Assembly (NCBI GenBank): GCA_002189035.1
Contig: NEEC01000015.1
Location: 868,001 to 932,000 of the forward strand
DNA length: 64,000 bases
Direction of reading: 5' to 3'
Source: Utricularia gibba
Taxonomy: Eukaryota > Plantae > Magnoliophyta
The notes beneath the pieces are model-generated. The model had not been told where the DNA came from. It made no database searches and was given only the letters and a program-made list of their open reading frames with translations. Each line of letters starts with the position of its first letter. The stretch's first letter is position 1. The position numbers were made by a program, and so were the translations under genes. This document shows positions 1-64,000 of the stretch, in pieces.

Positions 1-980
1 TGGAAGAATCTCAAACCATGGTTTGAATAACTATGACAGACTGCACAGTCCCTTCTCTTCCTTAGATGTGATGGCTCCCAATCCCTTAGGGCAGCTTCCT
101 CTAAGCAGCTGGAACTGGAATGACTGGAGCAGGTTGCACTCAGAGGTGACCTCACATTTCCATCATATAGTTTTGTGTAAGACTGACACCAGAGCACTAC
201 ATTTTTGAAGGCTGAGATTTCTCTTTAGCAGTGGCTAAATGGTGGTGTGGAGGGTATGCCTGTGGACTGGAGACCTCCCGGGAGCCCCAGCTCATTCCCT
301 GGGAAGAGAGTGCTTCGTCTCGGCATTCCAGTTGACGCATATCCAAATGTATGCGCCCCTCTACTGGTATTACACCCTCATTCTATATCACGTCTTCCCC
401 TGATTCAGTCTTCATCAACAGTTCAACTTTGTGGGGCGGCTTCTTGGTCCCAGAGGCAACTCTCTGAAGCGGGTGGAGGCTTCAACCGGCTGCCGTGTTT
501 TCATTCGAGGACGAGGCTCCCTAAAGGACACAGAGAAGGTGAACTTCTCCCACCCTCTGCAACTGATCCATTTCTGAGCTGTGGCGATGCTGAACATTGG
601 TTTCTTCAGGAGGAGAACCTCCGGGGTAAACCGGGATACGAGCACCTAAACGAGCCATTGCACATCCTCATCGAACCAGACGCAGCGCAGGTACCCGCCG
701 GCATCGTGGACATCAGACTGAAGCAAGCAAAGGAGATCATCGAGGAGCTGCTCAAGCCCGTGGTACATCATCATCTTCTCTGCATCTGATTGCTTCAGTT
801 TGTGTGTTGTGTGACTTTTGGACGGGCGAACGGCAGGAGGAGTCGCAGGATGTGTACAAGAAGGAGCAGCTGAGGGAACTTGCAATGCTGAGGAACGTGG
901 GAGAAGAGAGTCCCCAGCCAAATGGGAGTCTCTCCCCCTTCACTTCCGGTGGAATAAAACGTCCCAAGACTGGCTGGTAG
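1..980 (+). CDS. KH-domain (STAR/QUAKING-like) RNA-binding protein, 5' part outside the window
   Basis: Spliced translation gives ...[14 protein letters not shown]|[36 protein letters not shown]...|[22 protein letters not shown]...[10 protein letters not shown]|[18 protein letters not shown]...KRPKTGW* (TAG 978-980). This contains the maxi-KH GPRG loop and a QUA2-type tail. Introns are GT-AG. Confidence 0.9.
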
Positions 981-1587
981 ATCTGAATCAGCCTTTTTTT
1001 GAAGTTAAAATCATCCCATTTCATAATCACATATCCCTTTTTCTTTTTTGCAACCTTAAAATCATGCAGTAACTTTGCAGGGGTAGGGTTTATACCTAAT
1101 TAATTGGATTTGTTTGTTATGTAACTAATTTTTGCCGGATTCTAGAACCTTCTCTTTAACCGGGTTCAAGTAAGATTATTTTTACGTATCGAAATATTTA
1201 GAATTCTTGAATGTATATATCCAAATTTTATGAATTTATGTATTTAAAATAACTTAAAACGTGTTTAAAAATAAATTATGTATTTATTTTATATCTGTAT
1301 AAGACGAATAATGAAAATGTCTAAAATTTCGACAAAATTTTATGGAATTTTTATTTTCCAAATTTTCTTAAAATTTGATCATTTTTTTGTTTAAATTAAA
1401 TATGAAATTCGAATTTTTTAAAAAATTCGAAATCGATGGTGTGGGTTGTGGTAAGGGCGGCCCATAGGAAGCCCAATGGGGTGGGAGAATGTTGAAGGAT
1501 TCGACATTTCAGGGTTAAAGCTTCGATTACTTGTGATGATCTTTGGGCGTTTCTGACCTAGTTTGTGGTGCCAAATTCAAGAGAAAA

Positions 1588-2394
1588 ATGGGGAAGCAGC
1601 CGGTGAGAATGAAGGCGGTGATCTACGCGTTGTCGCCGTTCCAGCAACAGGTGATGCCGGGCTTATGGAAGGATCTGCCGGGGAAGATCTCTCACAAGGT
1701 CTCCGAGAATTGGCTCAGCGCGACTCTTTTACTGGGTCCTCTCATCGGCACGTATTCGTAAGTATTTTCTTTTCTTCATGGTGAAATTGATTGTCTACGG
1801 TGTTTGGTTGTTGATATCCATTTTTTTTGTGAGGATTCGTAGAGTTGCCAGGCTTCTCGTTTATTAGGTTTTGTGAAATAGTTTTTTTGGGGAAGGATTG
1901 TGATGAAATGATGCACTGGGAAATAGAGTTCGTGAGCTGCTTCTGTGTCATTTTGCTTGAGAGAGAATATGGATTGACGGATTATGGATTTGGTAGAGCC
2001 ACGATCGCTGAATAATCTTCCTAAATAAGAACCCAAAAGGATCTCCCATCAGTTTTATAATCCCACTCCCCACCTCCGTGATTTCCTTTGTGGTTTTGGT
2101 CATCCCTAGCATACATTCTATTGGATCAAGCCTCCTGAAAACAATGAGCATGTGGTCTTCTGCTCCAGCATCAAGGAACCATATAAATCTGTTACTATGC
2201 ATATGTATTGTTCCACGATTTTGCCAATCCCTCAATTGCCAGTTAACTGCAGTCTTGTTCTGGAGATTGTGGGCGGTTTTTTCTTTCCAAGTTTCCTCTT
2301 TGATTGCATACCACTGAAGACATATAAATCCACGTTTGAATGCAGGTATGTTCAGTGGTACAAAGAAAAGGAAAAGATGGAACACAGATACTGA
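1588..2394 (+). CDS. QCR8: Cytochrome b-c1 complex subunit 8 (QCR8/UQCRQ)
   Basis: Exon 1 (1588-1757) MGKQPVRMKAVIYALSPFQQQVMPGLWKDLPGKISHKVSENW...; GT-AG intron 1758-2345; exon 2 YVQWYKEKEKMEHRY*. Matches the plant QCR8 consensus. Confidence 0.95.
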
Positions 2395-2803
2395 ATCGTG
2401 TGCCATATAATCATTCCATGAAGCTTGTTGGTTCAGGAGTCAATAAGTATCATCATCATCATCATCTATGTTGTGAAACTTGAAGTCACTTGCTTTGTTG
2501 CCTATTTCTTTCTTGGAACCCCAGTTGTCTGGAACACAGCGAGCGCTCAATGCTCTGATTCAAAGAATCCATACCTTTGATGCAGGTTAAGGAAATGGAA
2601 TGTATTGTTACATTCTTTTGTGGTTGAATTTTAACGCCCTCGGAAACTATAGGGTAAAAAAACACATTTGAACTGATAGAATCATAAGATTTGAAAGAGT
2701 CATGACATTCAACTTAAGTACTGGAACAAGAAACGACAGGTGTTCGGAAGCAGCAACAAAAAAATTCCTGAATCGAACGACAGGAGAAAGATAGTCTAGC
2801 AGC

Positions 2804-4004
<1,201 letters not shown>

Positions 4005-4298
4005 GGCGGATATCTGACAAAGAATCCGCGGCCGACGAGTCAAAATGAAATTCGAGGGTTTCTGAAGGCGTAATGTGTATAAATATGGAGCATAAATGGG
4101 CTTATGTATGCGCTTGCGTCACGCCTTCTTGGGCCAAAGCCCATTATAAGTATTAGAAGATTTACTTGGTATACTTGGCGTGGCGCCCAAGATAGCGGTA
4201 ATACTACGTCGTTTTAGTCTCTCCGTTTCTCTGATTAGGGCTGTGTCTCCCGAACATCGCTTGCCTGAATTTGGTGCACTAAGAGAAATCTACGATCA
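4005..4298. promoter_or_regulatory. Shared divergent promoter of RPL10 and RPT3 with Site II (TGGGCY) motifs
   Basis: Only 294 bp separate the two ATGs. TGGGCT at 4097-4102, TGGGCC at 4130-4135 and AGCCCA at 4138-4143. Confidence 0.65.
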
Positions 4299-6550
<2,252 letters not shown>

Positions 6551-7154
6551 TCCTGATGATGCAGAACTACATAATGCACTGATCATTTTGGGAACCTCTT
6601 TCATGGAACCATTCCTTGTATTTCTGGGTTTGTGGAGCTTTTGCAGGGGAAGGCTGCAACAAAGTATTTAGCATCTCCCCCACTCTGAATTGGTTTAGTG
6701 ATGCCAAAGTATGATGATTGATTTATTATTCATTCCCCTTTTTGATAGCCGGCCCTAGCAATTTAATCAGAAAATAATTTTAAAAATCAGTTCAACCAGG
6801 TGGAGGTATTGAAGCAAAGCGTGTTTGCGGTAGGAACGGCTAGAGAGTCTGCGTTGATTGGACGCCATCTTGCGGCAAGTTGTGGGTGTCTTGGACCGCG
6901 GACCAGATTCCTCCCCCCTTCCTCCGATAAATCTCCCCTGCCGTAAGATTCCATTTTCACCTCCTTGTTCTTCATCTCCGTTGGTTGACTCGGTTCCGTC
7001 CCTTGATTGCCGTCTGGGTATTTCATCTCCTGTTTTGGATCTTCGACGTGCTGTGCTTTCTGTGAATTTTCTCCAGTTTTGGTGGGTTTTTGGGGTGTTT
7101 GGTTATGGATCTTTGGTTTCTTGTGTAGGCTAGGGTTCTTCGGTTTGGGATTTG

Positions 7155-8362
<1,208 letters not shown>

Positions 8363-9078
8363 TGATGGGATTCTAAGCTCTGGTTGAAGGGGAAAAAAGA
8401 GACCACCAACTGTGGAGAACTTTGGATAACCCTCTTGTTTTTCGTATCTTAGTTTCTGGTGAACATGAAGCGAAGTGTTCTGTGATCTTCCTTTTCTGCG
8501 ATGGATGTGTGTGGTGGAGTGGGGCTCAGGGACATTCCTGTACCTGGTGGGCCTTTGGTTCTTAAATCTATGAAAATGGTAATTAAAAAATAATAAATTA
8601 TTTATAATCACCAATTAATTCGTTCCGGTTTTTTTTTTTTTTTTTTTTTGTGGCAATTTACGGTGGTTTTATTTTGGGAAGCTCTTGTGTAAATAGTCAC
8701 TGTAAATATCAACGGGTTTTTGCTGGTTCTCGAGCAGTTCGTCATCCCGTTTGGATCACGCGTCCTGCGAAGCAGGGTTACCGATATCTGTCTTGAAATT
8801 TTTGTATGTGGCAATATTTTTCTGTGCATTTTTACTCGTCACTCTCGATTTTCTTGTACCGGATGCTTGTGCCTTGAGGTTATGTGGCTTAGGGTTTATG
8901 TTGTAAGTAGTCATTGTAGCGGAAGAGGTCGGCGTCCGAACAACTATTCTTCGCTTTTCGGTTTCATTTTGGTTATTTATATGACGTGATTTTTGTTGAA
9001 CTATGTGAATGATTTTGTAGTTGGTCTTGCAAACTAGTTTTATTGAATGGATTCTGTGGAACAGATTTGAAAGAAGCT

Positions 9079-11070
9079 ATGGCAGATGAAGAAGATACTG
9101 TTGATGTAAGCCACTGCGAAGTTGCTTTTGGTTGAAGTTGTAATTTTTCAGTTTCATTGATGGTCAATTGAGTTAATATTTCATTTGGACATTGCATGAT
9201 ACTTGCTTGAAAATGAGTTCATGTCCACTTTTTTATCTCGTATAAATGTGGCTGTTCTGAAATCTAATTCTTGGTGACTGGCAGAATTAGTGCCTCGTAG
9301 TCCTCCATGAATATGCTGCGTTTTGTGTTATTTTCGAAACAAAATCATTTGCAGTAAAAGAGTTAATCGTTACCTTATTCTTCACACAAGTCTCTGTCAA
9401 TTTCATCCTGCGTGCTGCTCTGTTTTAATATATTACAGCGATGTTTTCCATCATGGTGCTTTCTTTCAGATAGTTTCATTTGACCCGACAAAAAAGAAGA
9501 AGAAGAAGAAGCCTGTTGCACAAGATTTAGGTGAAGATGGAACTATGGACTCTGTTGTTGAAAAAACTGAGGCCTTATCTGGTAAAAGCTGAAGGCAGTT
9601 TGGCAAGTTTCTTTTTCCAGATTTCCTTTTTTTAGCTACTTGAAGGTGAACCCTTGACATTGATGCAGTTTCTGATGGCATAGAAACTTCATTTGCTGGA
9701 CTCAAAAAGAAGAAGAAAAAGCCTGTAAAGTGATTTTTTTTTTCTGCTCTGTTCAATCATAATCCTGGAAATGATCTTCTGTGAACTGTTGTTATCCATT
9801 GTTTCAGGGGCATGCAGATTTTTCACTTGATGATGAAGAGGCAATTGTTGAAGAGTTGGAGGGTTAGAAATTCTTGGGACTTTTTGTTTCTTGACCTGAA
9901 TATTCTCACCTTTGGGTGAATGCTGTAATTGTTTTTACTGAATCAGTAGATGCAGCATTGGAGTACGAGGAAGGAGAGGGAATTGTTTTACAACAATATC
10001 CTTGGGAGGGAAGCGACCGTGATTATGAGTATGAAGAGGTTACTTAATGTTATGTTTTGTGGTTCTCTTTCGAATGTATAAAGGATTTTTATGTAGCATA
10101 CTTAAACTATCTGGTGTGCAATCCTAGCTTCTTGGCCGGGTCGTCAACTTCCTTCGAGAAAATAATCCTGAGCTTGCTGGGGATCGGCGTCGGACAGTAA
10201 TGAGGCCACCTCAAGTTCTTCGTGAAGGCACAAAGAAGACAGTTTTTGCTAATTTTATGGATCTGTGCAAAACGTATGTGGTTCCTTAATTTTATCTTAT
10301 TCGTTGGAGCATTCAAGGATCATATTTCAACTTTTAGACCATCAACATCTTCTTCCTGCAGAATGCACAGACAACCTGAACACGTGATGGCTTTCTTGCT
10401 AGCTGAGATGGGAACCAGTGGTTCGTTGGATGGGCAACAGCGGCTGGTCGTCAAGGGAAGGTTTGCTCCAAAAAATTTCGAGGGGATTCTACGACGATAC
10501 ATCAGTATGCTACTCGTTATTTTAATTTTACTGTTCTCTTCACGAAATGCATGTTTCAGGATGGTCGCACATTCTGTTATCTTCTATGATTTTTCTTGCA
10601 TCTTCTGAGCATGTCTTTGTATTTACCTTTTGATGCCTGCAGATGACTATGTAATATGCAACGGGTGCAAGAGCCCTGATACCATACTCTCAAAGGAGAA
10701 TCGCCTCTTCTTTCTCAGATGTGAAAAGGTACTCTTTTTTTTTTTTTTTTTTCTCGTGATCGTTAGGAGGCGTCACAAGAAGCCATGACTATACGCTAGC
10801 ACTGCATTCAACACCATATTGTACAGGATTTCTTGTTGGTCATATGAGTTGCCTTCATGGACAGCCTTCTGATTCAAACTAGTCCTGGCCTTTTTCACCC
10901 TTCTGAGTTGTTCATCTTAAATCATCCTTGTTCTCTCCCTCCTGTCTTTCTTGCACATTAAGGAAGGCTGTAATATGCTATGTATCTCGCAGTGTGGTTC
11001 TGGGAGGTCGGTTGCCCCGATCAAGGCTGGGTTCGTTGCTCGCGTTGGCCGTCGCAAATCCGGCACATGA
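9079..11070 (+). CDS. eIF2beta: Eukaryotic translation initiation factor 2 subunit beta
   Basis: Lysine boxes ([11 protein letters not shown]; LKKKKKKP), [55 protein letters not shown]4 zinc finger [10 protein letters not shown]...CEK|CGSGRS, and end ...VGRRKSGT*. Confidence 0.95.
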
Positions 11071-12477
11071 TCCCAAGGTTTCACCCCCGTTTTCTCTCAG
11101 TACCCCCCGCCCGCACTTTTCTGAGAACCCCCATCCATTCCCTTCATTGGCACGTGCAATCTTCCATATTCCATTTTTGTTTTTATAAGATTTTAATTTT
11201 TTTTTATCTATACAAAAAAGGTATTACTCCATAATTGGTGCCAGGCAGGTCAGTAGAAGTGGGACCACATAAAATCCACTCCCTGGATTGGAATATATAG
11301 TTTTTTTTTATTGAAACCAATCATCAGCTTTTTAAATTAGTAGTGTCATTTCATTTATAGTAAGTAATAGCATGCTATGATGATAGTAGTACACTAATAT
11401 AGCATGTTGTGTTAGGGCTGACAAGGCATGGATGACATTTATGGCTGCGGCGCGGCACATGCATGCCCATGCTCATGCTCCTCTCCTCCTCCTACCTACC
11501 TACCCCGGTCCGGTTGAGAGAGAGTCTGGGTGTCGGTGAGGGATGAGGATGAGCCGCGTCAAATGAAGGGGAAAGAAAGAGAGAAACCACCACTTGAAAG
11601 GAGGAGTCAAATCTCGTAACAAAAGAAACGTTGTCGTCGATGTCAGCCTCCTGCTCGTGCTTCATGTGTCTTACTAGATTAATGCAATAAGCTGCGTGGA
11701 TTTGGATGAAAACAGCGGGCGCGGGCGCGGGCGCCACCCTTCCTTGCTTCCTTTCATTCCTTGTCTATGTGCGCCCCCTGTCTTTGGTTTTGTGAAACCG
11801 AGACCGTCTGCCTCATTGAGTGGGTTGGGTACGGATGGGATAAGCTCCAAAGTGGGGTTTGGAGCTCCATTTGAAGAAAGGTCGGATCGGATCATGGGCT
11901 CCGTGGTCTGACGTCTGACCACAGTTTGGTGGGCTGGGGGTTGGTTGGTTGGTTGGTGTACTGACTTCCCCCTCCCAGTCCCCGCTGCTTGCGCCGGCTT
12001 CGCAGGGCATTCCCGTAAATCCACTTCCCTTTTGCGAAAACAAAATATCCTGCATTTATTGTAATATTAATATAATATTGGATCAGACTTACTGACGTTT
12101 AACCCGTGTTTGTCGCTGTGATCGGGATCCCCACCCCTCCTGCCCTTTAAAGTTATCATATTTTTTATTTTAAAAATTGGAAATTAATAATTATGTAAAA
12201 TACATCTATTTTTCATTTTTTCTAGGACCATAAAGGAATTAAGTCTAAGTGTATCGAAAAAAAAAAGAATAAAGCATTATAGAAGATTAATTTATTTTAT
12301 TTTTATCATTCTTATTTTTGAAAAATTCATTTTGAAAATGTGTTTGGAAAATAAACTTGTTATCAAGAAAGAAACGAGATTATAATGAATTTGCTCCAAT
12401 GTATTGATTTATTTGTGGGTTTTTTTTTGTACGGTAGGCCCTGCCTCAAATTCCGGTCGTGTCCTGTAGCCACGCTT

Positions 12478-12580
12478 CTCACCAACCCGTCCTTTCCCGT
12501 TTCGCCCTCGCCGTTATCTTGACGCCGTTAACTGCCGCCATGTTGTGGCCACCTAACACCGCTTCTCGTATCCTTATAAG
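12478..12580 (+). promoter_or_regulatory. C4H proximal promoter: AC elements and TATA-like box
   Basis: ACCAACC at 12481-12487 followed by CCGTCC, ACCTAAC at 12551-12557, and CTTATAAG at about 12573-12580, all within about 190 bp upstream of the C4H ATG. AC elements are the established R2R3-MYB sites of phenylpropanoid genes. Confidence 0.6.
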
Positions 12581-12661
12581 CATTCCCGCATTTCGTTGGT
12601 ACAACAGCAAGAGTTGCTTCCCCGAATTGCTCTTCGTCTTCTTTCCGTCTCTCGGTCCACC

Positions 12662-14502
12662 ATGGATTTGATTTTCGTGGAGAAGGCCCTTTTGGGTCTC
12701 TTCTTCGCCGCTGTAGTCGCCGCCGTCGTGTCCAAGCTCCGTGGTCGGAAACTCAAGCTGCCGCCGGGCCCAATCCCCGTCCCCATATTCGGAAACTGGC
12801 TTCAAGTCGGGGACGATTTGAACCACCGCAACCTCACCGATCTAGCCAAGAAATTTGGCGAAATTTTCCTTCTCCGAATGGGGCAACGCAATCTCGTCGT
12901 CGCCTCTTCCCCAAAACTCGCCAAGGAAGTGCTTCACACCCAGGGAGTTGAATTCGGATCCCGTACCCGAAACGTGGTGTTCGATATCTTCACCGGAGAA
13001 GGCCAGGACATGGTATTCACCGTCTACGGCGACCATTGGCGGAAAATGCGGCGAATCATGACGGTGCCCTTTTTCACCAATAAAGTTGTTCAGCAGTACC
13101 GGGAAGGTTGGGAGTACGAAGTTAACGCTGTGGTGGAAGATGTGAAGAAGAATCCTGAATCTGCAACGAATGGGATCGTCATCAGGCACCGATTGCAGTT
13201 CATGATGTACAACAACTTGTACAGAATCATGTTCAATAGGAGGTTCGAGAGCATGGATGATCCCCTGTTCAAGCAACTTAGGGCTTTGAATGGGGAGAGA
13301 AGTAGATTGGCCCAGAGCTTTGAGTACAACTATGGCGATTTCATTCCCATCTTGAGACCTTTCTTGAAAGGGTACCTCAAGATCTGCCAGGAGCTCAAGG
13401 ACAAGAGACTGAAGCTTTTCAAGGATTACCTCGTAGACGAGAGAAGGTGTGCTGCTCTACCCTGTCCCCATTCTCTACAATTCACTGTCATGTTTACTTA
13501 CATTCCCTGAATCTCAACTGCAGGAAGGTGTATAAAACACAGGAAACCGATAAAAACAGCCTAAAATGCGCCATTGACCACATTCTTGAAGCAGAGGAGA
13601 AGGGCGAGATAAACGAAGCCAATACTCTGTACATCGTTGAGAACATCAATGTTGCAGGTAAATGATTCTGCCTCCATACACATTCGTAGCTCGTCAAATC
13701 TGGGTTAGTGACTTGGTAGGGGCAGAGCAGTACCCCCATTCCTGAATTATGACAACATGTGCACACATTTAAGAAGTAGTTGGCCTGATTCCTACTTCCA
13801 TAAATGCTTCCAGTATTGGTTACAGTGGTGACAGAGTCGTGTCTTTCAGGATATGGTGTGATTGTGTTTACAATTTGGGCTTACGTTGTTATCTGTAATG
13901 CAGCAATAGAAACAACCCTGTGGTCAGTGGAATGGGCACTTGCTGAACTAGTTAACCATCCCGAGGTCCAGGAGAAGCTCCGCCGTGAAATTGATACAGT
14001 TCTGGGGGTAGGAGTCCCCGTGACGGAGCCGGACACCCACAAGCTTCCTTATCTGCAAGCAGTGATCAAGGAAGCGCTTCGTCTCCGAATGCCGATCCCG
14101 CTTCTAGTCCCACATATGAATCTCAATGAAGCCAAGCTTGGAGGGTATGATGTCCCCGCTGAGAGCAAGGTGTTAGTCAACGCCTGGTGGTTGGCCAACA
14201 ACCCCGCCGAGTGGAAGAACCCGGAGGAGTTCAGGCCGGAGCGGTTCCTGGAGGAGGAGTCTAAAGTGGAGGCTAATGGGAATGACTTCAGGTACGTTCC
14301 GTTCGGAGTCGGCCGGAGAAGCTGCCCCGGAATAGTGCTGGCGCTGCCCATCCTCGGGATCACCTTGGGAAGATTGGTTCAGAACTTCGAGTTGTTGCCG
14401 CCGCCGGGGCAGAAGAAGCTGGATACGAGTGAGAAAGGGGGGCAATTCAGTTTGCATATACTCAAGCATTCCACTGTTGTGATGAAACCTAGATCCTTTT
14501 GA
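12662..14502 (+). CDS. C4H: Cinnamate 4-hydroxylase (CYP73A, class I architecture)
   Basis: Three exons: [14 protein letters not shown]...[25 protein letters not shown]; I-helix IVENINVA|AIETTLWS; EALR; PERF; heme motif [10 protein letters not shown]; stop at 14500-14502. Confidence 0.96.
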
Positions 14503-14764
14503 AAGCCCATTCTCCGATGGGCGGAGAAGTTGGTATCCCGCCGGAGTTTCTTCCGTACTTGTGCTTGTACCGTTCAATGGAGTGCTCTAATTTGGTTGCA
14601 TTGGCGGCCTGCGTGTGTGACATGGCATTGGGAAAATATCAAATTCGTAATTTTAAATGCTTAAAATAAAAGTGATAAGTACTAAAAAAAGAAAGTTTAA
14701 TGTGGGGAAAATCAAAAATTGGGGGAAAAAAGGTATAAATGGCTCTGGGCGGCGAGGTAGAACC

Positions 14765-15027
14765 CTAAATCTCATTAGTTTAAGTCTGAGGCTTCGATTC
14801 GGCACGGGGGGCTTGCTTCGGCTTTCTCCGTCCGTCGGAAATCGAAGCCGATGATCACAATCTAGTTGGCGGTGAGGCGGTGAGGATCGTTTAAAGGCAA
14901 TAAATGAGAGGCAGCGAGTGACGCCGCCGCCGGCGCATCTTGGCGTGGCGACTCGTTTCGCAGCCATGGCGGCGGTGGTCGGTGTTCGCTGCTTGTAACG
15001 TGATGTTAAAAGGCGAATCTGAGCCTC
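14765..15027 (+). ncRNA. Box C/D scaRNA-like guide RNA (probable scaR102/snoR102 relative) with U5 and U12 antisense elements
   Basis: TATAAAT at 14734-14740 and telo-box AACCCTAA at 14761-14768. The layout is U12-antisense CTCATTAGTTTAAG (14771-14784) + CTGA (14786-14789); hairpin 14790-14849; C-like ATGATCA (14851-14857); D'-like ATGA (14904-14907); G.U-rich hairpin 14911-14992; C'-like GTGATGT (15000-15006); U5 loop-1 antisense TAAAAGGCGAA (15007-15017) + CTGA (15019-15022). The 5' and 3' ends are estimated. Confidence 0.8.
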
Positions 15028-15095
15028 CGCTGCAAATATCGGTTTTCAGTCGTGCAATTCACATTTCTCGTCATTGATTCAGTGGCGTATGGATC

Positions 15096-15676
15096 TTAAA
15101 CGTTGAATCCATGGAAGCTAAGGAAGTGAATGACCTGGGTAACGAGATCTGGAGTATCGGACTCTCCAGTTGTGTCGATGATTACCCTAGGAATGTCCCC
15201 GAAATCGTAGTCCCAACACCCGGCGTATCCATCGATTAGCTTCTCCATCTCCTTCCATGTCCGAGGTTTATGCCACGGCGCCTCCGCCGCCGCTCTCGCC
15301 TCCACTCGCCGCCGCCATTCTTCGTTGTCCCCCGGCCTGCACTCCACGACTACAACTTTAGCCTTCCTCTGAGCCGTGACCTCCACCAACCGATCGAGAT
15401 GTGCTCGTCTCGAAAGCGGGGAGTCGACCACAACCGTGAGCCCCAAATCGAGCAGGGTCGAGGTCATCCGCCAAACGACGTCGTACGAGAGGTCGTTCAT
15501 CAGCTTGGCCCCGGCCTCTGTTTGCCGGATGGCCTCTTCGACAGGCCTTGTGCAGTCGCGGATATCGTCCTTATCGACTAACGGAGATCCGATGGCGGCG
15601 GCGATGGCCTTGGCCAGCGTACTCTTCCCCGTTCCCGGGTGACCCTTCATCGCTATGATCAATTGGCCTCCCCCAT
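15096..15676 (-). CDS. Intronless small P-loop NTPase (AAA_33-like, kinase-like), uncharacterized
   Basis: IIAMKGHPGTGKSTLAKAIA (Walker A), LVDKDDIRD, VVVDSPLSRRAHL and CRPGDNEEWRRRVEAR. The start is uncertain: ATG 15676 (MGEAK-LIIAMKG) needs one extra base at about 15661, otherwise ATG 15650. Confidence 0.85.
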
Positions 15677-15992
15677 ACCTCCGGCAGCTGCCCAGACCTT
15701 CAATTAGCACACTAAATTACAGCAAATGCCAACACCTAAATATTATATGCATTTTATTAATCATTAAAAAAAGGATAATTTTATGGTATTTTATAAAAGA
15801 TTATATATAAGGGGTAAAACTGTAAAAGTGGGCTCTGAGAACATCGGCGAAGCCCATATGATTTTTTTGAAGAATTTTTGTTACCATGCCCGTGGGATTG
15901 GAGTAACTGATAAACCTCTCCCGGCTCGAGGAAGAAAATCTTTCGTCACTCTCTTCTCTTCTGGATCTTCAATTCTTCCAGCGTTGCGGGCG

Positions 15993-18900
15993 ATGGCGGC
16001 AGGGGGGCTCGTTTTCTCCTCCGATGAAGTAGTCGTCAAGTCCCCTAACGACAGGCGTCTCTACAGATACATACAGCTTGCAAACGGTCTTTGCGCCTTG
16101 TTGGTTCATGATCCTGAGATTTATTCCGACGGGTCTAGTGGAGTCCCAGAATCTGGAATTATGGAGGATGAGGAGGAAGAGGAAGAGGAAGATGAGGGGA
16201 GCGAGGGGATGATGACGAGGAAGACTGCGAGGATGATGATGAGGAGGAAGAATTTGAAGGGAAGGAATTGAAAGCCGCGGTGCAGAAGAAGGTTGGATAG
16301 TTCATCAATTGGTGTGTAAAGTTGCGTTTTTTATGGAGAAAGATTCTCATCTTCCTTCTCGATTGGTTTTTTTAGGCTGCTGCTGCAATGTGCGTGGGGA
16401 TGGGGAGTTTTGCAGACCCTTACGAAGCGCAGGGACTTGCTCACTTCTTAGGTTTTTTATTAGATTGAGTTTCCTGCGTTTTGTGCGTTTGAGTCCTTTG
16501 GTCAAATGAGAGGTCATTTTCTTTTGGAAAACTAAAGAATTAAATTTAAGGTTGCGGCCTGCGGCAGAGTATAGCGAATAGTGCTGGTATGCTTTACATG
16601 ACTGACCATTAGATTACTTAGTTCATATATTCTTATTTTGCAGAGCACATGCTTTTCATGGGAAGTTCTCAGTTCCCTGATGAAAATGAGGTTCGTTAGT
16701 TGTCTCCTAGATTCATCATCATTGCTTGGTGCATCACTATTCCATTTGTCTGTTGCACAATCCAGCGGACTTAAATTTCTATTGATCAACTCTAGTGGTG
16801 GTTTTTTGTTTAGTATGACAGTTACTTGTCTAAGCATGGGGGTCATCCAATGCATATACTGAAACTGAGTATACATGCTACCACTTTGATGTGAAGAGGG
16901 AGTTTCTGAAGGGTGCTCTGGAAAGGTGAATTTAGCTTTGCCCTTATCATTGAAAAAGTTGCAAGTTACCTTGAAAACTGCTAGTTCTTCTTGCTGAATC
17001 CTTATATTCTTCTCTAGAATGCAGGTAAGAGAGCTATGTAGTGTTTGCTCCCGTTATGATTCTAATTTCTATTTGTGATTTTCAGATAGTTGACCACTAT
17101 TATATTCGAAATGTCAGAACTGAAATCCAGCACAACTCTTCTAGTTACCTGCATTGAGGATGGACTGCTAATGTGATGCTATTTTTTTCGAATTTTTTCA
17201 GATTCGCTCAATTCTTTAGCTCCCCATTGATTAAAGCTGAAGCAATGGAACGTGAGATGTTAGCGGTTGATTCAGGTTTGTCTTATGTACTTTCCTTCAC
17301 TTTGATTTTATATGGTGCACCCCAGCTCCCCCTTGATGTGTCCCATTCTTATGGATCGCATTATCAATATCAGAATTTAATCAGGCACTTCAAAGTGATT
17401 CATGCCGTCTCCAGCAACTGCTGTGCCATACCTCTGCACCTGGACATCCCTTCAATCGGTTTTTTTGGGGTCCGTTGAAAAGCCCTATATTTTTTTTCTG
17501 AAACTGTAATCTAGCTTATGCAGGCCTCAATGGTTAACGAATTAACTTTTTTCTAGGGAACAAGAAGAGCTTGGTAGATGCTGCAGAAAGGGGAATTAAT
17601 CTAAGAGAGCATATTATGAATATGTATCAAGAAAATTATTATGGTGGACTAATGAAGCTAGTTGTCATAGGTGGAGGTGAGATTATGTCTTTCATTTTGC
17701 TAAAATTGGGGATCTTTTCTCTCTTCATGACTCTAGTATCCTGAGTTGGAAGAGTGTGTGGAGTAGCTAGTTTGCCTGTGGTTGTTTAGGCTCACGAATG
17801 TCATTATGTTGATCATTGGGACATTTTGGTAAAAGTCCATGTGAGAATGGGTTCGTATTTAGGTGCATATATGATTTTGATGTGCTTATCGTTGCAACAA
17901 TCTTGTTCTTATTGTGCATTTAGCTATTCCAATAGGTATTGGGAAGTTCCATGTGTGGTAAAGTAGCAACATGGTTTTCCAGGGTATTCTATTTTCCTGT
18001 GCATCCGCTTTTCGATGAGATTTTTATTAGATTACTCTGTAAGATATTCATGACTATCAAAAATCTTGTCTCTCATTTTCACAATATGTTAATTTGATTT
18101 TGTAGAAGCACTAGAGGTTCTTCAAAGTTGGGTTCTTGAGCTATTCAGCAATGTGCGCCAAGGAACCTTGCCTAAGCCCAATACTGGGTCGGTTCTTCCA
18201 ATATGGGAACCTGGGAAACTTTACTGGTTAGAGGCTGTTAAAGATGTTCATGTCCTTGAATTGTCCTGGACGCTGCCTTCACTGCAGAAGGAGTATTTAA
18301 AAAAAGCTGAGGATTATTTTGCACATCTTCTCGGTCACGGTGAGCTGATTGTTAGGGTTTATTTTACAAACTAATGTTTTGAACCTGTCAATACGTTGGA
18401 GCTTTCGCATCCATGGGCATAGTTTATTTGGATTTCATTAATATGTTTACTGTTGGATTAAAGTTCATGCCAATCATTTCAGAGGGCAGAGGAAGTTTGC
18501 TTTTTTACTTGAAAGCTAAAGGTTTGGCTACCTCTCTCTCTGCTGGTGTTGGTGATGATGGACTTCTTCGCTCTTCTCTTGCATATGTATTTAACATGTC
18601 TTTGAAGCTCACAGATTGTGGGGTGGAGAAGGTAGTCATTTTTATTTGTTTTTTTCCCATTCTAGAAATTGATGAATCTTTTGTAATTTTGTCAGGGATG
18701 CAGTCAAAATTATCATTTACTCAAGGTGTTTTTTAGGTGATAATTATCTGACATTCCTTTTTGATGTTGTAGGTCTTTGAAATCATCGGCCTTGTTTATC
18801 AGTACATCAAACTCTTGCGTGAATGTACACCCCGGGAATGGGCTTTCAAGGAACTTCAAGATATAGGAAACATGGATTTCAAATTTGCCGAGGAGCAGCC

Positions 18901-21900
18901 TCAGGATGACTATGCGTCTGAACTTGCTGGTATTCGTTTTCATATATTTCCTATTTATTTTTCTGCAGTTTTCTTTTTGCTTAATGTATCCTTTAGTAGC
19001 CAATGGTGATGAATTTTGTCGAAGATTTTCAAGGATCAGTTTTTCGTTTGTGAATCAATTTGCCAAATTATGCATGTTTATGATTTTATTTGTTTATTTT
19101 TAATGCTGAAGTAAATGCACTCGAACATAAGCTCAATATCTGAGTTAAATTAGCATCGTTCTTATGTAAATGCTTGTGATTTTATTTATTTATTTTTAAT
19201 GCTGAAGCAAATGCTGAAGTAAATGCACATATTTAAATATGTTGATTCTAGTAGTTTGAGAATTAGCATCGTTCTTATGAAAAGTGATTTCTGCTGCAAG
19301 AAAGGCCATAATGCTAGGCTATTTTCTATTACAGAGAATCTTCTTGTTTATCCACCGGAGCATGTGATATATGGTTCCTTTGCTTATGAAATTTGGGACG
19401 AGCAGTTGATCAAGCATCTTCTCGACTATTTCAAGCCAGGAAATATGAGAGTTGATATCTTAACCAAATCATTCAAGAAGTCAGATGGTATTTTTTCTCT
19501 TTGATGAATCTTCATTACATATTGAGGCATAGATACATGATCTTTTTTTTTTTTTACTTTATCTATATTATACAAGACCTCAGTGTGTCAGAAAAAATGT
19601 TTGTTCCTGAATCATAATGAATAATATTGTTGATTAGTATTAACTGCTAAGAGTTAGAGAGTTAGAGCTAGTTCTTGGTTTACTACCCAGTATATATGAG
19701 AGTGTGAATGCGTCTGTTTATTGGAAAAAATGAAGGCTCTTACTTTGGTTTTTTTTATATGATTTTGTTATTGCTTACAATCTATGTGCTATTCTTCTAA
19801 TGTTGTATTGATATTATTTATCTGTACACGTAAGGTATCCAGGAGGAGCCATGGTTTGGATCAAAATATATTGTGGAAGAAATCCCAACGTCTTTGTCTA
19901 AGATATGGGAGAACCCTCCAGAAATTGACGCATTGTTGCATCTGCCATCTAGGAACGATTTTATCCCACAAGACTTCTCAATTCGATCCCACATGCCATC
20001 TACTCTGTTTTCAGATGCAAGGATTCCAAAATGCATTCTCGATGAACCTCACATGAAGTTATGGTTCAAGCCTGACACTGTTTTCAAACTTCCTCGTGCC
20101 AGCTCATATTTTCGTATAACATTAATGAGTGGAGGCAGTAGCATGCGAAATTCTTTGATGACAGAACTATTTATATTGCTTCTGAAGGATTATCTCAATG
20201 AAGTTATTTATCAGGTACGTCTCTTGAGGGCTGAGTCCTTAAGCACCCATGCATTATTTATCAGGTGCGTCTGTCAATGAAATTATTCATATTGTTCATC
20301 AACCATTTTGCATTTTTTTCAGGCTAGCGTTGCAAAATTAGACACCTCTGTCTCTCTGCATAGTGATAAGTTAGAGCTCAAATTATATGGTTTTAGTGAC
20401 AAGATGTCGGTCCTGCTATCTAGCATTTTGGCAGCTGCAAAGTCATTTACCCCGAATATAGACCGCTTCAAGGTAATCTTATTTTCCAAAAATAAAGCCT
20501 TAGATAGAGATGAAATAGAAAGAGGGGATAGAAGTTCATGACTGTGATGTATTAAGGAAACAGAAAAAAATTGGAGTCATATCCATGTTTTAGTACAAAG
20601 AGGGGACACGAGGTAATGTTTTTGATGCATTAAGAAAACTGAAAAAAAAAAACAATTGGAGTGATATCCATGTTTTGTGTAATTTAATTAGTCTATAGTC
20701 ATTATTGCCAAGTTTGTGATCAGTGCACCACATGACATACAAAGACATTTTCCTAACAGGTGATTAAAGAAGATTTAGAGAGAACTTTGAGGAATGCCAA
20801 CATCAAGCCTTTACATCATGCTTCATATTTGGCACTGCAAGTTTTATGTCGAATTTTCTGGGATGTGGAAGAAAAGTTGCGAACGCTAAATGATATTTCT
20901 CTTTCAGATTTAATGACTTTCATTCCTGATCTTATGTCTCAGGTAGCTGACCCCGTTTAATCTTAATTTTCATCATTGCTTTTACTTTTTTTCTTCTTTG
21001 CGCATACAAGTTCAGCACATGCAAGATAAAAATTTAATCGATGAAATGAGGCTGGTTTTAGGACCATGGTAAAAAGAATGTGGCCTGGTACCCTCAATTC
21101 CGGGCAGCCTAACACTTTTATTGGTTGTTTTCTATAAAGCTGCTTTGTTTTAAGTGATTCACGCTCACCTATCTTTCCTTACTGCAGTTATATATTGAGG
21201 GAATTTGCCATGGGAATTTGCTAGAAAAGGACGCTCTTTGGATATCAGATATCTTCCGGAGTAATTTGTCTGTGCAACCTATCCCTACTGAGCTGAGATT
21301 TAAGGAGTCAGTGGTGTGCCTTCCTCCGAATGCTGACCTTGTCAGGGACGTGGATGTGAAAAATAAGCTAGAACCAAACTCAGTAGTAGAGGTGACACCC
21401 TTTCTTTTTAAATGTGCCAGGCTTTTATTCCCCAAAGGTCTATCTTGTTTTTACCCACATTTTCTCCTCTTCCTGTTGCCCTGCAGCTCTACTTCCAAAT
21501 TGAACAAGAGGAAGATTCAACATTACCGAAGTTAAAAGCGCTGGTGGATATGTTTGATGAAATAGTGGAGGAGCCACTTTTTAACCAACTCAGGCATGCT
21601 ACAGTTCGTTAAAAACATTTTACTGCTGATTCATGACATACAGAAGCTAGCACATTAACATCTCATGCTGTGTCTTTGTGTCTGCGCAGAACCAAAGAAC
21701 AACTCGGATATGTGGTTGGCTGTGGCCCAAGAACATCTTACAGGGTAGTAGGATTTTACTTCCGTGTTCAGTCTTCTGAATACAACCCTGATTACTTGGA
21801 AAGCAGGATTGACAATTTCATCAATAGCTTAGGGGTCACATTGGTAAGCAAGGAGGGCAGCCTACTTGGTAATGCAGATTGATTTCATATTGCACTACAC

Positions 21901-22372
21901 ATTAAACTGCGCTTTTCGACCTCGCAGGCCGAACTGGATCCCGAATCTTTCGAGAACTACAAGAACGGCCTGATCGGAAAACTGTTGGAGAAAGACCCCT
22001 GTCTTTCTTATGAAACAGATCGTTACTGGGGTCAGATAGTCAGCAAAAGGTAGCACGCCCTCTCTGGTTCATTCCAAGGAGAACAATCTCCTGATTGCTT
22101 ATTCCCAACTGGTGTCATTGTCTCTCAGGTACATGTTCGACTTATCCGAGAGGGAAGTCGAGGCACTACACGATATCCAAAAGCAAGACGTCATCGAATG
22201 GTACAGAACATACATGGTAAAAGCCTCCCCCAAGTGCCGGAGGATGGCCATTCGGGTGTGGGGCTGCAACACCAACCGCGATGCGGCGGCGGCGGCGGCG
22301 GCTTCACGGCAGAGCATCACAGATGTGGAAGCCTTCAAGAAATCAGCCCAATTCTACCCCAGCCTCTGCTGA
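15993..22372 (+). CDS. Nardilysin-like M16 (insulinase family) metallopeptidase
   Basis: KSPNDRRLYRYIQLANGL, an acidic insert, KK|AAAAMCVGMGSF..AQGLAHFL|EHMLFMGS (inverted HxxEH zinc motif), ...LFNQLR|TKEQLGY..., end FKKSAQFYPSLC*. Two apparent 1-nt deletions (G-runs 16205-16208 and 16838-16842) and one GC-AG intron (21594-21689). Confidence 0.92.
19093..19279. repeat. Intronic imperfect tandem duplication (nardilysin intron)
   Basis: TTTATTTTTAATGCTGAAG(T/C)AAATGC... and AATTAGCATCGTTCTTATG (19148-19166 and 19261-19279) each occur twice in the same order. Confidence 0.8.
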
Positions 22373-22877
22373 TCAGTTCACTGGGCGCTGGCGGCCACCA
22401 TTCTTGTCCCCTTGGTGAGTGATGCCACCATCATTCATTCTTATTGGAATTTTAGTTGATGCTGAGAGGTGCAGACCAGACCAGGTCTGCTGTTGCCCTC
22501 CACGGACGGTTTTTTTCTTCACCTTCCAACCTGCTCCACCGAACTTGTTGACCTAATCCTCCTACAAACCCTTTGGTTTCTTCTTTTCACTCAAATTATT
22601 TTAAAAAAATTCGATTTTTTTGGCAATGGAACCGTTGAAAAACGGAACCGCCGTGTCGGACGCAGTGTCTGGCTTTGAGAATTGGAGGCTTTTATTCCGC
22701 GTGTCGGCTACGCGTTGACTTGTTTTAGAAATATGGTCGTCAACCACTTCATGATTTAGGGTTTTTTATTTTTGGAAATTGGGTTGATTAAATAACTGCG
22801 ATTGCAGATTTTACTATTCGCCTGATATCTATCCGTCGTCTCTCTCTTTCGCTCTTTGAGAAAAAGGGGAGGAGAAA

Positions 22878-23248
22878 ATGTGTCCGCTCAGGATCATTCT
22901 CATATTCCTGTCAGCCGCGCTTGCCGGATTCTTCGTCCTCAGAAGCGTGAACGCCTCCCAGAACGACGACGCATCGGAAGAGACTACCGATTCGCCCGCC
23001 GCCGACGCTGTTCCCCTTTCTTCTAAGGTATGACCTTCGTCTCCGATGTAATTGTGGAAGAATTGGGACGATCGGGGGGTGGAATTAGGATTACCTAATC
23101 CCTGATTGTGCGTATTTGGACTTCTCAGGTGGGATCGGCTGTGGGGAAGGGGTTCTGGACATTCGTCGACATGGCGAGCGGCAAGTACTTGTGGAGGAAT
23201 TTGGTCTCCTCGCCTTGTCCGGCATTGAACAAGAACAAGACCCAGTAG
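22878..23248 (+). CDS. Small conserved plant membrane protein of unknown function (MCPLR...GFW..VDMASG.YLW family); missed by the ORF track
   Basis: Two exons with a GT-AG intron: MCPLRIILIFLSAALAGFFVLRSVNASQNDDASEETTDSPAADAVPLSSK|VGSAVGKGFWTFVDMASGKYLWRNLVSSPCPALNKNKTQ*. I recall this motif pair from an uncharacterized plant family. Confidence 0.85.
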
Positions 23249-23885
23249 TTCCTTGATTCTGGATCCAATTCGGTTCAGGTTCTTGTGCACTTTCCACGTT
23301 CTCCATTTTGTAAAACTCCGTGTCTAAAATCTACCGAATTTCTACACTTCCTTGTAATCCCGTTCGGAAAAAGAGACTGCAATCTCACCTTCACCCACAG
23401 TTTTTGAACCTCTAATTCCATGGAGGAACGTCCTCATCTTCTTCCTCCCAGTTCTTCCCTGATAGTTGATCCCATCGAAACTTATTATTTATTGGGTTTA
23501 TTATTTCCCCCATATGAAATAGTTTGTAGGTAAATATTATTTTTTAATTATAACTATATTAAATTTAATTCCATTCTCAATTCGATAATTGAAGTCTAAT
23601 TTTTTAAATATTGAGTTTTTTTATCAGATATTAACATTATTTTATTTACTCTAAATTTTAAAAATTTTGGATAACGTAAGCCTAGGCCGGTTATGGGCTT
23701 GGGTTCTCTGGACCTGGCCAGTGCCCACCTCTACTGCCTATAGGTATCATGTGGGCTTTGCAGTAAACGGCCCAAACAATTTCGAACCATCGGCTCGATC
23801 CATTAAATGGCTTTTCAACTACATCTACGTTACAACGGTCGAATTTCAGTCATCCTTTCGGAAATTTGGGATCAGTTGATTGGAG

Positions 23886-25332
23886 ATGGGAGGAAGAAGA
23901 AGAAGGATCACGAAGCAGTCAGAAGAGACTTCGAATTTCACGCGGAGAATGAAAGAGGAGAGCGATGAGGGAGACAAAGAAGAAGAAGAAGAAAGAAAGG
24001 GACCGGGGTTCTATTGCTGCTATCTTCTGACTTCTCTTTCTCCCAGCTTCAAGGGGCAAACCTACATAGGGTACGATGAGTCGCTGATTAAATTGCGCTT
24101 CAGTTTTGGGTGTTACCTGATAAAAAAAATTCCTGATTCGGTGTATTCGATGAAGTTTCACGGTCAACCCACGGCGGAGAATAAGGCAGCACAACGGCGA
24201 AATTGCATGCGGCGCGTACCGGACGAAGAAGAAGCGACCGTGGGAGATGGTTTTATGCATCTACGGTTTTCCCGATAATGTCTCTGCTCTCCAGGTAGGT
24301 AATCGAAAATGCATGTCAGTCAGTCAGATTCCTAAACAATACAAACACACTCATTCGGAACCTTGGATGCGCTTGATCCGTCAAGGCGCGTTGTTTATTG
24401 GAAAGGAAAATGAATCAAGATTTGATCCTTCACTTTCACTGTACTAGGATTGAGCATACAGATGCAGTGTTGGAATTCGAAATCCTTAATGTGAAGGGAG
24501 ATGCTCTGTTTCTTTTTGCAGTTTGAGTGGGCTTGGCAACATCCTCGGGAATCGTTGGCAGTCCGGGATGCTGCTGCAAGCTTCAGATCCCTGAACGGTC
24601 CGGCCAACAAGATTAAGTTAGCTTATACCATGCTCTGTCTCCCAGCCTGGAACAGGTACTGCGTTCTCTTCGCTCCTGTCCCAAAATCGGATCTGGGTGC
24701 TCACGATCATGCTCACTTGTTTCAGTTTGAACATAAAAGTGAATCTGATCTCGACGAAGTATCAGACCTACACCTCAGGCTGCCCCACGTTGCCCCATAA
24801 CATGTGCACACAGATCCGTAGCCTGGATGAGCTGCCCTGTTACAAGAATTCGTTGCCAGATGATGATGAATGCAATGCCACTTCCGATCCATCATCGGGG
24901 GAAGATGGTTCACCATGTTTTTGTCTGGAAGAACATCTTTTCCAGCAAGTGAATCTAAGGAAAACATCATGTTTTCTGGAAAGGCAAAGTCCCTTGATGG
25001 ATCCAGAGCTAGAGAATCTGCTCGAGAAACGGCATTTGGAGCCCAGAGACCATGATAATGATGACGCCATTGTTGGAAAAGACCCTTTTTCAAGGAAAAG
25101 ATCTAGCTCCTGGTTGGATATACAGCAAGATAGTAGTCCATTGGAGAAACAACCCTCGAAACCGGCAGATTATGAAAGCATCATAATCTTAAACAGTCCT
25201 GGTTATACTGTTGGTGGTAATGGAGTTGTGATCATAGGCACTGCAACACCTCCGCGTTGTGTGAACTCAGGCTTCAAGAGGAGAAGGGCGAATCTTTCGC
25301 CTCGAGTAATTGACCTGACCAACTCTCCTTAG
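23886..25332 (+). CDS. SLX1: Structure-specific endonuclease subunit SLX1 (GIY-YIG)
   Basis: [10 protein letters not shown]...TYIG|[44 protein letters not shown]|FEWAWQHP, ending in a VIDLT SIM-like tail. Confidence 0.92.
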
Positions 25333-25508
25333 TTCGTTCTACCTAAGAACAACAGATGTTGTGTATGCTTGTACCTCATTCTCCCATTCTCAGACAGATA
25401 TGATAGGGAATAAGATAAAATCTTACTGCCAAAATTGTGAAGGATCCAGCAAAAAACTTGATCTAACATCATAAACTAGAACAACCGAAATAAATGCTTG
25501 ACCTGGTC

Positions 25509-28500
25509 TCAGAAAACAAACTCTTCCTCGTTGGCTCCATTGCGCTCTATTTATCACCAGCAGATGCCAAAGCCTCTGCTGTTGAGTCGCTGATGTTGAG
25601 TAAATACTTAACCCTCTCGGCTTTCTCTAGTGGTGGATTGCTGTTGATGTAGACGAGGAAGAGATCAGCGAGTTCCTCAGGTAATTCCCATGAGAGAGGT
25701 GTTGAGGGCACCGCACGGTCACAGGCTAGTAGATCATTCAAAGAATTAACCTGCAAGGAATAAACAAGTGTGGGTATATAAACTAGAAGACGTTCTGGGA
25801 TTATTTCATCGGGAGAAGCTCAACGACATCTTACCACGCCTTGGCGATTTCTCTGGCGTAGGAGAGCCACAGCTTGGATAAGGGAGTTGGACAGTCTGCT
25901 CCTGGCGAGCTCTTGGACAACTCCCTTTGACTTCTCATGGTTAATGTTGAGATCGCTCGGGATTTTCGTGTACACTTCCTCCTCATCAAAATCTCCTGTC
26001 CCGGAGGAGAAGATATCATCAACCATCTTCTTGAAGAGATTCTCTCGTAAATTTAAGGAGACCATGGTGTCAACATCAATCCCATTTTCCTTCAGTTCTC
26101 TGATTTCCTTGATGCTGAGCCTTCCTCGACCAGCAGCAGTTTCAAGAGCTGCTGAGAGCTTCGTGCTGGTTATACTTTTTATGATATTCTGAGCATACTG
26201 CGGTGGCAAGCCGACGTTCTTCTGCAATTGGTCAAGCTGCTCGATCCTGCTTTTTGTCAGCTGCCCATCGGCCAAAATAACCTCAGCTTCCTGCCTGAAA
26301 GCCTGCTCTGCTAGACCCCGGTGTACGTCAACTATCTCTTTGTCAGTCAACCCCAAGATCCCACCAAGTTGGTTTAGGAAGACATACTCTGAGTCATCCT
26401 TCTTTGTGGTGATTTGGGCACCAAAAGGGATTCTCGTTACTTCACCAGTAATACAAAACAGCAAGTATGTCTTGTAGAGATCGACCCTATCCCTGTCTGG
26501 AAGGTCATCTTTGAGATTTATCTCCTTTTGGCTCTGTTTTCTAATTTTGTCATGGGTAGGCCTCGCCTTTCGGAGTGACTGCAATGAATCCCACTCCTCA
26601 TCTAACTCGGTTTGCTGCTCTGTTTCTGGCTCTTCTGGTGGGGCATCAGTGGATTCACCCTTGATATCAGCAACCAGTTCAGTAACAACCAGACTGTTGA
26701 AAGCCAACATTCTTTTAAGTTCCTTAGCGGACTCTGTTCGGCTACCGGCAGCTCTTGCACGCTGAATATAGCTTACGAAAATCTTGCGCACCTGAGTACA
26801 GTTCAATCGTTGGGAAAAACAGGTATCAGAATAGAAGAATGGCACTAGAATGCCTGTAGAAAGCAACGTGGCTTTACTACAAAAGACGTTAATGAACACT
26901 TACAGCTTTACTAGCAATAGACATGGCAACATCCCTTGTTAATCGCAGGCCAAAAGCAGCTTTCCGGACTGCCTTTTTAATCTCTGCATCGTACCCATCC
27001 ACACCCCCAGAAATTGCTTCCTTGACAATCTATGGAGACATTGAAGAACCCAATTAAAATAGAGTGTCAGTGCGTTAGAAAACGGCTTTCTTTTGCAGAT
27101 TGCAGCAGTTTCAAACTGAAGTTCAGGAAAACGCCGTTTCTGAAAACATTGAAAAAATGTGAAACCAGCACGCAGACCATGCCATCTGTTGAAATTAAGT
27201 ACCTTCTCGAACATAGTGCCGCAGATATCTGCATGGACAGCTTCCACCGACTGCTTTGGGATGCAGAACATAATCCGTATCTGTTCCAGGGCTTTCACAT
27301 CGTCATCACTAAGTTCAGCTTTGTCAGAAACAAGTTGCTGAAGTTTTCGCCGATAAATTTCTGGTCATCAAGAGTAGGAATGAGGACCAAAAAATGGCAA
27401 CGAGATAAAAATCATCCTTTATTTTCAAAAGCAAGTTAAATTTAATCATACCTTCGTGAATCTCAACAGCCTTCTCAGGATCAAAATGAAGCTCCTCACA
27501 TAGATTTTGAAGATATGCTGCTTTACTTTCTGCATTCATTAAATCTCCGCTAGATACAGCCTGCTGAAGGCGTTTCCGATAAACTTGAGAGCCAACTTCC
27601 AATGCAATTGCCTCTGCTTCTCGCCTCCCTAAGCCAAATATGTTCCTCAGCTGGTTCAGGGAGGCAAGCTACAACATAAAGCAAATAAATCAAAATCAGG
27701 AGACAAGCACCTCAAATGAAAATATGGATAGGAAAAGTTCCCTATAGTATGGAAAATCGGCACTGATCTAGAATAGAAAATTATATGCATACAATGCAGT
27801 AGAAATGGCACCTTTTTTTCTTCCATTCGACCCCCTGCTAAAGCATTTGCCAGGAACGTTCTGTAAAGAAGTCTCAAGTCATCTACCTTTCTATCGCCAT
27901 CATATTCACCTCCTGAACCAACACACAGATAGACTTATACTTGGAAAAGCCAATAACAAAATCAAGTGTTCAGCTATGGAAACAGATTACGAAAAAATGG
28001 AATAAGAAACGCTGGAGCAACAAAAAAGACAATCTTAATTCATATGAAGTTCATCATACAGAAACAAACCTATCAAGGACAAAGGTCCAACTCCCCGAGC
28101 AAAGTTATTGACCTGAGGGTGGTTCTTAAGAGAAGCTAAAACACCATTAAACTCCAATATCTTATTCAACTGCTCGATCGCTGGCTGCCTGTAGAATATC
28201 ATAGATGGGCAAAAACACAAACAAAATAAAAATTACGTTTCTTGTGTACAAAAACTTTAATCATACAAATTGCTCATACAAGTTCTTGGCCCTTGACTTC
28301 ACCACGCTAAGTGCAATGGATATATTTTTCTCAGTAATCTTTCTAACATGATCTCTGAACATGTCAGCAGCAACCTAAGACAAAGAGTAACGCACAAATA
28401 AAAAGTCATGCGGGTATGCTACCCATGAATTAGGTTCATTACTACAAAAAAAGGCCTTAGAAAGATAAGCATGCTGCAGAAAAGTGAACGCAGCAGCAGT

Positions 28501-30381
28501 TAGTTGTTATCTTAATGGAAAATGTACCTCGTCAGAAAGGCGATACATCAGTTGTGCTTCCCTGATGCTTATTAGTTGACTAGCATCCACTTCTGCAAGA
28601 AAATAAATCACAAGTTACTCCAACATTGCGTTCTCCTAAAGTACATAAAAATGACTGCTGCAGAGCAAAAGAAAAATTCTGGAAAGAAATAAAACCATTA
28701 AGGTTACTTCTATGCATATATGTAAAAGTCATAATCTGAAACTGTCAAAGACTAAATCCAGGATAGCTACTCAATCGTAGGGGGTAAAGGAGAAACTAAC
28801 AAGCTTGAGGACGAAATAATGCTGAAAACATAAACGTCATATGGCTGGAATAGAAACGTCCACACAGATAAGATGGCAAAGGGTTGAAGGGAAAACAAAA
28901 ATACAACAGGTTCACTACCTTGCGAAAGGGTTTTAAGCTTGTGGACGAACAGCCTTTGAGCATTGTCACGAACAGCAACCTCTACCTACATTGGCGAGCA
29001 ATAATACGAAAATAAATGCTCAAGCTATCCTATTTTCATCAAAACGTCAAGTACAAAAGCCTTGAGACTCTTGCCAGGAAAAAAAACCCTAGAAAATCTA
29101 AAAAACGTTATTGGGAAAAAGCATCTCGAAAATCAGGTCATACCTGAGAATCAGTGACCTTGAAAACCCTCTTCCAAGGCAACAAAAAACCTGACGCGTC
29201 TCCAAAGACAAGATTCGACACATAAATCAGCTTCTGAAATGCCTGTACTGAAGACTTATAAAATGGTCAAAGCTCAATTCTTCACAAGAAAAAAAATTTC
29301 AGAGAATGACTGAACAAAGTAGTACCCGACGCTGTTCCACGTCAGAGTCCCCAGTTTCAAGCCGTTCCCTGAAAATTCTCCTACCAATCTGAGAAACTAA
29401 AGACTTGTGAATCTTCAAGAACATCGTCCTGAATCTGGAGGGCGGGAGAAAATACCTCCATGTGCATGGCTGCAGCATCAGGATCATCAACGCCCAATGC
29501 ACTTTTGAATTTAATGATGGTCTCAACTTCGTCACCCTTTAGGTCTTCACCCCCAGAAGGGAGAACAGCGGATACAAATCTAAAGCATCAAAATAAAAGC
29601 AGTAAAATTTTGACGCGAACAAACAAAATGGCTTACTTGCATGATCACCATACTCACCGGCAATAAATATCGCATAGCTCAGCGTTGAATGCCTCGTCCT
29701 GTTTGCTAACGCCATATCTAGAACCCAATGATAAAACCAAATATTTAATAGAATGACACTTGAAAACAGAGTAACAGAAAAATTATCATTCAATTAAACT
29801 CACTTCTTAGCAATCGCTTCAATATCCTCCTTCTTCACAGCCCCAGGATCACCGCAACCCACCACATAATTATGCAAATTAGCCGAAGCAACCTCTGGAA
29901 CGCACGAGTTTAATGAATACGCCGCACCAACGCCGACCGAACCAACCACGACAGCTCCAGCAATCGCCGCATTACGAGAACCACCAAAGCGATTGCCAAG
30001 CCCGTATCCAGCAACAATTGCCGCAGCCACAATTACCGCAGAAGATGCAATGCGTACAGGCGGTGGAATCACGTCCACAAAGGACTGGACACCAGTGAGC
30101 TCTTTTTTCTCTCCAAAGACACCTGAATCCACAGCCGGAGAATCGGTGCTAGCTGAAGAAGAACGAATCCCGGAGACTAAGGAGCGGCTGCGAGCCAAGG
30201 AGATTTTGAAGCGGCGACGAAGATTGAAGCGGTTGAAGCCAAGGCTGCCGGACCGCACCAGAAAGGGATATAGAAAACGGGGAGATGGATGCAAAGTTTG
30301 TAGACGTGATGAGACATTGTAATCTTCTCCAGCTCTCCCCTGGCCGAACGACGGCAGAGAGAGCGTAGGCAGACACGCCAT
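25509..30381 (-). CDS. TIC110: Chloroplast inner-envelope translocon TIC110
   Basis: Transit peptide, two hydrophobic segments, FVSAVLPSGGEDLKGDEVETIIKFKSALGVDDPDAAAMHME, DLPDRDRVDLYKTYLLFCITGEVTRIPFGAQITTKKDDSEY and LNDLLACDRAVP. The expected C-terminal ...EEEFVF* (stop 25509-25511) requires one extra A at 25550-25552. Confidence 0.95.
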
Positions 30382-31150
30382 GGACGGAGAATACCGAGGA
30401 CAGCAAGAATCGAAAACGAAGATAAGCTACCGATTGGGAGATCGGATGGGGAAGGCGTTAAGGCCGGGCCCGTCCATCCGTTACAGTGATATGTTGGGCT
30501 GGAATTCCTCAGGCCCAGATCAAAAACAATATTGAATTAAAAAAATCAATTAATTATTTAATTTTATATTAAAATACCACATATTGAGAATTCATTTTAT
30601 ATTATGTTTTAATTAATAATATACTAAATATACGTGATATTAATTTAAAATTAAAAAATAACATAAATATTTTTTAAAAAATATTATTTAAAAATATAAA
30701 ATTATCATGTATTTAGCCAAAAAAAATTAATTTGATTTATAAGTAATTATGTATAATATTTTATTAAAAAAATAAACAAAACACTTAAATACATAGCTTT
30801 GTCTTTAATTATAAATGAATAAAATAAATGAAACATAAATATATAGTCCATCATATTATATGTCATTCTTGAACAAACAATGTAATTAAAATATATTATT
30901 CAATATAAAATAAATGTTAATAAACTACCCAAAAAAGAGTTTCATTAAGAAGTTATAACAACTCTGTGCCCGAATGTCTCGGCTGGCGGGATTTTTCCGC
31001 ACACAATGCACGCGCTGTGAACCACAAGAATGCCATAAACTATACCCATCAGGCGACGCCAGGGGAGGGTGCAGCCACTGCTCCTGCGTCTTCATCTTCA
31101 TCTTGCGCAGGAGATGACTCTGATAGAGGAAAAGAAGGAGCTTGGTGCAG

Positions 31151-33083
31151 TCACCGCATGAAGGGAAACAAATGCCTCATCTCTGTTCCATTCCCATTTG
31201 ACAAGAAGAAAATCTTCTTCCAGTTCTCTTCCGAGAACGCCTCTGGTTTTACCATCCTTTGCCTGCCCACACGCACCGCGCCATGTGAGTCTTAACTATA
31301 GTGCATAAAGGCGACACATCTAACTAATACAGACCGAGCTGGTGTAAACAGACCTCAGATAATAGTGGGACACGGTGGCAGCTTCAACTAAGCTGTAGCG
31401 AGGGAGGTGGATCCGGGCGTTAACAGGAACATCCGGCAGCTCCAGGCGTAACTTGCCAACTGCAGTTGAATGGGAAAATGCACCCACCATCATATCATCA
31501 TGGGTCATTGGCCTAAATGCGTTGATCTACAGCATGATGGAAAACAGTGAAGGATCAGATTTGCCAGCGGATATGTATCATGAGCAGAAGGAAGAAATCA
31601 CAAGTTTAGGAGCATGCAGAGTACCGTAGATAGCTCTTTCGCGTGAATGGGACGGCAGGAGCGAACTGTAACCGGCTCTTCGAAATTAGTAAAGGTAAAC
31701 CAATTGTTATACTGTACAAGTGCAAGGGCAACAGTTAAGATGTGGAAGAAAATTAGCCTCAATGAGCTAAGAAAGCAAAATACTCACTTGGTCGATGGCA
31801 AAAAGCACCGGAACACTAGACACTTGCGACAGTTCTTTCCTCAATCGCACTAATACTCCAACAGCTGCATGACTGCTCCTGATTCCTGCCTCAACAAGGT
31901 CACAGAGGGTTGTCCCCTCGGATATTTCCATCTCCTCAACGCCCTTAGGCCTCCCAATGCCTGCACCCTCACCCAGAGGTACAGGATCAAGTATATTACA
32001 TTTCAAACCTTGAAGAGTAGACTTGTTGTACTTCATGAAGTCCTGAAAACAGCCAAAAATAAGTAGAGAACACAATCAACACAAAACACTACATAATCGC
32101 TATATGTCTAACGCACGACCATCAGATACTACATGTTCAAAGAAGAAGACTTCCAGTATAAAATCCTCACACGTAGAATATATGATGCCTGGACAGGCGT
32201 GTCCCATAAGCCGGTATGAGGATTTTTGTAAAATAATCCACCATGTGTCCAATATCGACCTCCGGGAACATAGAACACAAGCCAACCTTCCATACGGGCC
32301 CAATAAACGAGCATTGCAAGAGTGATACTCTTTCCACAGCTTAGAGGACCATCCAATACAACTTGCTTTCTGACTTTAGGAACTGATGCACGATAACAGA
32401 TACATCATTTCTGGTATTCGTATCAATTTTTTCAACTTTAAAACAGCAACGACAAAATGCAGTACCTCTAGAAGCATCTATACATGAAGGATCAACAGCC
32501 CTCTGAAATTATCACGGAGATCAATGAAAGACTGCCGAACGAGCAAGGCACTCCTCCAAGACTCCTCAAATTCCTTAATCATTCCTAAAGGTAAACCCTC
32601 TGGCAATACCGCCTTTAACTCATCCATGCTGAAAAACAATTGAGGCAGAAAAAAGATTTGAGTTTTCATACCACTCATCAGCCCATGAACAAAGAATGCA
32701 GTAATCCAATAACGCACGCGTTACCTAAATTTAAAGTAAGTGTTAACGTCGTCATTAGTAAGGGAGGAGAGTGAAGGAGAAGAGGTGAATAGTGGGCGCC
32801 CATTAGGGGTAACATCCAGAATCGATGTTTTTTCGTCCTCCGCCAGCTGGCGACGGCGAAGCTCGGCTTGTTCCTTTAAAAGGAGCTCCGGGCTCATCCC
32901 TTGCACTATCTCGGGCTTAGTTTCCTTGGGGTCAAACTTCGACGTAGCCTTCTTCCCTTTCGGCGGAGCTGGGGGTTTAATAGGTTTCTTCGTAGCCATA
33001 CTACGGTCGGTATAATTCCCCCATGGAGGCCGATTTAAAGCCCTAGACACGGCGATCGATCGGCGAAGCGATCGGAGCAGCAT
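31151..33083 (-). CDS. Mitochondrial small ribosomal subunit protein mS29 (DAP3 family)
   Basis: Presequence MLLRSLRR; ALLVRQSFIDLRDNF; P-loop LDGPLSCGKSITLAML; WTHGG.FYKN..TGLWDTPVQA; VPVLFAIDQ|YNNWF; end WKKIFFLSNGNGTEMRHLFPFMR*. Confidence 0.9.
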
Positions 33084-33373
33084 TCCTTTCCCGTCCCTTC
33101 ACCACTCCAGTCACTGTGTTTAGGGCTTCCCCCGGTAAGGAAATGAGAAAGTGAACCGTGATTCTCTACTGCAGGCCCAGCACCGTCAGCCCAATCAGGC
33201 CCTGATAACAGAAAGCTTACCTTTAATATTAATTAACAAGAAATTATCATTAAATGTATTTATTTCAGTTTAATTATTTATTTTATATTTATTAGTGAAA
33301 AAGGAGTGGGGCCGAGGAGGGGGAAGTTGTCGAGAAAGTGGCGAAGAGGCAACTTCGCCGCACCCGACACCCC

Positions 33374-33608
33374 AGTCAAAGACACGAGCTTTGACTTACA
33401 AACAGTCTAGAATTTTCATTTCTTAATAGCATTAAGAAATCGAATTATGTAGTGATATGATGATAATTTGATGAAATTTAGTGTCCCATTTACTATTATT
33501 AATTTTTAATAATATATTTCAAGTGTTTTTTTTCTTTCTTTTTGTCATTCAAAGGAGTCAAAAGAGGCAACCTGCGAACGCCGTGCTCCCACCGAACATG
33601 ATTTGACC
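33374..33608. promoter_or_regulatory. W-box cluster upstream of the WRKY gene
   Basis: TTGAC(C/T) or its reverse complement at 33374-33379, 33391-33396, 33556-33561 and 33603-33608. Confidence 0.65.
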
Positions 33609-33750
33609 CGTCTGCGTTCTCCGTCGGTTTAAGAAGCCTCAATTTTCGTTCTTTTACACTGCATGTTGGATCGATTCTTCGGGTTTCGGCGCCTTCCGTT
33701 TCCCTCTCAAGTTCAACTCTCGCTTACATTCTTCCTTGCAGAAGAAACCC

Positions 33751-35199
33751 ATGTCTTCTTTCGGGTTCAGAGATCGTGTATCTGGCATTGAACTCCCTAA
33801 GTTCCGGTCGTTGCCGCCGCCATCGCTTCCCATAGCTCCGCCGCGAACTGTTTCTCCTTCCCCGTGGTTTTCTATTCCTCCGGGGCTTAGCCCAGGAGAG
33901 CTATTGGAGTCGCCTATTCTTCTCCCTGCGTCCCACGTAAAAATCTTGGTTGCCTTTTTTTTTTGTTCTGGTTGTGTATCTCTGTTCTGTTAGTAGCTTA
34001 TCCTCGGGCGATTTGCGCAGGCTTTGAGATCTCCGACTACTGGGAATGTTGCTAAATTTTTTTCTTGTAGCGACCGCACCTCTGAGCTACCCAAGCAGCA
34101 GAACGATGCCAAGAATCAGAATGTCAGCTTCAGCTTCCCCACTCAGGCAAAGTTTCAAACATCTTGTGGGCAGGTACTTTCGTTGATACGCTGTTTCTGA
34201 TTCTGCATTTATTCCCCTTGATATCTAACAGCAGTTTTCTGATACCAGGAGCAGCACGCCGTCAAACCATCAAACAAGAAAATGGAGGACGACGGGTATA
34301 ACTGGAGAAAATACGGGCAGAAGCAAGTGAAAGGTTCTGAAAATCCCAGAAGCTACTACAAGTGCACGTTCCCCAATTGCCCAACGAAGAAGAAGGTGGA
34401 GAGATCAATCGATGGGCCCATAACTGAAATCGTTTACAAAGGAGCTCATAATCACCCCAAGCCGCCGTCAACTCGAAGGTCATCCGCTTCTTCCACCTCA
34501 ATCCCATCACATTTTCCAGAATTCCCGGAGACTTCTTCCTCTGTCGTCACTACGGAGAACGCATATTCCTCCCCCGACCGTGATTTTGAGCAGAGCCGCG
34601 ATGAGTTCGATGATTTACAAGAGCCTGAGGCAAAGAGACGGTAAGGATTTCACAGATCGACTTCATCTTATAGATGAATTTCAAACTTCGAATTCTGATT
34701 CCTTTTCTCTATCAGGAAAGGTGAGGTTGAAGCAGAAGGGATTTTGTCTACGGGGAGCGACCCAGTAAGAGAGCCGCGAGTGGTGGTTCAGACAACCAGC
34801 GATCTCGATATTCTCGACGACGGCTACAAGTGGAGGAAGTACGGACAGAAAGTTGTCAAGGGCAATCACAATCCCCGGAGCTACTACAAATGCACGACCC
34901 CGGCGTGTCCAGTGAGGAAACACGTCCAGCGATCCTCATCCAATCCACGCGCCGTCATCACGACATACGAAGGGAAGCACAACCACGACGTGCCGGTGGG
35001 TCGTGGCGGTGCAGCCTATTCGATGAGCGCGGAGCCGACACACTGCCCACAAGTTCAAAGCTTCCCTAGGTACCATGGTAGCTCGCTGGCTCAGGCGCCG
35101 CACACTCTGGAGATGATACCGAGCTTCGGATGCCGTCAAGGCGTCCCTAAGCCGGAGCCTGGAGAGGAAGATGACTTCATTAACTCTTTGCTATGCTGA
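33751..35199 (+). CDS. Group I WRKY transcription factor (WRKY33/25/26-like)
   Basis: N-terminal [13 protein letters not shown] and [11 protein letters not shown], plus two WRKYGQK domains with C2H2 fingers. Four exons. The ATG may follow a 5' UTR intron. Confidence 0.93.
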
Positions 35200-36101
35200 T
35201 TGAAAAAGATCGTAGGTTGATAATTTGTTTATTGTTTGTTTTTTTTTTTCTACATCAAATATTTTTTGTAACAATAAAATAGCTAGAAATATGTTGGTTT
35301 AAATATAATATTTAGATTATTTTTATTTTATATAATTTTTCAAAACATTAATAAATGGATAATATCAATTCAATTTTAAACTAGTAAATATATTAATTTT
35401 TCAAACGCATATTTATTAGTACCTTACAAATTACATTCTCTAATCCAGTGCTCGAGAGGCGACAATTGCAATTAACGAATCCTTGAGGGGGCCAAGGAAG
35501 TATACAAAAGTTCTGGGGCAGAAATGCAAATACTAGAACTTCGAACAATTCGATCGAAATTCCAAGGACAAGACATGCCCGAAACCGGTAGTTAAAGAAA
35601 AGCTAGTTCCAGTTTCACGGCGGGACACCCACATCGGAGTACGCCGGCAGATTTCGCCTGAAAACAGAGGACCGCGGAATGAATGAACGGATTTGGCATT
35701 CCACGGCTGTTCGTCGCTTCTCCAGGCGCCATATTACCCGGCGCAGCAAGGTAGGATCTTGGGAAATCACCTGTTGTGCTTCATCACACACTTGAAGGCG
35801 ATAGCTATACAAACTAACTGTTGTATCAAGGTAATGCGCAGTGATGCAGTTCCATTCAGAGTGAGGCTCTGAATAGAAAGCAGTAATTGCTCGTGTTGCA
35901 GCCATTCAGGAGCATTTGTGGATAAGTAATCCAAGTTAACTTAGTACATGGACCATATAGATTTGCTACCACACCATTTCAAATGAAACCATAAGAACCA
36001 TGATAAATCATCGCCTTTTTTCTCCGTATTATTGATCTGAAGCGTGAAAAAATGTTCACCTTACATGCATGTGTATCTCTTGTTCAAACATGGTTGGTTT
36101 C

Positions 36102-37238
36102 TCAGGTTACATTGCTGTTCCTGTGGCTTAATTCCAGGAAGAAGGTTTTGGCAGCTTCGTATGTCGACCAGCAAATGGCTGCTGCTGGAGCATGGAAGAG
36201 GGTTCTAGGTATCCATCCTCTCATCAGCCCCCCATATCCATCTTTCTTTATAATGGTTTGAACAACATCCGTAATTGAGCCGCTGACAAATCTATCGCAT
36301 CCACACACACCCTGCAGGAATTCGATGGCATAAGCTCATAAGAAACATTGCTCAAAGCCTTATTCGGATTCGTCAACTGATAAAGCAGAATCTGAAGTGT
36401 GCTACACTCGAAATGGACATAATACCACAAGCTTATTTTATGGCATACTCAATCTAGGTACCTGGCATTGTAATTGAGTTTTGACCACATCAAGAGGGGT
36501 GGTCACTACAGCGCCCAATGCACCTGCTGCTGCTCCTGCTGTAGCATGAACCACAAGCGTCTCTTCGTTCACGCTTTCTGGGGAAACCTCCATCAAACCT
36601 CTTTTTGCAGCCTCGTAGGTGGCAAAGTGAACTGCTGTGAAAGGAGCATTCATCAGCACGGTGGTCCTGTATGAAGCATAAAATGCTCTCACACCCTCTT
36701 CCTTCATCACCCTACTGATACAATCCCACACCCCTTTATATGGGCTGCTACACAGTTGAAGCCTTTGCTTCACCATGTCCATTGGGGTAAGCACAAAGTC
36801 ACTCGCAACTGTAGCACAAACTCCAGACGCCGCGTGGGCAACATGATTATCAGCTTTGCCACCAGAGAAACGCTTCTTACACAACTCATACACAGAGAAA
36901 TAAGCTGCGTGGGCTGGACCAGCGCCGAGCCCCATAGCTCCGATCCCACGGTACAGACCCCTAAAGCCATCGGATTTCAGAATCGATTGAAGTGCCTGGT
37001 TCACACTCGCCGATTTAATAGGGCAAGAACCTAAAGCTTGCATTTGGGTCTTGATTGTATCAACGGGAAACATAGCCATATGCTCCACCATCCCAGCGAC
37101 AGAACCCGCAATCATGAACTCATAAAAACGGAGGCCGTCATGCTCCGCTTCCGTCATCTCTCTGTGATACTCCGGCTGCTGGTGTGGCGGCGCTGGAATC
37201 AGGTCCTGTTTGAACTTCGGAGAAGCGTCGGTAGCCAT
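36102..37238 (-). CDS. Mitochondrial iron carrier (mitoferrin-like)
   Basis: MIAGSVAGMVEHMAMFPVDTIKTQMQ, GAGPAHAAYFSVYE, PMDMVKQRLQ, PLDVVKTQLQCQ|G..., FHAPAAAICWSTYEAAK. Three PxD/ExxK carrier signatures. Confidence 0.93.
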
Positions 37239-37570
37239 CGACGCTGAAAGGCAAAATCGAATTAGAATCCAAGAGTCGTTGAATTTTCGAGAAGAGTTTC
37301 TCCATACGAGGCTTCAGACATCGGCATTTTCATCGAACGCCATTGTCCGATTTTGACCCAAACTTTCAGAAGATTCTCTTCGATATATTCAAACTAGGGT
37401 TCCAAGATTTAGGGGGACGGGGAAATGCGCGGCCCAAATTAACGGCTGCTAAAAAAGATATTAATAGGAGGTTTATTGATATTTAATACACGGTTAAAAA
37501 TTGATTACTACCCTGAATAAATTCCAAGTGAATATCCCATTTCCAGTTCCAATCGAGATGAGAATTGGGC

Positions 37571-38757
37571 ATGGATATCAGAAATCGGCTTCCGTCACCA
37601 AGAATCAGGCCTCGAGTAGATGACGGGAACGCCGACGTGCACCGCCGTCGGTTGCCAGCGGAAATTTGTCTCATGGAGGATCGAGTAGTCGCGCAGAGGC
37701 AGAATATCGAAATGATCCTCCGCGAGAATCAGCGCCTCGCCGCCATTCACGTGGATCTACGGCATGAATTGGCGGCTACGAAGCAGGAAATTCAACGCCT
37801 CTCTGTCTCCGCATCCGCCGTGAAAGCTGAGAGAGACACGCATGTGCGTGATATCCGCGATCGGTCGGTGAGGTTAGAGGCCGATGCGCTGTCCGTCGAG
37901 CGGTTTAAGGAAGAATTAGAGCGACTCCATGCCGAGATAAATGCAATGAAAGCCGAGCACAAGGAGCTCTTGGAACAAAAAATGGTGGTAGATGCAGAGT
38001 TGGTGAAGGTTCGTCCGGCTTTGCAGCAGTTCTCCAAACTTAAAGCCGAGATGGAGTTCTTGAAAAGAGAAGAGCAACGCGGAAGGTAAGCAACAAGTTT
38101 GCACTGTTCTGATCGTTCATATGTTCATGATTTCTCGAAGATTGCACTCCATTTTTTAGGGAAAAAAACAACATCTTTGATCATCTTTTGTTTCATTACC
38201 GTTTTTCCCTTTGGTGAATGCATGAAGGAAGGCAATAGAACATGAGAAAGAGTTGCATTCGACCAACTTGAAACAAAGTGATATAATGGCGAAACATTTG
38301 ATTTCTTTAGTTCGTGAAAAAGAACAGTTACGCTCTCAGCTTGAACGAGTGATGCCAGCTGCGAATCCTCCTCCCTATCCGTGTAAGCAGAAAACGCCCG
38401 GTTTTTACTCTTTCAAGTAACTACTGTTCTGTTTGCAAAATTACCAGATATTAACTCAAGCTTTTATTTTCCCCTCCAGTGCCAATATATGCTGCTAGGC
38501 CACTAAATGTTGGCCCTGGATACACTGGAAATCCATTCTTCATTCCTCTTTCAAATGCAGCTCCTCAGGTTTTGTAAAATCTCCAAGATGAAAGAGAATA
38601 CGCAACTTCGTGTTCCAGTTATTTGTATCCCTATTTTATCTGATGGTAATTAGATCCCATTGAAAATTTGAAACAGGTTAACTACGTTGCTATCCCGCAC
38701 TACGGTGTTGGTGCAGTTCCTAGTTATCCTCCGCTATTCAACAACAACATTCAATGA
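37571..38757 (+). CDS. FLX-like (FLC EXPRESSOR family) coiled-coil protein
   Basis: LMEDRVVAQRQNIEMILRENQRLAAIHVDLRHELAATKQEIQRL...AEMEFLKREEQRGR|KAIEHEKE...MAKHLISLVRE.EQLR, with a Pro/Tyr/Gly-rich tail; TGA at 38755-38757. Confidence 0.85.
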
Positions 38758-40599
38758 CACATACTCAATGATATGGAGCTGGGACTTGAAAAATAGACAC
38801 CGGAGTGACTGCACAGATCCTGGTAAATGATCTGTTTCACTGCTTGGTGTCCGATTTCTATCTGATTCTGATGACGAGTAATCATATTCTGTAACTATTT
38901 TGAAACTTGGATGGATAACTACCGAAAATTCATGATTTGGCTTAGGAGTTGTAGAGTTCTTGCACCTAGTTCAGTGACTTATTGAGTGGTACCAGGAAGA
39001 GGATTTAAGGTAAGGATTCATGGAATTTAAGGATCCTAGGGGAGAATGTGAATGTGTGTTGTGGCTTACAGGGTAGGGATGGTGAGAAAGAGAATAAAAG
39101 TGTTGAGAATTTCTATTCTTTTTGAACACAAGATTGTAGAAAAAACAACGGCTGACGGCCGGCCCAATTTTCTGCTCATGGGCGGAACACTGGGCCTCTT
39201 AGGGTTGTCATTGGGCTCTCTGGGTCCCGCTGGGCCGCAGGTTGATCTGGACCGGACCTCACCCTTGGTTCCTTTGAAAACGATGGTAGGGATGAGAAAA
39301 GTTGAATCCTAAGGTCCCACCTGATCGGGGTAGAGGATTTCTGGGCCCCACCTCCCGGTTTCTAATTTCAAATACACAAAGATTAAAAAAATGTTTTTTT
39401 GCATGGTGCCAATTTTGACCTTGACCAGGAACCCGAGTTCACCTCCATGGCTGGGTTAGGTTTGAAATCTAAACATGCAACAAAAATGTTGGGCAGGGGT
39501 AGTAGGTAAATTCCAATCCTTATCTATTTTTTTGTTTTGATATTCATAATTATGTAAAACTGAATTGTTTCATTTTTAAAATATCATGAATATTTGCTGT
39601 CTGGCAATTCAAATGGATCAGGTATCATCTTGTGTTGTGCCGTTGCTGTAAACCCTATTTAGAATTAACATTTCCATGCCTACAAAAACTGGTTCATTCT
39701 AGTCATGTATGTTTTGTTTTTCTTAAACATGAAAAATAACATTTAAATATGCGAATGAAAAAAAAAAGTGATACTTAAATGTGTGACGTGTATTTAGAAC
39801 CCACCCCATATGAATTGTTTTGTTGTATTTAAATTTGATTTGAATTTAGAATGGAGTTTAGTTCATAAGGTAAACACGAAAGTCTCCGTGATGTAACCAC
39901 CTACTGTAGTTGTCCATGGGAGGTTAGTCTTCCATTATGTATCTCAGTTTTTTTAATGTGGTTGGGTGCGAGTCGCTTTCCCTTGTGGGTCATTTCTGGT
40001 TTATTTTATGTTTTCCCGTACACCGATATTTATATTGATAGGGTTTGGATTCCTTCAATCTGGCCCGACTGGGTTCTCATGTCATCACCACGCAGAAAAA
40101 CTTGTGTGTCTGATGGAACAGCCATCCCGATTTTGCAGCATCACTACCCCAAAAGGAGTTATTCATAGGAGCGCCACTGTTCAAGGTATTGGTTTGTAGT
40201 TCTCAGAACAACCTTAACCGGAGTGCAGCCAACTTGAGAGTGATGGGATAACCAACACATAAGTTTAGGAGAAATGGGTGTTGGGGAGGCGATGGGGGAG
40301 ATGCACGTGGGGTAAGGGCATGAATGAATCCTAGTAGCAGGATGAGGCGGCTTCTATATGTTGGTTGAGCTATGAACTTGGAACAAGAACCCCATCCTTC
40401 ATCAGCCGCCAGTGCCACCACTCCCTATTTTCCTCCCCTTACATTGGGTAAAGGGAAATTTTCACTTTCAGTTTCACTTTAATTGTCTGTGTTAATAGAT
40501 GATGAACTCAGAAAGAAGAAGGATCGAACTGGCAGAAATATGTTTCTAATGATCAACTCGTTTGTTTACAGTTTGAATCCTGTGTGTCGGCAGGTAAAA

Positions 40600-41202
40600 T
40601 CAAAGGGGTTGTCTGCTCTCTTCATTGCAGCTTCCTCCACCTGCACCGCCGACGGTGGAATCAGCATCTCCTCTGCTGCTACCGGCGCCATCACCTGTAG
40701 CTGCGGTGGCTGCAGAAGAACTGGAAGAAGCTGCTGATCTCTTCCGTTTCTTCTTCTCGTAGGGTACGCCTCTAGCCTTCGCCTGGGACTCCCTCACTTC
40801 TCTCAAATACATCCTGACTGCTTTAGCGCCGAAGGGGTTGTTATCCTGCCGGCCGCCGCTCTCCTCGTAGGCCGCTCTGAGCCGGCCGATGAGCGCGTCG
40901 AGGCTGCCCCAAGCTTGCCTCAGGGGACACGCGCAGGACCCGGGCGGGTTCGGCTCTCCGAAGTAGGCACAGGCCGTGAGGTGCACCTTAGTTTTCCCGA
41001 ACTGGTCCAGGTACTTGAGGAACTCGATCACGTTGGCGCCGCTGCAACGTTGCAGGGTCAGGGGAGGCTTATGGTTGCGGAGGTACTGCTGGAAAGTGCT
41101 CCAGTCACGACGCTTTTGCGACTCGTATCTGCTCAGCCCCGCCGTCGTCGTCGTCGTCGTCGTCGTCGCAGGTGCCGCCCCGGACCCGGATTCGGGATCC
41201 AT
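40600..41202 (-). CDS. ALOG-domain (LSH/G1) transcription regulator
   Basis: Single-exon ORF with [46 protein letters not shown]...[25 protein letters not shown] and [11 protein letters not shown]. Confidence 0.96.
41143..41166. repeat. (CGT)8 microsatellite encoding poly-Thr in the ALOG N-terminus
   Basis: Direct reading of the sequence; ACG x8 on the coding strand. Confidence 0.9.
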
Positions 41203-42381
41203 GTACAGAAGAGAGGAGAGGGACAATAGGAGCCGGAGAGTGTAAATTCGTCAGCGGGAGAGTGCGTGTGCAGTGCGGTAATAAGAACGGGGAAGAGGGT
41301 CCGCCAAGCAGTGGTGGCGGTACGCGATTGGCGACGGGTTCACGTGGTGGCCCCCGTCATTAGTTCTATTGTTTCCATTCCTCGAGACAAACAGCACACG
41401 TATGCGCTCATCAACCTGGCCCTCCTCCTGCAGCAGCCAGCCCAAGAGCGTCGGTTTACTTGAAAATTCTCGATTGCTCTCCAGAGAACAACTGGTAAGA
41501 TTCACAGGCAACTCTTTTTGGGTAGGAGACATCGCCCGAGAGTCCCATGTCGCTCTACTGCTCTCGTTCTCTCTCTGAGACTAAGCTTCCTCGCTTCACT
41601 GCTAATGGATGGATACTCTCAGACAGTCATGGGATGGAAAGTGATTCCAGCACTGTGTATTCGCACATGGTGATATTCTTTCTGCTGGCTTCTCCATCCA
41701 GAGGTTTCTTGAAGAAGCGAGACCTGATTTTTACATGGCTGTGAAGCAGGGGTAACTTTTGCGACTGCGCTGAACTTGAGACGGAAGATGGAGAGAGTGA
41801 TTTGATGTTTTTGCAGGGGCAAACACGCTACTTGAGATATTTGAGAAGTGGCTACAGTTTCAGACGCACATCCGCGCATGACAGAATGAGTACATAGAAT
41901 CGAAGGGCCGAAAACAGATGCGGATTCTACTATAAAAGTCTTGGGTTTTTGAGTAAATGATGAACTGAAATACTGAACCGATCTTCGATCCAGGGTGTGT
42001 ACACATGACATAATATTCTCAATGTGGTCCATGGCGCTCAGAAACCCATTGGACAGAATCAGTAGTAGTCCAAAACAGGAATTACAGAAACCGATCAATT
42101 GCCTGCTGATTGGAAAATTTTTCGTACCACCTGTGGCCATGGAGAAAAAGCTTTAAAATACCTCTGGTTGATGTGGATGGAGACAAGTCTTGGGGGACAA
42201 AGAGTAGTGGGTGAGGAGAGGGAGCAAAACAACGCACAGACTATTGATCAAGTTGTGGGTAGCACTTTGGGATAGGGTAAGAAGCAACCGTCAGGGAGAT
42301 GATCCATTCAAATAAAATGCAGTTCAGCGAGAGGAGGATACAGGTAAATACATTGGGGCGGATGGTAGCTTGGGTTCTTCC

Positions 42382-44499
42382 CTACACATTCTCTGCTGCA
42401 TCTCCCTTCGTTTCGTCTGTCCTCACGATACCAGGGGTTCTCTCTGCTGCTAATCTTTCTTCGAGGGCACGAGCGCCACGTTCCCTGGAGGGGGTGGGTT
42501 GGGTGTTTTGTGACATGGCAATGGAGGTGGTGAAGTTGATGCACAAAATTGGAAGAAGATTGGTTACCTCCTCCTTACGGCTTCTATGGGGTCTGAGCCT
42601 GGCAAGGAATGAAGTTCCAAACTATGGTCTCTTGAGTCATCCAAGGATTCAGATCTTTTCCCACAAAAAATTCGGTGGAAAACGGTTGCAACTCTATCGA
42701 CAGAAGGCCTGTTTCAAGTAGAATGCTGAAATCTGGAGATACAAGAAAAAGGAAAAAGGATGTAAAGTTAGATAGCTACCTCAAGAATGTGGGGAAGAAA
42801 GTAGAGAAGGCAAATTCATCACTTGGATCTCCAACTACTTTTGTCTCTGATTTTCTTTGCCAGTATCTCAGGTATACCCAACCGAAATACACACCAAATA
42901 TTATAGTAGGAACATACGATGCTGGTTCGTTGACGAAACAGCTTGCAAGAAGTGACCCCAACACTACAAGAGAAGGCAGCCACTGCAAAAGGGTCGAATC
43001 AAGTGACATGAATGTACACGTGAAGATCAGGCCAACAACCTAAAGTATAAAGCAAAAGGAAATCTTTGCATGAATCCTGAAATTCGTACTTTCACTCTAA
43101 TTTTCAACAAGGGCAGCTCCTGGTCAGGAATTATCTGTTTGCCACCCACTAAGAATCCAGAAAGTGCTCCAGAGAAGCCAGAAATAGGCATGTAGCTGAC
43201 ACAAGGTTAGTGCAAAAACTGTTAAAGAGGTATAAAGAAACTGGAGAGGGCAGAAACACATATGAGAACAAAAGCAATGACTAATTTAGGAGAGGTCATG
43301 CTAAAATGATCTGAAAGCTTCAGTTCATCAGTTATAGCAGGCAAGAAGCAATATAAGGCACAAGTAAATGAGCTGTTGGATCCCTTACAGGAAAGTTTCC
43401 TTCTTTGTGACATAGTATAAGGAAATAGCGGTGATGAAGACACAAACTGAAGTCAGAAAGTTGACGATAAATATGAACTTCAAAAAATCCCTAGAACCCC
43501 AAACTGGCTCAAGTAGACTTCCAATGAAAAGAAGGCCAACATTGCTGATGCCAGCTGCAGTATACGGATAACATCGGATCAAAATTTGACTTGATGAGAC
43601 GTAAGCAATGCAGGGAAGTAAAAATATTGAAACCAAAAAAAAGATACCCCATATATTGATTGCTCAAGATACCCAGCAGTGATAAGATTCCAGACGAAGG
43701 GTATCGTCCTGCAAAAACAAAACAACGTGTTGTATGCGTGGAAAAGGGAATAAAGCTGCCACTAAATTTAGAATAAGTCCCTCCTATTCTAATAAAAATT
43801 GTAGACATGGATAAGTAAAAAAATTGGCCCACAGTTTCATTTTCCTCAGGTGAGAGGTGTCTATGAAGTTCATATAAACCACATAGCTGATTCAGGCCCT
43901 GGAGAACTACAAAAAAAGGCTTGAATGGTAAACCCAAAGCAGATAGCACTTCAGATACTGTGTCACCAAAGCAAACTAACTTCATCAATCAAAAATTCTA
44001 GACGGGAAAGTGGACTGACTTCTTATAGATCCAATCTTTCTCAAGATCAATTGCAACAGTCAAGTACAGAAGAAGCTAGTCCTATTGCAAAATCTTACCA
44101 ATCAAAACCAAAGTATCATACAGGCGCACACAATATTATCCCACATTGACAGATGAAAGAGTTCGAAATAAGAGCGAACGTACAAAGACACCTACTTCGC
44201 AGGGATAAGAGCAAGACACGAAACAGCAGACGGAAAAATCTGCACTAGAATATGCCCCCGGCCAACACAACTGCCAGACCTTTACACAAGCGAGTGAACC
44301 CCGTGTAGAAACTCATCCCGCCCTTGTATGCAAAACAGAGCATAAGAACAGAGTCATTTCCAATGGTTGAACGGAAAATCAAGCAAGCATAAAGTTTAGA
44401 TCTGAAGAAGAAATGTAGACACAATGAACCACAAGGAACAGCCACACAATTACACGCAATTCCATGGTCACTCACTCCCGATCGTTGCTGAGAGCTCAT
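42382..44499 (-). CDS. RBL19: Rhomboid-like protein 19 / TMEM115 family membrane protein
   Basis: FTRLCKGLAVVL, RTIPFVWNLITAGYLEQ, LLEPVWGS.DFLKFIF, YFGWVYLRY.Q...GDPSDEFAFSTFFP, and ERGARALEERL...NV*. One G is missing at 44255-44259 and possibly another near the acceptor at 43555. Confidence 0.9.
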
Positions 44500-45475
44500 T
44501 TTGAGACCGCACTACCCGCCGAGATCCGATTCACAGTACCTACAAATGTCGAATCAAATCGTTCGATCTGATGCAGATCAGAAACGTATCCTGCTTGCGT
44601 ATAACAAGGTCATCGATCCTTGAATCTGACTAGAAAATGGAAGAACGTGGAAGACGATGAAGTTCATGGGCCTATGAATATCAACGTTGAGCCCAATTAC
44701 ATACAAAATGAGTCGATAAAAACGAACGAGCCCAATACACCTAATTATCCAATTTTGTCTTATTTATTATACTTTTCGGAAGAAATTCAGGAATCCACAC
44801 GTGCAGTCTATGCTCATTTACTTACCCTAATAAAATAATGCTGATAATAATTATATTGCATTTAATGTCTCTTAATTATATATAATCATGAATTTCATAA
44901 TTGTCATTAATAATATATTCAAATTATGTATATTTAATTAAAAAAATTATATTTATCATATAAATTTTATTAATATGCATTTAAAACGATGTTATCTTGA
45001 TAAATATATTTAAAACAAATATAATCAAACAAAACCTATTTTGATTACGAAAACTCATACAATATAATGGTATATTTGAAACTGTTCTTAAAAATAACTG
45101 TAAAAAAATAATTCTATTTTTCTAAGAAACGCTTTAATTTTTATCAAAATAATAATGTTTTACTTTATAAAAAAAATTAAATTATTTTAGTGTTTCAACT
45201 CCATTTGGGATAGAAAAAATATATTTTTTATTCAAGAATTACTTTATAAGTACTTTTATTAAAATTGAAACTAAACTAAACAGACTATCGTCAATGATAT
45301 GTATTTTTAGATGATAAGCTAAGATCAAGCTGATAATAAGCTACTGTGTTCAAAAGTCAATCCTGGAGAAATAGGAACAGGAAGCTTCGTCTGAGTCAAT
45401 GGCGGCAGCGATGGAGTGTCCACCTGCAAGCAAGAAAACCTGGTCTCCGACGCGGAGGACGGAGCGTGTGTGTCG

Positions 45476-45566
45476 TTCATATGCTTGGCTCCGCATAAGC
45501 CATACACTGTGGCGGCCGATTCCTCCGGCCGCCGACGCAAATGGCATACGGGGAGCCAGGCATGTG
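45476..45566 (-). ncRNA. MIR160: MIR160 precursor hairpin (mature UGCCUGGCUCCCCGUAUGCCA at 45562-45542; star GCUUAUGCGGAGCCAAGCAUA at 45500-45480)
   Basis: The mature arm is 20/21 identical to canonical miR160 (UGCCUGGCUCCCUGUAUGCCA). It pairs with the star arm with 3 mismatches, and the upper stem GGCGGCCG/CGGCCGCC is perfect. TATAAA on the minus strand at 45780-45775. Confidence 0.93.
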
Positions 45567-46812
45567 TATGGATTCACAGTCCGATGGATCGGACCGGCGG
45601 ACGAACCTTATACAAGGAGCCCCATCTACCTCTCTCTCTCTCTCGCTCTGCGAGATGAATGCTCGCTCTGGTTTACCAGAAGGAAGCAGCAAGCCCAGAA
45701 ACGCAGAGCGAGACGGGGAGGCAGGAGCGGAGGAGGATATCTGAGAATGAATGGAGCGAAAAGGGAGTCGCTAGTTTATAGAGGAAACAAACATTACAAC
45801 AGCATAAATGCAAGGAAGGCCGTGGAGAGAAAATGTTGGTTGGGACAATTGATGTCTCGTGGCGACAAACACACGTAGTGTAGTAATGCGGACGATTTTT
45901 ATTCAAGGTTCGGTCTACACGGGAGGGGGAGTAAAGTAAATAAATGGAAGGGACAATTGTTCCCGACCCGACCCTCCCTCAACACCTAACCATCCCCGGG
46001 CCCGGGCCCATCTTCATCATTATTATTATATTTTATATTTTGGAATTTATTTTAATGGTACACCAGGCCGTTGCTCTTGTTTGAATTCAAATTCGGCATC
46101 CGGCTTATGTTGTGCCAGCTGTCATCTCACAAAGTTTCAAACTGTATATTTTTTGTATTAAAAATTTAAAATATTATAATTTAATTAACATACTTTTTTT
46201 ATTTAATTATTATTCCTAATTATTAAAATAATTAATTATTAAATTTTAAAATTAATCATATACTTTTCAATTTACTTTTTTTTAAACAGTTTTTATTTAA
46301 ACTTATGAACTTATATATTTAATTACTCATACATTAATATTGATTGTATGGTTTTAACTATTATTTGGATCTTCGTTATATAATTTTGAGAATTTGAAAG
46401 TTAAATTATTTATAATGACTGAAACTTAATGCGCTGTTTTAACGATTTTTTCATTAAATAATAATTATTTGTAATGCAATGATTTTAATTTTAATTATAA
46501 TTTTTTCATTTGCACTCTGACCAATTTTACTTTTTTTCGCTCTGGGCCCACAAGCTAGCCGTGTCCGTCTCCCGGGCGGACGCGTCCTTTCCCGCCAATG
46601 ACTGTTGCAGTCTCTTGGAAATTCTGCTACGTTTGCATGGAAACCCCAAAAGCACGGGGGTTCTGTTCCCGATGATTTCCGAAGAAGACGAAGCATCTCG
46701 ATCTGACCAAAACCTCGTATAGTATATAGACTATAGAATCCAATCATGTAATAAAATGCCAAGAGCTTCTTGCTTATCTGTGAAGTGGAGATTGGTGTGG
46801 TGTCGTGTGTAC

Positions 46813-47609
46813 TCAGTGTTGAAATGCTTGGTGCTGCCTCTTGACGTACTTCCTCGCCCACACATGCTTCCCGTTGATCGTGTACTTGGCCTTGTTGCCT
46901 TTCACGATCGCCTCCATCTCCGGCTTCCCCCGGACGACCATCTTGGCGTACAGCACCTGCTCCTCCTCCCCGACTTCCTGCATCATCAGCTCCTCCACCG
47001 TGTCCCCGAACTTCCTGGTAAAGAACTCCTTGATTTCCTTTTCCCTGATGGGGTAGCCCTTGGAGAACGTGAGGAAGACCGTCCTGTCGTCCGGTGGCAC
47101 CTCCGCCTTGTCTTTCACTGGTGTGGCTTGGTTTTCATCGTGCGCTACGATCACGTCGTTGAAGGCGCGCCAGCACACGGTGTGCAAGATGTTTCTCATC
47201 TCCAGCAGCACCTGGAAGCGGCGGCGATGGAAGTGCGCGAGCGTGAGGTCCGGAGCGCCGACGAGGTGGCGCAGGGTGGTGATGTCGAAGCGGGTTTGGG
47301 TCGGGGCGAAGCGACCCGTCTCCATGAACGTGAAGCATGTCCATGCTTCGTCGGCGAGTTGATCCAGGAAGGGGGTTCCAGAGACAGCATCTTGCTGACG
47401 AGGTGGAAGTCGCGGGTCTCCCTTTCCAGGAAGATGAAGAAGGCCATGACGTGGGCGGATTCGATTGGGTCGCGGTGGAGGGCACGGACCAGGCGGCCGT
47501 AGAGCCGCCGGTCTATGGAGTGGAAGAGATTGAATTCCTGGTCGGTCACTTGCGGGTGGCGCGTGGCCAGAGGGAAAAGGGACGGCGTCGTTTTGGAACC
47601 AGCGTCCAT
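46813..47609 (-). CDS. Intronless plant-specific protein with C-terminal RRM-like domain (PPDDRTVFLTFSKGYP family), uncharacterized
   Basis: MDAGSK...QEFNLFHSIDRRLYGRLV..LHRDP.ES..VMAF joins ...FLDQLADEA...PPDDRTVFLTFSKGYPI...INGKHVWARKY after adding one C at 47371-47375. Confidence 0.85.
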
Positions 47610-48448
47610 TCTCCCTTGCGACAGCCACAGCCGCAGCCGCCTCCACCTACATATAATACAACGATACACACCTTTTGGAAGAGGAGCATCTTTTCCGAAG
47701 GGGTGCGGTTGCCATCCCATGTATTTACTTCATTAATCGCGCTCGATACACTGTTTTAATGATCCACAGTTGATTTCCAGTAAACCCATTTGGAGAGCGA
47801 GCGTTTCCTCAACTCCCATGTCAGTCAGTCAGTCATTCATGCACGTCCCGGAGCGGCGTCGCCGCCGTGCCCTCCGGCGAGGGTGGAGAAGACCGTTTTC
47901 CGATGCCCGTTGTTGGGACCCCCGCATTTTTGAAAACCGGTAGTTATTTGTCCCAATGACTGTCACCACATCCAACACAAACACACCTGAATGCTCAGTT
48001 CCGATCCCAGTATCGAATCAAACAGTGAACTTTGCATCTATTCCGATTGGGATCCAACTGCAGGCGCCGTCGTTCAATCAAAAAGATTATTCAAAAATGA
48101 TGTATGCTTCAAGGTCCAAAACAGGCCGGAGTTGGTTGCCGGAGAGAATTGTGGATCGAGACGGCGGTGAGTATTCAGGGACGTCTCTCATGTAGACCAG
48201 AGGGTCAGGGTATGCGACAAGGACCCAGTTGCCATGTAAAGTTAGGAACAGGCTAAAAAAAAGGCATCTAAACGAGAAGTGATCAAAAGCTTGTACCCAT
48301 CTACGTGTTTAAGACACTGGAAGTCAGTCATCCATTAGCAGGGCAGGCAGGCAGGCAGCAGCTGCAGTCCATTGCATTTGCATTCCGGACTCCATTTGCT
48401 TACTTTTCAGTTTCCACACATGCAGCAATGGGATGCATAAGAGCTCAG

Positions 48449-51349
48449 TCAATCAGTTTCAAGCTCCGCACCGAATTTCTCTAATCTATCCGTCTCCTCG
48501 TCCAGGTCGCGAATCAACGCATGGTTGATGGATCCATCATCCTCGCTTGCAAGAATTTGTCTTCCACCAAACCTATTCACAGACATGGAGATGGAGATGA
48601 ATCATACGGAATGGTGGCGGATATCTGCAATCATCTCTTTATAACCAAACTCTGGCAGTCTCTTGTCACTGTTTCATTGTGGAAATACAAGCCTGGGACT
48701 TACCACCGACCGTTCATCAACTCTATGCATTTTTGGGCATCCTTTCTATCTTTATACTTAACCAAGACGACACCCTGTGGATGGTTTTCACAGACCTACA
48801 GTCCAGTCCATTCAAGACAATGAGTGCACAAATCATTTGACCAATGCAATTAGATTATGTTAAAATACCTTTATTGATTCTATGGGACCAAGTTTTCCAC
48901 ATTCATCCCGAATATCTTCCTCCAATTCTTGGCGGAATTGGTCATCAGCCTATGAAACGAAATGTAGCAATCAATCAAATGCTTAGATTCATGATTTCAT
49001 GCTCATGGAGGTAACTGCTGAGAAATTTAAAACAGAGGCAGAAAAAAAAAATACATCGCATACTAATTCAAAATGTAAATGCAAAGGCACTAGGATGAGG
49101 GAATAAACACCCCACCCTTAATTCAGCAGGCAGAAACATGTGCTGGAGAATAACAGTGGCTGGAATAGCCACTTTTGCATCATCTCGCCCACCTGTTTAT
49201 TTGCAACACTGTTAAAATCCAAAGCTTCATAACTACATCAAAAAGATTAAGATAGCGCCAATGTATTTCCTTGTGGAAATGGAAGGGTAGTGAAAAAGCA
49301 CCCCCTTTGGAATAGACCTACCCCAGCCAAGCATTTTCTGCTCAACCTTTTGTAGCTTCTTTTTCTTTTTTTTGTCCACTTGTTTCGATATAAATCTATC
49401 CCCTACAGAAGGATATAAAAGCATGTTATCAATATGAAATTTCATGACAAGCAACCAAGCTACCAAAAATTAGAATCCATTCAAAATGTTGCCATCAGAA
49501 AGAAAGCCATACCTTTCTGCTCAAAGACGGCTTTACTAACTGTCATCATAATCTTGCCATCGGGCCTTAAAGGTGTAGCGTCTAAAATCTGGATAGCTAG
49601 AGCTACAGAAGGTTCCTAGCGAACACAGAAATGATTCACAGATGGCATCGAGCAAGCACATAGTTCAACTGGGGTTAATCACCATAACCGTGAAAAGTAC
49701 TACCTTCAGATAACTGACAAGAGCATCCCCTTTGGCTTTTCCTGTTTCTTTGTCGGCATAAATCTTCACGCGAGGTTTTTTAGTTTCTGGGTCCTGAGTA
49801 GTAGTTCGAACATCATAAATAATTCTAGACAACCACAGAACAAAGTTAAGGCAAGAAGAAGTTTCGAACGCATGGAAAACCCCTTGATGTAGTGAATTTC
49901 GTGAAACATCAAGAAATGAAATATATAACGACAACTGCCATAGCAAAACAGGAAACTAGGAAACATGTTACCTCCTTGATAATACCACATTTGGAAAATA
50001 CTTCAGCCACCTGCATCTCATAGCAGCAACTTTTAGCATGTGGTGCTTACCTGGCAAACAATACCAAAACAATCAAGAGAACAGATAACGGCACACTACT
50101 AACCTCTTCAATGGTGACATCATCTGGCAACCCAGTAATGTATACGTGTGTATTAACTTTCAATTCGAACCAAGAATCAGGTGGCTTATCGGCTTCCTAA
50201 GGAAACGATTTCCATGAAGTGAATCAATAGTAGATTGGAATATCTATATTTTTTTTGAATAGACGAGCTATGTGGGTAAGGAAAATAACATCAATGCCTA
50301 GACATGCTAAGGACCGACCTTCTTTTCTGTATTTTTCTTATCAGAAGATTTCTCAGGTAGTTTCCTTTTGGCATTTTGCTTTTCCGGGGCAGTTTCAGGA
50401 GGATCATCAGGCTCTTTATGCAGTGGGTGGATTCCAGCATCTGCTGTTGGAAAAACTTCCTCTTCTTGCAGATATACCATATCTTCCAGACCATAATCAT
50501 CCTTGTTCTGGGTGGCGGATTCCTATTAGAAATAAAACAATTGTTGTGATCATTGATAAGAAGAGATACACCATACTTAATCAATAATGACGTAAGCCAA
50601 GATATATCACCCGTGATTTTTCTTATCCCTACTTTTTCAGATTTGACCAAAGTTGGAGACACTTTACCGGAAAAACACAGGAACCAACCTGAGGCACCCA
50701 TACTCTCAAAGTTGAATCCCATTTGTACCTAGTCCCATCATCATCAGTAAATTCTTCCTCACCCTCAGGCGGCGTACCAGGTCGGTCAAGATCATCAACT
50801 TTATTAAGCTCCACCTCAGCTTCCGCCTCCTTCACCTCCCGTTGCCACTTTTCAAACTCATCTTCCTCATTTGGTTCAGCTGCAACATCATGAAAATCAA
50901 GCATCTTTGAAATCTTGAAAAAAACCAGGTACTTGGCAAATAAATTTATTACAAAACCTGGCACTGGGTCATTTTTTTCAGGAAGGCCAGTCACGAAATC
51001 AGGAAATGATGAAAGAGGCTTCCACTCAGAGCACCCCTCTGACCATATAAGAGTATCGGGTGACAAATACCCACTGGAATAGTGTGCTGCACAGATTAAC
51101 TTAATACACTTAAAACAGGTGATTCTCACGAAATAAGCAGCTGTTCAGACAAAGAAATGCTGAGCTTCAAAAAAAGTAAAGCTACTAAATGAAGGTAAAG
51201 CTGATCTCAATAAGTCAAAAAAATACATACTATTTGCTAGAAAAAAAAACTACGAAAACCAATGTCTGACCTCGCAACTCGGAGGCAGTGTAAGGGCCAA
51301 TTACTTCTTGTTCCTGACCAAGAATGTACCACTCTCCTCCAGCACTCAT
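48449..51349 (-). CDS. HTATSF1: Splicing factor U2AF-associated protein 2 (HTATSF1/TatSF1/CUS2 homolog)
   Basis: GYF-like [28 protein letters not shown]1 [14 protein letters not shown]|[13 protein letters not shown], and [17 protein letters not shown]...MNGRW|FGGRQI; end ...AELETD*. The start codon is approximate; an upstream exon is possible. Confidence 0.92.
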
Positions 51350-51854
51350 ATCTGAGAAAGACTAAAAAATAATCTTCATAAAGCTATTCATGAAACTATA
51401 TACAAGGCTTCAAGTAGAATTGGAGAATTTTAGGAGCAAAGCTACTCAATTTATACCGAGTGCTTCCCAAGCATAAAACTAAAAGCCTCCAAAAAGCATG
51501 CGATTTACCTGAGTAGTATCTGACTGAAGCAGTCACGCAAAATGGCTACACGAAACCACTAACAAAATCAATCAAGAAACACGGTTCCGAACTGGATTCC
51601 TGCAAAGACCGGAAACCCGCGGTGGTTCATTCTTTCTTCGAGTCGATATGGCTGAAAGTCGAGGTAGGAGTATGGGCCGGACCCAAAATGAAAGCCCAAA
51701 AAGCCTTTTAGTTCGTCTCTCAGTGACCAGGCCAGGCGCCCATTACAGGTGCTGAATTTCCTTTAATTTTCACGGCGGCGGTTGTGTAACCCTGTTGCAG
51801 TGCGGTGGATCTCCACGGCGTGTAACCTACGTCAAACGGCGGTTTTTGGAAGAA

Positions 51855-53262
51855 ATGTTGCTTCGCAGCAAGGATCGTTCTCTATACGGCGTACTTTCTT
51901 CAATGAGATACCCTCCAGACCGGGGGCTCGATCATGCTGTAGGGCGAGAGAGGCATCTTAAACCAATCATCAATCTTAAGAATCTCATAGTTTCCGAGCC
52001 ATCCAAGTCCGCGCCACTCTCTGTAATTGCTGAAATGAAGGAAAAACTAGGAATCCCGTTTCGTCCTGTTGAGTTCATTCGGAAGTACCCTTCGATTTTT
52101 CAGGAATTCTACTCGGGGCTTCTAATGTCCATCCCCACGTTAAGCTGACGCCTGAAGTTCTGTCTTTGAACTCCGAGGAAACTCTTTTGTATCAGAGTGT
52201 GGATTATAAGCAAGAAATCGCATCCCGCCTTCTGAAGTTGCTGATGATCCGTAGAATCCGTAAAATTCCAATCTTTGTAGTGGAACGTCTGAGTTGGGAG
52301 CTGGGGTTGCCTCATGATTTTATACAATCAATAGTTCCAGAGTTTCCAGATTATTTTAGGGTAGTTTGTGGGAAGCATCTGAGAGAAAATGAAAAGCTAC
52401 TTGAGCTGGTTTTCTGGAATGATGAGTTAGCAATTTCAGAGATAGAAAAAAGCGGGCCCTTGTGCGGGAACATGAATTTTGCGCTTCAATACTCGAATGG
52501 CTTTGAGATGGATAAGAAGTACAAGAAGTGGCTGGATGATTGGCGAAAGATGCCCTATTTATCGCCGTATGAGAATGCAACGCATTTAGCATCGAAGACT
52601 GATGACTGTGATGTTGGGTGGTAGCAGTGTTGCACGAGGTTCTCAACCTTTTTGTTGGAAAGAAGGCAGATAGAGAGAGCTTGCTTTGCTTAGGAAAGTT
52701 CTGGGGGCTGCGCCCTAGCTTCAAGCATGCAATCTTGCAACATCCTGGGATTTTTTACGTCTCTAAAAGGATTGGTATGCATACTGTGGTTCTGAGGGAC
52801 GGGTACAGGAGAGGGATGTTGATTGAGAGGCATCCCTTGATGGATGTGAGAATGAAGTATGCTAAGTTGATGAGCGTTGCTAAGGAAAAAAATAATTCCC
52901 AACACAAGCAAAAAGAAAGTAATGCCGATGCCAAAAACACTGATGCTGATGCATCGGATAAGGAAGATGATGGGATTACCGAAAGTGAAGATGATCAAGC
53001 TTATGAGTCTTCCGATGAAAATTATTTGAAAGCTACAAGGGTAAGCAGTGGAAGAAGACCGAGAAGGGAGCATAGAGTTAGCATAGATAATAGTGCTGAA
53101 AGGCACTATGTAAGGAGGGCGGTTAAAAGCAAAACATATGAAAAGCATTCGACAGCTGAAAGGGTAACCAGTGGAATGAGACCAAGAAGGGCATATGCGG
53201 CAAGCAGAGATGATACTGCTGAGCGGCACTCTGTAAGGAGGGCGATTAAAAGCAAAATATAG
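51855..53262 (+). CDS. PORR-domain (plant organelle RNA recognition; WTF1/RPD1-like) protein, intronless, with two apparent frameshifts
   Basis: DRGLDHAV...LKPIINLK...FIRKYPSIF, RLLKLLM..LSWELGLP.DF...PEFPDYF, W.KMPY.SPYE, WVVAVLHE.L, and HPGIFYVS....HTVVLRD.Y..G.LIE.HPL. Frames switch at about 52110 and about 52615. Confidence 0.8.
53038..53259 (+). repeat. Two diverged 123-bp-period tandem repeats in the PORR C-terminal tail
   Basis: RVSSGRRPRREHRVSIDNSAERHYVRRAVKSKT (from 53038) versus RVTSGMRPRRAYAASRDDTAERHSVRRAIKSKI (from 53161). Confidence 0.85.
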
Positions 53263-54621
53263 AAGTCGAGGATGGTTCTGTGTGAGTGGCCGAACCCGCC
53301 TCAAGATTAAGCCATGACCGATAGGAATCTATACAGACTGTGGCCAGGTCCAGAATACCGAAGACTGTGAATGGCTGAGCAAATCTTGCCTGCTGGTGGG
53401 AGTCTGTCGCTGCATTTGGAAACAAAAGATAGACCCTGTAAGGATGATTCACCAACCGTTGCTACTTTTTCAAGAAGATTTGCCTTTTTTTGTCTAGGTT
53501 TTATTGTATGTTTATTTGATGGAATACTCTGTTGGTGGCAGTCTAAAAAACTTGCCTTTCTGATAGTTTGGAGAAGAGTTATTTTCTGTCTATTTTCAAT
53601 TTTGCACTTTTTCGCTATAATGGTCTTGAATCAATGTAAAGAGGAGTATGCTTGAAATGATTAGACTTGCCCATTTTGTATCTGTTTACATGTTACTGAA
53701 ATGGAATCTCTTATAACTCAACAAACACTACTAGGTTCTAGGCATGTCTGCAGTTGAAACGAAGTGTATAAAGAGGATAATTCGCGTGCAGAAGCATTTC
53801 AAAACATCCATGCCTAAGGCAAAGAACTATATACTCCAAGCTACTAGAGCTGGCACAATTCCCAATCCCGGACATAAAAAAACTGCAGGAACTACTGCAA
53901 TCGTCGAACTGAGTTCAGGTCAAGGTTTTTATAGCTGCTCATCTTAATTAAAAAACTAAGGAGAGGCATATGTTATCGAATCATCAGCTGACCCCTCAAC
54001 ATCTGTGGCATCAAGGTTACATTTAAATTCCGCCTGTTCAACCTTAGTGTTTGCTTCATTGTATTGCTATTGATAAGAAGTTGCAGCATACCCCTTTTTG
54101 CAGTGTAGCAGGAGTGCGGCCTTGAAAAAGGACAATGTGACCAGAAAGCTTACCTTCACTACGGAATGTTGTTCCACAGGAGCAAAGCTATTTATCACGC
54201 CCGCAGTGCTTTTCATGTGTCTAAAGATCAGCAATCACAGAAAACTTCTTCTAGTTGCATTGACTGTGCATGAAAGTTTTGTGGCAGTGAGTCCTCTTGT
54301 AATGATATTTAGCACACAATATATAGTCCTCAAGGGCTGAAAGTAGCCCACGTAAGGACAAGTATACCACCTGCGAGCTACACCCAGCGCACATTTTTTG
54401 TTTCACCATAAACAAAGTAACAACTGCAATCCTGACTGACAATGATTTGGCGCTACTTGTATCAAGCATGGGCAAAGATCCTTTGCTTCCTTTTACACCT
54501 TTTTCCCAATGCAGAGACTGGGGTTGTGTGATGGAGAGCAGGTGTGTGTCATCACTCATCACTAAATCATAAGTAACACATGAATCCAATGGCTGGAGAA
54601 GAAGATATGCAAATATGACAG

Positions 54622-55995
54622 TTACTTCTTCTTGGATTGCAGAGGGACGCCCTTGTACATGTCCACTTTCTCCTTGAGTGCATCTCTCCTGGGGCGTGCG
54701 ATCCTGTTGTTGGGATCAAAGAGCAGAGCTTCTTCGAATGCCCCGAGAGCAGACTTCAGGTCATTTGTCTTCTCGTACGCGTCACCAAGATTGTTCCATG
54801 CAGTAACATAACCTGGTTGGAGTTTGACAGCACTCTCAAACTGTGGGATGGCCTTCTCAGCTTTTCCATCGCGCGTGTATGTGACACCGAGGGCGTTGTA
54901 AGCCTGGTGAACGACACAAAATCATCGATTACTCGAATTTGAAACAGATGCTATGATGTGATGGAAAAAACTGTACTTGAGCAAGATCTTGATCTTCTCC
55001 ATCCCATTTTTCAATTGCTTCAAGGAGGTATTTGGTTGCAGCTGGATAAAACTTTCTTCTCAGCATCACAGCTCCCAGTTCAAAAAGCTCTGTAGCAGAA
55101 GCATCACCGCTCCTAACTTGTTCCTGTGCATATAAACAATGACACCTATGCGAGGGGTGTGCTCAAGATGGGCAAGTGGAGAACTTACTTGCAACTCTTT
55201 TGCAGAAAGATCAAGCTCTCTACGAACTAGAACTTGTCGAATCACGAAGAAAGTTCCAACCCCAAGTAATGCCAGAAGCAAAAGCAAGTAGGAAAGCTGG
55301 ATTCCCAACTCAAAAAGCTCTCCAACATCATACACAGGGTTCGTTATTGTCCCTGCTGCTTTTGCCTCCTGGAGTGTTGCTAGCCATGGAAATGATGAAG
55401 ATATAACTGAGGTTCCAAGAAGCAAGTTTCTTTTAGCGCCCTTTCGTTCCTCATTCAACGCTAACGTGCACCTAGCTTCTGCAATACTACTCCAAAAATC
55501 AGACCCAGAACCAAGAGGGGGTGAATCTATCTTAGGGACGATAGCAACTGACATCCAATGAATCCTACTCATCATTATGAGTTACAGAAGTCATAAAAAA
55601 TGAAAATCTAAATGGTGTTCTGCCCTGTTTTCGATGAATTTTCTTTAGAACATTCGTATGAAGGAGCTTGGCACCATTACCTTCATCTTTCACCAAGGTC
55701 AACGAAAAGACCCTGTTTCCATTTCCAAGAACCTGAAATCATCAAGAAACATCCAAAAAAATCATACCCAGTTCAATCCAGAGCGACCCATATGAACCCA
55801 AGTAGAAGTTAATACCTTGAGGGGAGTTTTGGCCTTGCTGCACCTACTTTTAGTGGGCTTTCTGAGGATAAACGGGATTCTCCCGCTTATCGAAAAGGCA
55901 CAAGAAACTTCCTGCATATGCGTGCTTCCTACTCGAACAAGACTGGCACTGTCGAAGTTATGAAGCGGCGGAGGTAAGCTCCAATGGATCAGCAT
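54622..55995 (-). CDS. PYG7: Chloroplast TPR protein PYG7 (Ycf37-like, PSI assembly)
   Basis: [44 protein letters not shown]|[46 protein letters not shown]|AYNALGVSY...[10 protein letters not shown]...LFDPNN; end ...[10 protein letters not shown]. Confidence 0.9.
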
Positions 55996-56460
55996 TCTCT
56001 CTTGTACTCTAATTCCTCGTTCATGTGTTACCAAGTACTTGACCTCGAAACCTCAATGAGTACAAATCTCGAGAAGTAACGCGAGAAAGAATTACTGGCT
56101 CACCATTGGCGTGTTGAAGATAATGGCTCAAAAAAATTTTGATATGGGGCCTGGTATTTGTTGAACCTGGAAACTAGATTAATTGGCAAAAACAGCTATT
56201 GGTGGGGTTAATGGATCGTCTCTCAGAAAATTCTTGCAAGATCCTTTTTTTCGACTTACCGTTCTGCATGGATTCGCATTTTGTTGTAAGAAAGTAAGGA
56301 GCTGACACAATGGAACACGCTTGTCGCAAAAGAAACTGTGATTCTCATTTTGTTGTAAGGAAGCTAACAGGATACAAAACTCTGATCTCATCTATGAACC
56401 AAGTTTGCTACAAAAAACTGTGTAAATTGGTTCCTGCATTTGTGTTAAATGCTCTTGCAA

Positions 56461-57870
56461 CTACTGATAGCCTGATTCCTGTTCTCTCCTCAAGCAGCGC
56501 GTGAATCTGGAAAGCGTCTCCGAGTCATGTCCTTGGTCTCTTGTTTTCAGCCAGTGATCATCAAAACGGATATCTATGTCTCTGTAGACCAGAAAATGGA
56601 AAAACAACTTGTAATGTTGACCAAGAAAACTTAGAAACTGGGATTCGTGCAACTCACCTCTTCAAAGAGAGGACTTGATAGTTTCTTAGCAGAAAGTCAG
56701 CATGTTTGGTTAAAGCTTCCTGAGCATAGTTTCTTCCAACAGAGCGTATTTTGACCGCAGCAAGTAAATTCTCGAGTGACTTGTATTTTCGAACGAGTTT
56801 GGAGGCTGTTTTTCGGCCGAAACCTGGAACAAACTGCTGGATCCCAGGGACACCATCAACTTCATCACCCAATATACATCCTGTAGATAGATATGCAGTT
56901 CAGAGAAAAGCTAAGGTGCCTGTTTATCATTGGAATTAAACAGAGGCATGATGAAATCAGCATCTTACTCAGGCTCAACTCAGATTGTGGGTGACAATTG
57001 TGCTGAGCAACATAGTGCTTCAGGGTGTAAAAAGACCATCTTTCTAACTTCGCCACAGGTAAAACAATCTGAACATCTTCAGAAATCAGCTGCTTAAAAT
57101 CCTTGTCTGGGGAAGCAATCACTGCTTTGAACCCTTTCAGTAAAACTTGATCAACAAGTGTTGCAATAACGTCATCAGCTTCATGTCCATCAATCTTTAC
57201 AACCTGAATATACATTGCCATGCATCAGTACCAAACAGATAAAACTACTCCTAAAGGTATGAACTCACAGGTACATTGCACTGCTGAAGAATATTGGTCA
57301 CGACTTCTCTTAATCTCAAAGAATAAAACAATCGAGGTTCCTCAACAGAGGTTAACATATGAGTTTTTTTCCTTCTTTTTGCTTTGTATGATGGCAGCAT
57401 CTGCCTGCGGTAGTCATTTCCTCCATCCCCATCAAAAACCTAAAACATGAGTAGTGATTTTTACCAGGTTCCCATGAGCAGACGCAATACATGAATGAAG
57501 ATAACCACCACAGAAGCAATAAACTTACAGCTATAACAGGGTCATCGAGGCTAACTTGGGAAAAGAAAATGGAAATCCAACGAGCGAAAGAGAGCAAACT
57601 CAGTCTACTCCCATCGTAACACAAAGGATTCACATCCAACAAAAACACCCTCTTCTTCCTTATCTTGTTCTCCGGCGGTGACGCCAGAAAATTAGCATCG
57701 TTTACAGGCAAATGGGTAACTGAATGTTCTGAAAACCGGATCTTGAAGATTTTCGGACGATTCAGTTTTGGGTTCTCCGAAATGGGTAGATTTCGAATTG
57801 CGAGGGGATGTGGGGAGCAGAAGGAAACGAGATAGCCCGAGATTCTGCTAACTCGCAGACAGGAATCCAT
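56461..57870 (-). CDS. Organellar 5'-3' exonuclease (Pol I N-terminal/FEN-like domain) protein
   Basis: RVFLLDVNPLCY, VFDG..GNDYRRQMLPSYKA, GHEADDVIATL, ASPDKDFKQL, and helix-hairpin-helix GDEVDGVPGI...GFGRKTA.KL. Confidence 0.9.
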
Positions 57871-58083
57871 AGCGGAGCCTGAAGATTGGTTTTTTATAAA
57901 ATATATTGATACGTTAAAGCGGGTTCATGAAAAGATAAAACTTTAATCATAGAAAGACCCTCTGATTTCCTGTAAATTGGTCTCTTGGTATCTCCGCCGC
58001 TCCTTCGATGAACTCAAGATGAAACCCATTTCGTTTATCAACGAAGACACTGCCCTGTTCCCTCTCTTGCTGCGACTTTGATC

Positions 58084-60423
58084 ATGTCGACTTCTCAGCT
58101 TCTTCAGAGCTCCTTCATTTCACCTATCTATTCCTCTCGGCGGCGCGTCCGGGGCCGCCCATCTTCTGCTGCGCAGAGGAATGGGCCGATTCAAGCAAAG
58201 ATTCGTGAGATCTTCATGCCTGCCCTCAGCTCTACAATGACGGAGGGAAAGATTGTTAGCTGGATCAGGTCGGAAGGTGATAAGCTCACGAAGGGTGAGT
58301 CAGTTGTGGTAGTCGAATCTGATAAGGCGGATATGGATGTAGAGTCGTTTTATGATGGGTACTTGGCTGCCATTCTTGTCGAAGAAGGGCTTTCTGCTAA
58401 TGTTGGATCAACAATAGCTTTGCTTGCTGAGACTGAAGAAGAGATTGCGCTTGCCCAGTCAAAAAGAGCTGCATCGCCATCAGCGCCAGTTGCTGATGGA
58501 ACCGAGGCCAAGAAGGCGCCCGAAGAAATCCCAGCCAAAGTTGCACCGAAAGTGGTGGTTGAAAGTGCCAATGTGAATGTGGGTTCTATCGGATCGGCTT
58601 TACATCCAGCATCGGATGGAGGGAGGAGAGTTGTTGCATCACCGTTCGCTAAAAAACTGGCAAAGGAAATGACTGTTGATTTGAGGAAAGTAGTGGGTAC
58701 GGGACCTAATGGTCGAGTAGTGGCCAGGGACGTTGAGGCTTATCTTTCTGCTGTAAAGATCACCCCTGAAGGCGATGCTTCAATCAGTAGAGAGGCAACT
58801 AAGCCTAAAGGTTTGGAGTTGGGTTCCGTGGTGCCATTTTCGTCAATGCAGAGTGCTGTGAGCAGGAATATGCTCGAAAGCTTGACGGTGCCTGTATTTA
58901 GAGTGGGCTACACTGTTAACACAGATGCGCTTGATGCATTATACAAGAAGGTAACGCTATTTAACTAATATTGAATCATTCTTTTCTTTATCATTTTTTT
59001 GTGATGAAAGTGTTTTAGTAGTAGCAAAGATCACTAGTTCCCTGGTAATGTAATATCCTTAGACTATGAATGGGAATGATGTCGAGTTGATCCATGGAGT
59101 GTACTTAATCCTACTTTTTTAGTGTCTGTAGACATAACATATAAAGTTGCTCTTGAAGATTTACACTAGAAGGTAAGGATCTTTATCCATAAAGTGCGTG
59201 CTTTTCTATATTGGTTGTTTTCTGAAAAGCGTTTTTTCTTTGTGTTGCAGTAAGAAAGATCTTTAGTCCCCTGGGTAGATCGTTAATTAGTCCATGGAGT
59301 TGAGTTAATCAGATTATAGGTGCTAGCTAAGGTTCTTTAACTATGTAGAGTGCACAGTCTACTCTACAGTTTTCATTGGTTTTTATCAGTTTTTAGTAGT
59401 TCGAAGATCATTAGTGCCCTGATAGTGTAGTATATCCTTGGACTGTAAATGGGAATTTCAGTGACGGTTGCAGTCGAGCTAAAATCATGATTTTTCAGTT
59501 GCAGTGGAGACAATTTGATGGTTTGACTATTTTGCAGATCAAGTCAAAGGGAGTAACCATGACCGCTTTGCTTGCAAAAGCAACAGCTCTTGCTTTAGTT
59601 CAACATCCTGTGGTTAACTCCAGTTGCAGAGATGGAAACAGTTTTACCTATAACTCTCATATCAACATTGCCGTGGCAGTAGCCATAGATGGTGGTTTAG
59701 TCACACCAGTCCTCCAAGACGCTGACAAGGTCAAACCACATCTGTTTTTCTGGATGAATACTGTTGCTCTTGTTCCTTTGGCCCCTTTTTTCCTGAAATC
59801 ATTTTGATAACCCATCTGGTCTGCTTACCAGGTTGACATATATTCATTATCAAGAAAATGGAAGGAGCTAGTGGAAAGGGCCAAGGGAAAGCAGCTCCAG
59901 CCAAATGAATACTCTACAGGTATCACTGGGAAGCCATCATTCGTCTCTATATTGATGTTGCATCCTTAACTCACTCCAAGTTTGCTTCACTGTCCAGGCA
60001 CTTTTACACTATCTAATCTTGGAATGTTCGGGTGGACCGGTTTGATGCCATCTTACCACCAGGAACTGTAAGTCTACCACCTGTTACACCTACACAACAG
60101 TGAAAAAGAAAAGAACCCATGGTGAAGCGTGAAACATAACTAAACTGCTTCCACAGGGCGCGATCATGGCAGTTGGGGGCTCCCGACCAACAGCAGTAGG
60201 CACCAAGGATGGGCGTATCGGGATCAAAACTCAGATGCAGGTACTTTTCGTTATTTTTTTCCATATCTCGGATCTCTCATTTCATGAAGTGATATCGCAA
60301 CATTCACTTTGTTTCCAGGTAAATGTTACTGCAGATCATCGCATCATATACGGTGCAGATCTAGCTGCTTTCTTGCAAACATTTTCGAAGATAATCGAGG
60401 ATCCCAAAGATCTCACCTTTTAG
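58084..60423 (+). CDS. EMB3003: Plastid pyruvate dehydrogenase E2 (dihydrolipoamide acetyltransferase)
   Basis: Lipoyl domain REIFMPALSSTMTEGKIVSW...ESDKADMDVE; LHPASDGGRRVVASPFAKKLAKE, which I recall as closer to EMB3003 than to LTA2; catalytic TADHRIIYGAD. One G is missing at 60030-60032 (GMFG-VDRFDAIL). Confidence 0.93.
59013..59466. repeat. Three diverged copies of a 60-100 bp unit in the long PDH-E2 intron
   Basis: Copy 1 (from 59013) TTTTAGTAGTAGCAAAGATCACTAGTTCCCTGGTAATGTAATATCCTTAGACTATGAATGGGAAT versus copy 3 (from 59391) TTTTAGTAGTTCGAAGATCATTAGTGCCCTGATAGTGTAGTATATCCTTGGACTGTAAATGGGAAT. A partial copy 2 lies at about 59250-59310. Confidence 0.8.
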
Positions 60424-60919
60424 CTGCTGTGGACTTCTGGTCCTGATCCCCATTACTCATGGATTTATGCTGTAAGAAAATGGAATGCTTTGTCGGGAAA
60501 GGCCACCTTTTTTTTATCAGAGAGTGAATGATGCATGTTATTTTGTTTCCGTATTTCCTTGAATCCTATTTTGTCTACTGATGTAGAACACAATAAATTT
60601 GATTCGAATTTTTACATGATCTTTGTCACTATTTTATACAAAGTACCAGAGGGTGTTGATTTACAGTTGATCAGTTTACTCAAATGGTTGTAGGGCTTCA
60701 GCACTGTGTATTTACGCATATTATACAAATGCAAGCTCTACTGAAGAGCTGAACAACAACCTCAGAGCAGTAACACAGTTGAATTATCAACACCAATCTC
60801 TGCTCAGATTCCTAGTTTGAGATAGCTATCAGCAAATTGGATCCAATGATCCCATCGAATAAAATATGATGCATAATAATGAACTTGCGTTCGACTGAAG
60901 TCATATATGTTGGCAATAT

Positions 60920-63915
60920 TCAAGCAAGATCCTTGGCGCTGATGGAAGGAGGAGACTTGAGGGTGCATGGCTCAGCATCCAGCAGCATCTTGACGACTTG
61001 CTTCATGCTCGGCCGCAGGTTTGGGAGCTTTGCAGTGCACAGGGTGGCGATTTTCAAGACCTTCATCATGTCTTCTTGAACCACAGGGGAAGCCACTTTC
61101 TCATCAAGAATGTTCAGCATGTTGCTGTCTCTGTTGTTGTGTTGAGTCCAAACCCAACAAACCAGGTCTTTAGCCTCTCCATTTTCATCCCATGTTGCTC
61201 TTCTTCCGGTTACTAGCTCCAGCAGCACCACCCCGAAGCTATATATGTCATTCTTTTCTGTCACTTTCAGAGAGTACGCAGATTCTGCATGGGAAACAGA
61301 CTGGATCATTACATGACTAGCTAGAGTTTGTTACTCTGGTGTAGGCTTCTAGAAAACTTACCAGGAGCTATGTATCCATAAGTTCCGGCAAAGCAACTAG
61401 ACTCTGATCCTGGAGAAGCACTCACTTTGGCAACCCCAAAATCAGCAATCTTTGCCTCATAGTCTTGGTCAAGTAGTATGTTGGTGGACTTGAGATCCCT
61501 GTGGATAATTGGCGGATTACAATCATGATGCAGGTATGCAATCCCTTTAGCTGCTCCTACAGCTATCTGGTATCTCTGGTACCAGTCAAGCTCTGGTTTA
61601 CCATCCTTAATCTCTCGATGAAGTGCCTGGAACAAGTTGCCATTTTCCATGTACTCCAGTATCAAGAAATAAGAGCCTTGGTTCGTCAAACAGGCGTACA
61701 GTTTCAGTATGTTTCTGTGCCTGATGTTCTTTAAAATTTCCAGTTCTGCTGACAAGAGTTTCACCCCATTTCCTTTCCATAGCTGCTTCACAGCCACAGT
61801 ACTTCCGCCCTTCTTCAAATTGAGCCTGTAAACCTTGCCTGTGCTTCCACTGCCGATCAAGTTGTTGTCATCTATGTTGAATAATATTTCATCCACATCC
61901 AGCTCCACTTTCTGAAAATTCTCCAGTTTCCAACCTGAGTCGGTAACCCTGTCATCACATAGACTACTTCCCTGCACCTCTCTCCGAAAACTGTACAGCA
62001 AGCCAACAAGGATGAAGGCAAGAATTAGCAATATGAGACATGCTAGAAACGTTTTGCTTTGTGTGAAGTTCTTTCTAGTAGTGTTCCCATCACAGAGGCT
62101 CAATCCAGAGTTCATCAATCTTTGGCTGCCTGCACTGTTTGCTTCAACGCATAGACCTTTGTTCCCTAAGAAAGCCTTGTAACCAGCCACAGCGAGGAAA
62201 TAGGAGGGAACACTTCCATACAGAGAATTATCTGAAAGATCAATGGATGACAGTTTAAGTTTGTCAAAATCTTTTGGAATTGGCCCATTGAGATAATTTC
62301 TTGAGAGATTCAATGAGTTGAGTGAAGCCATTTTTGATAAGGTGCTAGGAATATGACCACTGAGGGAGTTTTTGGCAAGATTCAACTCCACAAGCCGAGA
62401 ACAATCGGCCAACTCTGAAGGTATTGGTCCATTGAATTCATTTTCCTCCAAATGCAGAGATGATATCTGCCTTAAAGCTCCAATTTCTAATGGGATTCTT
62501 CCAGAGAAACTGTTGTTATCCAGATATATTCTTTCCAAATGCAAAAGCTTGCCGATTTCCTTTGGTAGATCTCCAGAAAGTCTGTTGTTCGACAGCATTA
62601 GCTCATTCAGTTGTGCAGCAGCACCAATAGATGGTGATATTCCTCCTGCAAAATCATTGTTGCTAAAATCTAAAACTTCTAAACTTGGAAGTGACCATAC
62701 CCCTTCAGGAATCACCCCTTCAAGCCTATTCAAATTGATTCTAAACCTCCGTAGAGGCTTACATTGAGCATAAGTATCTGGCAATACCCCAGAAAAATTG
62801 TTCTGCAAAGCAAGCAAGAATTGCAGATTCCCATTTTGACACAAGTACTTGGGAAACGAACCAGTAAACAGGTTCTCGGAGATGTCAATGAGGTTTAAAG
62901 GTGAAAAGCGGCCAAGATCTTGTGGGAATTCTCCCCAAAAGTTGTTCCTGTATATGGAGAAGTCAATAAGATGCCGCATCTCTCCAAATGCTGATGGGAT
63001 TTCCCCTGAGAAGTTGTTCTTGAACAAGTGGAACACAGTCAACTTCTTCAAATTGGCTACCTCAGGTGGGATTTTTCCATACATTTGGTTGGCAGAAATA
63101 TCAAACTCCTCCAGCAAGCTCAGGTTTGCAAGCTCAACAGGTATTTCACCAGTCAGGTTATTCTTATACAACTCAATCTTCACAAGATTCTTAAGTCTAC
63201 CTATTGAAGTTGGAAATTTCCCAGAAATCTGGTTCTTGCATATGTCCAGTGTTCCTAGTGCTTCTAAATCAAAGATAGATTCTGGAATCACTCCCCTCAA
63301 ATTGGAGCCAGCAAGATAAAGGAAGGACAACTTCTTTAACTTCCCCAGGCTTTCAGGGATTTCACCCTCATCGAAGTTATTGTCACCGAGGCTCAGCTGA
63401 ACCAGATCAGTCAAGTTTCCAACCCAACTTGGGAATGGCCCAGTAAACTCATTATCCGCCAAATCAAGAATCTCAAGCCTTTTAACACCAGAAAAATCTG
63501 GAATGCTGCCATTCAAGTAATTATTAGAAACGTTCAAAACTCGAAGATTTATGCAGTTGCTAAGTACAACTGGTAGACTTCCTGAAAGAAGATTTTCTGG
63601 CAATACCAGCGAAGTAAGACTCTCCAGCACAGAAAGTGAAGGTGAAATCACGCCTGAAAGGGACTTATTGTCGAGAGAGATTTCGACTACAAGTCCAGTT
63701 GTTTTATCGCAAACAACCCCATAGAATTGGCAAGGAGAGCTGGCATCTTTCCAGGATTCCAAGTAGTTCAAAGGATCAACAATCTGTTTCTTGAATTCTA
63801 ACAAAGCATCTGCCTCTTGTTTAAGACCAGAGCATACCTGGGTAACATAACAGAGAATCAACAAGATGGTAAGAAGAATCTGGATGGCAATCGGCTTTCT
63901 TGAGGGTGCTTCCAT
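60920..63915 (-). CDS. CEPR2: LRR receptor-like kinase, subfamily XI, CEPR2-like
   Basis: Signal peptide; ALLEFK...DPLNYLESWK...PC.FYGV.CD; about 20 LRRs; transmembrane segment; kinase with GSGSTGKVY, VAVKQL, HRDLKSTNILLD and DFG. One intron after GTYGYIAP. Confidence 0.9.
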
Positions 63916-64000
63916 TATGCAATTATTGGGACAAGTCAAGTCTCTCTTCATAAGTTTGAAAATCCAGACTTGATACAATTGTCACGCGTCCATGCTTGAC

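What the first reader, a model, noticed from the sequence alone, without database searches (positions are those of the whole stretch)
14771..14789. D-box guide element predicting 2'-O-methylation of U12 snRNA A8 (minor spliceosome) in a plant scaRNA
Seen: CTCATTAGTTTAAG-T-CTGA near the 5' end of a TATA/telo-box-driven structured RNA. Knowledge (recalled): plant U12 begins AUGCCUUAAACUAAUGAGUAAGG, so this element is a perfect 14-bp complement of U12 nt 5-18. It matches the plant CUAAUG rather than the human CUUAUG variant. The D+5 rule places T14781 opposite U12 A8. I recall Am8 being a mapped modification in human U12 without an assigned guide, and I know of no plant guide for any minor-spliceosome snRNA. 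Inference: this is a conserved, so far unassigned guide for U12-Am8.
Basis: partly seen in the sequence, partly recalled or inferred. Interest (0 to 1): 0.85.

Follow-up and report, generated by a model that had tools for sequence, protein, structure and literature searches.

The report
Candidate U12 methylation guide in scaRNA
A small plant nuclear RNA of the known snoR102 type starts with a 14-letter stretch that should pair with the minor-spliceosome RNA U12 and direct methylation of its eighth nucleotide, a modification mapped in humans for which no guide has been assigned in any organism.

Summary
CTCATTAGTTTAAG (14771-14784), T14785 and CTGA (14786-14789) lie 31-37 nt downstream of a TATA box.

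The locus looks like a snoR102-type doublet scaRNA. Its 166-nt 3' domain is a regular box C/D RNA. The D-box guide of that domain pairs with U5 loop 1 (human Gm37, Arabidopsis Gm40/41). That is the published function and size of Arabidopsis snoR102, whose 5' half is described as of unknown function.

The 5' half here is a compact module: guide, CUGA, a hairpin with a 10-bp closing stem, then AUGAUCA. This is K-turn geometry of the D'/C' type. The fifth-nucleotide rule puts T14781 opposite U12 A8.

The complement matches a published human U12 primer at 13 of 14 positions. The plant U12 sequence could not be fetched, so the 14/14 match rests on recall.

Reviews list human U12 Am8 without a guide. 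Arabidopsis RiboMeth-seq could not read minor snRNAs.

A metagenome scan for the element found the same module in plant-like contigs. It also found the element in front of the D box of canonical C/D snoRNAs in other eukaryotes.

Verdict: a credible, untested U12-Am8 guide and a new member of a known kind. The scan had already noted this RNA's doublet architecture on this same window.

The parts
14734..14740 (+). TATA box (TATAAAT), 31-37 nt upstream of the predicted RNA 5' end and guide
   Evidence: RNA-run contigs end at 14765, 14770 and 14784. The plant-like contig L028 has TATAAAAT 33 nt before the same guide.
14761..14769 (+). Telo-box-like AACCCTAAA at the predicted start site
   Evidence: A similar motif lies about 75 nt upstream of the guide in L033, L044 and L046. 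Its function is inferred only.
14771..14784 (+). Antisense element complementary to U12 snRNA nt 5-18 (T14781 opposite A8)
   Evidence: It is 13/14 complementary to human U12 (primer in PMC4330364) and 14/14 to the recalled plant U12. It is unchanged in the related organism B.
14785..14789 (+). One-nucleotide spacer (T) plus D'-type box CUGA
   Evidence: There are only two CTGA between 14600 and 15100, and each is preceded by an snRNA-complementary element.
14790..14849 (+). Hairpin directly abutting CUGA (10-bp uninterrupted closing stem); serves as the canonical stem of a K-turn
   Evidence: All four sequencing runs read one extra G after 14805 in its apical part.
14851..14857 (+). C'-like box AUGAUCA, one nucleotide after the hairpin
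   Evidence: The plant-like contigs show the same layout, stem-N-RUGAUY: C-AUGAUUC in L033/L044/L046 and C-GUGAUUU in L028.
14868..14878 (+). 5' strand of the terminal stem of the 3' box C/D domain
   Evidence: The fold pairs it with 15023-15033.
14880..14886 (+). C box GUGAGGA (one deviation from RUGAUGA)
14910..14993 (+). Long G+C-rich apical hairpin between a D'-like UGAG/AUGA (14904-14908) and the C' box
15000..15006 (+). C' box GUGAUGU
15007..15018 (+). Antisense element to U5 snRNA loop 1 (C15014 opposite the G methylated as human Gm37 / Arabidopsis Gm40-41)
   Evidence: Arabidopsis U5 G40 is assigned to SnoR102 (PMC8053127 Table 3). snoR102-2 is 165 nt with a D guide for Gm41/U5 (PMC2685112 Table 2). 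The U5 loop sequence itself is from recall.
15019..15022 (+). D box CUGA
15023..15033 (+). 3' strand of the terminal stem; the 3' domain 14868-15033 is 166 nt

Best explanation
Positions about 14766-15035 (+) most likely encode an independently transcribed, capped, Cajal-body type doublet guide RNA of the snoR102 kind.

Its 3' domain is a canonical box C/D RNA. The D-box guide of that domain directs 2'-O-methylation of the conserved G in U5 loop 1.

Its 5' domain is a minimal C/D-like unit. It consists of a cap-proximal 14-nt antisense element, one spacer nucleotide, CUGA, a hairpin and AUGAUCA. CUGA and AUGAUCA, closed by the hairpin, would form a D'/C'-type K-turn that recruits Snu13, Nop56/58 and fibrillarin.

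The antisense element pairs with U12 snRNA nt 5-18, so fibrillarin would methylate the nucleotide opposite the fifth position upstream of CUGA, which is U12 A8.

Shown here: the sequence, the box and stem geometry, the match to published human U12, the fit to published snoR102 properties, and the recurrence of the element in other eukaryotes. Inferred: transcription start and strand, RNP assembly, the U12 sequence of this species, and the methylation itself.
For: 1. The element, spacer and CUGA are at the stated coordinates, and a chance exact match is negligible.

2. The complement equals human U12 nt 5-18 at 13/14 (primer in PMC4330364).

3. Human U12 carries Nm at positions 8, 18 and 22. 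Only G22 has a guide, the capped doublet scaRNA17 (PMC7960923).

4. The 3' domain is 166 nt with a C box, C' box, D box and an 11-nt terminal stem, and its D guide pairs with U5 loop 1. Arabidopsis snoR102-2 is 165 nt with a D guide for U5 Gm41. RiboMeth-seq assigns U5 G40 to SnoR102.

5. Arabidopsis snoR102 is a 365-nt capped RNA in Cajal-body-like foci. Its 5' half has C/D-like boxes, and it is unknown whether that half guides a modification. The authors liken it to metazoan capped doublets (PMC2875012).

6. CUGA-hairpin-N-RUGAUY geometry: the window has a 10-bp closing stem. Among 2686 CTGA sites in the fetched loci, only 0.4% have a stem of 8 bp or more followed by TGAT.

7. Plant-like metagenome contigs carry the same guide in the same module with unrelated hairpin sequences (L033/L044/L046, 8-bp stem; L028). 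L028 also has a TATA box 33 nt upstream.

8. Canonical C/D snoRNAs in other eukaryotes carry the same 14-mer one nucleotide before their D box. In a homologous intron of a BIG/Sec7-type gene, L014 and the L010 group share only the boxes, the guide and a covarying terminal stem (CCUC/GAGG versus GAUC/GAUC).

9. RNA-run contigs reach 14765 and 14770 and so contain the guide.

10. A 96%-identical relative has no change in any guide or box, but seven changes (six substitutions and one insertion) in the 79 nt upstream of the guide.
Against: - The plant U12 sequence, including A at nt 13, and this species' own U12 gene could not be retrieved. The 14/14 match rests on recall.
- No plant U12 methylation map exists; coverage was insufficient in Arabidopsis.
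- The 5' domain has no C box upstream of the guide, and its C' box deviates at position 6, so RNP assembly on it is an assumption.
- The RNA contigs are unstranded and continue into the convergent P-loop gene at 15096-15710 (-). Their left ends could be that mRNA's 3' end rather than the scaRNA start.
- No angiosperm orthologue could be fetched: six neighbour-gene synteny look-ups found no element. Conservation in Arabidopsis snoR102 is therefore untested.
- The metagenome hits were retrieved with the element itself. Their total number (44 loci, many redundant) is about what chance gives for 17 fixed bases, so only their context counts as evidence.
- No Rfam family matches the region.
Confidence: 0.65

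Rival explanations
1. The 5' element does pair with U12 but does not guide methylation. It would act as an accessory or chaperone contact, for example tethering U12 or the scaRNP, or helping Cajal-body retention. The degenerate D'/C' unit would serve only for RNA stability.
For: There is no C box upstream of the guide, and the C' box is AUGAUCA rather than UGAUGA. The metazoan 5' halves mgU2-25 and mgU12-22 are described as having non-canonical boxes and being unstable on their own (PMC5612246).
Against: The one-nucleotide spacing to CUGA is the register needed for methylation, and it places a known human Nm site (A8) at the fifth position. The same register is kept in front of true D boxes of canonical C/D RNAs elsewhere.
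Confidence: 0.12
2. The complementarity is a relic or chance. The 5' half would be only a leader that stabilises the capped precursor of the U5 guide.
For: Kim et al. could not recognise a functional snoRNA in the Arabidopsis 5' half. Angiosperm orthologues could not be checked here.
Against: An exact 14-mer beside CUGA is expected about 2e-6 times per window. Even against some 7000 nt of possible rRNA/snRNA targets, the chance for one D'-adjacent 14-mer is about 3e-5 (my arithmetic). The same element in the same module occurs in plant-like contigs with different hairpins. It is unchanged in organism B while the flank varies.
Confidence: 0.1
3. There is no + strand RNA covering 14771-14789. 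The RNA-seq signal would be the 3' UTR of the convergent P-loop (AAA_33) gene ending near 14765-14784. Any scaRNA would consist only of the 166-nt 3' domain.
For: Contigs from three RNA runs run without a break from 14765-14784 into the P-loop coding region, and contigs carry no strand information.
Against: A TATA box lies 25-31 nt before the contig ends at 14765 and 14770. The contigs end without extra A or T letters. The published Arabidopsis RNA is a capped 365-nt doublet. L028 shows the same TATA-to-guide spacing.
Confidence: 0.06
4. The element guides methylation of another RNA that contains CUUAAACUAAUGAG, such as an rRNA, another snRNA or an mRNA, and not U12.
For: The target set of this species could not be searched. 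The 14-mer also occurs by chance, for example in an archaeal coding sequence.
Against: The match to the published human U12 5' end at 13/14 falls on a region with a mapped Nm exactly at the predicted position. The partner guide in the same RNA targets U5, the snRNA shared by both spliceosomes.
Confidence: 0.05

Closest known systems
Arabidopsis snoR102 (snoR102-1, antisense to At1g68945; snoR102-2, annotated in the 3' UTR of At4g30993)
   Same: The 3' C/D domain is about 165 nt and its D guide targets the U5 loop-1 G (Gm40/41). A longer form carries a 5' half with C/D-like boxes. The Arabidopsis RNA was cloned from a capped-RNA library and localises to Cajal-body-like foci.
   Different: The whole RNA here is predicted at about 270 nt, against 365 nt in Arabidopsis. 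No sequence alignment to the Arabidopsis RNA was possible. The literature says it is unknown whether the 5' half guides any modification, whereas here a specific target (U12 A8) is read from it.
Human scaRNA17 (mgU12-22/U4-8) and scaRNA2 (mgU2-25/61), capped doublet box C/D scaRNAs
   Same: These are independent Pol II genes with a 5' cap, a non-canonical C/D-like 5' domain and a canonical 3' C/D domain. The 5' domain of scaRNA17 also targets U12, at G22.
   Different: The target positions differ (U12 A8 and U5 G37, against U12 G22 and U4 C8). There is no evidence of common descent. Here the guide sits at the very 5' end, ahead of a lone D'/C' K-turn. The detailed anatomy of the human 5' domains could not be read (paper not held).
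Canonical box C/D snoRNAs/scaRNAs with D or D' guides
   Same: An antisense element of 12-14 nt ends one nucleotide before CUGA, the fifth-nucleotide rule applies, and the boxes show K-turn geometry.
   Different: The 5' module lacks the terminal C/D pair and the upstream C box that normally flank a D' guide.

Membership tests
Box C/D 2'-O-methylation guide RNA | C box (RUGAUGA) and D box (CUGA) brought together by a terminal stem | tested here: met
   Met for the 3' domain: GUGAGGA 14880-86, CUGA 15019-22, and stem 14868-78 pairing with 15023-33.
Box C/D 2'-O-methylation guide RNA | The same terminal C/D pair enclosing the 5' (U12) guide | tested here: not met
   There is no C-box-like motif between the TATA box and the guide. 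The 5' module has only CUGA 14786-89 and AUGAUCA 14851-57 around a hairpin.
Box C/D 2'-O-methylation guide RNA | K-turn geometry of the internal D'/C' pair (CUGA directly on a stem; a 3-nt bulge N-R-U, then GA, on the other strand) | tested here: met
   This is sequence-level only. The window has CUGA, a 10-bp stem, then G-AU-GAUCA. The same layout is in L033/L044/L046 and L028.
Box C/D 2'-O-methylation guide RNA | Antisense element of at least 10 nt ending 1-2 nt upstream of D/D', with a known Nm at the fifth paired position | tested here: inconclusive
   The geometry is met for both guides. The U5 G is methylated in Arabidopsis and human. U12 A8 is methylated in human, but plant U12 is unmapped and its sequence was not retrieved.
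Box C/D 2'-O-methylation guide RNA | Association with fibrillarin, Nop56, Nop58 and Snu13 | not testable with these tools
   This needs immunoprecipitation.
snoR102 family (plant scaRNA) | A C/D domain of about 165 nt with a D guide for U5 Gm40/41 | tested here: met
   The domain here is 166 nt and C15014 lies opposite the loop-1 G.
snoR102 family (plant scaRNA) | Sequence homology to Arabidopsis snoR102, including its 5' half | not tested
   No Arabidopsis sequence was obtainable: supplements are not held, synteny look-ups were empty, and the ORF-based search was empty.
snoR102 family (plant scaRNA) | Capped transcript localised to Cajal bodies | not testable with these tools
   Only a TATA box at the right distance and unstranded RNA contig ends are available.
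Capped doublet C/D scaRNAs (scaRNA2/17 type) | Independent Pol II gene; 5' non-canonical C/D-like domain plus 3' canonical C/D domain, both aimed at snRNAs | tested here: inconclusive
   The two-domain anatomy and the snRNA-directed guides are met. Independent transcription is inferred from the TATA box and the contig ends.

The most novel reading that the evidence does not exclude
The U12-Am8 guide is ancient and widespread but sits on unrelated backbones. In land plants it is a cap-proximal half-module (guide, D', hairpin, C') at the 5' end of an RNA, fused in this angiosperm to the U5 Gm37 guide. In other eukaryotes it is the D guide of canonical intronic C/D snoRNAs. If so, these RNAs point to the guide long missing for human U12 Am8 (and perhaps U5 Gm37). 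They would also show that a lone D'/C' K-turn next to a cap is enough for guided methylation.
Probability: 0.35. Interest if true: 0.75.

Novelty: new member of a known kind. Interest (0 to 1): 0.62.

Why it matters
U12 nt 5-18 lie immediately 5' of, and run into, the branch-site-binding sequence (from my knowledge of U12). U12 carries three ribose methylations in human, and two of them (Am8 and Gm18) have had no guide since they were mapped. No modification map or guide exists for any plant minor-spliceosome snRNA.

A concrete guide gene gives three things. It gives a handle to remove one U12 modification genetically and ask what it does for U12-type intron splicing. It gives a function to the orphan 5' half of a known plant scaRNA. 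And it gives a search pattern (antisense 14-mer, one nucleotide, CUGA) for the missing guide in other eukaryotes.

It also couples modification of U12 and U5, the two snRNAs that meet in the minor spliceosome, in one transcript.

Tried and rejected
- **Rfam.** The gathering search of the whole window, E-value searches of 14300-15300 and 14762-14796, and a search of 15 related loci gave no family on the RNA.
- **Synteny.** I looked next to homologues of the two neighbouring genes in Spirodela, Asimina, Sesamum (two loci), Erythranthe and Andrographis. Neither guide was found.
- **Unbiased retrieval of orthologues by the U5 guide.** The 21-mer C'-guide-D pattern gave no metagenome hit.
- **Protein-style retrieval.** The antisense ORF across the RNA gave no hits.
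- **Fetching a U12 gene by DNA pattern.** Genome and viral collections gave nothing, apart from one chance match in an archaeal coding sequence that is not U12 by Rfam.
- **Plant U12 or snoR102 sequences in papers or supplements.** None are held.
- **Metagenome hits rejected as chance.** L003-type gut-bacterial copies, L005, L024, the L013 group and others lack boxes or a hairpin, or are followed by a ribosome-binding site and an ORF.
- **A U4 Am65/67 target for the D' region of the 3' domain.** I considered it and dropped it: only about 8 bp pair, and they are in the wrong register.

Full report
**Observation.**
The stretch is exactly as described. CTCATTAGTTTAAG is at 14771-14784, T at 14785 and CTGA at 14786-14789 on the + strand. 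It is the only copy in the window, even with two mismatches allowed. An exact 14-mer is expected 5e-4 times in the window, and 2e-6 times with N-CTGA attached. TATAAAT lies at 14734-14740 and AACCCTAAA at 14761-14769.

**Surroundings.**
Upstream is a cinnamate 4-hydroxylase gene on the + strand, with its stop codon at 14502. Downstream, on the - strand, is a 204-aa AAA_33 P-loop ORF at 15096-15710. The RNA gene fills most of the roughly 600-nt gap between them. The best P-loop matches are only about 60% identical and many are from Lamiales. This suggests a fast-evolving, compact genome of that order, which is an inference only.

**Anatomy of the RNA.**
Between 14600 and 15100 there are only two CTGA, and each follows an snRNA-complementary element.
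- *The 3' domain (14868-15033, 166 nt) is a regular box C/D RNA.* It has an 11-nt terminal stem, a C box GUGAGGA (14880-86), a long G+C-rich apical hairpin (14910-93), a C' box GUGAUGU (15000-06), a 12-nt guide (15007-18) and a D box (15019-22). The guide pairs with UUCGCCUUUUA of U5 loop 1 (U5 sequence from my knowledge). It puts C15014 opposite the G that is Gm37 in human and Gm40/41 in Arabidopsis.
- *The 5' domain is different.* Right after CUGA comes a hairpin (14790-14849) with a 10-bp uninterrupted closing stem. One nucleotide later comes AUGAUCA (14851-57). CUGA directly on a stem, with N-R-U then GA on the other strand, is the layout of an internal D'/C' K-turn. There is no C box upstream of the guide.

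**What is known about this kind of RNA.**
- RiboMeth-seq assigns Arabidopsis U5 G40 to SnoR102 (PMC8053127).
- snoR102-2 is 165 nt with a D guide for Gm41/U5 (PMC2685112).
- Kim et al. cloned a 365-nt snoR102 from a capped-RNA library and saw it in Cajal-body-like foci. They noted that the 3' half is the C/D RNA and that the 5' half has C/D-like boxes. They wrote that it is unknown whether the 5' half guides modification, and compared it to metazoan capped doublet guide RNAs (PMC2875012).
- The metazoan doublets scaRNA2 and scaRNA17 are independent Pol II genes with caps. Their 5' halves have non-canonical boxes, and the 5' half of scaRNA17 targets U12 G22.
- The window RNA fits snoR102 in the size and target of the 3' domain and in the two-domain plan. 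I could not align it to the Arabidopsis sequence.

**The target.**
- Human U12 nt 2-23 appear as a primer in PMC4330364. The complement of the window element equals human nt 5-18 at 13 of 14 positions and differs only at nt 13.
- The fifth nucleotide upstream of CUGA is T14781, opposite A8.
- Human U12 has ribose methylation at positions 8, 18 and 22. Only G22 has an assigned guide, and U5 Gm37 is also listed without one (PMC7960923).
- In Arabidopsis the minor snRNAs had too little coverage for Nm calling.
- No paper in the library uses any obvious name for a U12-A8 guide.
- The genome has a working minor spliceosome according to earlier scan notes: a U12 gene and several U12-type introns (unchecked).

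**Expression.**
- Contigs from three RNA runs cover the locus and end at 14765, 14770 and 14784. That is 25-31 nt after the TATA box for the first two, and they carry no extra letters. So the guide is present in RNA-derived assemblies.
- The contigs are unstranded and continue into the convergent P-loop gene. They may merge two overlapping transcripts, or they may be that gene's 3' UTR. This stays open.
- All four runs read one more G after 14805 than the window does.

**Conservation.**
- *Organism B.* A run of a related organism (about 96% identical) shows seven changes (six substitutions and one insertion) in the 79 nt before the guide, including 14768 and 14769. It shows six substitutions within the 263-nt RNA, and none in any guide or box. 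This is weak but consistent.
- *Neighbour-gene synteny.* Look-ups in six angiosperm loci gave nothing.
- *U5-guide scan.* A metagenome scan with the U5 guide pattern gave nothing.
- *U12-element scan.* The second scan used the U12 element itself (17 fixed bases) and returned 44 loci. That number is roughly what chance allows, and most are plainly chance, including many copies of one gut-bacterial gene. Four groups stand out by context.
  - Group C (L033, L044, L046) is plant-like, with telo-box motifs and a neighbouring C/D-like unit. The guide, T and CUGA are followed at once by an 8-bp-stem hairpin and C-AUGAUUC.
  - Group D (L028) has TATAAAAT 33 nt before the guide, then CUGA, a hairpin and C-GUGAUUU.
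  - The three plant-type hairpins are unrelated in sequence but sit in the same place. Only 0.4% of 2686 background CTGA sites have a stem of 8 bp or more followed by TGAT.
  - Group A (L010, L020, L030, L037, L038 and the distant L014) lies in the intron before a Sec7 exon of a BIG-type ARF-GEF gene. It is a canonical C/D snoRNA with the full 14-mer one nucleotide before the D box. L014 and the others share only the boxes, the guide and a covarying terminal stem (CCUC/GAGG versus GAUC/GAUC).
  - Group B (L006, L018, L027, L042) is another canonical C/D RNA with the guide before its D box.
  - None of these matches an Rfam family.
  - Because retrieval required the element, these hits cannot say how often it is absent. 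They do show that selection keeps this antisense sequence in methylation register in several lineages.

**Mechanism.**
I think the RNA is made by Pol II from the TATA promoter, is capped, and accumulates as a doublet scaRNP. The 3' C/D core gives stability and guides U5 Gm37/40. The 5' D'/C' K-turn binds a second set of core proteins and methylates U12 A8 through the cap-proximal guide.

From my knowledge, other capped C/D RNAs (U3, U8, U13) also use 5'-terminal single-stranded antisense elements, so a guide next to a cap has precedent. The steps from RNP assembly onward are inferred. I put this reading at about 0.65.

The main rivals are:
- pairing with U12 but no methylation (0.12);
- a relic or chance match (0.10);
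- no + strand RNA over the guide (0.06);
- another target RNA (0.05).

**Novelty and score.**
The kind is known: a capped doublet C/D scaRNA, even one aimed at U12. The family (snoR102) is also known. What is new is the target assignment for its orphan 5' half, which would be the first candidate guide for U12 Am8 in any organism and the first plant guide for a minor-spliceosome snRNA. There is also a hint that the same guide exists on other backbones elsewhere in eukaryotes. I rate it a new member of a known kind, with interest 0.62. The scan had already noted the doublet architecture on this same window (s1-277552).

Noticed in passing
L010:2420-2530 (+); also L020, L030, L037, L038 and L014 (guide at 1594-1611, - strand): A canonical box C/D snoRNA sits in the intron just before a Sec7-domain exon of a BIG/ARFGEF-type gene, in eukaryotic contigs from ENA metagenomes. 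The full 14-mer U12-type guide lies one nucleotide before the D box. L014 and the others share only the boxes, the guide and a covarying terminal stem. No Rfam family matches. This could be a U12-Am8 guide outside plants; the organism was not identified.
   Followed up: partly
L027:2843-2860 (-); also L006, L018, L042: This is a second canonical C/D snoRNA: C box GUGAUGA, C' GUGAUUC, and the same 14-mer guide before the D box. It is in contigs that also encode an MCTP-like C2-domain exon. The four copies are near-identical, so only the context supports function.
   Followed up: partly
L033:5227-5244 (-), L044:5033-5050 (+), L046:9273-9290 (+), L028:121-138 (+): Plant-like contigs (telo-box motifs; L028 has a TATA box 33 nt upstream) carry the guide-CUGA-hairpin-RUGAUY module without a U5 guide downstream. 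In L033/L044/L046 the C' box is followed by a second 17-nt element and CUGA, whose target I could not identify.
   Followed up: partly
window 14805: All four sequencing runs, including DNA-derived and related-species data, read one more G in the G run than the window does. This is probably a 1-nt assembly error or polymorphism in the apical part of the 5' hairpin.
   Followed up: no
window 14889-14899: GUUUAAAGGCA, in the D' region of the 3' domain, is complementary to U12 nt 2-11 with one bulged A. It also repeats the AAAGGC core of the U5 guide. It could be accessory pairing, or it could mean nothing.
   Followed up: no
window 14787, 14873, 14881, 14905, 15020: UGAG occurs five times in the 266-nt RNA, against 1.3 expected (about 1% of shuffles reach five). 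Marnef et al. noted many CAB-like ugAG motifs in human capped C/D scaRNAs as a possible Cajal-body signal.
   Followed up: partly
window 14700-14709 (-): TTCCCCACAT on the minus strand resembles the plant snRNA upstream sequence element (recalled consensus RTCCCACATCG). It is inverted relative to the scaRNA and about 25 nt from the TATA box. Its significance is unknown.
   Followed up: no
window 45479-45565 (-): A MIR160 precursor scores above Rfam's gathering threshold (52.7 bits).
   Followed up: no
L030:2510-2572 (+): A weak SNORD52-like C/D snoRNA (27 bits, below threshold) lies in the same host gene as the group A snoRNA. The gene may therefore host several intronic snoRNAs.
   Followed up: no
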